Of a stretch of 40,426 nt of DNA, positions 1 to 40,426 are shown piece by piece. The stretch is from an uncultured Candidatus Saccharibacteria bacterium (GTDB lineage Bacteria > Patescibacteriota > Minisyncoccia > UBA6257), in assembly GCA_964428155.1 (NCBI GenBank), contig CAYRXA010000005.1, positions 1 through 40,426 of the forward strand, written 5' to 3'. Below the pieces are notes generated by a model. It ran no database searches and was not told where the DNA came from. It worked only from the letters and a program-made list of their open reading frames with translations. The position numbers were made by a program, and so were the translations under genes. Each line of letters starts with the position of its first letter. The first letter of the stretch is position 1.

Positions 1-1280
1 AAATAAGTAGGATTTGCTTTTGGATATTCTAAATTAGATAAATCTCCTGTAATTTCACGAGGTAAATCTATGCCTGTAATTTCTTCAAAACCTAATTGCC
101 TAAAATATTTTCTTAATTCTTCATTCCCAACTTGTTGAGCAACAAAAATTGCCCCAGTATTTATAGAAAATTCCAAAACATTACGCATTGTAGATTTTCC
201 ATATACTTCATTTCGATAATTTTCTACTCGATAACCACCAACTTCATAATACCCTTTATCAATATAAGTTGTATCAGGAGTAACCTTGCCTGTGTCTAAG
301 CCAGCTAACATTGTAAAAGGCTTAATGACTGACCCAGGTTCATATCTTTCTTCAACAGCATAATTCCTAAAAACAGAATAATTTGTTATTTCAGCAAAAT
401 TATTAAGATCAAATGTTGGCCAATTTGCTAATGCTAAAATTCTTCCTGTTTTTACTTCCATTACAATAATTGTTCCTTTAGAAGCTTTTCTGGTAATCAT
501 TAAGTCTTCTAAAGCATTTTGGGTTGCAAATTGAACATTTTTATCTAAAGTTGTTTCAATTGAAATACCTTCTACTTGTTTTTTTTCTTGAGAAAAAGTT
601 GAACGTACTAAACGGCCTAAAGCATCTTTAATCCCTTGAAAAACGCCTGATTGACCTTCTAAAATCTTATCATAATATGCTTCTAAACCATATCGCCCTT
701 TTATTGATCCATCATCTCCTTCAGCAACAAAACCAATGGCTTGAGCAGCAAAAGATTCAAAAGGATAATAACGATGATACTCTTCTCCAAAATAGACACC
801 TTGTAAATTCTGTTCTTCGATTTGATTAACAAAATCTTCGTCATCTATTTTCTTTAATATTAATTCATAAGGATCATCAAGCTTATTTACTTTTTCAAAA
901 ATTTCTTCATAAGATAAAAGAGTTATCTCAGAAAGGACTTCGCTTATTTCTTTAGGATCCTCTATCTCTTTAGGAACAACATAAAGAGTATAATATTTTT
1001 TATTCATTGCCAATGGAAAGTATTCATTATTTTTATCTTGGCAATAAATTAACCCCCTTTGAGGGGTTAGAATCGTAGTTGCTCCATGAATATCCTCAGC
1101 TTGGTCTGAAAATTGAGAATAATCTCTTATTTGCAAAGCATAAAGACGACTAGCTAAAATAAAAAAAACAGCAATAAAACAAAAATAAATAAAAAAAACT
1201 CTTCTTTCAAAAGAATAATTACCTTGGTTATTATTTTGAAAAAAACTCCTGTTTTTAAAATATCCTTTTTTTCTTCCCAT
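1..1280 (-). CDS. ftsI: Class B penicillin-binding protein / peptidoglycan D,D-transpeptidase FtsI; N-terminal ~426 codons, 3' end runs off the window
   Basis: Absent from the ORF track because no stop lies inside the window. My translation from the ATG at 1280-1278 gives MGRKKGYFKNRSFFQNNNQGNYSFERRVFFIYFCFIAVFFILASRLYALQIRD (N-terminal TM anchor). It later reads ...RYEPGSVIKPFTMLAGLD, which contains the SxxK active-site motif (around 330). The gene follows mraZ-rsmH-ftsL, as in dcw clusters. Confidence 0.85.
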   Translation of the reverse strand, partial: MGRKKGYFKNRSFFQNNNQGNYSFERRVFFIYFCFIAVFFILASRLYALQIRDYSQFSDQAEDIHGATTILTPQRGLIYCQDKNNEYFPLAMNKKYYTLYVVPKEIEDPKEISEVLSEITLLSYEEIFEKVNKLDDPYELILKKIDDEDFVNQIEEQNLQGVYFGEEYHRYYPFESFAAQAIGFVAEGDDGSIKGRYGLEAYYDKILEGQSGVFQGIKDALGRLVRSTFSQEKKQVEGISIETTLDKNVQFATQNALEDLMITRKASKGTIIVMEVKTGRILALANWPTFDLNNFAEITNYSVFRNYAVEERYEPGSVIKPFTMLAGLDTGKVTPDTTYIDKGYYEVGGYRVENYRNEVYGKSTMRNVLEFSINTGAIFVAQQVGNEELRKYFRQLGFEEITGIDLPREITGDLSNLEYPKANPTY

Positions 1281-1293
1281 TATAAAATTGGCC

Positions 1294-1704
1294 CTATCTT
1301 TGAACTAAATTCTTATTATTTAAATCCAAATAAGAAAAAGTTTCTACTGGTACAAAATTATTTTCTTCTGCCCAATCTTGAACTTTTCCTGTTGAAGTAA
1401 TAACTGCTGCTTTTTCATGTAAAGAATTAATTTGATCTTCTATTCGGGTTAATTCATGTTTAAGATTATAAATCTTGTAATCAGCAGAAATATTTTGTCC
1501 AAATATTAAAAGCCAAAAACCGCCAACCATAATAATAGGAGCTAAAAAGAAAAAAGTTAATTTAATATGACCTAAATATTCACCAGCCCCACTAACAAAA
1601 GATCTCCATTTCCTTTTATTATTTCTTGAAGATAATCTTCTTCGAGAATTTAAAATAATGGACTGATTCTTACGATTATTGTTGTGACTATAAATAATGG
1701 TCAT
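1294..1704 (-). CDS. ftsL: FtsL-like cell-division protein (bitopic, coiled coil)
   Basis: 136 aa with a basic N-terminus, one TM (LTFFFLAPIIMVGGFWLLIFG) and then a heptad-like segment (LKHELTRIEDQINSLHEKAA). It sits between rsmH and ftsI. The call rests on position and architecture, not on sequence identity. Confidence 0.55.
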   Translation of the reverse strand: MTIIYSHNNNRKNQSIILNSRRRLSSRNNKRKWRSFVSGAGEYLGHIKLTFFFLAPIIMVGGFWLLIFGQNISADYKIYNLKHELTRIEDQINSLHEKAAVITSTGKVQDWAEENNFVPVETFSYLDLNNKNLVQR

Positions 1705-1726
1705 TGGACTAATTGTATTTTAATAA

Positions 1727-2626
1727 TTAATTAATTTGAGCAGCTCTTAACTTCGCTGAACGCGAACGAGGATTTTTTTTAATTTCTTCTATTGAAGGAG
1801 AAATTGGCTTTTTAGTAAGAATTTGTAATTTATTATTTTTCTCCTGTTCTTTAAAAAAATTCTTAACAATTCTATCTTCTAAAGAGTGAAAAGAAATGAC
1901 AACAATTTTTGACTTAGGTCCTAATATTTCTATTGCCTCTTTTAATCCTTGCTTAATATTTTCTAATTCTTGATTAACAGCAATTCGTAAAGCTTGAAAA
2001 ACACGAGTCGCAAAATGAATTCTTTTATTATCATAGTTTTTTGGAAGAGTTCTTTTTAAAATATCTATTAATTGCTGAGTACCAATAATTCTTTCTTTTT
2101 TTCTTGTCTCTTTTAGAGCTAAAGCAATGCGATAAGAATATCTTTCTTCTCCATACTCTCTTAAAATTTGTTCTATCTTTTCCATTTCCCAAAAATTTAT
2201 AATCTCTGCTGCTGTTAAATCTTGATTGGGATTGAAGCGCATATCTAAAGGCTCGTCTTTTTGATAAGAAAAACCCTTCCCTGATGATTCTATCTGCCAA
2301 GAACAAATACCTAAATCAAAGACAATTCCATGAACCGGATGAAAATCATTCTTTCTAACAATCTCTCTTAAATTAGCATAAGAATTATTGACCACTATCA
2401 ATCTTTTTTTTATATTCAATTCAGGATTTTTATCTTGAACTCTTTGTAGTTTTTGAAAAAGTTCAGGATTTATTTCAATGCCCAGAACTTTACCATTTGG
2501 TTTATTCTTTTCTAGAATAGCCATTGTATGCCCTGCTTCTCCAATCGTTGCATCAATAAAATTTTCATTCGGTTGTGGATCTAAATAATGAATTACTTCT
2601 TTTAAAAGAACTGGAACGTGAGACAT
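1727..2626 (-). CDS. rsmH: 16S rRNA (cytosine1402-N4)-methyltransferase RsmH
   Basis: Starts MSHVPVLLKEV..., followed by ...DATIGEAGHT, GIVFDLGICSWQ and VISFHSLEDRIVK. These are typical RsmH/MraW signatures. It lies directly downstream of mraZ. Confidence 0.93.
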   Translation of the reverse strand: MSHVPVLLKEVIHYLDPQPNENFIDATIGEAGHTMAILEKNKPNGKVLGIEINPELFQKLQRVQDKNPELNIKKRLIVVNNSYANLREIVRKNDFHPVHGIVFDLGICSWQIESSGKGFSYQKDEPLDMRFNPNQDLTAAEIINFWEMEKIEQILREYGEERYSYRIALALKETRKKERIIGTQQLIDILKRTLPKNYDNKRIHFATRVFQALRIAVNQELENIKQGLKEAIEILGPKSKIVVISFHSLEDRIVKNFFKEQEKNNKLQILTKKPISPSIEEIKKNPRSRSAKLRAAQIN

Positions 2627-2636
2627 GTAATTTTTA

Positions 2637-3068
2637 TTAAATTCCTAAGTCTCCTAACTTTTCTGCTATATTTCCTGATTCCTTCTCAGTTCTCTGTTTA
2701 TACTTCATCCATTCTTTTTCATCCCAAACTTCTAAACGATTATAAATACCTGCTAAGACTATTTTTTTTCCTAAACCAGCGTACTTTCTTAAGTAGTCAG
2801 GAATTAAAATTCTTCCTTGATTATCTAATTTTACATCCATTGCTCCTGCAAGCATTAGCCGAGAAAAAGCTCGAGAATTAGCTTGACTCAACGGTAAGCT
2901 TTTTATTTTCTCTGCCATTTGCTGCCAATCTTTAGAAGAAAAAATAAAAAGACAATTGTCTAATCCTCTAGTCAAAACTGCTCCTTGCAAAAGTTCTTTA
3001 CGTAACTTAGAAGGAATAGCTACTCTTCCTTTTGGGTCTATGGTATAACAATACTCACCAATAAACAT
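2637..3068 (-). CDS. mraZ: Transcriptional regulator MraZ
   Basis: Starts MFIGEY..TIDPKGRVAIPSKLR, with a second repeat ..LDNQGRILIPDYLRKYAGL (duplicated SpoVT/AbrB-like halves). It is the first gene of the dcw cluster. Confidence 0.93.
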   Translation of the reverse strand: MFIGEYCYTIDPKGRVAIPSKLRKELLQGAVLTRGLDNCLFIFSSKDWQQMAEKIKSLPLSQANSRAFSRLMLAGAMDVKLDNQGRILIPDYLRKYAGLGKKIVLAGIYNRLEVWDEKEWMKYKQRTEKESGNIAEKLGDLGI

Positions 3069-3113
3069 CTTGACTTTTATTATTTTTAATAAATGGAATA
3101 TGTTCTAAAGTTA

Positions 3114-3190
3114 TTATCCCCAAAAAATATGTTTTTCCCCACAGTTATCCACATCAATCCACTTTATCCCATTTTACCCCCTACAACCCC
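3114..3190 (-). promoter_or_regulatory. Array of seven TGGGR/GTGGA boxes, six at exact 10-bp phasing; candidate MraZ operator
   Basis: Minus strand read in 10-nt blocks from 3200: TTGACTTAAT GGGGTTGTAG GGGGTAAAAT GGGATAAAGT GGATTGATGT GGATAACTGT GGGGAAAAAC ATATTTTTTG GGGATAATAA. The G-runs start at 3190, 3180, 3170, 3160, 3150 and 3140, then at 3121. A perfect TTATCCACA lies on the plus strand at 3145-3153. Confidence 0.5.
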
Positions 3191-3200
3191 ATTAAGTCAA
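3171..3200 (-). promoter_or_regulatory. Candidate sigma70-type promoter of the mraZ operon
   Basis: Minus strand: TTGACT (3200-3195), an 18-nt spacer, then TAAAAT (3176-3171). This sits about 100 nt upstream of the mraZ ATG and overlaps the phased box array. Confidence 0.5.
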
Positions 3201-3277
3201 GAAGCAAAAATAAAAATACTTCCTAAATTAAATAGAAAGTATTTTGGCTCTAATAAAGGATTAATCCTCTTTTTAGC

Positions 3278-3314
3278 TTTTCCCCACTAAAATAATATCC
3301 CCATTTTATCCACA
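3278..3314 (-). promoter_or_regulatory. Second, unphased cluster of three related boxes (AGTGGGGAA, ATGGGGATA, TGTGGATAA)
   Basis: Plus strand: TTTTCCCCA at 3278-3286, ATATCCCCA at 3295-3303 and a perfect TTATCCACA at 3306-3314. All share the orientation of the downstream array. Confidence 0.35.
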
Positions 3315-3322
3315 ATTAATGT

Positions 3323-3354
3323 AAAAGGCAATTTTATAATCAAAACTGCCTTTT
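3323..3354 (-). terminator. Hairpin downstream of the YbjQ-like gene (weak intrinsic terminator)
   Basis: AAAAGGCA (3323-3330) pairs with TGCCTTTT (3347-3354) around a 16-nt loop. The U-tract is only the one contained in the stem. Confidence 0.4.
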
Positions 3355-3379
3355 ATTATAGCCTTTATTCTTCTAAAAA

Positions 3380-3697
3380 TTATTCATCTAATTTTATTGC
3401 TGTACCATAAACAAGTAATTCTGCTGCTCCTGCCATAATTTGAGATGTAGTAAAACGAACACCAACAATAGCATCTGCCCCTAACTCTTCAGCGTTTTTA
3501 ATCATTCTTTGTATCGCTTCTTCACGAGCTTCGTTAAGCGCTTCTGTATATTCTTTAATCTCACCGCCAACAAGATTTCTTAAACCAGCAATAATATCCT
3601 TTCCTATATGTTTAGCTCTAATAGTATTACCTTTTACTAAACCTAAAGCTTGTTTTGTTGTTTTTCCAAAAACTTGTTCAGAAGTAGTAATAATCAT
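3380..3697 (-). CDS. YbjQ/UPF0145 family protein
   Basis: Contains ...GLVKGNTIRAKHIGKDIIAGLRNLVGGEIKEYTEALNEAREEAIQRM...GADAIVGVRF...GTA, typical of the YbjQ_1 family. I prefer the ATG at 3697 (MIITTSEQ) over the track start at 3742, which would overlap the upstream gene ending at 3708. Confidence 0.75.
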   Translation of the reverse strand: MIITTSEQVFGKTTKQALGLVKGNTIRAKHIGKDIIAGLRNLVGGEIKEYTEALNEAREEAIQRMIKNAEELGADAIVGVRFTTSQIMAGAAELLVYGTAIKLDE

Positions 3698-3707
3698 AAT
3701 TGTTAAT

Positions 3708-3911
3708 TTATTTATTATTTTTAATATCTTTGAATCTTTCAATTGTTAAAGAGATAATTATAATTGTTGTTCCTAATATTAAACCCATTATCCCCCATCT
3801 TATAATCAAAGGAACTGAAGAATCACCAAAAAACTTATACAGCCCAAATCCTAAAATCATTAAAAGGCCTAAGCAGAAAAGAAACAATCCTAAATTTTTT
3901 AATATTTTCAT
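3708..3911 (-). CDS. Small two-TM membrane protein, unknown function
   Basis: 67 aa with two hydrophobic helices. It is tightly followed by the YbjQ-like gene. Confidence 0.4.
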   Translation of the reverse strand: MKILKNLGLFLFCLGLLMILGFGLYKFFGDSSVPLIIRWGIMGLILGTTIIIISLTIERFKDIKNNK

Positions 3912-3935
3912 TTTTTAAAATATCAACTTTATATT

Positions 3936-3944
3936 ATTATACCA
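3936..3944 (-). promoter_or_regulatory. Extended -10 element TGGTATAAT
   Basis: Minus strand TGGTATAAT, 25 nt upstream of the ATG at 3911 and just downstream of the rbp terminator. Confidence 0.45.
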
Positions 3945-3963
3945 TTTTTTAAAAATCAACCAA

Positions 3964-3993
3964 TAAAAAAAGAGCTCACTTAAGAGCTCTTTC
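3964..3993 (-). terminator. Rho-independent terminator after the RRM protein gene
   Basis: Minus strand AAAGAGCTC TTAAGT GAGCTCTTT followed by a T-run (7-9 bp stem), starting 15 nt after the stop at 4008. Confidence 0.8.
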
Positions 3994-4007
3994 TGTAAGA
4001 AAAACTT

Positions 4008-4268
4008 TTAAAAGCTTTTCTTCATTGGTCTGGCTTCGTCTACTATGAGAGTTCTTCCATCTAATTCTTTACCATTTAACATCTCAACGGCTTTTTTAGC
4101 TTCTTCTTCAGAAGCCATTTCTACAAAACCAAATCCTTTAGATCTGCCTGACATTTTATCCATAATGACACTGGCAGAAGTAACGGCTCCAGCTTGTGAG
4201 AAAAATTCCTTGAGACCGTCATCATTGGTGTCATAAGAAAGACTGCCTACATAAAGTTTATTACTCAT
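4008..4268 (-). CDS. RRM-type (RNP-1/RNP-2) RNA-binding protein
   Basis: LYVGSLSY (RNP-2) and KGFGFVEM (RNP-1) in an 86-aa single-RRM protein. Confidence 0.9.
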   Translation of the reverse strand: MSNKLYVGSLSYDTNDDGLKEFFSQAGAVTSASVIMDKMSGRSKGFGFVEMASEEEAKKAVEMLNGKELDGRTLIVDEARPMKKSF

Positions 4269-4382
4269 CTTTTGTACTTAACTTAATTTACGACCTACTC
4301 TCTTACCTAACTGCTAGACAGCATCTTTCTTACCGTGTTTGCAAAATTAAGAGAGTTGAGCTATTCCTTTAGGGAATACTAC
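4269..4382 (-). promoter_or_regulatory. Long structured 5' leader of the RRM protein gene
   Basis: The predicted leader is about 114 nt. A nested helix TAAGAG..TATTCC CTAAA GGAATA..CTCTTA lies at its 5' end. There are three copies of GTAAGA(G/A) and no obvious SD before the ATG. Confidence 0.4.
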
Positions 4383-4388
4383 TCTTAC

Positions 4389-4417
4389 ATCCTACCGGGT
4401 ATATCTCTCTTTGTCAA
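4389..4417 (-). promoter_or_regulatory. Candidate sigma70 promoter for the RRM protein gene
   Basis: Minus strand: TTGACA (4417-4412), a 17-nt spacer, then TAGGAT (4394-4389). Confidence 0.55.
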
Positions 4418-4426
4418 ATGGTATTC

Positions 4427-5179
4427 TTAAAACTCTATTCCTGTCGGACAATGATCAGAACCCATTGTTTTATCAAGTATAAAAGCATTTTTAATATTTT
4501 GAGAAAAAGCTTGGGAGACAAAGATATAATCTATTCTCCATCCTAAATTTCTTTTTCTAGCATTTGCAAAATAAGGCCACCATGTATAATTTTCTCCTTT
4601 CTTATTAAACGTTCTAAAGCTATCTTTAAAGTTCAATTTAATAATTTTTTCTATTTGGTTTCTTTCTTTTTGAGTAAACATTATATTGTTTTTATTTTCT
4701 TCTGGTCTAGCTAAATCAATTTCCCGATGAGCAATATTAAAATCACCAGTCAAAACAACCTTTTTATCTTTTATTTTTTGAAAATATTTCAAAAGATGTT
4801 TATAAACTTCTAATTTATAATCAAGATTTTCTTTACTTCTTCCACCATGAGGCAAATAAAGATTAATTAAAATGAAATCAGTATATTCTAATTTTAAAAG
4901 CCTACCTTCTTGATCAAATTTTTTCATCCCTAATTTAGATTCAACTTTTAATGGTTTTTCTTTTGTATAGACAGCTACCCCAGCATATCCCTTTTTTTCA
5001 GCTTCATTAAAATAAAGATGATAATTTTTTATTTTAAGCAAATCTAATGGTAATTCTTTTTGAAGAACTCTTGTTTCTTGTAAACAAACAATATCAGCCT
5101 TTACTGTATTAAACCATTTTAAAAATCCTTTTTTGTAAATCGATCTTAATCCATTTACATTCCAAGAAACAATCTTCAT
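4427..5179 (-). CDS. xth: Exodeoxyribonuclease III / AP endonuclease
   Basis: Starts MKIVSWNVNGLRS, followed by ...CLQETR..., GDFNIAH and ...SDHCP at the C-terminus. This is the EEP/ExoIII family. Confidence 0.92.
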   Translation of the reverse strand: MKIVSWNVNGLRSIYKKGFLKWFNTVKADIVCLQETRVLQKELPLDLLKIKNYHLYFNEAEKKGYAGVAVYTKEKPLKVESKLGMKKFDQEGRLLKLEYTDFILINLYLPHGGRSKENLDYKLEVYKHLLKYFQKIKDKKVVLTGDFNIAHREIDLARPEENKNNIMFTQKERNQIEKIIKLNFKDSFRTFNKKGENYTWWPYFANARKRNLGWRIDYIFVSQAFSQNIKNAFILDKTMGSDHCPTGIEF

Positions 5180-5194
5180 ATTTTAAAATAATTA

Positions 5195-5216
5195 CAAAAA
5201 ACCGCCAAAAGGCGGC
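5195..5216 (-). terminator. Rho-independent terminator after the MscS gene
   Basis: Minus strand CCGCC TTTT GGCGG followed by TTTTTTG. Confidence 0.75.
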
Positions 5217-5228
5217 TTTAAGTTAATG

Positions 5229-6080
5229 TTATTTTTTAACTTGATGAACAACTCTTTGAGGAAAAGGAATTTCTATTTTTTCTTTATCAAAAGCCATTTT
5301 AAGACGTTTTCGAAGTTCCCCAGTAACAGCCCATTGTTTCAATGACTTAGTTTCTCCTATAATCTTTACAATAATTGCTGATTCAGCAAAATCATTAACT
5401 CTTAAAAATTGAGGTGTTTTTAAAATATCATCTCTCCATTCTGGGTCTTTAGCCAAAGCTTCACCAACTTTATTAATTACTTTAATTACTTTTTCCAAAT
5501 TAGAATTATAAGAAACACCAATATCTAAATTAATACGAGCAAAATATTTTGATAAATTTGACACTTTTTTAATTTCTCCATGCGGCACATGATGGACCAC
5601 TCCATCAAGATCCCGTAAAGTAGTCATCCTCATGCTAATATCTTCAACAGAACCGCAGGTACCATCAAAGCAAACCACATCCCCAATACGATACTGGTTT
5701 TCCATAATAATAAAAGTTCCAGTAATTAAATCTCGAATAAGATATTGTCCACCAAAACCAAAAGCAATACCAGCAATCCCTGCAGCAGCAAGAAGAGGTC
5801 CAACAGCAATTCCTATTTCTTGAAGAATCATTGAAACAGTTAAAATCCAAATTAGAACATCTAAAAAAGATGAAAAAATACGAATTAATGTATCCTCTCT
5901 CTTTTTTTCACTCTCTTTCTCTGTTATTGAATCAGAATAAACAACTCTCCTTATAATTTTTTCAATGAATATTTTTCCAAATCTTTTTAGCAATAAAGCA
6001 AAAACGATAATTGCTAAAATTTTAGGACCATGATTTGTTATCCAAGGAATAATAATATTATTAATAACTTCTAAAAGCAT
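5229..6080 (-). CDS. Small-conductance mechanosensitive channel (MscS family)
   Basis: Three N-terminal TMs, then ...IMENQYRIGDVV...G.VEDISMRMTTLRDLDGVVHHVPHGEI..V.N.S, the hallmark MscS beta domain. Confidence 0.88.
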   Translation of the reverse strand: MLLEVINNIIIPWITNHGPKILAIIVFALLLKRFGKIFIEKIIRRVVYSDSITEKESEKKREDTLIRIFSSFLDVLIWILTVSMILQEIGIAVGPLLAAAGIAGIAFGFGGQYLIRDLITGTFIIMENQYRIGDVVCFDGTCGSVEDISMRMTTLRDLDGVVHHVPHGEIKKVSNLSKYFARINLDIGVSYNSNLEKVIKVINKVGEALAKDPEWRDDILKTPQFLRVNDFAESAIIVKIIGETKSLKQWAVTGELRKRLKMAFDKEKIEIPFPQRVVHQVKK

Positions 6081-6108
6081 AATTTTTATTTAACTTATTT
6101 TATCTTTA

Positions 6109-6585
6109 TTAATTTAAAAGCCAAATAGAATAGTTTAAATAAGCAGCAAAACTAACCCAAATAAGATATGGCATTAATAAACAGGCTGCCAAACGAGATA
6201 TTTTATAAAAAGAAAATATTGTCCAAACAATCGCCAGCCATAAAACAATAATTTCTACAAAAGCTAAGAACGGATTCTGGAATCCAAAAAATATAATAGA
6301 CCATATTACATTTAATATAAGCTGAGTACTAAATATAGTAAGGGCAACCCTTGTCCTCCTCTGTCTTAATCCATGCCGCCAAATTAAAAAAGCGGATACT
6401 CCCATTAAAGCATAAAGAGTTGTCCAAACAGGAGCAAATATCCAATTAGGAGGATTTAATACTGGCTTTACAAGGGTTGGATACCAATTAGAAATTGATG
6501 AGGTTGTAAAAAAAGAACCAACTATTCCAGCTAATTCTACAATCAAAACAGCGACTATTAATTTAAAAATATCTTTTAATTTCAT
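6109..6585 (-). CDS. tspO: TspO/MBR tryptophan-rich sensory protein
   Basis: 158 aa and 5 TMs, with WY..L.KP...PP.W.F.PVWT.LY.LMG. and a W-rich sequence throughout. Confidence 0.85.
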   Translation of the reverse strand: MKLKDIFKLIVAVLIVELAGIVGSFFTTSSISNWYPTLVKPVLNPPNWIFAPVWTTLYALMGVSAFLIWRHGLRQRRTRVALTIFSTQLILNVIWSIIFFGFQNPFLAFVEIIVLWLAIVWTIFSFYKISRLAACLLMPYLIWVSFAAYLNYSIWLLN

Positions 6586-6591
6586 TGATGT

Positions 6592-6620
6592 ATTTTAACA
6601 AGAAAACTATTTAATCACAA
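6592..6620 (-). promoter_or_regulatory. Promoter of tspO; geometry implies a leaderless mRNA
   Basis: Minus strand: TTGTGA (6620-6615), a 17-nt spacer ending in TGT, then TAAAAT (6597-6592). Only 6 nt (ACATCA) separate the -10 from the ATG at 6585, and there is no SD. Confidence 0.5.
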
Positions 6621-6640
6621 GTTAAAATTTATTAAATTAT

Positions 6641-6670
6641 AAATAAAAAGCGGGGGTTTATTTCCCCGCT
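6641..6670 (-). terminator. Rho-independent terminator after tRNA-Thr
   Basis: Minus strand AGCGGGG AAATAAAC CCCCGCT followed by TTTTATTT, 6 nt after the tRNA CCA end. Confidence 0.8.
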
Positions 6671-6676
6671 ATCTTT

Positions 6677-6833
6677 TGGAGTCCCCGGCTGGACTCGAAC
6701 CAGCGATCTCATTTTTTCAATTACCATTATTGAAATTAAAGATGGAACAATTTAGTTTAATAAGCAATCTATTCAAACCTCTTATAAAGAGCCGTTTACC
6801 AGACGGGCGCTCTACCAACTGAGCTACGGGGAC
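6677..6833 (-). tRNA. tRNA-Thr(GGU) interrupted by an 81-nt insertion; CCA encoded
   Basis: 5' part, 6833-6792: GTCCCCG TA GCTC AGTTGGTA GAGC G CCCGT CTGGTAA ACGG. 3' part, 6710-6677: G AGATC GCTGG TTCGAGT CCAGC CGGGGAC T CCA. Joined, they give a perfect 76-nt cloverleaf: 7-bp acceptor, 5-bp anticodon stem and a GGT anticodon. Confidence 0.85.
6711..6791 (-). other. 81-nt AT-rich insertion (intron-like) between tRNA positions 42 and 43
   Basis: Minus strand: CTCTTTATAAGAGGTTTGAATAGATTGCTTATTAAACTAAATTGTTCCATCTTTAATTTCAATAATGGTAATTGAAAAAAT. It contains two hairpins: CTCTT TAT AAGAG at the 5' end, and TTTCAAT AATGGTA ATTGAAA near the 3' end. Confidence 0.7.
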
Positions 6834-6856
6834 AAATCAACATTATCTTTTTATTA

Positions 6857-7033
6857 TTAATGATTAACTTTTTCATTTTGTAATTGATAACCACATCTCC
6901 AACAAATATCATCAACCCAAAAACTTCCATCCTCTTTTTCAATTACTCTAATATTAAAACATTCAACTTTACAATTCGGGCAAATTAAAACCATTGATGA
7001 TTCTTTTTTTACTTTTCTTTCTTTTTCTTCCAT
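6857..7033 (-). CDS. Small zinc-ribbon protein (58 aa), unknown function
   Basis: Below the ORF-track size cutoff. My translation: MEEKERKVKKESSMVLICPNCKVECFNIRVIEKEDGSFWVDDICWRCGYQLQNEKVNH. It has CPNC...CWRC pairs and a strong SD (AAAAGGAGG, 6 nt before the ATG). Confidence 0.65.
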   Translation of the reverse strand: MEEKERKVKKESSMVLICPNCKVECFNIRVIEKEDGSFWVDDICWRCGYQLQNEKVNH

Positions 7034-7154
7034 TTTTTCCTCCTTTTCTATAATGATTAAAGGCGTAAAGAATATTAAGCTTATTAAAAAACAAGCTTTT
7101 AAATTATTTTAATTTCCACCTCCTTTTAAAAATTTTCAAGAGTGCTAATTAGTT

Positions 7155-7180
7155 ATAAAAAAATAACCTTTTAAGGCTAT
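7155..7180 (-). terminator. Probable intrinsic terminator after the DUF2177-like gene
   Basis: Minus strand TAGCCT TAAA AGGTTA (one G-U pair) followed by TTTTTTT. Confidence 0.45.
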
Positions 7181-7247
7181 TTTTTAATAATCTGTATGAT
7201 AACAAATTATATACTAAGAGTCAATTTATAATTATTACTTGATTTGA

Positions 7248-7646
7248 TTAGTAAAATAAATTTATTAAAAAGTAAGCAATAACACTAGTAGCCCCAGTAA
7301 CAATAATCCCCCAACCAATATCAATAACCGTTACTAAAGTTGGCCAACCAGCAATAGTCGCCTGATTAGTCAAATCATAAGCACCATAAGCAAGAAGTCC
7401 AATTAAAGCTCCTTTCCATAATGCTTCAAGCCAAGACCCAGAAGAAAGAGCAGGTAAAACAGCTAAAATCATCACTCCAAAAGCATAAACAGGATAAAAT
7501 ACTAATACTGGAATAAAATTAATACTTTTACTGAATAAAAACCCCATTTGCTTAGCATAAAATCCTTTAGCAACTAAACCAAGCCAAATAGCATCAAGAA
7601 AGATAAATGTTATTAATGTTGAGATATATGAAATTATTATTTTCAT
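7248..7646 (-). CDS. Four-TM membrane protein, DUF2177-like
   Basis: 132 aa. The N-terminus ..FIFLDAIWLGLVAKGFYAKQMG.. resembles what I recall of the DUF2177 family. Not verified by search. Confidence 0.5.
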   Translation of the reverse strand: MKIIISYISTLITFIFLDAIWLGLVAKGFYAKQMGFLFSKSINFIPVLVFYPVYAFGVMILAVLPALSSGSWLEALWKGALIGLLAYGAYDLTNQATIAGWPTLVTVIDIGWGIIVTGATSVIAYFLINLFY

Positions 7647-7652
7647 ATTATT

Positions 7653-7937
7653 TTAAAAATTAGTTTTTTTTATTATTTTATTCCTATGAATCAATCCCCC
7701 AACAAAGAAACCTATTAATAAAAATAAAATAATATTAATTAATGCTAAATCAGAACAAGACAATCCTTGAATTGGCTTCCAAATACAATCAAATTCCCTT
7801 GAGCCCTCAATAAGAAACATCCTATTCATTTTTATTTGAAGAGCAAAAATAAAACCAATAAATAAACCAAAGTAACTCCCCCAAAGCTTAAAAATAATTA
7901 AATAGTTATTTTTATTTTCTTTAACTTTAAATTGCAT
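7653..7937 (-). CDS. Hypothetical two-TM membrane protein with a Cys-containing loop
   Basis: 94 aa, two hydrophobic segments and three Cys in the connecting loop. I recognise no family. Confidence 0.35.
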   Translation of the reverse strand: MQFKVKENKNNYLIIFKLWGSYFGLFIGFIFALQIKMNRMFLIEGSREFDCIWKPIQGLSCSDLALINIILFLLIGFFVGGLIHRNKIIKKTNF

Positions 7938-8003
7938 AATGGATATTTATTATTAATACACCACGAATAATTCTATATCTAAGTATATAATAAATTTTCT
8001 AAT

Positions 8004-8255
8004 TTAAATAAATCTATTTTTCTTTCTTATTAAAAGAGTTTTAACAGCAATTATAACCCATACTATATTTAAAACCATTATTGGCCAAGCTTGCTGAATA
8101 AAAGTATTGTAAATAAGACAGATGGCACCGATAAAATTTAATGATTGATAAAGATTAGATTCACCTGTCGCCTTCTTTGTTGAAACAAGATAATAAGCCA
8201 ATAAAATCATTATCATTCCTATCCAACCAGCAATTGTAGGTAGAATATTTTCCAT
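8004..8255 (-). CDS. Small three-TM membrane protein
   Basis: 83 aa with three TMs. It lies 3 nt downstream of the preceding gene, so is probably co-transcribed. It vaguely resembles CBU_0592-type small membrane proteins; that is memory only. Confidence 0.4.
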   Translation of the reverse strand: MENILPTIAGWIGMIMILLAYYLVSTKKATGESNLYQSLNFIGAICLIYNTFIQQAWPIMVLNIVWVIIAVKTLLIRKKNRFI

Positions 8256-8258
8256 TTT

Positions 8259-8477
8259 TTATTCTTTTTTTTCAGCAACTTTAGCTACCCAAATTGTAAT
8301 CAATACTGCTATTATGGTAACAATAACTGCATAAATAATCATTGGGATTATTCCTTCTGATGTTCCAAAATATTCTTGAAAAATTGCTTGAATAGCACTA
8401 TTCCAAGCAAGGGCAGCAACGAGCCCAAAAGCAGCTATTACTAAAGAAGCTATTTTTTCTATAATCTCTTTTTTCAT
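8259..8477 (-). CDS. Small two-TM membrane protein
   Basis: 72 aa. The segment ..AAFGLVAALAWNSAIQAIF.. is reminiscent of a small conserved DUF family seen in archaea and CPR. Not verified. Confidence 0.4.
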   Translation of the reverse strand: MKKEIIEKIASLVIAAFGLVAALAWNSAIQAIFQEYFGTSEGIIPMIIYAVIVTIIAVLITIWVAKVAEKKE

Positions 8478-8508
8478 TTTTTTAATTTATTATCTACGAC
8501 CTTTTTTT

Positions 8509-8517
8509 ATTTTACCA
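8509..8517 (-). promoter_or_regulatory. Extended -10 element TGGTAAAAT
   Basis: Minus strand TGTGGTAAAAT, about 30 nt upstream of the ATG at 8477. Confidence 0.4.
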
Positions 8518-8662
8518 CAAAAAAGCTTTAAAGATAACTATAACAAGCATTAAAACTTCAATTATCTAAATTATTAATGATACTGTTTTTTAAACGAATT
8601 TTTTATTACTTTAGCTGAAACATTTTATATTAAAATGATTTTGTTAAAAATATTAAAAAAAT

Positions 8663-8995
8663 TTATTCTTGAAAACATTGACAAGGTTTATCTTTTAAAA
8701 TCTGCTTTTGTTCTTCTTTTGTATTAATAAACTCATCTTGCTTTGGCTTTCCTAAAGCATATTTTTTATCAAGTAATGATGCATGATTATACCCTCTTCT
8801 TTTAATTTCTTTAACTAATTCTTCGTGCCTATAAAATAAAGCTTTATTTTTACCTATCCAGCGCTTTGTTTCTGGATGGTTTCTATACCCTTTTTTATTA
8901 TTAATTAAAATACTCCAAATAGCATGGAGTTCTCGATGCTCACCAAATAAATGCTTATTGCATAATTCCTCTGGACTTATATCCCAAATCCTCAT
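8663..8995 (-). CDS. Pyrimidine-dimer DNA glycosylase (T4 endonuclease V / DenV-like)
   Basis: MRIWDISPEELCNKHLFGEHRELHAIWSIL...KGYRNHPETKRW matches the N-terminal signature of the Pyr_excise / endonuclease V family. Confidence 0.75.
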   Translation of the reverse strand: MRIWDISPEELCNKHLFGEHRELHAIWSILINNKKGYRNHPETKRWIGKNKALFYRHEELVKEIKRRGYNHASLLDKKYALGKPKQDEFINTKEEQKQILKDKPCQCFQE

Positions 8996-9002
8996 ATTTT
9001 CA

Positions 9003-9011
9003 ATTATACCA
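9003..9011 (-). promoter_or_regulatory. Extended -10 element TGGTATAAT; geometry implies a leaderless denV-like mRNA
   Basis: Minus strand TTATGGTATAAT TGAAAAT ATG. Only 7 nt separate the -10 hexamer from the start codon, and there is no SD. Confidence 0.5.
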
Positions 9012-9271
9012 TAAAAAATCTGACAAATATTCAGGAAACAATTAATTAATATAAAAAAATTATAAAACTATTTCATCAAAAAAGAATTATCTGAAACATT
9101 AATCTAGAATAAAATTAAACAAAAAAACAACCTACTAAGAGCCTTAATGATAAAGAATTATTATATTCAAGCTATTAATCTCTCTTTATAATTTAATAAT
9201 CAAAATCGAAAACACATCAAGGCTTTTATTAAATTAATTAATCGTTAAATATAAATTCTAATTAACAAAAA

Positions 9272-10567
9272 TTACAAACGTTGAATTGAAATTGATCCAC
9301 GATATGAATTTGTCCCATATTGTAATTTACTACTATTAGCAGAAGTAGTGCCACAAGTAATAAAATCTCCTGAGCTTAATGTTCCTATAAAATTTGATTC
9401 TGTATACTCACCTGAAACTTCCGCATGATCATGATTCCACATTGAATCAGTTCTACTTTCAAGCGTAGTTCTACTACCGTTGAGTGCAACACCTACATAT
9501 ACACTACCTGTAGCATTTGATCGTTGGACACATCGAATTTTATATGTACCATCTTGCAAAATAGTACACCCTTTAGTATTGCTTACACAATCAATACTAT
9601 CCCCAGAATCTCCTTGATTATTCCAAATATTTATATAATCAGAACCAAACGATAATGGCCCCTCTTTGAACCCCCAATCATTATTGCTAATATTTTTTCC
9701 ATTAGCAATTACATCTCCCTCAATTTCTAATAATCCTGTATATGATGATGGGAGATCAACGGTATAGACTATATAAAGTACCCCGGGTGCACCATTTCCA
9801 CCAGCACCAGATGTATCATCTTCTTTACCTCCTCCACCAGCACCATAAGAACCTCCATGTCCACCAGATTTACCTGTTTCCCCACCAGAGCCTCCTGTTC
9901 CAGGATTATTTACAGCACCACCAGAACCATTCGATCCTGCAGTAGGTATACCAACGCCACCACCACCATTATTTTGAGTACCTGCATCTCCTTGGCCTCC
10001 TCCTCCACCACCTGCTCCACCAGAACCAGCACTACCAACACCACTATTACCAAAACCAGCATTTCCACCATTACCACTATAGCCACCAGCTCCGCCACCA
10101 CCACCGCCGCCATTATTGCTTCCAGAAGCGCCACCAGAACCACCATTACCTCCTCCATTATTCGAAGCAAATGCTGACGTACCACCAAGACCACCAGATC
10201 CTCCACTAGAACTACCATAGCCAGCTCCTCCTCCACCATAAGCTAATACTAATGTTGTTGTATTACGCACTAATGAAGTATTTCCGCCACTACTACCTGA
10301 GGAACCAGAAGTGCTTCCTCCACTACCTCCTTGTCCAACGTTAACTTGTAAAACCTCGCTAGGCGTAACAGGAATATTGTTACGATATCCTAAACCGCCG
10401 CCACCGCCACCTGCGCCAGAATAATTACTTGATCCAGCACAATAAGCAGCTCCTCCTCCACCACCAATAGCAATTACGTTTATACTAGTAACGCCATCTG
10501 GAACAACAAATGTACCTGAGGAAGTAAGTGTTTGAGATTCTTCATATTGCTGAGCTTCTGTCTCCAC
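9272..10567 (-). CDS. Glycine-rich-domain protein with a C-terminal globular (jelly-roll-like) domain; probably the 3' part of a frameshifted gene
   Basis: ..TSSGTFVVPDGVTSINVIAIGGGGG.. is followed by about 230 aa of G/S/N/A-rich sequence ending ..GAPGVLYIVYTV. This pattern fits glycine-rich-domain proteins of phage-fibre or surface-protein type. The track start is a GTG with no SD. The protein has no signal peptide of its own. Confidence 0.6.
   Translation of the reverse strand: METEAQQYEESQTLTSSGTFVVPDGVTSINVIAIGGGGGAAYCAGSSNYSGAGGGGGGLGYRNNIPVTPSEVLQVNVGQGGSGGSTSGSSGSSGGNTSLVRNTTTLVLAYGGGGAGYGSSSGGSGGLGGTSAFASNNGGGNGGSGGASGSNNGGGGGGGAGGYSGNGGNAGFGNSGVGSAGSGGAGGGGGGQGDAGTQNNGGGGVGIPTAGSNGSGGAVNNPGTGGSGGETGKSGGHGGSYGAGGGGKEDDTSGAGGNGAPGVLYIVYTVDLPSSYTGLLEIEGDVIANGKNISNNDWGFKEGPLSFGSDYINIWNNQGDSGDSIDCVSNTKGCTILQDGTYKIRCVQRSNATGSVYVGVALNGSRTTLESRTDSMWNHDHAEVSGEYTESNFIGTLSSGDFITCGTTSANSSKLQYGTNSYRGSISIQRL
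9773..10468 (-). repeat. Low-complexity GGN-codon tract (coding)
   Basis: Runs of GGT/GGA/GGC codons make this the most G+C-rich stretch in the window. They also create three spurious overlapping ORFs in other frames. Confidence 0.7.
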
Positions 10568-10581
10568 ATCTGTTGTAAATT

Positions 10582-10878
10582 TTAGAGACCCCCACTGGTT
10601 CCTTGTATCTCAAGTTTTGCTCCTGGATTTGCTGTCCCAATTCCAAGGTATTTATTAACATTATCCCAAAAAAGATTAGCATCAGCTCCTAAGTTACCAC
10701 CATCATTAAATTGAATATGTCCAGTAGAACCAGCTGGAGTTGCTCCAGTTTCAAGCTCCACATTCCCTCCTGGTGGATCTTGACTTGGTGTAGTCCAACC
10801 GAAAACATGATTACCTATGAGCAAAAGCACTAAGCTCCAAGTAAATAGGTTTAAGTAAAAATATTTGTTTTTGTTCAT
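10582..10878 (-). CDS. Signal-peptide plus fibre-like N-terminal module; probably the 5' part of the glycine-rich protein gene
   Basis: MNKNKYFYLNLFTWSLVLLLIGNHVFG looks like a signal peptide. It is followed by ..GHIQFNDGGNLGADANLFWDNVNKYLGIGTANPGAKLEIQG, a motif common at the N-termini of tail-fibre-like and large surface proteins. The ORF ends 14 nt before the next ORF, which is in a different frame. Confidence 0.55.
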   Translation of the reverse strand: MNKNKYFYLNLFTWSLVLLLIGNHVFGWTTPSQDPPGGNVELETGATPAGSTGHIQFNDGGNLGADANLFWDNVNKYLGIGTANPGAKLEIQGTSGGL

Positions 10879-10922
10879 GATTTTATATATAAATTTCCTA
10901 ATTATAAAGAAAACTAAATTAA

Positions 10923-10931
10923 ATTATAACA
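10923..10931 (-). promoter_or_regulatory. Extended -10 element TGTTATAAT
   Basis: Minus strand TTTGTTATAAT, about 45 nt upstream of the ATG at 10878. The nearby TTGACA is only 13 nt away, so it is not a functional -35. Confidence 0.4.
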
Positions 10932-10996
10932 AATTTTTAAGTGTCAAGAAAAGAAGCTTTACAAAAACAAAGGATATTTAGGGTTATTTATTTTAT

Positions 10997-11005
10997 ATTA
11001 TACCA
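10997..11005 (-). promoter_or_regulatory. Extended -10 element TGGTATAAT
   Basis: Minus strand GTTTGTGGTATAAT, about 120 nt upstream of the ATG at 10878. Confidence 0.35.
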
Positions 11006-11170
11006 CAAACCCCGAAAAAATAAATTCCAAGTCTTTTGATTGATCTAATTAACTTACATATAAAAGCAAATTGACACTCCTATCATTTAGAAACTAAAAA
11101 ATACTAGAATCTATTTGATAATTATCTTAACTTAGAAAATAAAATATGAAATCCCTTAAAGACTTCTTTG

Positions 11171-11359
11171 TTAAATAACAAACAAATCTTCCGCTTTTAT
11201 CTTGAATTCTTTGGCTATCTTCATTGCTAATCTTAAGGATGGATTATATTTACCTTGTTCTAAAAAAATAATTGTTTCTCTTTTAATGTTAACACGACGA
11301 GCTAATTCTTCTTGAGTTATACCAATTTTTTGTCTTAATTCTTTTATTTTATTCTGCAT
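11171..11359 (-). CDS. XRE-family helix-turn-helix transcriptional regulator
   Basis: 62 aa: ..[45 protein letters not shown].. This is a classic Cro/C1 HTH. Confidence 0.88.
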
Positions 11360-11360
11360 T

Positions 11361-11699
11361 TTATTTTTTTTGACTTAAATATCTGAATATAACAACATTT
11401 AAAATAAACAAAAAACAAATACTAAAAGCTAAATACTGACTTAAGATATAAATAAAATCTTCTTTTCCTCCTGATAAAGCCATTAAAATAAAGATTCAAA
11501 AAACTCCAATCAAACCATAAATAGTAATAGTGTGTCGTGCAGCATTCCCTGATAATTTATAATCCCTCTCATCTGCCATCACTTCTATTATTTTTAACTG
11601 CTTACGAAGATAGTACATTGCGGTCATGCCAATTATTACAAGGGCGATGGGTAAATAATAGTTTTCTAATGTTATGGAAAGGCTAATAGATATTCCCAA
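11361..11699 (-). pseudogene. Membrane-protein gene (DUF2178-like partner of the XRE regulator) interrupted by an in-frame TGA
   Basis: The track ORF (TTG start at 11699, 67 aa, contains ..ADERDYK..) stops at a TGA at 11498-11496, inside a hydrophobic helix. The same frame stays open for 44 more codons ([44 protein letters not shown]). It ends at a TAA at 11363-11361, 1 nt before the XRE ATG. Confidence 0.5.
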
Positions 11700-11890
11700 A
11701 AATTACAATTGCTATAATTCTATAAATTTTATATTATTTGAAAGTCATATTTTTTATTGTTAATTATTTCTGACTATTAATATGTTGTATTATCCTAACA
11801 TCATTCTCAAGAATAATAATAAAAAAGCTACCTCTTCAAAGATAGTTCTATTTTTATTTAGTTTCTCAAACTAAAAAAAAGTTTTATTTA

Positions 11891-11965
11891 TGGCTCCGCG
11901 GGTAGGACTCGAACCTACAACCATCACGTTAACAGCGTGCCGCTCTACCATTGAGCTACCGCGGA
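11891..11965 (-). tRNA. tRNA-Asn(GUU), CCA encoded
   Basis: TCCGCGG TA GCTC AATGGTA GAGC G GCACG CTGTTAA CGTGA TGGTT GTAGG TTCGAGT CCTAC CCGCGGA G CCA. The cloverleaf is good, with one G-A at 27:43. Confidence 0.9.
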
Positions 11966-11973
11966 ATACATTG

Positions 11974-12002
11974 ATTATACTATTATTTAATTAATTTATC
12001 AA
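11974..12002 (-). promoter_or_regulatory. Sigma70-type promoter of tRNA-Asn
   Basis: Minus strand: TTGATA (12002-11997), a 17-nt spacer, then TATAAT (11979-11974). The tRNA 5' end lies 8 nt downstream. Confidence 0.6.
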
Positions 12003-12023
12003 ATATTTAATAAAAAAAGATTT

Positions 12024-13430
12024 TTAAAAATATGTACTTAAAATCATTATGGAAAAATACAAATAAAGTAAAAACGCAGAAAACATAAAAAAATTAGTAA
12101 TTAAGCCTGGGCGTAGAGGCTTTGGTAATTTAAAATTATTAAAATATATTAAAATCGGCACATAAATAGTCATCACAAAACCACCAAGGACTGAAGTAGT
12201 GATAATAAAAACAAAGGGCTCTTCAAAAGGAAGTAAAATTGCACTAATTATCACAAATCCAATAATCAATCCATAATAAAGGTGATGGATGGAAATATTT
12301 TTAATTTTCTTAAAATATTTTTGAGGGGGGTTTGTTTTAAAACGAGTATATAAAATATCACTGACAATTCGAGCTGCAACATCCAAAATCGTCCACATTG
12401 TAGAAAAAAGCATTAAAAAGGCCATGAAGAGAAATAGTTTTGATCCAAAAACACCCCAAGTTTCTTCAAAAATCATTGCTTGAAGAGTAGCTAATTGTAA
12501 TCCTTCTGGCACTAATCCTCTTGGTGACAGAACAACATAAGCATTAGCACTTAGAAGAATTAATGTTACCAGCCCAAGAAACCAAAAAATAATTCCCTGA
12601 TCTATAAAAACATACTTCATCCATTTACGCCATTTTTTTAAATTTTCAGCAGTATTTTCAAAAGCATATCCTTTATAATCCACTGCTTCAGTTTTACCAG
12701 TAACAGGATTGGTAATATGCCCAGCATATTTTGCCATTCCTAAACCTTTATCTCTGTACCACAAAGAAATACAAAGATTTAATAAACCACCAGCACCAGC
12801 AAAAACAATTGCTCCTAAAAGAACTTCCATATCAATATTAACTGGTATCCAGCCAAAATTTATTAATCCTAAAAATATTTCTTTAAAATGATAAATTTTT
12901 AAATTTAAAAAGCTAAAGAAAAGAAGCAAAACAAAAAATACAGGAACAATTATTTTTAATGCTGTTTCTAGCACTTTATATGCCCTCTTCCCAATAAAAG
13001 TGATAATTAAAACACTAAATAAAGAAATCCACGCCCAAATTAAATAATTACCAAAACCAAAAAGCTCAGCTAAAACAGTACCTAAAGTACCAGCCCAGGC
13101 AGGCCAAATATAAAGAATAATTGTTGATAATAACCAAAAAAATGGTAGCCAACTCCATATTCTTCCTGTAGAAGCAAAAATACTTTCACCTGTAGCTAAC
13201 GTGTGACGTGCCACTTCTTGATTAATAAAATATTGTAAAGTAATACCTACTAAAGCTAACCAAAACAACCCTAAGCCAACCTTTGTAATTAAATGAGGCC
13301 ATAAAATTAATTCACCAGTTCCAATTGCTAGCCCCATTACAATAACTCCTACTCCTAAAGCCCTTCTTAACAAAGGGGGCTGAGGTAAATCACGTTTTTC
13401 ATAAGATGAATAAAAATCTTTACCTTTCAT
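12024..13430 (-). CDS. Nramp/MntH-superfamily (APC-fold) transporter, about 11-12 TMs
   Basis: 468 aa and polytopic. The N-terminal region ..GLAIGTGELILWPHL...LQYFINQEVARHTLATGES.. resembles the divergent Nramp-family branch. Substrate is unknown. Confidence 0.5.
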   Translation of the reverse strand: MKGKDFYSSYEKRDLPQPPLLRRALGVGVIVMGLAIGTGELILWPHLITKVGLGLFWLALVGITLQYFINQEVARHTLATGESIFASTGRIWSWLPFFWLLSTIILYIWPAWAGTLGTVLAELFGFGNYLIWAWISLFSVLIITFIGKRAYKVLETALKIIVPVFFVLLLFFSFLNLKIYHFKEIFLGLINFGWIPVNIDMEVLLGAIVFAGAGGLLNLCISLWYRDKGLGMAKYAGHITNPVTGKTEAVDYKGYAFENTAENLKKWRKWMKYVFIDQGIIFWFLGLVTLILLSANAYVVLSPRGLVPEGLQLATLQAMIFEETWGVFGSKLFLFMAFLMLFSTMWTILDVAARIVSDILYTRFKTNPPQKYFKKIKNISIHHLYYGLIIGFVIISAILLPFEEPFVFIITTSVLGGFVMTIYVPILIYFNNFKLPKPLRPGLITNFFMFSAFLLYLYFSIMILSTYF

Positions 13431-14002
13431 TATTTATAATCAAATAAATTATTAGTATTGGCAGCTTTTGGACCTTGTGATTTTGAATAAAGAGATTTTT
13501 TCCTCTTGCTATAAGGAACTTCTGCTGGGGAAGACAAATACTGTACTGCTATCTGACAAATATGCATACCTACATATAAAGCAACTGGTAAATTAGATTG
13601 ATTACTAATTTCTAAAGTTAAAGTACCTTCAAATCCAGGATCTACAAATCCGGCAGTATGAACTAAAATCCCCATTCTCGCTAAAGTACTTTTCCCCTCA
13701 ACTTTTAAAACTAAATCATCAGGTACCTTAACATATTCTTTAGTACTTGCTAAAACAAAATCATTTGGATGAAGAATAAAAGGCTCATTAATTTTTATCT
13801 TTCTAGTAATAACAAAATCTTTGTCAGGTAATTCCTTTTTAGTATCTAAAAGTGATTGCTTGGAAATATTAAATTTCTTAAAAATTGGCCCTAACTTCAA
13901 GTCAATTGAAGCTGGACCTATCTGACCTTTATTTAAACTAGGCTTAAAAACAAGCTTTTTACTTTTAATAATTTTTTTTATATCACGATCAGATAATATC
14001 AT
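13430..14002 (-). CDS. dcd: dCTP deaminase
   Basis: Starts MILSDRDIKK, followed by ...ASIDLKLG.., ..GKSTLARMGI.VH.TAGFVDPGF.G..TLE. Its stop overlaps the ATG of the next gene. Confidence 0.9.
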   Translation of the reverse strand: MILSDRDIKKIIKSKKLVFKPSLNKGQIGPASIDLKLGPIFKKFNISKQSLLDTKKELPDKDFVITRKIKINEPFILHPNDFVLASTKEYVKVPDDLVLKVEGKSTLARMGILVHTAGFVDPGFEGTLTLEISNQSNLPVALYVGMHICQIAVQYLSSPAEVPYSKRKKSLYSKSQGPKAANTNNLFDYK

Positions 14003-14014
14003 GTTTTTTAAATT

Positions 14015-16744
14015 TTATTTTTTATTTTTAAAATATTTATAAGCTTCACCATTCCATAATACCAGAGAAGAAAGCAAAAATATAATTAAAAACTCTGAAA
14101 AAGATAAAGCTATAAAACCAAATTTTATTGCTATTCCTTCAATAAAAAGAGCTCCTAAGATTAATAAAATAGAAATTATTAATCCACCAACTAAAAATTT
14201 ATTTGAAAAAAATCCTATTTTAAAGATTGACTGAGAAAGAGATCTCATATTGAGAACATTAAAAAGCTGCGTCATGGCCATAACAGCAAATGCTCCTGCC
14301 CTAGCTTTTTCTAAAGAATCATTAATTAAAAAGAATTTAAAAACAAAAATAGTTAAAACAGTCATTATTATAACCATTAAAGCCAAAAAAGGTAAAACAT
14401 CTTTAGATAAAATATTTTCCTCTTTTCTTCTTGGTGGCTTATTTAAAACATCTTCATGGCGAGGCTCACAAGCTAAAGCAATATCAACAAAACCATCAGT
14501 TACTAAATTCATAAAGATAATAGTAGCGGGCAAAATTATTAAGATTGATTTTCCCCAAAAATAAAAACCAAAAGCTAAGGAGATTATTAAAGTAGTAATT
14601 TCAGCAAAATTAGTTGTGATTAAAAACAAACTTGTTTGCTTAACATTAGTAAAAACAGTTCTCCCCTCTTCTGTGGCACTAATTATTGATGCAAAATTAT
14701 CATCAGTTAAAATCATGTCACTACTTTCCCGAGCAACATCTGTTCCAATTTGCCCCATAGCAATACCAATATCTGCTTTTTTAAGAGCTGGAGCATCATT
14801 AACTCCATCACCAGTCATTGCTACTACATGACCTTGGTTTTGTAAACTAGTTAAAATTTTTAACTTCATTTGAGGCGTTAATCTGGCGAAAATCGAAACC
14901 TGTTTAACTACTTGATTAAATTTTTTATTAGATAATTTTTCTAATTCTTGCTGAGTCAAAGCCACTTTTTCAGTCGGAGAAGAAATTAAACCAATCTCTT
15001 CAGCAATAGCAATTGCAGTTTCTTTATGATCACCGGTTTTCATAATCACCCTAATTCCAGCTTTTTTTGCATTTGCAATTGCTTCTTTAACCTCTGGCCT
15101 AGGAGAATCTTTCATCCCAACTACTCCTATAAAAACAACTTTTTCCACCATCTCTTCTTTTAATTTATCTCCTTCTTCAGAAACATTTTTATAAGCCAAA
15201 CCAATAACCCTTAAACCTTGCCTAGCTAAATCAGCTGTCTTTTTTAAAAGTTCTTTTTTAGTTTTTTCTGTTATTTTTTCTTCCTTATCTGCAAAACCAT
15301 GACTAGCAATATTTAAAATAGCTTCTGGAGCACCAACGAGATAAATTTCCTTTCTATCTTTTTCTTCAGTAAGCGCAATTAAAGAAGCTCTATATTTCAA
15401 TTCAGAATTAAAAGGCAAATCATCAATTTTTCTTTCTTTTTCTAAAAGGAAATCTTTTTTAAGTCCAGCTTTTTCAGCCAAAACAACTAAAGCTGCTTCT
15501 GTTGGATCACCAATAATTTTATACACCTCCTTTTTTTCTTCTTCTCTAATTAATCGAGCATTATTACAAATACCAGCAACATGCAAAAGTTTACGTAATT
15601 TTAAATTTTCTAAGGGAAAAATAACTTTTTCTTCCTGCATAAATTTACCTTTTGGCTTCCAACCATTACCAGAAACCGTAATCTCTTTATTATCAAATAA
15701 AACAATTTTTTCCACATTCATTGTATTTTGAGTTAAAGTACCAGTTTTATCTGTAGCGATAACATCTGTCACTCCTAATGTTTCTGTGGCCTGTAAATCC
15801 CTGATAATAGCATTTCTTTTTGCCATACGATGAACTCCTATTGCCAAAACAATAACTAAAACTACTGGCAATCCTTCAGGAATAGCTGAAACAAGAGCAG
15901 CAACCGCAAACCGAAAAGAAGACACAAATCCAAAATGCCCAATAAATAATTCAACTAACAAAAGAATAAAAACACAAATAAAGGCAATGCCAGCCATTTG
16001 CTTGGCTAATAAATCAGTCCTTGTCTTAAAATGACTTTTAGGTTTTTTAACTTTTTCCAAGCCTTGAGCAATTTGACCTAAAGCAGTTTTAAGCCCAGTA
16101 GCTGTAACTACTGCTTTAGCTTGACCAGCCGTAACAAAAGTTCCTAACCAAACCATATTTTTTTGATCAGCTAAAGTTGTTTTTTCTGATAATTCTTTAA
16201 AGTCCTTATTAATAGAAGAAGACTCTCCAGTTAAAGCTGCCTCCATTGTTCTAAAATTTTTCGTCTCTAACAACCTTGCATCAGCTGGAATCCTATCGCC
16301 TTCTTCTAAAAAGATAATATCACCTGGCACTAATTCTTTAGCAGGAATTTTTAACAAATCTCCTTTCCGAATAACCTTAGCAAAAAGAACAATCATTCTT
16401 TTTAAAGCTGCCATTGTTCTTTCTGCTTTGCGTTCTTGAACAAAACCCATCACTGCATTAAAAAAAAGAACGGCTATAATGATATAGACGTCAAAAATAT
16501 GGCCAGTAAAGAATGAAAAAAATGCTGCCCCAATTAAAATATATATTAACCAGGAATGAAATTGTCTAAAAAAAATAAAAATAGGATGAATAGCTTTTTT
16601 CTCAGGTATTTCATTGTAACCAAATTTCTTTAAACGAATATTAACTTCATCTAGAGCTAATCCTTCTCTTAAATCTGATGAAAGCTCTTTTAAAACTTTT
16701 TTAACAGTTTTGGAATGAAATAAATTATTGTTTGTATTATTCAT
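14015..16744 (-). CDS. Cation-transporting P-type ATPase (P2, Ca2+-type)
   Basis: Contains DKTGTLT, TGES, MKTGDH, TGDGVNDAPALKKADIGIAMG and about 10 TMs. I prefer the ATG at 16744 (MNNTNNN). The track start at 16795 would overlap tRNA-Gln. Confidence 0.9.
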   Translation of the reverse strand: MNNTNNNLFHSKTVKKVLKELSSDLREGLALDEVNIRLKKFGYNEIPEKKAIHPIFIFFRQFHSWLIYILIGAAFFSFFTGHIFDVYIIIAVLFFNAVMGFVQERKAERTMAALKRMIVLFAKVIRKGDLLKIPAKELVPGDIIFLEEGDRIPADARLLETKNFRTMEAALTGESSSINKDFKELSEKTTLADQKNMVWLGTFVTAGQAKAVVTATGLKTALGQIAQGLEKVKKPKSHFKTRTDLLAKQMAGIAFICVFILLLVELFIGHFGFVSSFRFAVAALVSAIPEGLPVVLVIVLAIGVHRMAKRNAIIRDLQATETLGVTDVIATDKTGTLTQNTMNVEKIVLFDNKEITVSGNGWKPKGKFMQEEKVIFPLENLKLRKLLHVAGICNNARLIREEEKKEVYKIIGDPTEAALVVLAEKAGLKKDFLLEKERKIDDLPFNSELKYRASLIALTEEKDRKEIYLVGAPEAILNIASHGFADKEEKITEKTKKELLKKTADLARQGLRVIGLAYKNVSEEGDKLKEEMVEKVVFIGVVGMKDSPRPEVKEAIANAKKAGIRVIMKTGDHKETAIAIAEEIGLISSPTEKVALTQQELEKLSNKKFNQVVKQVSIFARLTPQMKLKILTSLQNQGHVVAMTGDGVNDAPALKKADIGIAMGQIGTDVARESSDMILTDDNFASIISATEEGRTVFTNVKQTSLFLITTNFAEITTLIISLAFGFYFWGKSILIILPATIIFMNLVTDGFVDIALACEPRHEDVLNKPPRRKEENILSKDVLPFLALMVIIMTVLTIFVFKFFLINDSLEKARAGAFAVMAMTQLFNVLNMRSLSQSIFKIGFFSNKFLVGGLIISILLILGALFIEGIAIKFGFIALSFSEFLIIFLLSSLVLWNGEAYKYFKNKK

Positions 16745-16763
16745 TATTACCCTATTTACTTTG

Positions 16764-16834
16764 CTGCGAGACCTGGATTCGAACCAGGATACCATGCTTC
16801 AGAGGCATGTGTCCTACCATTAGACGATCTCGCA
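16764..16834 (-). tRNA. tRNA-Gln(CUG), CCA not encoded
   Basis: TGCGAGA TC GTCT AATGGTA GGAC A CATGC CTCTGAA GCATG GTAT CCTGG TTCGAAT CCAGG TCTCGCA G. It has the U1:A72 pair typical of tRNA-Gln and is followed by CAA, not CCA. Confidence 0.85.
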
Positions 16835-16840
16835 ATAACA

Positions 16841-17932
16841 TCAAAGCTCTTCGCTAATGCACAACTCAAAAGGCAAAGTTAAAATTGGTGTTCTTCTTAA
16901 TTGAACTTGAATCTCAATAAATCTTTTTAAAAGTTTTTCTAAATAAGGAGTATCAAAAGATTGAGCTTGCTTAAATAAAATTGATATTTCTTCATTAGTA
17001 GCTTCTTTTTCTAATATCTTCCCTAAAGTAGGCGAGATCTTAAGTAAAAGAATTTTTCTTAGATAGCTTAATGTTTCTTTATTAAAAACCTCTAGATCAT
17101 AACCTTCATCATAAAGATCATTAATAAATTCTAATGCTTTTTCTTTTTCTTTTTTGGCTAAATAATTAATAAATTTTTTTACTTTTTCAAAATTTATAGC
17201 TCCGACTAATTCTTCAACCGCTTTTTTAGTAATATTTCTATCAGTTATCAAAGAAATCTGCCCTAACAATGACTGAGCATCACGTAAACCGCCTTCAGAA
17301 TAAAGAGCAATTAATCTCAATGCTTCATCCTCAAATTTTATTTTTTCTTGTTTACAAATATTTTTAAGACATCCAATAATATCGTCTAGATTTAACTTTT
17401 TAAAATCATAACGTTCTACTCTTGAAAGAATTGTTGCTGGTAATTTATCAGGCTCTGTTGTTGCTAAAATAAAAACTGCATATGATGGCGGCTCTTCTAA
17501 GGTTTTTAATAAAGCATTGAAAGCTTCTCTTGTCATTTGATGGGCTTCATCAATAATAAAAATTTTATACTTAGAATTTACTGGTGGAAATTTAATATTT
17601 TCTCTCAAAGAACGGACATCTTCAATTCCTCTGTTAGAAGCAGCATCTATTTCTACTAAATCTAAAGAATTTCCTGCCTTTATTGCCTTACAAGATTCAC
17701 ATTTATTGCAAGGCTCAAATTGATTTGATTTCCTTCCTTGACAATTAAGAGCCTTTGCTAATAATCGAGCAACTGTTGTTTTTCCAATACCCCTTAAACC
17801 AGAAAAAAGATAAGCATGGGAAATCTGGCCTTGTAAAAGGGCGTTAGAAAGAGTATTGATAATATTCTTTTGATTTATTACTTCAGCAAATAGCTGAGGA
17901 CGATATTTTCGATATAAAACAAGTTGGGACAT
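16841..17932 (-). CDS. dnaX: DNA polymerase III subunit gamma/tau, short (gamma-length) form
   Basis: Contains ..HAYLFSGLRGIGKTT (Walker A), a CNKCESC zinc module, FIIDEAHQM (Walker B) and ILATTE..LP.TILSR (sensor and SRC region). At 363 aa it covers only domains I-III. Confidence 0.9.
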   Translation of the reverse strand: MSQLVLYRKYRPQLFAEVINQKNIINTLSNALLQGQISHAYLFSGLRGIGKTTVARLLAKALNCQGRKSNQFEPCNKCESCKAIKAGNSLDLVEIDAASNRGIEDVRSLRENIKFPPVNSKYKIFIIDEAHQMTREAFNALLKTLEEPPSYAVFILATTEPDKLPATILSRVERYDFKKLNLDDIIGCLKNICKQEKIKFEDEALRLIALYSEGGLRDAQSLLGQISLITDRNITKKAVEELVGAINFEKVKKFINYLAKKEKEKALEFINDLYDEGYDLEVFNKETLSYLRKILLLKISPTLGKILEKEATNEEISILFKQAQSFDTPYLEKLLKRFIEIQVQLRRTPILTLPFELCISEEL

Positions 17933-17957
17933 AAAAAAATAACTAATAGGTTGATGT

Positions 17958-17966
17958 ATTATAGCA
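17958..17966 (-). promoter_or_regulatory. Extended -10 element TGCTATAAT upstream of dnaX
   Basis: Minus strand TTTTTGCTATAAT, 25 nt upstream of the ATG at 17932. Confidence 0.4.
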
Positions 17967-17988
17967 AAAAAACTAATACTTTAAAAGC

Positions 17989-18405
17989 CTATTTATCTTT
18001 AAAAACAAAATATTTATAACCAAAAAAATTAATTAAAGTTGTGAAAACTGTAGCTGCTAAAGCGCTAATATTAGCCCAAATATATGGGGAAATATTCCCT
18101 AATGGCCCAACAAAACTTACTAACACAGAAGCTGTACCTACATTGATTCCAAAAGCGATTAAACTAACTATTATAAATTTAACAAACTCTTCCTTTTCCA
18201 TCTTCCCCCCTTTTCTAAAAGTCCACCTTTTATTCAAAAAATAACTATTAGTAACAGCAACAATAAAAGAAATTGCTTTAAAAAAAGAATAGCCAATTCC
18301 TTTAGTAATCCCAAACAAAAACATCAATAAATTTAAAACACCGAAGTCAACTCCAGTATTTATCAATCCTACACAAAGAAATTTTATAAATTGTAAAGAA
18401 AACAC
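17989..18405 (-). CDS. GtrA-family membrane protein
   Basis: 138 aa and 4 TMs, with ..FIKFLCVGLINTGVDFGVLNLL...NKRWTF.. and C-terminal ..NFFGYKYFVF. Confidence 0.75.
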   Translation of the reverse strand: MFSLQFIKFLCVGLINTGVDFGVLNLLMFLFGITKGIGYSFFKAISFIVAVTNSYFLNKRWTFRKGGKMEKEEFVKFIIVSLIAFGINVGTASVLVSFVGPLGNISPYIWANISALAATVFTTLINFFGYKYFVFKDK

Positions 18406-18417
18406 AAATATATTTTA

Positions 18418-20772
18418 TTAATATGTTTTTCTTATTTCTTCTTCAATTTCATGACGAGGATGAGAATATTTAGAAGAACAAAGAGTTTTTAAAATTTCTG
18501 CTTTTTCTTTATTGCTTTCTAATGGCTTATTAACTTTAATATTAAAAGCCCGCGAAGTTTGGCCCTGAATTGTTAATTTGATATAGGCATTAAAATTATC
18601 TAAATTAATCAAATCATAAGCACTAAAGACTGGAGCAAAGTATTTTGCTAAAATTTCGGCATCATCATTCCCTACCCTAAAAGAAACTATTGTTCCTACA
18701 TTTCCAAATACTGATTTAATAATTGGTTCTTTAAGTTGAGCTAAAAATTGATTAGCAACAATTAAGTTAAGACGATATTTTCTAGCTTCTGAAAAGATAG
18801 TAGAGATTGTTTCAGTAGTAATATTTTGAAATTCATCAATATATAAATGAAAGTCTTTTCTCTGTTCTTCAGAAATATCAACTCGAGAAAAAGAAGCCAT
18901 CATTAATTTACCAACTATTATCATTCCCAAAAGATAGCTATTAATATCCCCTAATAATCCTTTGGATAAATTAATAATTAGAATTTTCTCTTCATCCATT
19001 ATCTTTCTAAAATCCACTGCTGATTTCTTTTGACTAATAATAGGTCTCACTAAATCATTAGCCAAAAAAGGATTAAGCTTAGAATTAATATATGGAGCCA
19101 CATTAGCTAAGGCCAAATCTCCGCCTGCCTTTTCTGCTTCTTTTTCCCAAAATTCTTTAACCATTGGGTTAAGAGTTTTTTCTAAAAGTGCTTTACGAAA
19201 ATCTGGATTTATTAAAATTCGAGGAAGATCATTTAAAGTATGAATTTCTCCTGGATCATCTAAAAGAAGCAGTAAGGCATTACGAAAATATTGTTCAAAA
19301 ACAGGACCACCAACTGTTTTTAAATCATAAAGTTTATCTAAAATCTCTAAAAGCTCGTCAATAACAAAAGATTTTTGAAAAGGAAATTTTTGATCCCATT
19401 CTAGCATATTTAAACCAAAAGACCTTTCAAAGTCTCCTGGATTAAAATATATAACATCATCCTTCCTTGAATCTGGAATTAATCCCATCAAATATTCTGC
19501 TGTATCACCATGAGGATCGATATAGCAAACACCTTTACCATCAGCCATATCCTGGATAAACAAATTTCTCATTAAAGAAGTCTTTCCTGTTCCTGTCTGC
19601 CCAATGATATAAAGATGGCGGCGCCTATCTTCATCAAGAATCCTAACTTCTTTCTCATCTCCTTGAAAAGTATTAACTCCTAAAATAGCTCCTGTGCTTG
19701 GTAAATTTAAAGGAGCAGAAGCACTGCGAGCTTTAAGCCATTTTATTTTAGAATTTTCTAAGAAAGGGTGAGGAAAATGAAACACTGTAGCTATTTCCGC
19801 TGTATTTAAAAACATATTATCTTTCGCTCTAAAAAGCCGAAAAGAAAAATCATATACTAATTTTTTTAACCCTTTTTGTGATTTAATTATTGAAGGGCTA
19901 AAACTATTGCCTAAAGGATGAGCAAAAGGACTAAAAGATGATTCTAAATGAGACAATAACTCTTCTGCTCTTTCTTTTGTAGAGGCTGAAGTTAGTAAAC
20001 GAGCATTAAAATGAAAAAGTGAATACTGAGATTTTTCATCTATTAGTTTAATTAAATTTTCATCTATTGATTTAGGCCTTAACTCTTCTTCGGATTTTTT
20101 TTCTGGTTCTTTTTTAAACAAAGGAGAAGCCATGGCTTGTTGCAAGTTCTTCCCTTCTAAAAGAGCTTTCTTAATTCCGGCAAATTTCTTCTTTAAACCA
20201 CTAGAATCAGGTTTAATAATTATCTGCAATGCTGCTCCTTCTTCTTGAGAAGATATTTTAGAAAAAGCATTAATAATTGCTGCCAAAGGATCTTGACCAA
20301 AAGATTGAAAAGTTTTTATCGGCAAGACGAAAGGTTCTTTAAAACTAAAGGTTAGCCCTGCTACCTTTCCTTCGGGAGAAAAAATAGTATAATCATCTGT
20401 TAATTCTATTTTAGCTGAAGGGAAAGAAGCAGAAAGAGTTTTTTCAAAAAATTGAGTGTCTTTTTTAGAACAAGCAGCATAAAAACAAATTTCAGAAGAA
20501 TCACTAGGAATTGCTATTTCAAAAACAATTTCTTTATTGTATTTATTAAAACTTTCTAATGTCTGTTCAAAAATTGAAATAAAATCAGTAAAAGCATTTT
20601 GTTTTTCTTGACCTGAGCTACCTGCTATTGAAAAAAAATCCTGGGGAATAGTAATTAAAAATAATTGATAACCAAGACTTTTTTTAATTTCTAAATGGAA
20701 AAATTTCTTTCTAAAAAGAAAGAATAAAATTAAAATAATTAGAATAATTAGACCGCTCCAGAAAATATACAT
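18418..20772 (-). CDS. Membrane-anchored P-loop ATPase of the VirD4/TraD/HerA-FtsK type, with a ~370-aa N-terminal domain of unknown function
   Basis: One N-terminal TM followed by basic residues. Walker A is in HLYIIGQTGTGKTS and Walker B in FHLYIDEFQN, followed by ..RKYRLNLIVANQ... The ATPase half resembles T4SS coupling proteins. Confidence 0.6.
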   Translation of the reverse strand: MYIFWSGLIILIILILFFLFRKKFFHLEIKKSLGYQLFLITIPQDFFSIAGSSGQEKQNAFTDFISIFEQTLESFNKYNKEIVFEIAIPSDSSEICFYAACSKKDTQFFEKTLSASFPSAKIELTDDYTIFSPEGKVAGLTFSFKEPFVLPIKTFQSFGQDPLAAIINAFSKISSQEEGAALQIIIKPDSSGLKKKFAGIKKALLEGKNLQQAMASPLFKKEPEKKSEEELRPKSIDENLIKLIDEKSQYSLFHFNARLLTSASTKERAEELLSHLESSFSPFAHPLGNSFSPSIIKSQKGLKKLVYDFSFRLFRAKDNMFLNTAEIATVFHFPHPFLENSKIKWLKARSASAPLNLPSTGAILGVNTFQGDEKEVRILDEDRRRHLYIIGQTGTGKTSLMRNLFIQDMADGKGVCYIDPHGDTAEYLMGLIPDSRKDDVIYFNPGDFERSFGLNMLEWDQKFPFQKSFVIDELLEILDKLYDLKTVGGPVFEQYFRNALLLLLDDPGEIHTLNDLPRILINPDFRKALLEKTLNPMVKEFWEKEAEKAGGDLALANVAPYINSKLNPFLANDLVRPIISQKKSAVDFRKIMDEEKILIINLSKGLLGDINSYLLGMIIVGKLMMASFSRVDISEEQRKDFHLYIDEFQNITTETISTIFSEARKYRLNLIVANQFLAQLKEPIIKSVFGNVGTIVSFRVGNDDAEILAKYFAPVFSAYDLINLDNFNAYIKLTIQGQTSRAFNIKVNKPLESNKEKAEILKTLCSSKYSHPRHEIEEEIRKTY

Positions 20773-20776
20773 TCCT

Positions 20777-21193
20777 TTAAATTAATTTTTTATCTTTTAA
20801 CTCTTGATAATATTTATCTGCTAAAGAATCACGTAATTTATCTATCAAATACGCATTACCACTTTTCAAAGCAGTATTAATTGCTCGAGAAATATTTTCT
20901 TCAAGAGCAATCGTTATTAATTCAGAAAGCTTAATATTAGCTTCTTCGGTCACCTCTTCTGATAATTTTTTTTCTTGTGAATAGATACTAGCTGGAAAAG
21001 GAACTTTATTCTCTTTTTCTGGTTGAATCATTTCTGTATTTGGTAAAGTTTCTTTTAAAGAGTCTTCCATTCTTTCTTCAATTGTTTCAGCAACTAATTC
21101 TTTTTCTTCAGGTATTTCAAGCTTCTCCCGAGACAATTGCTCTTTTTTAATCTGAACTCGATCTTTAATAAAACTTAATTCTTCTTGATTCAT
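20777..21193 (-). CDS. Acidic coiled-coil protein, unknown function
   Basis: About 138 aa counted from the ATG at 21193; the track start at 21205 is a TTG. It is very E/K-rich. Its stop lies 4 nt before the ATPase ATG, which suggests translational coupling. Confidence 0.4.
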   Translation of the reverse strand: MNQEELSFIKDRVQIKKEQLSREKLEIPEEKELVAETIEERMEDSLKETLPNTEMIQPEKENKVPFPASIYSQEKKLSEEVTEEANIKLSELITIALEENISRAINTALKSGNAYLIDKLRDSLADKYYQELKDKKLI

Positions 21194-21248
21194 AATAAAT
21201 AACAAAATCTTCTCTATTAATATATTATAGCAAAATTCATTAATAATT

Positions 21249-22148
21249 TCATCGACTAACTTTATAATAAACCTTTGGGGGATAACGATAATCTATATAT
21301 TGCAAATTAAAAAAATTGCCTTTTAGTTGCTGATCTTTAATACCATCTACTATTTTAAGCAATTCTATAAAATCATCATTTAAATTATAGAGAATATAAA
21401 AACCTTCGTTAGTGACTAATTTTACCTCTAGAGAGTTCTCTGTTTTGATTTCTAAATAATTAGTAGCAATAGGACTTTCTTCTCCCTTAGAAAGAATAAA
21501 AGCTTGATTAAGTTTTTCCAATTTTTCTTGAGAAATAACTCTGGAGCCTAAAGCCTTTTTTTTAGTTTCAAGAATTACAATCTTATTAAGAAATGATCCT
21601 TGAGTTCTTGGGGCTTGCTCAAAAATAACTCCATGTTTATCCATATAATAACAATCTCCAAACTCATTTACATAATTCTGACTTTCAAAATAAGAAAGAT
21701 CGCTTTCATCATTAATGGCTTGAGCTGGTTCTTGCTCAAGACACCATAAAAAATCTATTTCTCTCTGTTTTATTTGAAGAGCTAAAACTTTCGTTTTAAA
21801 ATCTAATAATATATTTATCTTTTCTATATCTGGATAATTTTTTAAAAGAGATTTTTCTAAATCAGAATAATGAAAAGTTAAAATACTCTTATTGTTTTTC
21901 AAATACTTTGGAAAAATAGCATAGGCTAAAAAAGGAACAAAACGAGTATTTTTTTGTTGAAGATATAAATCAATTTTTGTTGCTAAAGACGGATTGTATC
22001 CTTCAATTAATATTTCTTGTATTTGAAAATGGGAAGAAATAAATAATACCCAATAGATAAATCCCAAAAGGAAAATAATAAAAAATATAATAAACAATAA
22101 TTGAAGTCTAAACCAAAAGACTCTTAAAACATTACGAGTTCTTCTCAT
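21249..22148 (-). CDS. ftsQ: FtsQ/DivIB-like cell-division protein (TM plus POTRA)
   Basis: An N-terminal TM is followed by ..FQIQEILIEGYNPSLATKI.. (POTRA-like start). It has the overall bitopic architecture and is 299 aa. Confidence 0.5.
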   Translation of the reverse strand: MRRTRNVLRVFWFRLQLLFIIFFIIFLLGFIYWVLFISSHFQIQEILIEGYNPSLATKIDLYLQQKNTRFVPFLAYAIFPKYLKNNKSILTFHYSDLEKSLLKNYPDIEKINILLDFKTKVLALQIKQREIDFLWCLEQEPAQAINDESDLSYFESQNYVNEFGDCYYMDKHGVIFEQAPRTQGSFLNKIVILETKKKALGSRVISQEKLEKLNQAFILSKGEESPIATNYLEIKTENSLEVKLVTNEGFYILYNLNDDFIELLKIVDGIKDQQLKGNFFNLQYIDYRYPPKVYYKVSR

Positions 22149-22160
22149 AAAATTATTTTA

Positions 22161-23432
22161 CTAGGAAAATATTTTTACTCCATTTGCATATCGCCAAAGA
22201 GCTCTTGGAACTTTTATTCTTCCCTCTTTTGTTTGATAATTTTCCATAATAGCTAAAACACCTCTACCAAGAGCTAAAGCGGTTCCATTCAAAGTATAAA
22301 CTAATTCATTCTTTCCTGTTTTTTTGTTTTTAAACTTAATATTCAAACGTCGAGACTGAAAATCGCTACAATTAGAAGTGGAGTGAGTTTCTCGATACTG
22401 ACCTTCTCCTTTATTTTGCCCAGGCAACCAAGCTTCAATATCATATTTAGATACTGCAGGGTCTCCTAAATCACCTGCACAAATATTTAAAACCTGGTAA
22501 GGAATTTTCAAATCTTTCATTATCTCTTCTTCAATTGAAAGCAAAAGCTCGTGTTCTTTTATAGAATCTTCGGGTTTACAAAAAATAAACATTTCTATCT
22601 TATCAAATTGATGAACTCTCAAAATACCTTTTGTGTCTTTACCATAAGAACCAGCCTCTCTTCTAAAACAAGAAGAAAAAGATACATAACGACAAGGCAA
22701 ATCTTCTTCATCAAAAACTTCATCCATATGCATTGGGCCAATCATTTGCTCTGAAGTACCTACTAAATAAAGATCATCTTTTGGCAAATGATAAACTTCT
22801 TCTGCTCCTCTATCTAAATATCCCATACCCCAAAAAGGACGAGGCTTTATTAAAACTGGTGGAATTATCGGAATAAATCCTTTTTTAGTTAATTTATCAA
22901 AAATAAACTTAATTAAAGCAATTTCTAAAACAGCGCCGCCTCTTCTTAAAATTCCAAAACGAGAGCCTGAAGTTTTTGCTGCTCTTTTAATATCAATCAT
23001 GTCTAAATTTTCTCCTAAAGATAAATAATCTTGAGGAGCAAAATTAAATTTTGGTTTTTTACCTACTTGCCTAATAACAATATTTTCTCTATCATCTTTT
23101 CCTTCAGGAACACTATCTAAAGGAGGGTTAGGAATTAAGCTCATCGTTTTAACATATTCATCTTCAACTATCGCTAATTCTTTCTCCTTTAAAACCAAAA
23201 AGTCTTTAGCATCTTTTAAAACTTGGATTATCTTTTCTTTGTCTTTTTCTTCTATTAATTTCTTTTCTGTGGCATTTTTCTTTGCCCTAACGGTTTCTAT
23301 CTCTTGTAATAAATTCCTTTTTTTCTTATCTAATTCTAAAACTTTATCAACTAAAGAAGCATCTGCACCTTTTTTATTAATATCTTTTTTTAATTTTTCA
23401 GGTTGTTCCCTAATTAATTTAATATCTAACAT
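22161..23432 (-). CDS. serS: Seryl-tRNA synthetase
   Basis: Starts MLDIKLIREQPE, with an N-terminal coiled coil. Class II motifs are ..FRRE.GS.G.DT.G..RVHQF.K.E.. and ..GTALA..R.L.A..EN.Q. Confidence 0.95.
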   Translation of the reverse strand: MLDIKLIREQPEKLKKDINKKGADASLVDKVLELDKKKRNLLQEIETVRAKKNATEKKLIEEKDKEKIIQVLKDAKDFLVLKEKELAIVEDEYVKTMSLIPNPPLDSVPEGKDDRENIVIRQVGKKPKFNFAPQDYLSLGENLDMIDIKRAAKTSGSRFGILRRGGAVLEIALIKFIFDKLTKKGFIPIIPPVLIKPRPFWGMGYLDRGAEEVYHLPKDDLYLVGTSEQMIGPMHMDEVFDEEDLPCRYVSFSSCFRREAGSYGKDTKGILRVHQFDKIEMFIFCKPEDSIKEHELLLSIEEEIMKDLKIPYQVLNICAGDLGDPAVSKYDIEAWLPGQNKGEGQYRETHSTSNCSDFQSRRLNIKFKNKKTGKNELVYTLNGTALALGRGVLAIMENYQTKEGRIKVPRALWRYANGVKIFS

Positions 23433-23451
23433 GTTACTAATTTATTATTAT

Positions 23452-24900
23452 TTATTTTTTATTTTTTGGTTTCATAAAAGGAAAAAGAATAATTTCTTTT
23501 AAAGAAGAGGCTTCGGTGAAAACAGAAATTAATCTATCAATGCCAATGCCCAAACCTGCTGTTGGAGGCATACCGTATTCTAAAGCTTCAATGTAATCCA
23601 GATCCTGTGGATGAGCTTCTTGATCCCCTTTCTTTTTCATCTTTGCTTGTTCTTGGAATCTCTCTTTTTGATCTATTGGATCATTTAATTCAGAAAAACC
23701 ATTAACTAATTCTGAACCAAAAGCAATCAATTGAAATCTCGCTGTTTTTTCTGGATCATCTTTTTTCTTTTTAGCTAAAGGGGATATTGCTATTGGATGA
23801 TCTATGATAAATGTAGGTTCTGTAATTTTAATTCTTAATTTTTTAAAAATTGCTTCAGCCACTTTTTCCTTTGAATCATTTTTATTTAATTCAACCTTCA
23901 TCATTAATGCTTTCTGAAACCATTTCTCTTTATCGTCTTTAAAAGTTAATCCTGTTTCTTTATTTAAAAAATCCTCATAACTAATTTTTTCCCATGATTT
24001 TTTAAGAAAACTTTTAGCTCGAGGAAGTTCTTTTTTAAATGTTTTAGCTAAAAATTGGAGCAATTCTTCTATTAAACCCATTGCCTCTTCCCTGCTTTTA
24101 TAAGCACTATAAAGCTCTAGAATTGTAAATTCTGGATTATGTTCCCTATCAATACCTTCATTACGAAAACATCTACCTATTTCATAAATATTTTCCAGAC
24201 CACCAATAATTAAACGCTTGAGATATAATTCTGGAGCTATCCTTAAATAGATTTTCATTTTTAAAGCTTCTAAATAAGTAATAAATGGATTAGCATTTGC
24301 TCCTCCATATAAAGGTTGTAAAATAGGTGTTTCTACTTCTATGTATTCTTTTTTATTTAAAAATTCTCTTATTAAAGAGATAATTTTACTACGAAAAATA
24401 AACTTTTCTTTTACAGTTTCGTTTTCTAATAAATCAAGATAACGTTTTCGAAAACGTTCTTCTGCATCTTCAAGCCCATACCATGCTTTTGGTAAAGGCC
24501 TTAAGCTTTTAGTTAATAATTTAAAAGATTTAACCTGAAGAGTTATTTCTCCTCTTTTAGTTTTAAAAAGAACTCCTTGAGCTTCTAAAAAATCTCCTAA
24601 ATCAAAAAAGTCTTCTAAAAACTTCATCTTCTCATCACCTAATTCATCTTGTTTAAACAAAAGCTGAATTTTTCCTTTTTCATCTTTAATATCAACAAAA
24701 ACAGCCCCGCCATGTTCTCTTCTTCCCCACATTCTTCCAGCAAGAATAATCTTTTTTTTACTTCGAGACCACTGAGAAAAATTACTTAAAGCTTGATCTA
24801 TAGAAAATTGACGCTGACTTTTCTCTGGATAAGGATCAACGCCTTCTTTTTGAAGCTTTTTTAATTTCTTTAATCTTTCTTTTATTAAATCATCCAACAT
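23452..24900 (-). CDS. lysS: Lysyl-tRNA synthetase, class II
   Basis: Contains an OB-fold region (..GRMW..R.HG...F.DI.D..G.IQ), ..YEIGRCFRNEGID..HNPEFT.LE.Y.. and ..GLGIGIDRL. Confidence 0.95.
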   Translation of the reverse strand: MLDDLIKERLKKLKKLQKEGVDPYPEKSQRQFSIDQALSNFSQWSRSKKKIILAGRMWGRREHGGAVFVDIKDEKGKIQLLFKQDELGDEKMKFLEDFFDLGDFLEAQGVLFKTKRGEITLQVKSFKLLTKSLRPLPKAWYGLEDAEERFRKRYLDLLENETVKEKFIFRSKIISLIREFLNKKEYIEVETPILQPLYGGANANPFITYLEALKMKIYLRIAPELYLKRLIIGGLENIYEIGRCFRNEGIDREHNPEFTILELYSAYKSREEAMGLIEELLQFLAKTFKKELPRAKSFLKKSWEKISYEDFLNKETGLTFKDDKEKWFQKALMMKVELNKNDSKEKVAEAIFKKLRIKITEPTFIIDHPIAISPLAKKKKDDPEKTARFQLIAFGSELVNGFSELNDPIDQKERFQEQAKMKKKGDQEAHPQDLDYIEALEYGMPPTAGLGIGIDRLISVFTEASSLKEIILFPFMKPKNKK

Positions 24901-24916
24901 AAATATGTTTTAAAAA

Positions 24917-25387
24917 TCAAGATATATTTAATATCTTATATTTTACCTCACCTTGAGGGGTTTTTACAAGTATTATCTCTCCTTTTTCATGGCCCAAAAA
25001 TGCACGGCCTAAAGGAGATTCATTAGAAATTTTTCCTTCTATTGGATTTGCTTCCTGAGATCCAACAACAGTAAAAACCTTTTTTATCTTTGGTTTACTA
25101 ATATTCTCTAATTCTATTGTTGAACCTAATTCTACTTTTCCATTATTTTGCAAAGAACGACGAATAATTGAAGCATTTTTAAAAAATGATTCTAATTCTA
25201 AAATTCGTGACTCTAAAACTTCTTGTGCATCTTTAGCTTCTTGATATGCTGCATTCTCTGATAAATCACCTAATTCTTTTGCTTCTTGAAGCATTTGAGC
25301 AATCTCTTGTCTTTTTTTTGTTTTTAATTCTTTTAATTCTTCTTTGAGATTTTTATAAGTCTCAGCAGTAACATAATTTTTATCCAT
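24917..25387 (-). CDS. greA: Transcription elongation factor GreA
   Basis: ..AKELGDLSENAAYQEAKD.Q...RI.ELE.. is followed by a C-terminal ..SPLG.A.LG...G... domain. 156 aa, ending at a TGA. Confidence 0.93.
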   Translation of the reverse strand: MDKNYVTAETYKNLKEELKELKTKKRQEIAQMLQEAKELGDLSENAAYQEAKDAQEVLESRILELESFFKNASIIRRSLQNNGKVELGSTIELENISKPKIKKVFTVVGSQEANPIEGKISNESPLGRAFLGHEKGEIILVKTPQGEVKYKILNIS

Positions 25388-25404
25388 ACTAATATATTTA
25401 AATT

Positions 25405-27306
25405 TTATTTATTAATTCTATTTTCTTCGTACCACTCCAAAACGTCTTTAACTACAGGCAAGGTAGCAACAACATTTGGAGGAGGAGCTTCTATGAAAAC
25501 CAAAACTACAATTTGAGGATCTTCATAAGGAGCATAGGCACCAAAAATAGTATGATATGCCTCTTTACCATCAACATAAATTTTAGGAGAACCACTTTTT
25601 CCTGCTATCTCAATTGGTAAAGAATCTAAATACGTAGCTGTTCCTGAAAGAACAACTTCTCTCATTCCCTCTTGAACTATCTTCAGATTTTCTAAAGAAA
25701 CATCTAGCCTTAGTTTTTCTTTGAGATCCTCTCCTTTTATAAGATGAGGCTGCATTAAAATACCATCATTGGCAATAGTAGCTATATAAGCAGCCATTTG
25801 CAACGGTGTCAAGGAAAAACCACCTTCTCCAATAGAAACACTGTAGGTATCTCCTAATTTCCAAGTTGGATCAAGAGGTCGATGTTTTTTCATCCACTCA
25901 GTATCAGGCAAGATTGACTCAGCTTCACCAAATAAATCAATACCTGTTTTTTCATTAAGCCCAAAAGCAAGCCAGTATTTTTTAATTTTTGATAAGCCTA
26001 AACCAACAACATCTTCAAAACCTCCACCAACAGCCCAAAAATAAACATTGCAAGAAACAGCAATTGCCTTTCTCATATCTACCCATCCATGATCTTCCCA
26101 ATCTCTAAAAACCCATTGTTCTTGAGGATTATAAGGAGAAGTAATAACAATTTTCCCTTCAGTAAATAATTCATATTCAGGATCTATAATATCTTCTTCT
26201 AAAGCTGCTAAAGCCATTAATAATTTTATTGTAGAACCTGGAGCATATAGCCCACTTATTGCTCGATTAAAAAGAGGCAAAAAAGGACTTTGGAGATATT
26301 CATTAATTAATTCTGCTGGAGATCCTCTAGTAAAAAGATCTGGATCAAAACTAGGAACACTAACCAAAGACAATACCTCCCCTGTTTTAGGATTTAAGGC
26401 AACCCCTGATCCTCCAGTACTACCAATTTCTTCAATTCTTTTTTTAAGAGAATTATAAAAAACTAATTGTAAGTCTTTATCAAGAGTAGTAATAATATCT
26501 TTTCCTTTTTCTGGTTCAATAGAACCTAAATTTTTTTGAACATTAAAAACAGCATCTACTTCAATTATCCTTTGGCCAGGCCTACCCTGGAGGACTTCTT
26601 CATAATAAGCTTCTAAACCATCTTTTCCTACCATACTAGTCAAAGGATAATTCTTGTATTTTTCAATATCTTGAGATGAAATTTTACCAATATACCCTAA
26701 AACATGAGCAAAAGCATCTTTAAAAGGATAATGCCGGCTATAATCTGAAACAATATTAAAACCAGAAGTACTTTGAGCTACTGTTTCAAACAACCTCACT
26801 TCATCAACTTCTAAATTAGACTTTATTAAAATTGGCTCTAAAGAATAATGATACCTACGACTTTGAAAAAGTGCTTCAATTTCGTCTTTATTTATCTTTA
26901 AAACAGAAGCTACTTTTTCTACTAATTCTTTTCTTTCATCATCTTTTCTTGGCATCTCTGAAGGAATCATTACCAAACTGAAAGAAGGACTATTAAAAAC
27001 TAAGGGTTCTAAAAACCTATCATAAATTATTCCTCGAGGAGCATTAACGATGTAATGATAAGTACTGTTATTTTCCGATCTTTGCTGATAATACTCCCCT
27101 TCTATAGCTTGAAGATAAAAAACACGAGAAAAAATTACCACAAAAAGAAACAAACTAATACCAAAAACACTTTTAATTAAAATAGAAGAGATTGGTGATT
27201 CCAAGCTTTCTAAATTTTTTTCTCTTGCCTCTTTAACTTTTCTATCAAGAAGAACTTCTTCTGGGTCAAGGAAATGTTTTTTTCTTTTAATATATGAATA
27301 TTTCAT
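25405..27306 (-). CDS. mrdA: Penicillin-binding protein 2 (elongasome transpeptidase)
   Basis: N-terminal TM, PBP dimerisation region and transpeptidase motifs ..PGSTIKLL (SxxK) and ..KSGS... It lies downstream of mreBCD. Confidence 0.88.
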   Translation of the reverse strand: MKYSYIKRKKHFLDPEEVLLDRKVKEAREKNLESLESPISSILIKSVFGISLFLFVVIFSRVFYLQAIEGEYYQQRSENNSTYHYIVNAPRGIIYDRFLEPLVFNSPSFSLVMIPSEMPRKDDERKELVEKVASVLKINKDEIEALFQSRRYHYSLEPILIKSNLEVDEVRLFETVAQSTSGFNIVSDYSRHYPFKDAFAHVLGYIGKISSQDIEKYKNYPLTSMVGKDGLEAYYEEVLQGRPGQRIIEVDAVFNVQKNLGSIEPEKGKDIITTLDKDLQLVFYNSLKKRIEEIGSTGGSGVALNPKTGEVLSLVSVPSFDPDLFTRGSPAELINEYLQSPFLPLFNRAISGLYAPGSTIKLLMALAALEEDIIDPEYELFTEGKIVITSPYNPQEQWVFRDWEDHGWVDMRKAIAVSCNVYFWAVGGGFEDVVGLGLSKIKKYWLAFGLNEKTGIDLFGEAESILPDTEWMKKHRPLDPTWKLGDTYSVSIGEGGFSLTPLQMAAYIATIANDGILMQPHLIKGEDLKEKLRLDVSLENLKIVQEGMREVVLSGTATYLDSLPIEIAGKSGSPKIYVDGKEAYHTIFGAYAPYEDPQIVVLVFIEAPPPNVVATLPVVKDVLEWYEENRINK

Positions 27307-27322
27307 TATTAATAATAGAATT

Positions 27323-27784
27323 TTATGCTTTCAGTTTTTCTGTTAAAAAAGAAAAAACAATATAGCCAATTAAAGTAAATATTAATTGCTGTAAAACAAT
27401 AAAATAAAGAACTGAACTTTTAAGAATTAAATTTAAGATCAAAAAACTTAAAAAATATATTGAAATAATTATACTCCCAATAATTAAACGAGAGAAGAAA
27501 TATGATTTTTCAAAAAACTTCATTAATAGAAAACTAATCCCAAAACAAAGAACTAAAATAATAAGATGGGTTCCCCAAAAAAAACCAGAAAGAGTATTAA
27601 AAATAATTGAAGTTAAAAAAATTAAAAAAAATAAATAATATGGGGAAAAATTAAAGAATGTAAAAATCAAAAAAATCAAAGCGATATTTAAAAATGAGGA
27701 AAGAAAAATAGTCATCCCAAAATAGGTTTGAAAAAAAATCACTAATAAAAAAAGTAAAAAATTCAAAATATAGCGCTTCATCAT
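27323..27784 (-). CDS. mreD: Rod-shape protein MreD-like polytopic membrane protein
   Basis: 153 aa and about 5 TMs. It has an ATGA start/stop overlap with mreC and sits in the canonical mreD position. Confidence 0.6.
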   Translation of the reverse strand: MMKRYILNFLLFLLVIFFQTYFGMTIFLSSFLNIALIFLIFTFFNFSPYYLFFLIFLTSIIFNTLSGFFWGTHLIILVLCFGISFLLMKFFEKSYFFSRLIIGSIIISIYFLSFLILNLILKSSVLYFIVLQQLIFTLIGYIVFSFLTEKLKA

Positions 27785-28596
27785 AATCTTGGAACAATAT
27801 CTTTAATAATAAAAACTGAAGATAGTCGGGAAAAATTTAATAAAGGCTCTAGAACAAATTCCTTTACTGAGCTAGTATCAGGAGAAGATCCAACTTTCTG
27901 TACTTTAGCTACCAAAAGCCCTTTTAAAAAATTCGTATTCTCAGCAGAAGTAATCAAAACGTCTCCAATTTCTATATCTGAATCATAGGGCACTAATTTT
28001 AAACGAAAATTTCCTTTATTATCTACTTCTGCTACTGCTAATACAGATGAGCGCAAGTCTTCAACACTTATTCTTGTTTTTGGATTAAATATTGACTCTC
28101 CTCGGCAATAATGATCAAAACATTCCACTAGCCTCCCTACCAAAACCTTGTTTTCTATAATAACGTTCATTCCTTTAGCTAATCCTAATTCTGATCCTTT
28201 ATTAATCCAAAATGAGCCAGATAATCCAGAAGGATCCATTAAAACAATTTCAGCCATTTCTAAAGACCAAGCTGTTTCGTTTTTTATCTTTAAAACTTCT
28301 TTTAAAAGACGATTCTCTTCTTGAAATTTTCTAAAATCTTGAAATCGACTAATTAAATTAATATTTTCTAACTTAATTTCATCTACTTTTTTTCTTAAAT
28401 CATTAAAATGAAAAAGATCATTAATCCAACCCCTTAAATTTGTTAAATAATTTCCTACTGGTTCTCCTAAACTTAAAGCAAAAACTATCTTAGGCTTCAA
28501 TAAACCTTCTTGAGAAACATAAAATTGGAATAACAAAATACTAGTGATTATGAAGATCACTAGTAAAAGCAAAGAACGAAAGCTTTTTCTTTTCAT
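27781..28596 (-). CDS. mreC: Rod-shape-determining protein MreC
   Basis: N-terminal TM, coiled coil (..LKEVLKIKNE..) and then beta-barrel domains (..GMNVI....LVGRL...., ..GDVLITS..). It lies between mreB and mreD. Confidence 0.85.
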   Translation of the reverse strand: MKRKSFRSLLLLVIFIITSILLFQFYVSQEGLLKPKIVFALSLGEPVGNYLTNLRGWINDLFHFNDLRKKVDEIKLENINLISRFQDFRKFQEENRLLKEVLKIKNETAWSLEMAEIVLMDPSGLSGSFWINKGSELGLAKGMNVIIENKVLVGRLVECFDHYCRGESIFNPKTRISVEDLRSSVLAVAEVDNKGNFRLKLVPYDSDIEIGDVLITSAENTNFLKGLLVAKVQKVGSSPDTSSVKEFVLEPLLNFSRLSSVFIIKDIVPRL

Positions 28597-28608
28597 TGTT
28601 TTTATTTA

Positions 28609-29679
28609 TTAAAGAGGAGGATTTTCTCTAGCAATATTAATTAAAAGATTTTTAAAACCATTAAGATCTTCTAAAATTATACCAATCCCTCTGATAACTG
28701 AGGTTACTGGATCATCAATAAGATTCACTGGTAAATCAACTGAATCTTCTAAAAGTTTATCAAAACCTTTTAATAAACTTGTCCCTCCTGATAATATTAT
28801 TCCAGTTTCCATAATATCTCCTATTAATTCTGGTGGTGTTAATTCAATCGTGTCTTTAATAGCATCAATGATTTTTGCTAACGAAGCTTCCATTGCCTCA
28901 CGAATATCATCTTCTTTAACTTTAATTTCTTTAGGCAATCCCCGAACAAGATCCCGTCCTTTAACATTCATTTCCTGTTTTGTCCCTGAATCAACTGCTG
29001 AGCCTATAAAAAGCTTAATACGTTCAGCAGTTTTTTCACCAATAGATAATTTAAATTTATCACGGAAATAATGAACAATATCCTCATTTAATTTATCTCC
29101 AGCCACTCTCAAGCTTTTAGAAACAACAATTCCTCCTAAAGAAATTACTGCCACTTCAGTGCTACCACCACCAATATCAGCTATTAAAACCCCTCGTGAT
29201 TCTTTAACAGGAACTTGAGCGCCTAAAGCTACTGCAATTGGTTCTTCAACTAAATAAACTTCTTTTGCTCCAGCGCTGTGAGCCACATCTTCTACTGCTC
29301 TTTTTTCAACTTCTGTTCCTCCTGTTGGTACTCCAATTACTAAACGAGGCCAATCAAAAACTTGCCCTAAAACTCCTTTTCTCTTAGCCTTCTCTAAAAA
29401 ATAATGAAGCATCTTTTCTGTCTCTTCAAAATCAGAAATAACTCCATTACACAAAGGCTTAATAGCGCTTATATGAATAGGGGTCTTTCCTAACATTTCT
29501 TCTGCCTCACGGCCAATAGCAAGAATTTGATTAGTTTTATTATTTGTTGCTACCACTGTTGGTTCATTAACTATAATCCCCTTTCCCTTAACATAAACTA
29601 AAGTTTTAGTAGTACCTAAATCTACTCCAATATTTCTAAATAAATTTTCTTTTAAACTTTTAAACATATTCGTTGTCAT
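28609..29679 (-). CDS. mreB: MreB/Mbl actin-like protein (paralogue 1, in the mreBCD-pbp2 operon)
   Basis: Contains ..IGVDLGTTKTLVY..G.IV.NEPTVVA.., ..DIGGGSTEVAVISLGGIV.S.S.R.AGD.. and ..ILSGGTSLL.G... The track start at 29706 is a TTG overlapping proS. ATGs at 29679 or 29667 are more likely. Confidence 0.9.
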   Translation of the reverse strand: MTTNMFKSLKENLFRNIGVDLGTTKTLVYVKGKGIIVNEPTVVATNNKTNQILAIGREAEEMLGKTPIHISAIKPLCNGVISDFEETEKMLHYFLEKAKRKGVLGQVFDWPRLVIGVPTGGTEVEKRAVEDVAHSAGAKEVYLVEEPIAVALGAQVPVKESRGVLIADIGGGSTEVAVISLGGIVVSKSLRVAGDKLNEDIVHYFRDKFKLSIGEKTAERIKLFIGSAVDSGTKQEMNVKGRDLVRGLPKEIKVKEDDIREAMEASLAKIIDAIKDTIELTPPELIGDIMETGIILSGGTSLLKGFDKLLEDSVDLPVNLIDDPVTSVIRGIGIILEDLNGFKNLLINIARENPPL

Positions 29680-29680
29680 T

Positions 29681-30934
29681 TTACTTTGCTTTAACTGTTT
29701 TGTCAAAATCTTTTAATTTTAATAATTTTACTTTACGACTTTTTCTTTCCTTGAGTTCAAAAGAATTATTTTTTAAAGTCTTTTCACTTATTACAATTCT
29801 CCAAGGTAAACCTAATAAATCTGCATCAACTAATTTTTCTCCACTAGAAAGTTCATCTCGATCATCATAAAAAACATCCAACCCCATTTTAACCATTTTA
29901 TTATAAAGTAAATCTGTTTGTTTTTTAATAATTTTGTCTTCTTTTGTTGATCCTTTTAATAATCTTACTAAATGATACTGAAAAGGAGCAGTTTCTTTTG
30001 GCCAAATAATCCCATCTTGATCATAATTTGCCTCTACAATTACTCCTAATAAACGACTAATCCCTATACCATAACAACCCATCATGACATGCTTATTTTC
30101 TCCATTTTTATCTCTAAACTTCAAATCAAAAGATTGAGAATATCTATCTTTTAATTTAAAAATATTACCAACCTCAGATCCTCTAAGCTCTTCTAGAGGA
30201 TGACTACAATTTGGACATTTTTTAGTATCTTTAATAATCTCTTTATTTTGGCAAAATTTACAAGAAGGACAGTAATAAAAAATATCTTCTCCTGCTGGAG
30301 TAATTACCTGAAATTCATGAGAAAAACGAGAAAAAGTTCCTCCAGAAGCTTCAACAACAAAAGCTTTTAATCCACATCTTTTAAAAATTCTTTGATAAGC
30401 TTTTTTAACTTTATTATAGTATTCGTCTAGATCTTTTTCGTCTTGATGAAAACTATATAAATCTTTCATAATAAATTCTTTGCCTCTCAATATTCCTGAT
30501 TTAGAGCGCGGCTCATCACGAAATTTATCAGAAATATGAAAAAGATATAAAGGCAAATCTTTATAAGAATGAATAAAATTCTTAACCATTGGAGTTATTA
30601 CCTCTTCATGAGTCGGTGACAAGGCAAACCATCCTCCAAAATGAGATTGCACCTTAAACAATGCATCAAAACTTTCCCAACGCCCAGTTTGTTCCCAATT
30701 TTTTCTTGGATTTAAAAGAGCCATTAAAATTTCCTGTCCTCCAACAGCTTCCATTTCCTCTCTTACAATTTGTTCAATTTTTTTTATCACTCGCAAACCT
30801 AAAGGCAAAAAATTATAAACCCCGCTAGTTAATCTTTCTATAAAATTAGCTTTTATTAATAAAGCAGCGCTAATAGCTACTTCTTCCTGAGATATTTTTT
30901 TTCTGCTTTTGAAATAAAATTTTGAAGCTTTCAT
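29681..30934 (-). CDS. proS: Prolyl-tRNA synthetase, minimal form without an INS editing domain
   Basis: Contains motif 2 (..FRDEPRSKSGILRGKEF.MKD.YSF), ..SHEFQV.. and motif 3 (..GCYGIGISRL), plus a C-terminal anticodon-binding domain. The space between motifs 2 and 3 holds only a CPSC..C..CPNC zinc ribbon (about 30206-30271). Confidence 0.88.
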   Translation of the reverse strand: MKASKFYFKSRKKISQEEVAISAALLIKANFIERLTSGVYNFLPLGLRVIKKIEQIVREEMEAVGGQEILMALLNPRKNWEQTGRWESFDALFKVQSHFGGWFALSPTHEEVITPMVKNFIHSYKDLPLYLFHISDKFRDEPRSKSGILRGKEFIMKDLYSFHQDEKDLDEYYNKVKKAYQRIFKRCGLKAFVVEASGGTFSRFSHEFQVITPAGEDIFYYCPSCKFCQNKEIIKDTKKCPNCSHPLEELRGSEVGNIFKLKDRYSQSFDLKFRDKNGENKHVMMGCYGIGISRLLGVIVEANYDQDGIIWPKETAPFQYHLVRLLKGSTKEDKIIKKQTDLLYNKMVKMGLDVFYDDRDELSSGEKLVDADLLGLPWRIVISEKTLKNNSFELKERKSRKVKLLKLKDFDKTVKAK

Positions 30935-30937
30935 TGT

Positions 30938-32008
30938 TTAATTATTAAAAATAAATAAATTAATATCTTTAATAGTGACTACAAAAAGAAGGATTATTAG
31001 CAAGAAAAAACAAACATTATTTATTATTAATTCTGTTTTTTGAGTAAATGGACGCTGCCTTATCTTTTCAATTCCCAAGAAAAAAATTCTACCACCATCT
31101 ACTGCTGGAATAGGAAGTAAATTAAAAATAGCAAAAGCATAAGAAATAATTCCTAAGATATAAAAACCATAATCCCATCCCCATTGAAAACTTCTCGTAG
31201 TAATTGCCATAATCCCTACTGGTCCAGTTAATTCTTCAATACCACCACCTTTAAAAAGATTAACAAAAATCCGACCAAGACCTGTTAGCATTTCTTTAGT
31301 AAGAACTCCCATAAAAATGATTGATTGCCTTGGGGCCTCTATAACAGAATATTGCAAATACCCCTCTTCATTAAGAATAACCCCTAAATACCCTTTTGCT
31401 GCCTCAGCTTCTTGTCTCAACATAACCTCTATCTCTACTTGAGAACCTTCTCTATCAATAACTAATTGAATCTTTTTTCCTTCTAATTCTGCTGTTTTTT
31501 CTTGAACCTCTTGAACACTGCTCACTAGATAATATTCATTTAAATATTTAATACCTAAAACGATATCTCCAGTTTCTAAACCAGCAGAAAAAGCGGGAGA
31601 ATCTTCTTCTATTCCTTGGATCGTTACATAAGAAACAGCTTTTTCTTGATAATTTTCAGGCAAGGCAAAAGTTGGCATCCCAACACTAAAAAGAATAGTA
31701 AAAACTAAAAAAGCAATTATAAAATTGCTAACCACTCCAGCTACAAGAACCGAAGCTCTCTTACCTAAAGATTGAGCAGCAAAACTATTTTTACCACCAT
31801 ATTCTAGAATTTTTACAAAACCACCAAAAGGTATAGCATTAATAGAATAAATAACCCCATTTTTTTTAAAGCTAAAAAGCTTTGGTGGATAACCAATACC
31901 AAATTCTTCAACAGCAATACCATGCTTTCTAGCCATTACAAAATGCCCCAATTCATGCAAAAAGATAATAAGACCTAAACATAATAAACTTATAAGAAAA
32001 TATATCAT
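30938..32008 (-). CDS. rseP: Site-2 protease RseP (M50 family, PDZ-containing)
   Basis: Contains HELGHF near the N-terminus, a PDZ-like middle (..GLETGDIVLGI..) and ..NLLPIPAVDGG.. near the C-terminus. Confidence 0.9.
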   Translation of the reverse strand: MIYFLISLLCLGLIIFLHELGHFVMARKHGIAVEEFGIGYPPKLFSFKKNGVIYSINAIPFGGFVKILEYGGKNSFAAQSLGKRASVLVAGVVSNFIIAFLVFTILFSVGMPTFALPENYQEKAVSYVTIQGIEEDSPAFSAGLETGDIVLGIKYLNEYYLVSSVQEVQEKTAELEGKKIQLVIDREGSQVEIEVMLRQEAEAAKGYLGVILNEEGYLQYSVIEAPRQSIIFMGVLTKEMLTGLGRIFVNLFKGGGIEELTGPVGIMAITTRSFQWGWDYGFYILGIISYAFAIFNLLPIPAVDGGRIFFLGIEKIRQRPFTQKTELIINNVCFFLLIILLFVVTIKDINLFIFNN

Positions 32009-32021
32009 AGCAAATTAATTT

Positions 32022-32570
32022 TTATGAATTTAAAATTTCTTCTTTTTTTTGTTCTTCTTTCTGATCAAAAGCTTCATTTATTTTTTCAACTACTTTTTGA
32101 GCTTCTTCTTTTAAACGGAATTTTTCATCTTCAGATAATTCTTTATCCTCATGCTTTTTATTAATTTCTTCTATCATTTTTTCTCTTAATTCTCTCAATT
32201 TTATTCGATATTCTTCTTTTTTAAGCCCAATAATCTTAACTAATTCTTCTTTTCTTTCTTTACTTAATGAAGGTAAAAATAGTTTTATCTGTTTTCCCTC
32301 TTGTGAAGGATTTAAACCTAAATTTGAAGACTCTAAAGCCTTCTTAACAGCTGGCGCTAAAGTTTCATCCCAAAGCTCAATAATAATAACATTAGGAAGT
32401 TTAATTGATATTCCTGCTAAATGTTTCAAAGGAGTTAAGGCTCCATAACTATCAATTTTAATATCTTCTACTAAAGCAGTTGTTGGCCGTGAAGTACGAA
32501 ACAACAAAATCTCTTCATAGAATTCATTTAATAATTTTTTTGTTTGTTCTTCAAATTGTTTAATTAACAT
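32022..32570 (-). CDS. frr: Ribosome recycling factor
   Basis: ..FRTSRPTTALVEDIKIDSYG....L...A.IS.. and ..LP.LSKERKEELVK.. are typical of Frr. 182 aa. Confidence 0.93.
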   Translation of the reverse strand: MLIKQFEEQTKKLLNEFYEEILLFRTSRPTTALVEDIKIDSYGALTPLKHLAGISIKLPNVIIIELWDETLAPAVKKALESSNLGLNPSQEGKQIKLFLPSLSKERKEELVKIIGLKKEEYRIKLRELREKMIEEINKKHEDKELSEDEKFRLKEEAQKVVEKINEAFDQKEEQKKEEILNS

Positions 32571-32584
32571 AATTAATAATTTAT

Positions 32585-33496
32585 TTATTGTAATTGAAGA
32601 AAAATATTCTCCATTAATAATTGTTTATTAATATTGGTTTCTGTTATTAAATAGATTGCTTTTAAAAGACTTGTAATTAATTTTGTTTTTTTATCTGGAC
32701 TTAAATTTAACTTACTAGATTCTTTATTAGATTTTAACATTCTTAGCCACTCTTCTAAAGTAGCGCCTAATTCATTTTTCTCTTCTACTAATTTTTGAAA
32801 GTAAGCAGATTGCTTAGAAAAATCTTGATTTAAAATTTTAATCAAATCTTCTCTTTTTTGAAATAAATCTTTTTTATAGTCATCATCCATTAACTTAATA
32901 ACCTTTCCTATCTTTCCTTCGGCTCTTTCTGCTATTAAATTAGCTTCTTCTCTAGACAAGGAATACTCTGTTAATAAAAAATCCATTATCTTCTTATTGC
33001 TTGCCCTAATAAATCTTAATGAAAGAAGTCGAGAACGCACAGTTGATAAAAGCTTTTTATAGGCATTGGTTACTAAAATAATTAATACATTTTCTCGCGA
33101 TTCTTCTAAAGTTTTTAAAAGAGCATTTTGAGAATCTTCAGTCATTTTATCTGCTTTATTAATTATTAAAATTCTTAAAGCAGAAATCTGGGGATGATAA
33201 ATTAAAAACTCCAATCCTTTCTTTATTTGTTCAATTTTTATAGAATTTTCCTCTGGTTCAATTATCATTAAATCCGGATGATACCCTTGATTTATCATTT
33301 TACAACTAGAACATTCATTACATCTTTCCCATTTTTTATTATGACTACAAAGCAATGCTTCACTAAACACTTTCGCTGTTGTCATTTTTCCAATTGATTC
33401 TTCTCCCCAAAAAAGAAGATTCTGAGCTAATCTTTGATCAGTATCAAAAAACTTTTCTAAGAAAGTTGTCACTCCGTCATTTTTAAAAAAAATCAT
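32585..33496 (-). CDS. holB: DNA polymerase III delta-prime subunit
   Basis: A degenerate P-loop (..LFWGEESIGKMT), a CNECSSC zinc module, ..LIINKADKMT.. and ..ILVTN....LLSTVRSR.. (SRC-like). Confidence 0.8.
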   Translation of the reverse strand: MIFFKNDGVTTFLEKFFDTDQRLAQNLLFWGEESIGKMTTAKVFSEALLCSHNKKWERCNECSSCKMINQGYHPDLMIIEPEENSIKIEQIKKGLEFLIYHPQISALRILIINKADKMTEDSQNALLKTLEESRENVLIILVTNAYKKLLSTVRSRLLSLRFIRASNKKIMDFLLTEYSLSREEANLIAERAEGKIGKVIKLMDDDYKKDLFQKREDLIKILNQDFSKQSAYFQKLVEEKNELGATLEEWLRMLKSNKESSKLNLSPDKKTKLITSLLKAIYLITETNINKQLLMENIFLQLQ

Positions 33497-33514
33497 AAGA
33501 TAATCTTAATTCTC

Positions 33515-34522
33515 CTACCTATAAGTAGTAATGCTTTTTTTATAAAGCTCTAAATTATCTAAAATCACCCCTGTGCCCTTAGCTACACAATAAAGAGGCT
33601 CATCAGCAATATAACTAGGAACACCCGTCATTTTTGTAATCAAGTCATTAATATTATTTAAAAGAGCTCCACCTCCACTAATAATCATCCCTCTTTCCAT
33701 AACATCAGCTGCTAATTCTGGAGGAGTCTCTGAAAGAACTGTTTTTACTGCTTGAACAATATCTTTTAAAGGACTATTTATTGCTTCAGCAATTTCATTA
33801 GAATTAATAGATATATTTTTAGGCAATCCTTCAGTTAAATCTAGCCCTCTAATTTCCAATTCTTCTTTGTTTTTTGTTGGCAAAGCTGATCCAATCTTCA
33901 TTTTAACTTCTTCAGCTGTTCTCTCTCCAATTGCCAAATTATATTTTCTTTTTACATAATCAGTAATTGCTGCATCCATCTTATTTCCAGCTACTCTAAC
34001 TGAAGCCCAAGAAACAATTCCTCCTAAAGAAATAACAGCTACTTCTGTTGTTCCTCCACCTATATTAACTAACATATTGCCTCCAGCAGAATTAATAGGA
34101 ATACCTGCGCCTAAAGCTGCTAAGATTGGTTCTCTTGCCACATATGCCTCTTTTGCTCCTGCTTCTCTTGCTGCTCCAATAACAGCTCTTCTTTCAGTAG
34201 AGGTAATGCCTACTGGAACAGAAATAATTAAATCAGGTTTAAATATTTTCCAAGGGCCAGTAACTTTATTAATAAAATACTTTAACATTGCTGCTGTTAC
34301 TCGATAATCAGCAATCACACCATCTTTTAAGGGTTTATAAGTTTTAATTACTTCTGGGGTTCTGCCTAACATTTGCCTTGCTTCTGCCCCAATAGCTAAT
34401 ATTTTATTATCATCAACAGCAATAGCTACTACTGAAGGCTCATTAATTAAAATTCCTTTTTGAGGAATGAAAACTAATGTATTGGCTGTGCCTAAATCTA
34501 TCCCTATTTTACGAACCATCAT
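33515..34522 (-). CDS. mreB: MreB actin-like protein (paralogue 2, canonical length)
   Basis: Contains ..IGIDLGTANTLVF...GI.INEPSVVA.., ..NIGGGTTEVAVISLGGIV...S.RVAGN.MD.AI.. and ..ISGGGALL.. Confidence 0.93.
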   Translation of the reverse strand: MMVRKIGIDLGTANTLVFIPQKGILINEPSVVAIAVDDNKILAIGAEARQMLGRTPEVIKTYKPLKDGVIADYRVTAAMLKYFINKVTGPWKIFKPDLIISVPVGITSTERRAVIGAAREAGAKEAYVAREPILAALGAGIPINSAGGNMLVNIGGGTTEVAVISLGGIVSWASVRVAGNKMDAAITDYVKRKYNLAIGERTAEEVKMKIGSALPTKNKEELEIRGLDLTEGLPKNISINSNEIAEAINSPLKDIVQAVKTVLSETPPELAADVMERGMIISGGGALLNNINDLITKMTGVPSYIADEPLYCVAKGTGVILDNLELYKKSITTYR

Positions 34523-34564
34523 AAATAAATTCTAAATTTAATATTTGTTAATTAAATAATTATT

Positions 34565-35839
34565 TTATTGCTCTACCCTCTTTATCTCTGCTCCTAATTT
34601 CTTCAATCTTTCATCTATCTCTTCATAACCTCTATCAATCTGATATATATCTTTTATTGTCGTCCTCCCTTTAGCTAAGAGAGCTGCAATTAATAAGCTA
34701 ATCCCTGATCTAATATCTAAAGAGTTAACATCTTGGGCATATAATGGAATCGGCCCAGTAATTAGCGCTCGGTGTGGATCTGCTATAATAGCATTTGCAC
34801 CCATTTTTATCAACTCATCAATATACTTTAATCTCCCTTCAAACATTGTATCGAAAATTATGCTTGTTCCATTAACTTGAGTTGCTAAAACCCCAAAAGG
34901 AGACTGTAAGTCAGTAGGAATACCAGGATATGGCTGAGTTTGAAGTTTAAATCCTTTTAAATTATATGATGGCAACATTAATACTTCTGAATGAAAACTT
35001 GAACGATGATAAATTTTTATCCTAACACCAATTCCTTTTAATTTTTTAATTATTAAATCTAAATGATCAGTCCTTACATTTTTAATTAAAATTTTACCTC
35101 TCAAGGCTGCAGCTAAAATCATAAAAGTTCCAGCTTCAATAGGATCAGGAATAACTTTATGCAAAGCTCCTGAAAGTTTTTTAACTCCATTTATTTCATA
35201 GATATGAGGAGAGATTGCTTTAATTTTTGCCCCCATTTTTCTTAAAAAGACAACTAAATCTTCAACATGTGGCTCCAAAGCCCCTGTTTTTAATATTGTT
35301 TTTCCTGGAATTAAAGAAGCTAACATTAATATATTTTCAGTAGCAGTAACACTAAATTCCTCTAAAATAACTTCGTTAGGAAAAACATTGTTACCATTAT
35401 AACAATAATAAGCTGGCGTTCTTCTTATCTTAACCCCTAATTGGGAAACAGCGTCTAAATGAGATTCTATAGAGCGAACACCAATTAAACATCCCCCTGG
35501 CTGAGCTAATTTAAATTTTTTAAATCGATGCAATAAAGAAGGAATTAACAAAACAGAAGCCCTTAATTTTTTTACCAAAGACTGATCAATTTTTTTAAGA
35601 TCTAAATTTTTAGGATTTATTCTTACCTTTCTTTTTCCTAACCATTCAACTTTTCCTCCTAAGCTTTGAATAATTTCTAAAAACCTTTTAACATCTTCTA
35701 TTAAGGGAATATTATCAATAACAGAAACCTCTTTTGTTAAAAGAGTTGCTGCTAAAATAGGCATAGCAGCATTTTTAGAGCCCCTAACCTCTATTTCCCC
35801 TTTTAATGTTTTTTCTCCTTGAACGATAAAACAATCCAT
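34565..35839 (-). CDS. murA: UDP-N-acetylglucosamine 1-carboxyvinyltransferase
   Basis: Contains ..GEIEVRGSKNAAMPILAATLL.., the active-site ..PGGCLIGVRSIE.H.. and ..IDRGYE.I...L..LGA.I. Confidence 0.93.
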   Translation of the reverse strand: MDCFIVQGEKTLKGEIEVRGSKNAAMPILAATLLTKEVSVIDNIPLIEDVKRFLEIIQSLGGKVEWLGKRKVRINPKNLDLKKIDQSLVKKLRASVLLIPSLLHRFKKFKLAQPGGCLIGVRSIESHLDAVSQLGVKIRRTPAYYCYNGNNVFPNEVILEEFSVTATENILMLASLIPGKTILKTGALEPHVEDLVVFLRKMGAKIKAISPHIYEINGVKKLSGALHKVIPDPIEAGTFMILAAALRGKILIKNVRTDHLDLIIKKLKGIGVRIKIYHRSSFHSEVLMLPSYNLKGFKLQTQPYPGIPTDLQSPFGVLATQVNGTSIIFDTMFEGRLKYIDELIKMGANAIIADPHRALITGPIPLYAQDVNSLDIRSGISLLIAALLAKGRTTIKDIYQIDRGYEEIDERLKKLGAEIKRVEQ

Positions 35840-35846
35840 AAAATAA

Positions 35847-37421
35847 TTATTTCCTTATTGTTTTTCCATATCTTTCCTCTGTTAATAGCCCTTTATGATA
35901 AGCTATTTCTCCATTGATAATTACTGATTCTATTCCTTCAGGATATTGAAAAGGATTTTTAAAAGAAGAATTGCTTTGAATTTTATCAGGATTTAAAACA
36001 GTTATATCTGCATAATACCCTTCTTTTATTAAGCCTCTTTTGTCTAAACCAGCTTTCTGAGCTACTTTACCAGTAATTTTATAAATCGCCTCTTCCCATG
36101 ATAAAAGTTTTTGTTCTCTTGCATAATAACCAAGAAATTTTGGAAAACTTCCAAAAGCCCGAGGGTGAACCCAAATTCCTCTTTTCCCTTTTTCAATATT
36201 GCTAAAGCCACTATTTGAACCTATAAAAGAAGCTTGGTTTTTAATCCCTTCAATAATATTTTCTTCTGAAAGATCTTCAGCAAAAATTATGATCTTATCT
36301 TCACAAATTTCAATAATTTTTAAAAGCGATTCTTCTGGAGTTAAATTAAAACCTTTAGCTATCTCTTCTAAAGTCTTACCTGAAAACCACCAACGCTGAC
36401 CACTATCTGCTATCTTTAACTTTTTATAAAGATATTTTTTTCTTTTAAGATCTTGAAGTATTTTATTTTTAACAATTTCATCATTAATATTCTTTAAAAG
36501 AACTTCCCGACCACCAATTTCTGTCCATTCTGGCAAAATTAAATAAAGAGACTGAGCACTAATGTTATAAGGGAAAACATCAAAATTAATTAATTCTTTT
36601 TTAAATGAGTCATTAGCCTTATTTATCATTTCTAAGGCTTGTTTAAAATAATCAAAGTTAGGTTTTCCTTCGGCTTTAAAATGAGATATTTCTACTGGCA
36701 ATTTAGATTTTTCTACAATTTCAATTATTTCCCTAACACTAGCTAAAAGACCTTCAGCTTCATCACGAAGATGAAAAGATAAATACCCATTTTGTTCTTC
36801 TACTGCTTTGGCAATTTCTAAAATTTCAGTAATACCAACCATGCGCTCTGAAGCATAGCCTAAACCAAAAGAAACTCCTAAGGCACCTTGCTTAAGTCCT
36901 TGAGAAATAACTAATTTTAATTGATCTATTTCTTTTTGTTTTAAATTCCTAAACTCACCTTTAGTAAATTCATTTCTTATACTTCCCCAGCCCAAAAGAG
37001 TTGCAAAATTAACTCCTAATTTTTTATTATCCAAAAAATCCAAAAATTCTTTTATCTGTCGCCAACCTATATTAAGCTGGCTAGGATTAGCCCATCTCCT
37101 AATAAAATCTAACGAACCACTAATTAAAGGGGCCAAAGAAGCACCACTATTACCACAAATGATTGTCGTTACTCCTTGGCGAATTAAGTTTTCTGCACTT
37201 GGAGAGAAAAAAATATCTAAATAATGATCAGCATTATTGTTAATATCAATAAATCCTGGACAAACAAACCTATTTTCAGCATTTATTTCTGTTCTTGCTT
37301 TTTCATTATTTAAATGCCCCATAGCAACAATTCTGCCATTTCTTATTCCAATATTAATATTTTCTGAAGGCTTTCCTTGGCCATCAAAAACCTGTCCATT
37401 TTTTATTAAGAGATCATACAT
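35847..37421 (-). CDS. N-acyl-D-amino-acid deacylase (D-aminoacylase)-like amidohydrolase with substituted metal and catalytic residues
   Basis: Starts MYDLLIKNGQVFDG.., followed by ..PGFIDINNNADH.., ..SFHLRDE.., ..ISHFKAEG.. and ..GSNSG...HPRAFGSFPKFL... This is the overall Amidohydro_3 pattern, but NNN sits where HxH is expected and N where the conserved D is expected. Confidence 0.65.
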   Translation of the reverse strand: MYDLLIKNGQVFDGQGKPSENINIGIRNGRIVAMGHLNNEKARTEINAENRFVCPGFIDINNNADHYLDIFFSPSAENLIRQGVTTIICGNSGASLAPLISGSLDFIRRWANPSQLNIGWRQIKEFLDFLDNKKLGVNFATLLGWGSIRNEFTKGEFRNLKQKEIDQLKLVISQGLKQGALGVSFGLGYASERMVGITEILEIAKAVEEQNGYLSFHLRDEAEGLLASVREIIEIVEKSKLPVEISHFKAEGKPNFDYFKQALEMINKANDSFKKELINFDVFPYNISAQSLYLILPEWTEIGGREVLLKNINDEIVKNKILQDLKRKKYLYKKLKIADSGQRWWFSGKTLEEIAKGFNLTPEESLLKIIEICEDKIIIFAEDLSEENIIEGIKNQASFIGSNSGFSNIEKGKRGIWVHPRAFGSFPKFLGYYAREQKLLSWEEAIYKITGKVAQKAGLDKRGLIKEGYYADITVLNPDKIQSNSSFKNPFQYPEGIESVIINGEIAYHKGLLTEERYGKTIRK

Positions 37422-37463
37422 AATTCTTGTGGTTGATAAACCTTCTCTAATTATATCGAAAAT

Positions 37464-38915
37464 TTAATTAAATTCCAAGCTCTCACCTTTCTTTACTAAT
37501 ATTACCTTTTTATGCATTTTTTTAAATTCTTCAGGAAATTCAGCATGAACAGGAATTAATACTTCTGGCTTGATATTTTTAATAAAATCAGCTAATTCTT
37601 TTCCACTAATATGGCCTGAAATATGTGCCCTTTCAAACACCTTTTTTTTAGGATTGTATTCATCTTTTTTTAATCCTTGCATTTTAAAGTGTTTTATCCA
37701 ATTAATAAATCTTTCTTCTGAGATTTCCATTTCTTCGCTATGGGGTTCTGTTATTGCTCGTAAATAATAACTATTTTTATCTGGTTTTATATCTATAAGC
37801 TCTTGAACTTGAAAAAAATTCAAAACTAACATAAATCTTCTTTTATTTTCCTTAATATCATCAGAAGTACAAGTCTTACAATTTTTTAATAAATCCCTTT
37901 CCCATTTTTTAAAAGTAATTTTCTTTTTTGCATAAAGTATTACTTTCCCAAAATCAGATTTTCTAATACCATTCTTCCTTAAAACTCCATTTTTTTCCAT
38001 TACCATAAGATAATTAAAATAGTTATAAGGTAGAGCTATTAAACGATTAGTTTCTTTAGCAATTTTAAGTAAAGTTTTAAAACGCATAATATCACCAATA
38101 GAATAATCAACCACTACTAATTCTTTAGTTTTTTTAACATTTGCTAAAGCTTTTTTATAAACTTCTTGCTCTGTTAAAACTAATTGTTCTTTTACTCTTG
38201 TTCCTTCACAAAGAAATACTTTAATTTTTGCTTTTTTAAAAAAAGAATAAATTTTTTGTTTCTTGCTTTTTTTAAGCTCTGACAAACGAAAATCACCAGA
38301 ATACAGGATATTCCCCTTTGAAGTTTTTATCAAAAACATACAAGCCCCAGGCAATGAATGGTCTATAGAAATTGGTGTAATTTCTAAATCTTTTATATAA
38401 AAAGGCTTCATGTTTTCTATTATTTCAAACTTTCTTCTTCTTTTTTTTCTTTTTCTTGGGTCTTCTATATCTCGTAAAGATAATTCCAAAATTTCGTTTT
38501 CTAAACTTTTTGGACGAGAGATAGAAAAAGCATTTAAAACAGCAATTGTCTCTTTGCTAGTATAAACAGGAATCTTAGGATCTAGAAACGAAATATAGCC
38601 AGCATGATCTAAATGACCATGTGATAAAATTATGCCATCAATTTTTGGCTCACAATAACTAATATTTTTTTCATTTTCTTTATGTAAAATATTTATCAAA
38701 TCTTGACGATAAATCCCTTGTTTTTTAGGTAATAACCCTAATTCTAAATAATCTTTTAAACCATGAACAACTCGTGGATTTAAAAATTCCTCAAAATATT
38801 TCGAGGATTCATGATAGCTTTTTCCAAAATCCAAAAAAATAGAGGTATTTTTATCTTCTAAAAGAACCTTTGTGCCGCCTATTTCCCTTATTCCTCCATA
38901 AAAAGTTAACTTCAT
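37464..38915 (-). CDS. Metallo-beta-lactamase-fold beta-CASP hydrolase (RNase J-like)
   Basis: Contains ..ILSHGHLDHAGY (HxHxDH), ..IDHSLPGA.., ..YSGDFR.., ..CEGT.. and ..HISGHISG....LIPVHAE... Confidence 0.6.
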   Translation of the reverse strand: MKLTFYGGIREIGGTKVLLEDKNTSIFLDFGKSYHESSKYFEEFLNPRVVHGLKDYLELGLLPKKQGIYRQDLINILHKENEKNISYCEPKIDGIILSHGHLDHAGYISFLDPKIPVYTSKETIAVLNAFSISRPKSLENEILELSLRDIEDPRKRKKRRRKFEIIENMKPFYIKDLEITPISIDHSLPGACMFLIKTSKGNILYSGDFRLSELKKSKKQKIYSFFKKAKIKVFLCEGTRVKEQLVLTEQEVYKKALANVKKTKELVVVDYSIGDIMRFKTLLKIAKETNRLIALPYNYFNYLMVMEKNGVLRKNGIRKSDFGKVILYAKKKITFKKWERDLLKNCKTCTSDDIKENKRRFMLVLNFFQVQELIDIKPDKNSYYLRAITEPHSEEMEISEERFINWIKHFKMQGLKKDEYNPKKKVFERAHISGHISGKELADFIKNIKPEVLIPVHAEFPEEFKKMHKKVILVKKGESLEFN

Positions 38916-40426
38916 ATTTGAAGACTTAAAGAAAAAGTCACTCCTTCTGGTGTTTCTACTAAAGCAGATAAAGGCAAAGAAATATCAGCAAACAAACCTG
39001 CTAAACCTAAAGCATCTCTAAACTTAATTATAGATTCTTTTGTTGAAGATTGCCCTTGAATAGTAATATTATTTGCTGGACCAGCACTAACTAAAACTCT
39101 TTTTAAATTTATAGCTGAAGCACTAGCAGAATTAAAAATTGTTCTTAATATTTCTTGCCAATCTTCTTGATATTCTTGAGCTTGAGAAATCTTGGCAACA
39201 AGATTATTAAATTCTTCAACTTCTTGTTTTAAAGCAACTTCTCTATCTATTGTTTTTTGATCTAATGGCTTAGCTACAGCTTGTTGATATTGGCTTTTAA
39301 TACTATGAAAAAACATATTATCAATTACCCCTAATGATAAAACAAGAATAAAAAGAACTGTTATTAATGATTTGCTCCATAAAGAGACCACCCTTAAAAG
39401 ATGATGCTGTTCATAACTTTTTTCTGTGCCCACAGGAGCTAAACTAACAATTGTATCTTGATTTCGTGGAATAATACCCCTTAAAGCAGCTCCTATCACC
39501 CCAAACCAATCCCTTCCTACTCTTGAAAGATAAAGCGGTAATTTTATGGCTACAGGAGAAAGTTGATATTGAATATGAATCCATTGAATCAAAACATTAG
39601 CAAGTTTAGCATCAAAACTAAGAAAAATAAATTTTTGAATTATTCTTTTTCTTTTTAAAGAATAAAAATTCAACAACATTGGTATTTCTTTTGAAATATG
39701 CTTTTTAAGAAGTTCTAAGGTGATCTTTTCAGGAACTTTCCCACCAAAAATTTCCTGCCAAGAATCAAAATCAAAATAAATCATTTTTTTTCCTTCGGCA
39801 ACGATAAATTCAATTCCTTCTGATCTTAAGTCTATTATCAATACTGGGTCTTGTTTTCCTATAAATTCATTATTAAATCTCGCCAAAGACAAAGCCAAAG
39901 GCTCTACAGCAACTACATTAAAATTAGTTTCATTTAAAATATTTAAATAAGGATCAATTTGCTTTTTTATTCCTAAAGTAATAAATGCTTCTTTCTCTCC
40001 ATTCAAATCTGAAGAACCCCAATCTTCCCAATCAAAATATGATTCTTCTAAAGATAATGGAGCTATCATTTGAGTATTAAAAACAACTGCTTCAAAAAAA
40101 CGATCTTCATCTAAATCTGGTAAATTAAGAATATTAGTAAAAAAATTGGCTGAAGGCAAAGCTAAAATAACCCAAATATTTTTTTCCTTTGGCCAGAGTT
40201 TTCTATTCAAAGAGCCTAGAAAAGCTTTTAATTGTTCTGGTTTTTTCAAAATTCCTTCTTCAATAATCCCCTTTGGCAAAGAGTATTTTTCTGCTTTAAT
40301 AACCCTATCAATTTCTTTATCAAAACAAAAAACCCGAACCATTCTATCTTCTATATAAATAGCGTTAATAGTAAATTCAGGTACTAACAAATTGTGCCAA
40401 TCTTTTGAACGAAAACGAAATCTCAT
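38912..40426 (-). CDS. pilM: Type IV pilus assembly PilM-like actin-fold protein fused to a TM plus PilN-like C-terminal region
   Basis: The N-terminal ~340 aa has the PilM-like pattern (..LALPSANFFTNILNLP..., ..AVEPLALSLARF.., ..IIDL...G.). It is followed by a TM (ITVLFILVLSLGVI), a coiled coil and a ~130-aa tail. Its ATGA overlaps the next gene. Confidence 0.5.
   Translation of the reverse strand: MRFRFRSKDWHNLLVPEFTINAIYIEDRMVRVFCFDKEIDRVIKAEKYSLPKGIIEEGILKKPEQLKAFLGSLNRKLWPKEKNIWVILALPSANFFTNILNLPDLDEDRFFEAVVFNTQMIAPLSLEESYFDWEDWGSSDLNGEKEAFITLGIKKQIDPYLNILNETNFNVVAVEPLALSLARFNNEFIGKQDPVLIIDLRSEGIEFIVAEGKKMIYFDFDSWQEIFGGKVPEKITLELLKKHISKEIPMLLNFYSLKRKRIIQKFIFLSFDAKLANVLIQWIHIQYQLSPVAIKLPLYLSRVGRDWFGVIGAALRGIIPRNQDTIVSLAPVGTEKSYEQHHLLRVVSLWSKSLITVLFILVLSLGVIDNMFFHSIKSQYQQAVAKPLDQKTIDREVALKQEVEEFNNLVAKISQAQEYQEDWQEILRTIFNSASASAINLKRVLVSAGPANNITIQGQSSTKESIIKFRDALGLAGLFADISLPLSALVETPEGVTFSLSLQI

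Follow-up and report, generated by a model that had tools for sequence, protein, structure and literature searches.

The window, that is, the whole 40,426-nt stretch of DNA that was analyzed, carries on its minus strand a tRNA-Thr(GGU) gene in two pieces, 6833-6792 and 6710-6677, which together make up a canonical 76-nt tRNA with an encoded CCA and are split between nucleotides 42 and 43 by an 81-nt insert at 6711-6791. The 5' exon (positions 1 to 42 of the tRNA) holds the 5' strand of the acceptor stem, the D arm, and the anticodon stem-loop as far as G42. The intervening sequence has a GC content of 22%, and the 3' exon (positions 43 to 76) provides G43, the variable loop, the T arm, the 3' strand of the acceptor stem, U73, and the CCA end. 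The Rfam tRNA model RF00005, which has a gathering score of 29, aligned end to end (model positions 1 to 71) with 6833-6680 of the minus strand at 49.7 bits and with one large insertion. ARAGORN was blind to the gene and reported only tRNA-Asn (11891-11965) and tRNA-Gln (16763-16834) in the window. The exact removal of 6711-6791 leaves 76 nt, for which the unconstrained MFE fold is the cloverleaf, at -33.0 kcal/mol. As seen in this fold, the joined exons form a 7-bp acceptor stem (GUCCCCG/CGGGGAC), a D arm (GCUC/GAGC), a T arm (GCUGG/CCAGC), and an anticodon stem (CCCGU/ACGGG) with the loop CUGGUAA, in which the anticodon GGU corresponds to threonine, together with the variable loop AGAUC, U73, and the encoded CCA. 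In Rfam's own alignment, the insert stands one nucleotide later, which gives a C27/C43 mismatch (flagged as a noncanonical 27:43 pair), and placing the insert at 42/43 restores C27-G43. One of the alleles described below (L126) has a U at position 27, giving U27.G43, and also a U as the first base of its insert, in agreement with the 42/43 placement. An earlier note on this DNA had described a tRNA split at 42/43 that closes into a flawless 76-nt cloverleaf with an encoded CCA, and both the Rfam match and the fold back this description. The observation of an interrupted tRNA-Thr(GGU) gene is confirmed.

Directly 3' of the CCA end lies an intrinsic terminator (6670-6649, minus strand), where the earlier note had put one; the terminator scan gave a 7-bp stem with six G-C pairs and a T-run. 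The terminator is conserved between alleles, its stem varying on both sides at once (GCGGGG/CCCCGC and GCGGGA/TCCCGC). Upstream of the tRNA, a 58-amino-acid open reading frame (ORF) for a putative zinc-ribbon protein (7033-6857, minus strand), which has the Shine-Dalgarno sequence AAAGGAGG in front of it, stops 23 nt before the tRNA gene. The small gene with a Shine-Dalgarno sequence that had been noticed there is real and conserved in all alleles, with its CPNC...CWRC core kept in 8/8 of them at a distance of 18 to 37 nt from the tRNA. The protein falls into only four protein clusters in the database, has no Pfam family above threshold, and, as an AlphaFold2 model with a pLDDT of 70.6, found no PDB fold match at E<1. 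A sigma-70-like site at 7130-7103 is the sole one upstream on the strand of the tRNA, and the zinc-ribbon ORF is possibly cotranscribed with tRNA-Thr. An 8-nt direct repeat, AAAAGATA, around the whole tRNA gene is not conserved in the other alleles and was set aside as a chance occurrence.

The Pfam assignments of the window's genes include DnaX, a DNA polymerase III delta'-type clamp-loader subunit, PBP2, MreB (two copies), MreC, RRF, GreA, MraZ, RsmH, a MurA-like EPSP-family enzyme, dCTP deaminase, SerRS, a class IIb aminoacyl-tRNA synthetase, and a HisRS-like enzyme. One strand carries nearly all genes, the GC content is 30%, and both tRNA-Asn and tRNA-Gln show the bacterial U1-A72/G73 pattern. 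The closest named homologues of the neighboring TspO protein belong to Candidatus Jacksonbacteria, Kuenenbacteria, Spechtbacterales, Sungbacteria, and a "Patescibacteria group bacterium." Judged by these features, the host is a Parcubacteria-like CPR bacterium and not an archaeon. ACU makes up 51% of the threonine codons of the window, and since ACU and ACC together account for 57%, tRNA-Thr(GGU) is likely needed. The window also has a beta-CASP/RMMBL ribonuclease-like gene (37464-38915) and a gene for an RRM protein (4008-4268), both unremarkable. The Pfam-scanned ORFs of the 40-kb window included no endonuclease or ligase candidate, and no EndA-type endonuclease or RtcB-type ligase domain was found in the ORFs scanned over the approximately 40-kb window and approximately 16 kb of relatives.

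Distribution and evolution of the interrupted gene

By collecting contigs that encode the neighboring proteins and metagenome contigs that match the 5' half, the interrupted gene was recovered in eight distinct alleles from 44 contigs, which belong to more than 20 independent assemblies (JGI, ENA, and Logan). The insert, with a length of 70 to 83 nt, occupies the identical phosphodiester bond in 8/8 alleles and 44/44 contigs. The insert is not an assembly artifact; a chimera, which the earlier note had considered as an alternative, is contradicted by the recurrence of the insert across the JGI, ENA, and Logan assemblies. When JGI metagenome contigs were scanned with a 35-nt pattern of the 5' half, which is independent of the insert, four loci were recovered and all four were interrupted. 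An intact tRNA-Thr(GGU), whose possible presence the earlier note had also raised, was seen neither among the 44 contigs nor in this 5'-half scan of metagenome contigs. Since the scan revealed no intact paralogue with the same 5' half, the conservation of the exons is unlikely to be due to gene conversion.

Searches of other collections were also done. The exact 36-nt 5' half had no match in the GTDB species genomes, and viral contigs had none for either the 5' half or the spliced junction. A genome scan with a gapped tRNA-Thr pattern (46- to 106-nt gap) gave at least 120 loci, and it carries no information on the frequency of such inserts, the matches listed being almost all tandem tRNA arrays, with only L081, an archaeal intron, truly interrupted among the matches listed. 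An empty-site outgroup was not found among the syntenic loci L132, L133, L144, and L147, where TspO is 82 to 84% identical and has no tRNA beside it.

The alleles were compared in the exons, the insert, and the neighboring sequences. Between alleles, the exons show two to six differences per 76 nt (92 to 100% identity), with an identity of 86 to 100% in the 5' exon among the eight alleles and 94 to 100% in the 3' exon. This exon divergence of 3 to 8% compares with 17 to 26% at the third codon positions of TspO and with 33 to 38% in the insert; with third positions, 20 to 26% divergent in this comparison, as the neutral proxy, the conservation of the exons has a binomial P of 1.7e-7 to 3e-3. 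The inserts fall into type A (the window, L136, and L131) and type B (L139, L126, L140, and L141), with L134 intermediate, and the two types are 62 to 67% identical and differ additionally by a 10-nt indel. The corresponding identity at TspO third codon positions is 74 to 83%, and the downstream spacer is 82 to 91% identical in ordinary allele pairs. The GC content is 22 to 32% in the insert and 63 to 66% in the exons, compared with 30% for the window.

All of the exon helix cells (100%) remain standard pairs, and every exon change lies in a loop or preserves pairing. The L140-L143 and L141 alleles carry four to six C-to-U changes, all in exon 1 and each giving a G.U pair, and in these alleles the Rfam score goes down to 40.5 bits. 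Because almost every C of exon 1 pairs with a G, these G.U outcomes are weak evidence for constraint, and constraint could be relaxed in the L140/L141 branch. As a separate observation, the L139 strain has a recombination breakpoint inside exon 2.

Overall, these comparisons indicate that the tRNA gene is under selection while the primary sequence of the insert, which has been passed on vertically across related species, drifts near-neutrally. By the same measures, the insert behaves like spacer or intron sequence, unlike a mature structural RNA. The suggestion of a recently inactivated gene, also made in the earlier note, does not stand against an insert site shared by eight diverged alleles and exons that evolve far more slowly than the neutral proxies.

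Structure of the insert and comparison with known classes

The secondary structure of the insert was predicted from the eight alleles with RNAalifold. A first hairpin, P1 (6779-6791, minus strand), comprises insert nucleotides 1 to 13 (CUCUU-UAU-AAGAG), abuts the 5' junction at G42, and has 4 to 5 bp with a triloop. It is the best-conserved portion of the insert, whose 5' 20 nt are its most conserved stretch, and 92.5% of its cells are paired; its closing pair is C-G in three alleles, U-A in two, and C.A in three. A long-range stem, P2 (6715-6777, minus strand), joins insert nucleotides 15 to 20 with 72 to 77 and 25 to 29 with 67 to 71, enclosing a variable distal region that carries the 10-nt indel between allele types. 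In P2, 96 to 98% of the cells are paired, compared with 47 to 70% when the partners are slid, and compensatory changes are found at two pairs (G-C/A-U and G-C/G-U/A-U). In the type B alleles and L134, P2 is longer: the invariant G14 has as its partner a C that precedes the 3' junction by two nucleotides. The insert ends in a variable 3' tail of 0 to 4 nt (6711-6714, minus strand), which is AAAU in the window and CC, CU, or 3 to 4 nt ending in CC elsewhere, with a pyrimidine as the final base in 8/8 alleles.

Taken together, the three insert helices have 95.5% standard pairs, compared with 47 to 70% when the partners are slid by one to three columns. Three insert pairs have changed on both sides, and the observed covariation score was reached by 2 of 500 column shuffles. 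The consensus energy of the insert given by RNAalifold is -2.75 kcal/mol, and the insert of the window folded alone shows no extra stability over shuffled sequence (z = -0.05). The conserved pairing of P1 and P2 thus has moderate support, drawn from eight sequences in essentially two clades from which the structure itself was derived.

Two clean hairpins had been proposed in the insert by the earlier note. The one at nucleotides 1 to 13 is conserved, and the alignment of orthologous loci shows that the insert persists and that P1 and P2 are retained, with compensatory changes at a few pairs; the one at nucleotides 57 to 77 occurs only in window-type alleles, competes with P2, and is not conserved. 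The pairing of CUC at the start of the insert with GAG at the start of the 3' exon, which had been thought to juxtapose the junctions, amounts to 3 bp without statistical weight, competes with P1, and was abandoned. A further candidate that came from free folding, the pairing of insert nucleotides 4 to 12 with anticodon-loop positions 31 to 39, was rejected, as 8 to 96% of shuffled inserts pair as well. ARAGORN found no tRNA-like fold inside the insert. For the whole precursor, the unconstrained MFE is 5 to 11 kcal/mol better than the cloverleaf-compatible fold in 8/8 alleles, and in 4/8 alleles the anticodon stem is missing from the MFE structure because pairing with the insert replaces it.

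Next, the insert was compared with the known classes of tRNA insertions. Bacterial group I tRNA introns are longer than 200 nt, lie in the anticodon loop after a 5'-exon U, end in G, and belong to RF00028 (PMC8450103, PMC4390854). Those of tRNA-Leu(UAA), fMet, Ile2, and Arg are like the present case in that an interrupted bacterial tRNA gene would still be functional. They differ from it in length and site, the tRNA-Thr insert being only 70 to 83 nt long and lying at 42/43, and in both boundary bases: in 8/8 alleles, the last base of the 5' exon is G42 and not U, and that of the insert is U or C and not G. An insert of 81 nt had been judged too short for a group I or group II ribozyme, and the Rfam scan of 6600-6900, which found no intron family at E<=10, agrees. 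The group I core, with helices P1 to P9, takes up roughly 200 nt or more. Group II introns measure several hundred nucleotides or more, begin with GUGYG, end in AY, and contain a domain V hairpin; the insert is of the wrong size for this class, has CUCUU or UUCUU at its 5' end and AU, CC, or CU at its 3' end, and gave no group II match in Rfam. The known self-cleaving ribozymes (hammerhead, twister, hatchet, pistol, and HDV-like) were likewise absent from 6600-6900 at E<=10.

Archaeal noncanonical tRNA introns, which are cut by EndA and joined by RtcB, share with this insert its short, ORF-less form, its noncanonical site, the perfect cloverleaf obtained on removal, and fast evolution. Unlike in those introns, the host here is bacterial and the junctions are without a bulge-helix-bulge (BHB), the motif in which a 4-bp helix separates two 3-nt bulges with the cut sites and further helices lie on either side. 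At the exact junction, 0 to 1 of 4 pairs of the central helix, 1 of 3 of the outer helix, and 1 to 2 of 3 of the inner helix can form in 8/8 alleles, and no register within +-3 nt yields the full motif. In the archaeal intron L081, used as a control, the values are 3/4, 3/3, and 2/3 (8/10 pairs) at the true 37/38 junction, where the score peaks. The archaeal-BHB-like intron that the earlier note had envisaged is therefore contradicted, with 0 to 1 of 4 central pairs against the 8/10 pairs of the control.

A mobile element of the MITE or IS kind is not indicated either, as no inverted or flanking direct repeats were found at 6711 or 6791 and deletion of the insert leaves nothing duplicated; this repeat search bears out what had been said about terminal inverted repeats and target-site duplications. 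A covariance model found no second copy of the insert in 129 kb (the window and related loci, a small fraction of the genome). Its best extra match, with 27 bits at 7603-7707 of L148, is AU-rich, lies inside a transposase coding sequence, and was attributed to chance. There is no duplicated tRNA segment of the kind left as a scar by integrase attachment. A class II variable arm, which measures roughly 10 to 25 nt, has its own closing stem, and leaves between positions 44/45 and 48, is at odds with the site (42/43) and the size, and a normal 5-nt variable loop (AGAUC/AGGUC) follows the insert. As for a tRNA pseudogene, the divergence of the exons is below that of third positions and the insert, and the helix pairs are intact. 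Compared with the long, nearly perfect basal duplex of about two helical turns that RNase III cuts in rRNA-type IVSs, P2 has 11 to 14 AU/GU-rich pairs with a 3- to 4-nt bulge, reaching about 20 irregular pairs in some alleles. On these sequence criteria, the insert cannot be assigned to any known class of tRNA intron.

Candidate routes to a mature tRNA and their implications

Our leading interpretation, which we hold tentatively, is that of a working tRNA-Thr(GGU) gene with an inherited intervening sequence, which would be excised posttranscriptionally by host proteins, with religation of the two halves. A precursor of approximately 146 to 159 nt would be transcribed, possibly together with the zinc-ribbon ORF, and would end at the terminator. 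The exons would then form the cloverleaf, and the AU-rich insert would fold into two hairpins side by side, P1 next to the 5' junction and then P2. Since P2 is predicted to end 0 to 4 nt before the 3' junction, the junctions would meet at a four-way junction atop the anticodon stem. One or more host protein endoribonucleases would cleave at or near both junctions, and an RNA ligase, of the RtcB type or similar, would join G42 to G43 to yield a tRNA of the normal 76 nt, which would decode ACU and ACC. We infer the transcription, the removal of the insert, the enzymes, and the religation from the features described above.

Removal by proteins seems most likely because the insert drifts fast, has the AT bias of the genome, and tolerates indels, because its sole well-conserved element (P1) sits at a junction, and because CPR bacteria already tolerate and remove many rRNA insertions. 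Nevertheless, no obvious 3' splice signal can be recognized, given that sequence conservation is lacking at the 3' end of the insert, and P1 and P2 are thermodynamically weak, which speaks against splicing. We are aware of no natural case of ligation-dependent tRNA splicing among bacteria. Religation is slightly favored over a nicked, two-piece tRNA.

In that two-piece form, which we consider rather unlikely, ordinary RNases (RNase III on P2, enzymes of the RNase E/Y/J type, and exonucleases) would remove or trim the insert without religation, and tertiary contacts and the G+C-rich acceptor stem of 7 bp would keep pieces 1-42 and 43-76 together. A nicked tRNA of this kind, analogous to fragmented rRNA, had not been among the options of the earlier note. 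Fragmentation without ligation is the established route for the IVSs of bacterial 23S rRNA, and the conserved basal part of P2, its variable distal part, and the 10-nt indel resemble rRNA IVS helices. A drifting insert with no conserved motif at the 3' junction would make a sequence-specific splice site unneeded; the 5' piece would contain the complete D arm and anticodon hairpin and the 3' piece the complete T arm, and the beta-CASP/RMMBL ribonuclease-like gene of the window (37464-38915) also fits. However, with its 11 to 14 interrupted AU/GU-rich pairs, P2 would be a poor RNase III substrate, and nonspecific trimming gives no reason why P1, right beside the 5' junction, should be so strongly conserved. 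We know of no tRNA that is naturally unligated and in two pieces.

Less probable than fragmentation is the retention of the insert as an expansion arm, with P1 and P2 extending outward where the anticodon and D stems of a functional tRNA meet, in the manner of an oversized variable arm. The precursor can adopt a cloverleaf with P1 and P2, the pairing of both is kept with compensatory changes, and, going by tRNA architecture, the insert would leave on the same molecular side as class II variable arms. Even so, it evolves at or above the rate of synonymous sites and its GC content is at or below the genome average, whereas a structural RNA in a 30%-GC genome is normally G+C-rich, as the exons are. 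The precursor MFE also beats the cloverleaf-compatible fold in 8/8 alleles, with the anticodon stem lost in 4/8. Furthermore, 70 to 83 nt at 42/43, three nucleotides upstream of the class II exit, would likely clash in the tRNA sites of the ribosome.

It is very improbable that the gene is a nonfunctional relic, killed by an old insertion, with exons conserved through gene conversion or through use as a recombination or attachment site. The four to six C-to-T changes in exon 1 of L140-L143 and L141, with the Rfam score of 40.5 bits, and the recombination breakpoint inside exon 2 of the L139 strain could be taken in its favor, as could the ability, in principle, of tRNA-Thr(UGU) to read all four ACN codons. 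These are outweighed by the exons, whose conservation far exceeds that of the insert, of intergenic DNA, and of third codon positions and whose changes are confined to loops or preserve pairing, and by the maintenance of the terminator and the encoded CCA. In addition, the scanned metagenome collection contained no uninterrupted copy with the same 5' half, which makes it unlikely that gene conversion has preserved the exons of an old relic. The least credible reading, a small undescribed self-cleaving or self-ligating ribozyme in the insert, would suit its size (70 to 83 nt, within the range of hatchet, HDV-like, and twister ribozymes) and its conserved 5' 20 nt, but no Rfam ribozyme or intron family was detected even at E<=10, the GC content is 22 to 32%, the consensus energy is -2.75 kcal/mol, and there is almost no invariant core beyond P1.

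Removal of the insert by host proteins, followed by religation, can be set beside what has been described in related organisms. According to Tsurumaki et al. 2022 (PMC9297842, citing Brown et al. 2015), insertions of at least 100 nt are present in 42% of 16S and 77% of 23S rRNA genes of CPR bacteria, and most are inferred to be absent from the transcripts. Since such rRNA insertions are common and mostly inferred to be removed, the CPR lineage would already cope with interrupted stable-RNA genes. Like the CPR rRNA insertions and the 23S IVSs, the present insert is a lineage-specific, AU-rich stem-loop element in a stable-RNA gene of the CPR host group that the cell tolerates, and it would be absent from the canonical RNA. 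Unlike it, the CPR insertions lie in rRNA, range mostly from at least 100 nt to kilobases, and in many cases are introns of group I or II or code for homing endonucleases, whereas the tRNA-Thr insert lies in a tRNA, measures 70 to 83 nt, and has no ORF and no ribozyme signature.

A second parallel is provided by the tRNAs of Lak megaphages, in which "enigmatic" short introns with an unknown splicing mechanism have been reported (Devoto et al. 2019, PMC6784885). These are also short inserts in tRNA genes, which bacterial tRNA finders overlook and which are conserved wherever they occur. They differ in that they are phage-borne and near-identical across samples and in that one may encode a tRNA (PMC6784885), whereas the tRNA-Thr insert is chromosomal, lies at 42/43, occurs in diverged alleles, and contains no tRNA-like fold. 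The Lak introns were predicted by tRNAscan-SE in eukaryote mode, which models introns only in the anticodon loop (PMC6784885).

Bacterial tRNA introns have been described only as large (mostly longer than 200 nt) self-splicing ribozymes of the anticodon loop, and short, protein-processed introns elsewhere in the tRNA as a feature of archaea and eukaryotes that is linked to the BHB (PMC4390854, PMC8450103). A short, stably inherited insert with neither ribozyme nor BHB in a selectively maintained bacterial tRNA gene is at odds with the picture given in these reviews. Our literature search, itself incomplete in coverage, found no description of tRNA introns or splicing in CPR/Patescibacteria. 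It is quite possible, if not quite probable, that CPR/Patescibacteria have a protein-dependent maturation of interrupted tRNAs, without ribozyme or BHB/EndA, in the form of hairpin-defined splicing or of a two-piece tRNA, with P1 as the recognition element and the zinc-ribbon protein perhaps as a cofactor.

Overall, this bacterium probably handles its interrupted tRNA by a route that has not yet been described, and there is a substantial chance that an undescribed processing pathway lies behind the tRNA-Thr insert. The finding implies that bacteria have an undescribed pathway for processing or ligation, that a tRNA can work while nicked, or that a tRNA can accommodate a large additional domain, and each of these three outcomes would be new tRNA biology. 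The oddity of CPR rRNA genes would then extend to tRNAs, and because standard tRNA finders miss interrupted genes, as ARAGORN did here, the tRNA complements of CPR bacteria may be undercounted.

Exchange and divergence of the insert alleles

The interrupted tRNA of the L139 strain (L139:9109-9256), a type-B insert allele on a related metagenome contig, was compared with window 6100-7050. As seen, the region 5' of the tRNA 3' exon, insert included, was 93-100% identical in L139 and loci L148-L157 of the same strain to the type of L140, another type-B allele, and from the 3' exon on, through the terminator and TspO, identity to the window was 97-100%. Judged by these identities, the strain is a mosaic whose recombination breakpoint lies within tRNA exon 2, and since the breakpoint falls inside this exon, insert alleles are being swapped between co-occurring strains.

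The alleles of L140 (L140:1262-1409) and L141 (L141:199-346), as well as L142 and L143, have 4-6 C-to-T changes, all of them in exon 1. The resulting pairs in the L140/L141 group are U5.G68, U6.G67, U11.G24 and U13.G22, with U40.G30 in addition in L141, and the Rfam score of the L140 allele is down to 40.5 bits. Exon 1 of L140 differs from that of L141 at 3/42 positions, even though the flanks of the two are 99% identical. Loosened constraint may explain these changes, or mutation that is biased by strand.

The positive control for the bulge-helix-bulge (BHB) test was a tRNA-Thr(CGU) from an uncultured archaeon (L081:3203-3314, CAZDLC010000021.1), whose canonical position 37/38 is interrupted by an intron of 39 nt; the BHB of this intron is relaxed, with 3/4 central pairs formed.

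Other genes of the window

The surroundings of tRNA-Asn and tRNA-Gln (11880-11975 and 16750-16845, both on the minus strand) were also examined. The CCA end is encoded in tRNA-Asn and tRNA-Thr, and CAA follows tRNA-Gln instead. Motifs that resemble each other, A/T-rich and reading AATGT or GATGT, lie at most ~10 nt 5' of all three tRNAs, suggesting very short leaders. The P-type ATPase ORF, as listed (14015-16795), overlaps tRNA-Gln (16763-16834, minus strand) by 33 nt, and its real start codon is probably further downstream.

A strain-variable island (window 8663-10567 versus L148:1684-8447) lies between the DUF2178/HTH genes and a CBU_0592-family gene. It contains a pyrimidine-dimer glycosylase and a glycine-rich-domain protein in the window, and DUF3800, Fic, acyltransferase and rve-family integrase genes in the L148 strain. 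A 784-aa ATPase (18418-20772, minus strand) with weak signatures of HerA/TraG/TrwB (type IV secretion coupling protein) is surrounded by housekeeping genes on the CPR chromosome.

A zinc-ribbon ORF upstream of tRNA-Thr

An ORF (6857-7033, minus strand; 52-59 aa across alleles) encodes a zinc-ribbon protein with the core VLICPNCxVECFNIRVIEKEDGxFxVDDICWRC. The ORF is invariably found 18-37 nt 5' of the interrupted tRNA. A search of 5.8 billion proteins found only 4 clusters of this protein, and neither a Pfam family nor a PDB fold matched it. On this strand the sole promoter-like site (7130-7103) is upstream of the ORF, so the ORF and tRNA-Thr may share a single transcript, and a functional tie between the zinc-ribbon protein and the interrupted tRNA is possible.
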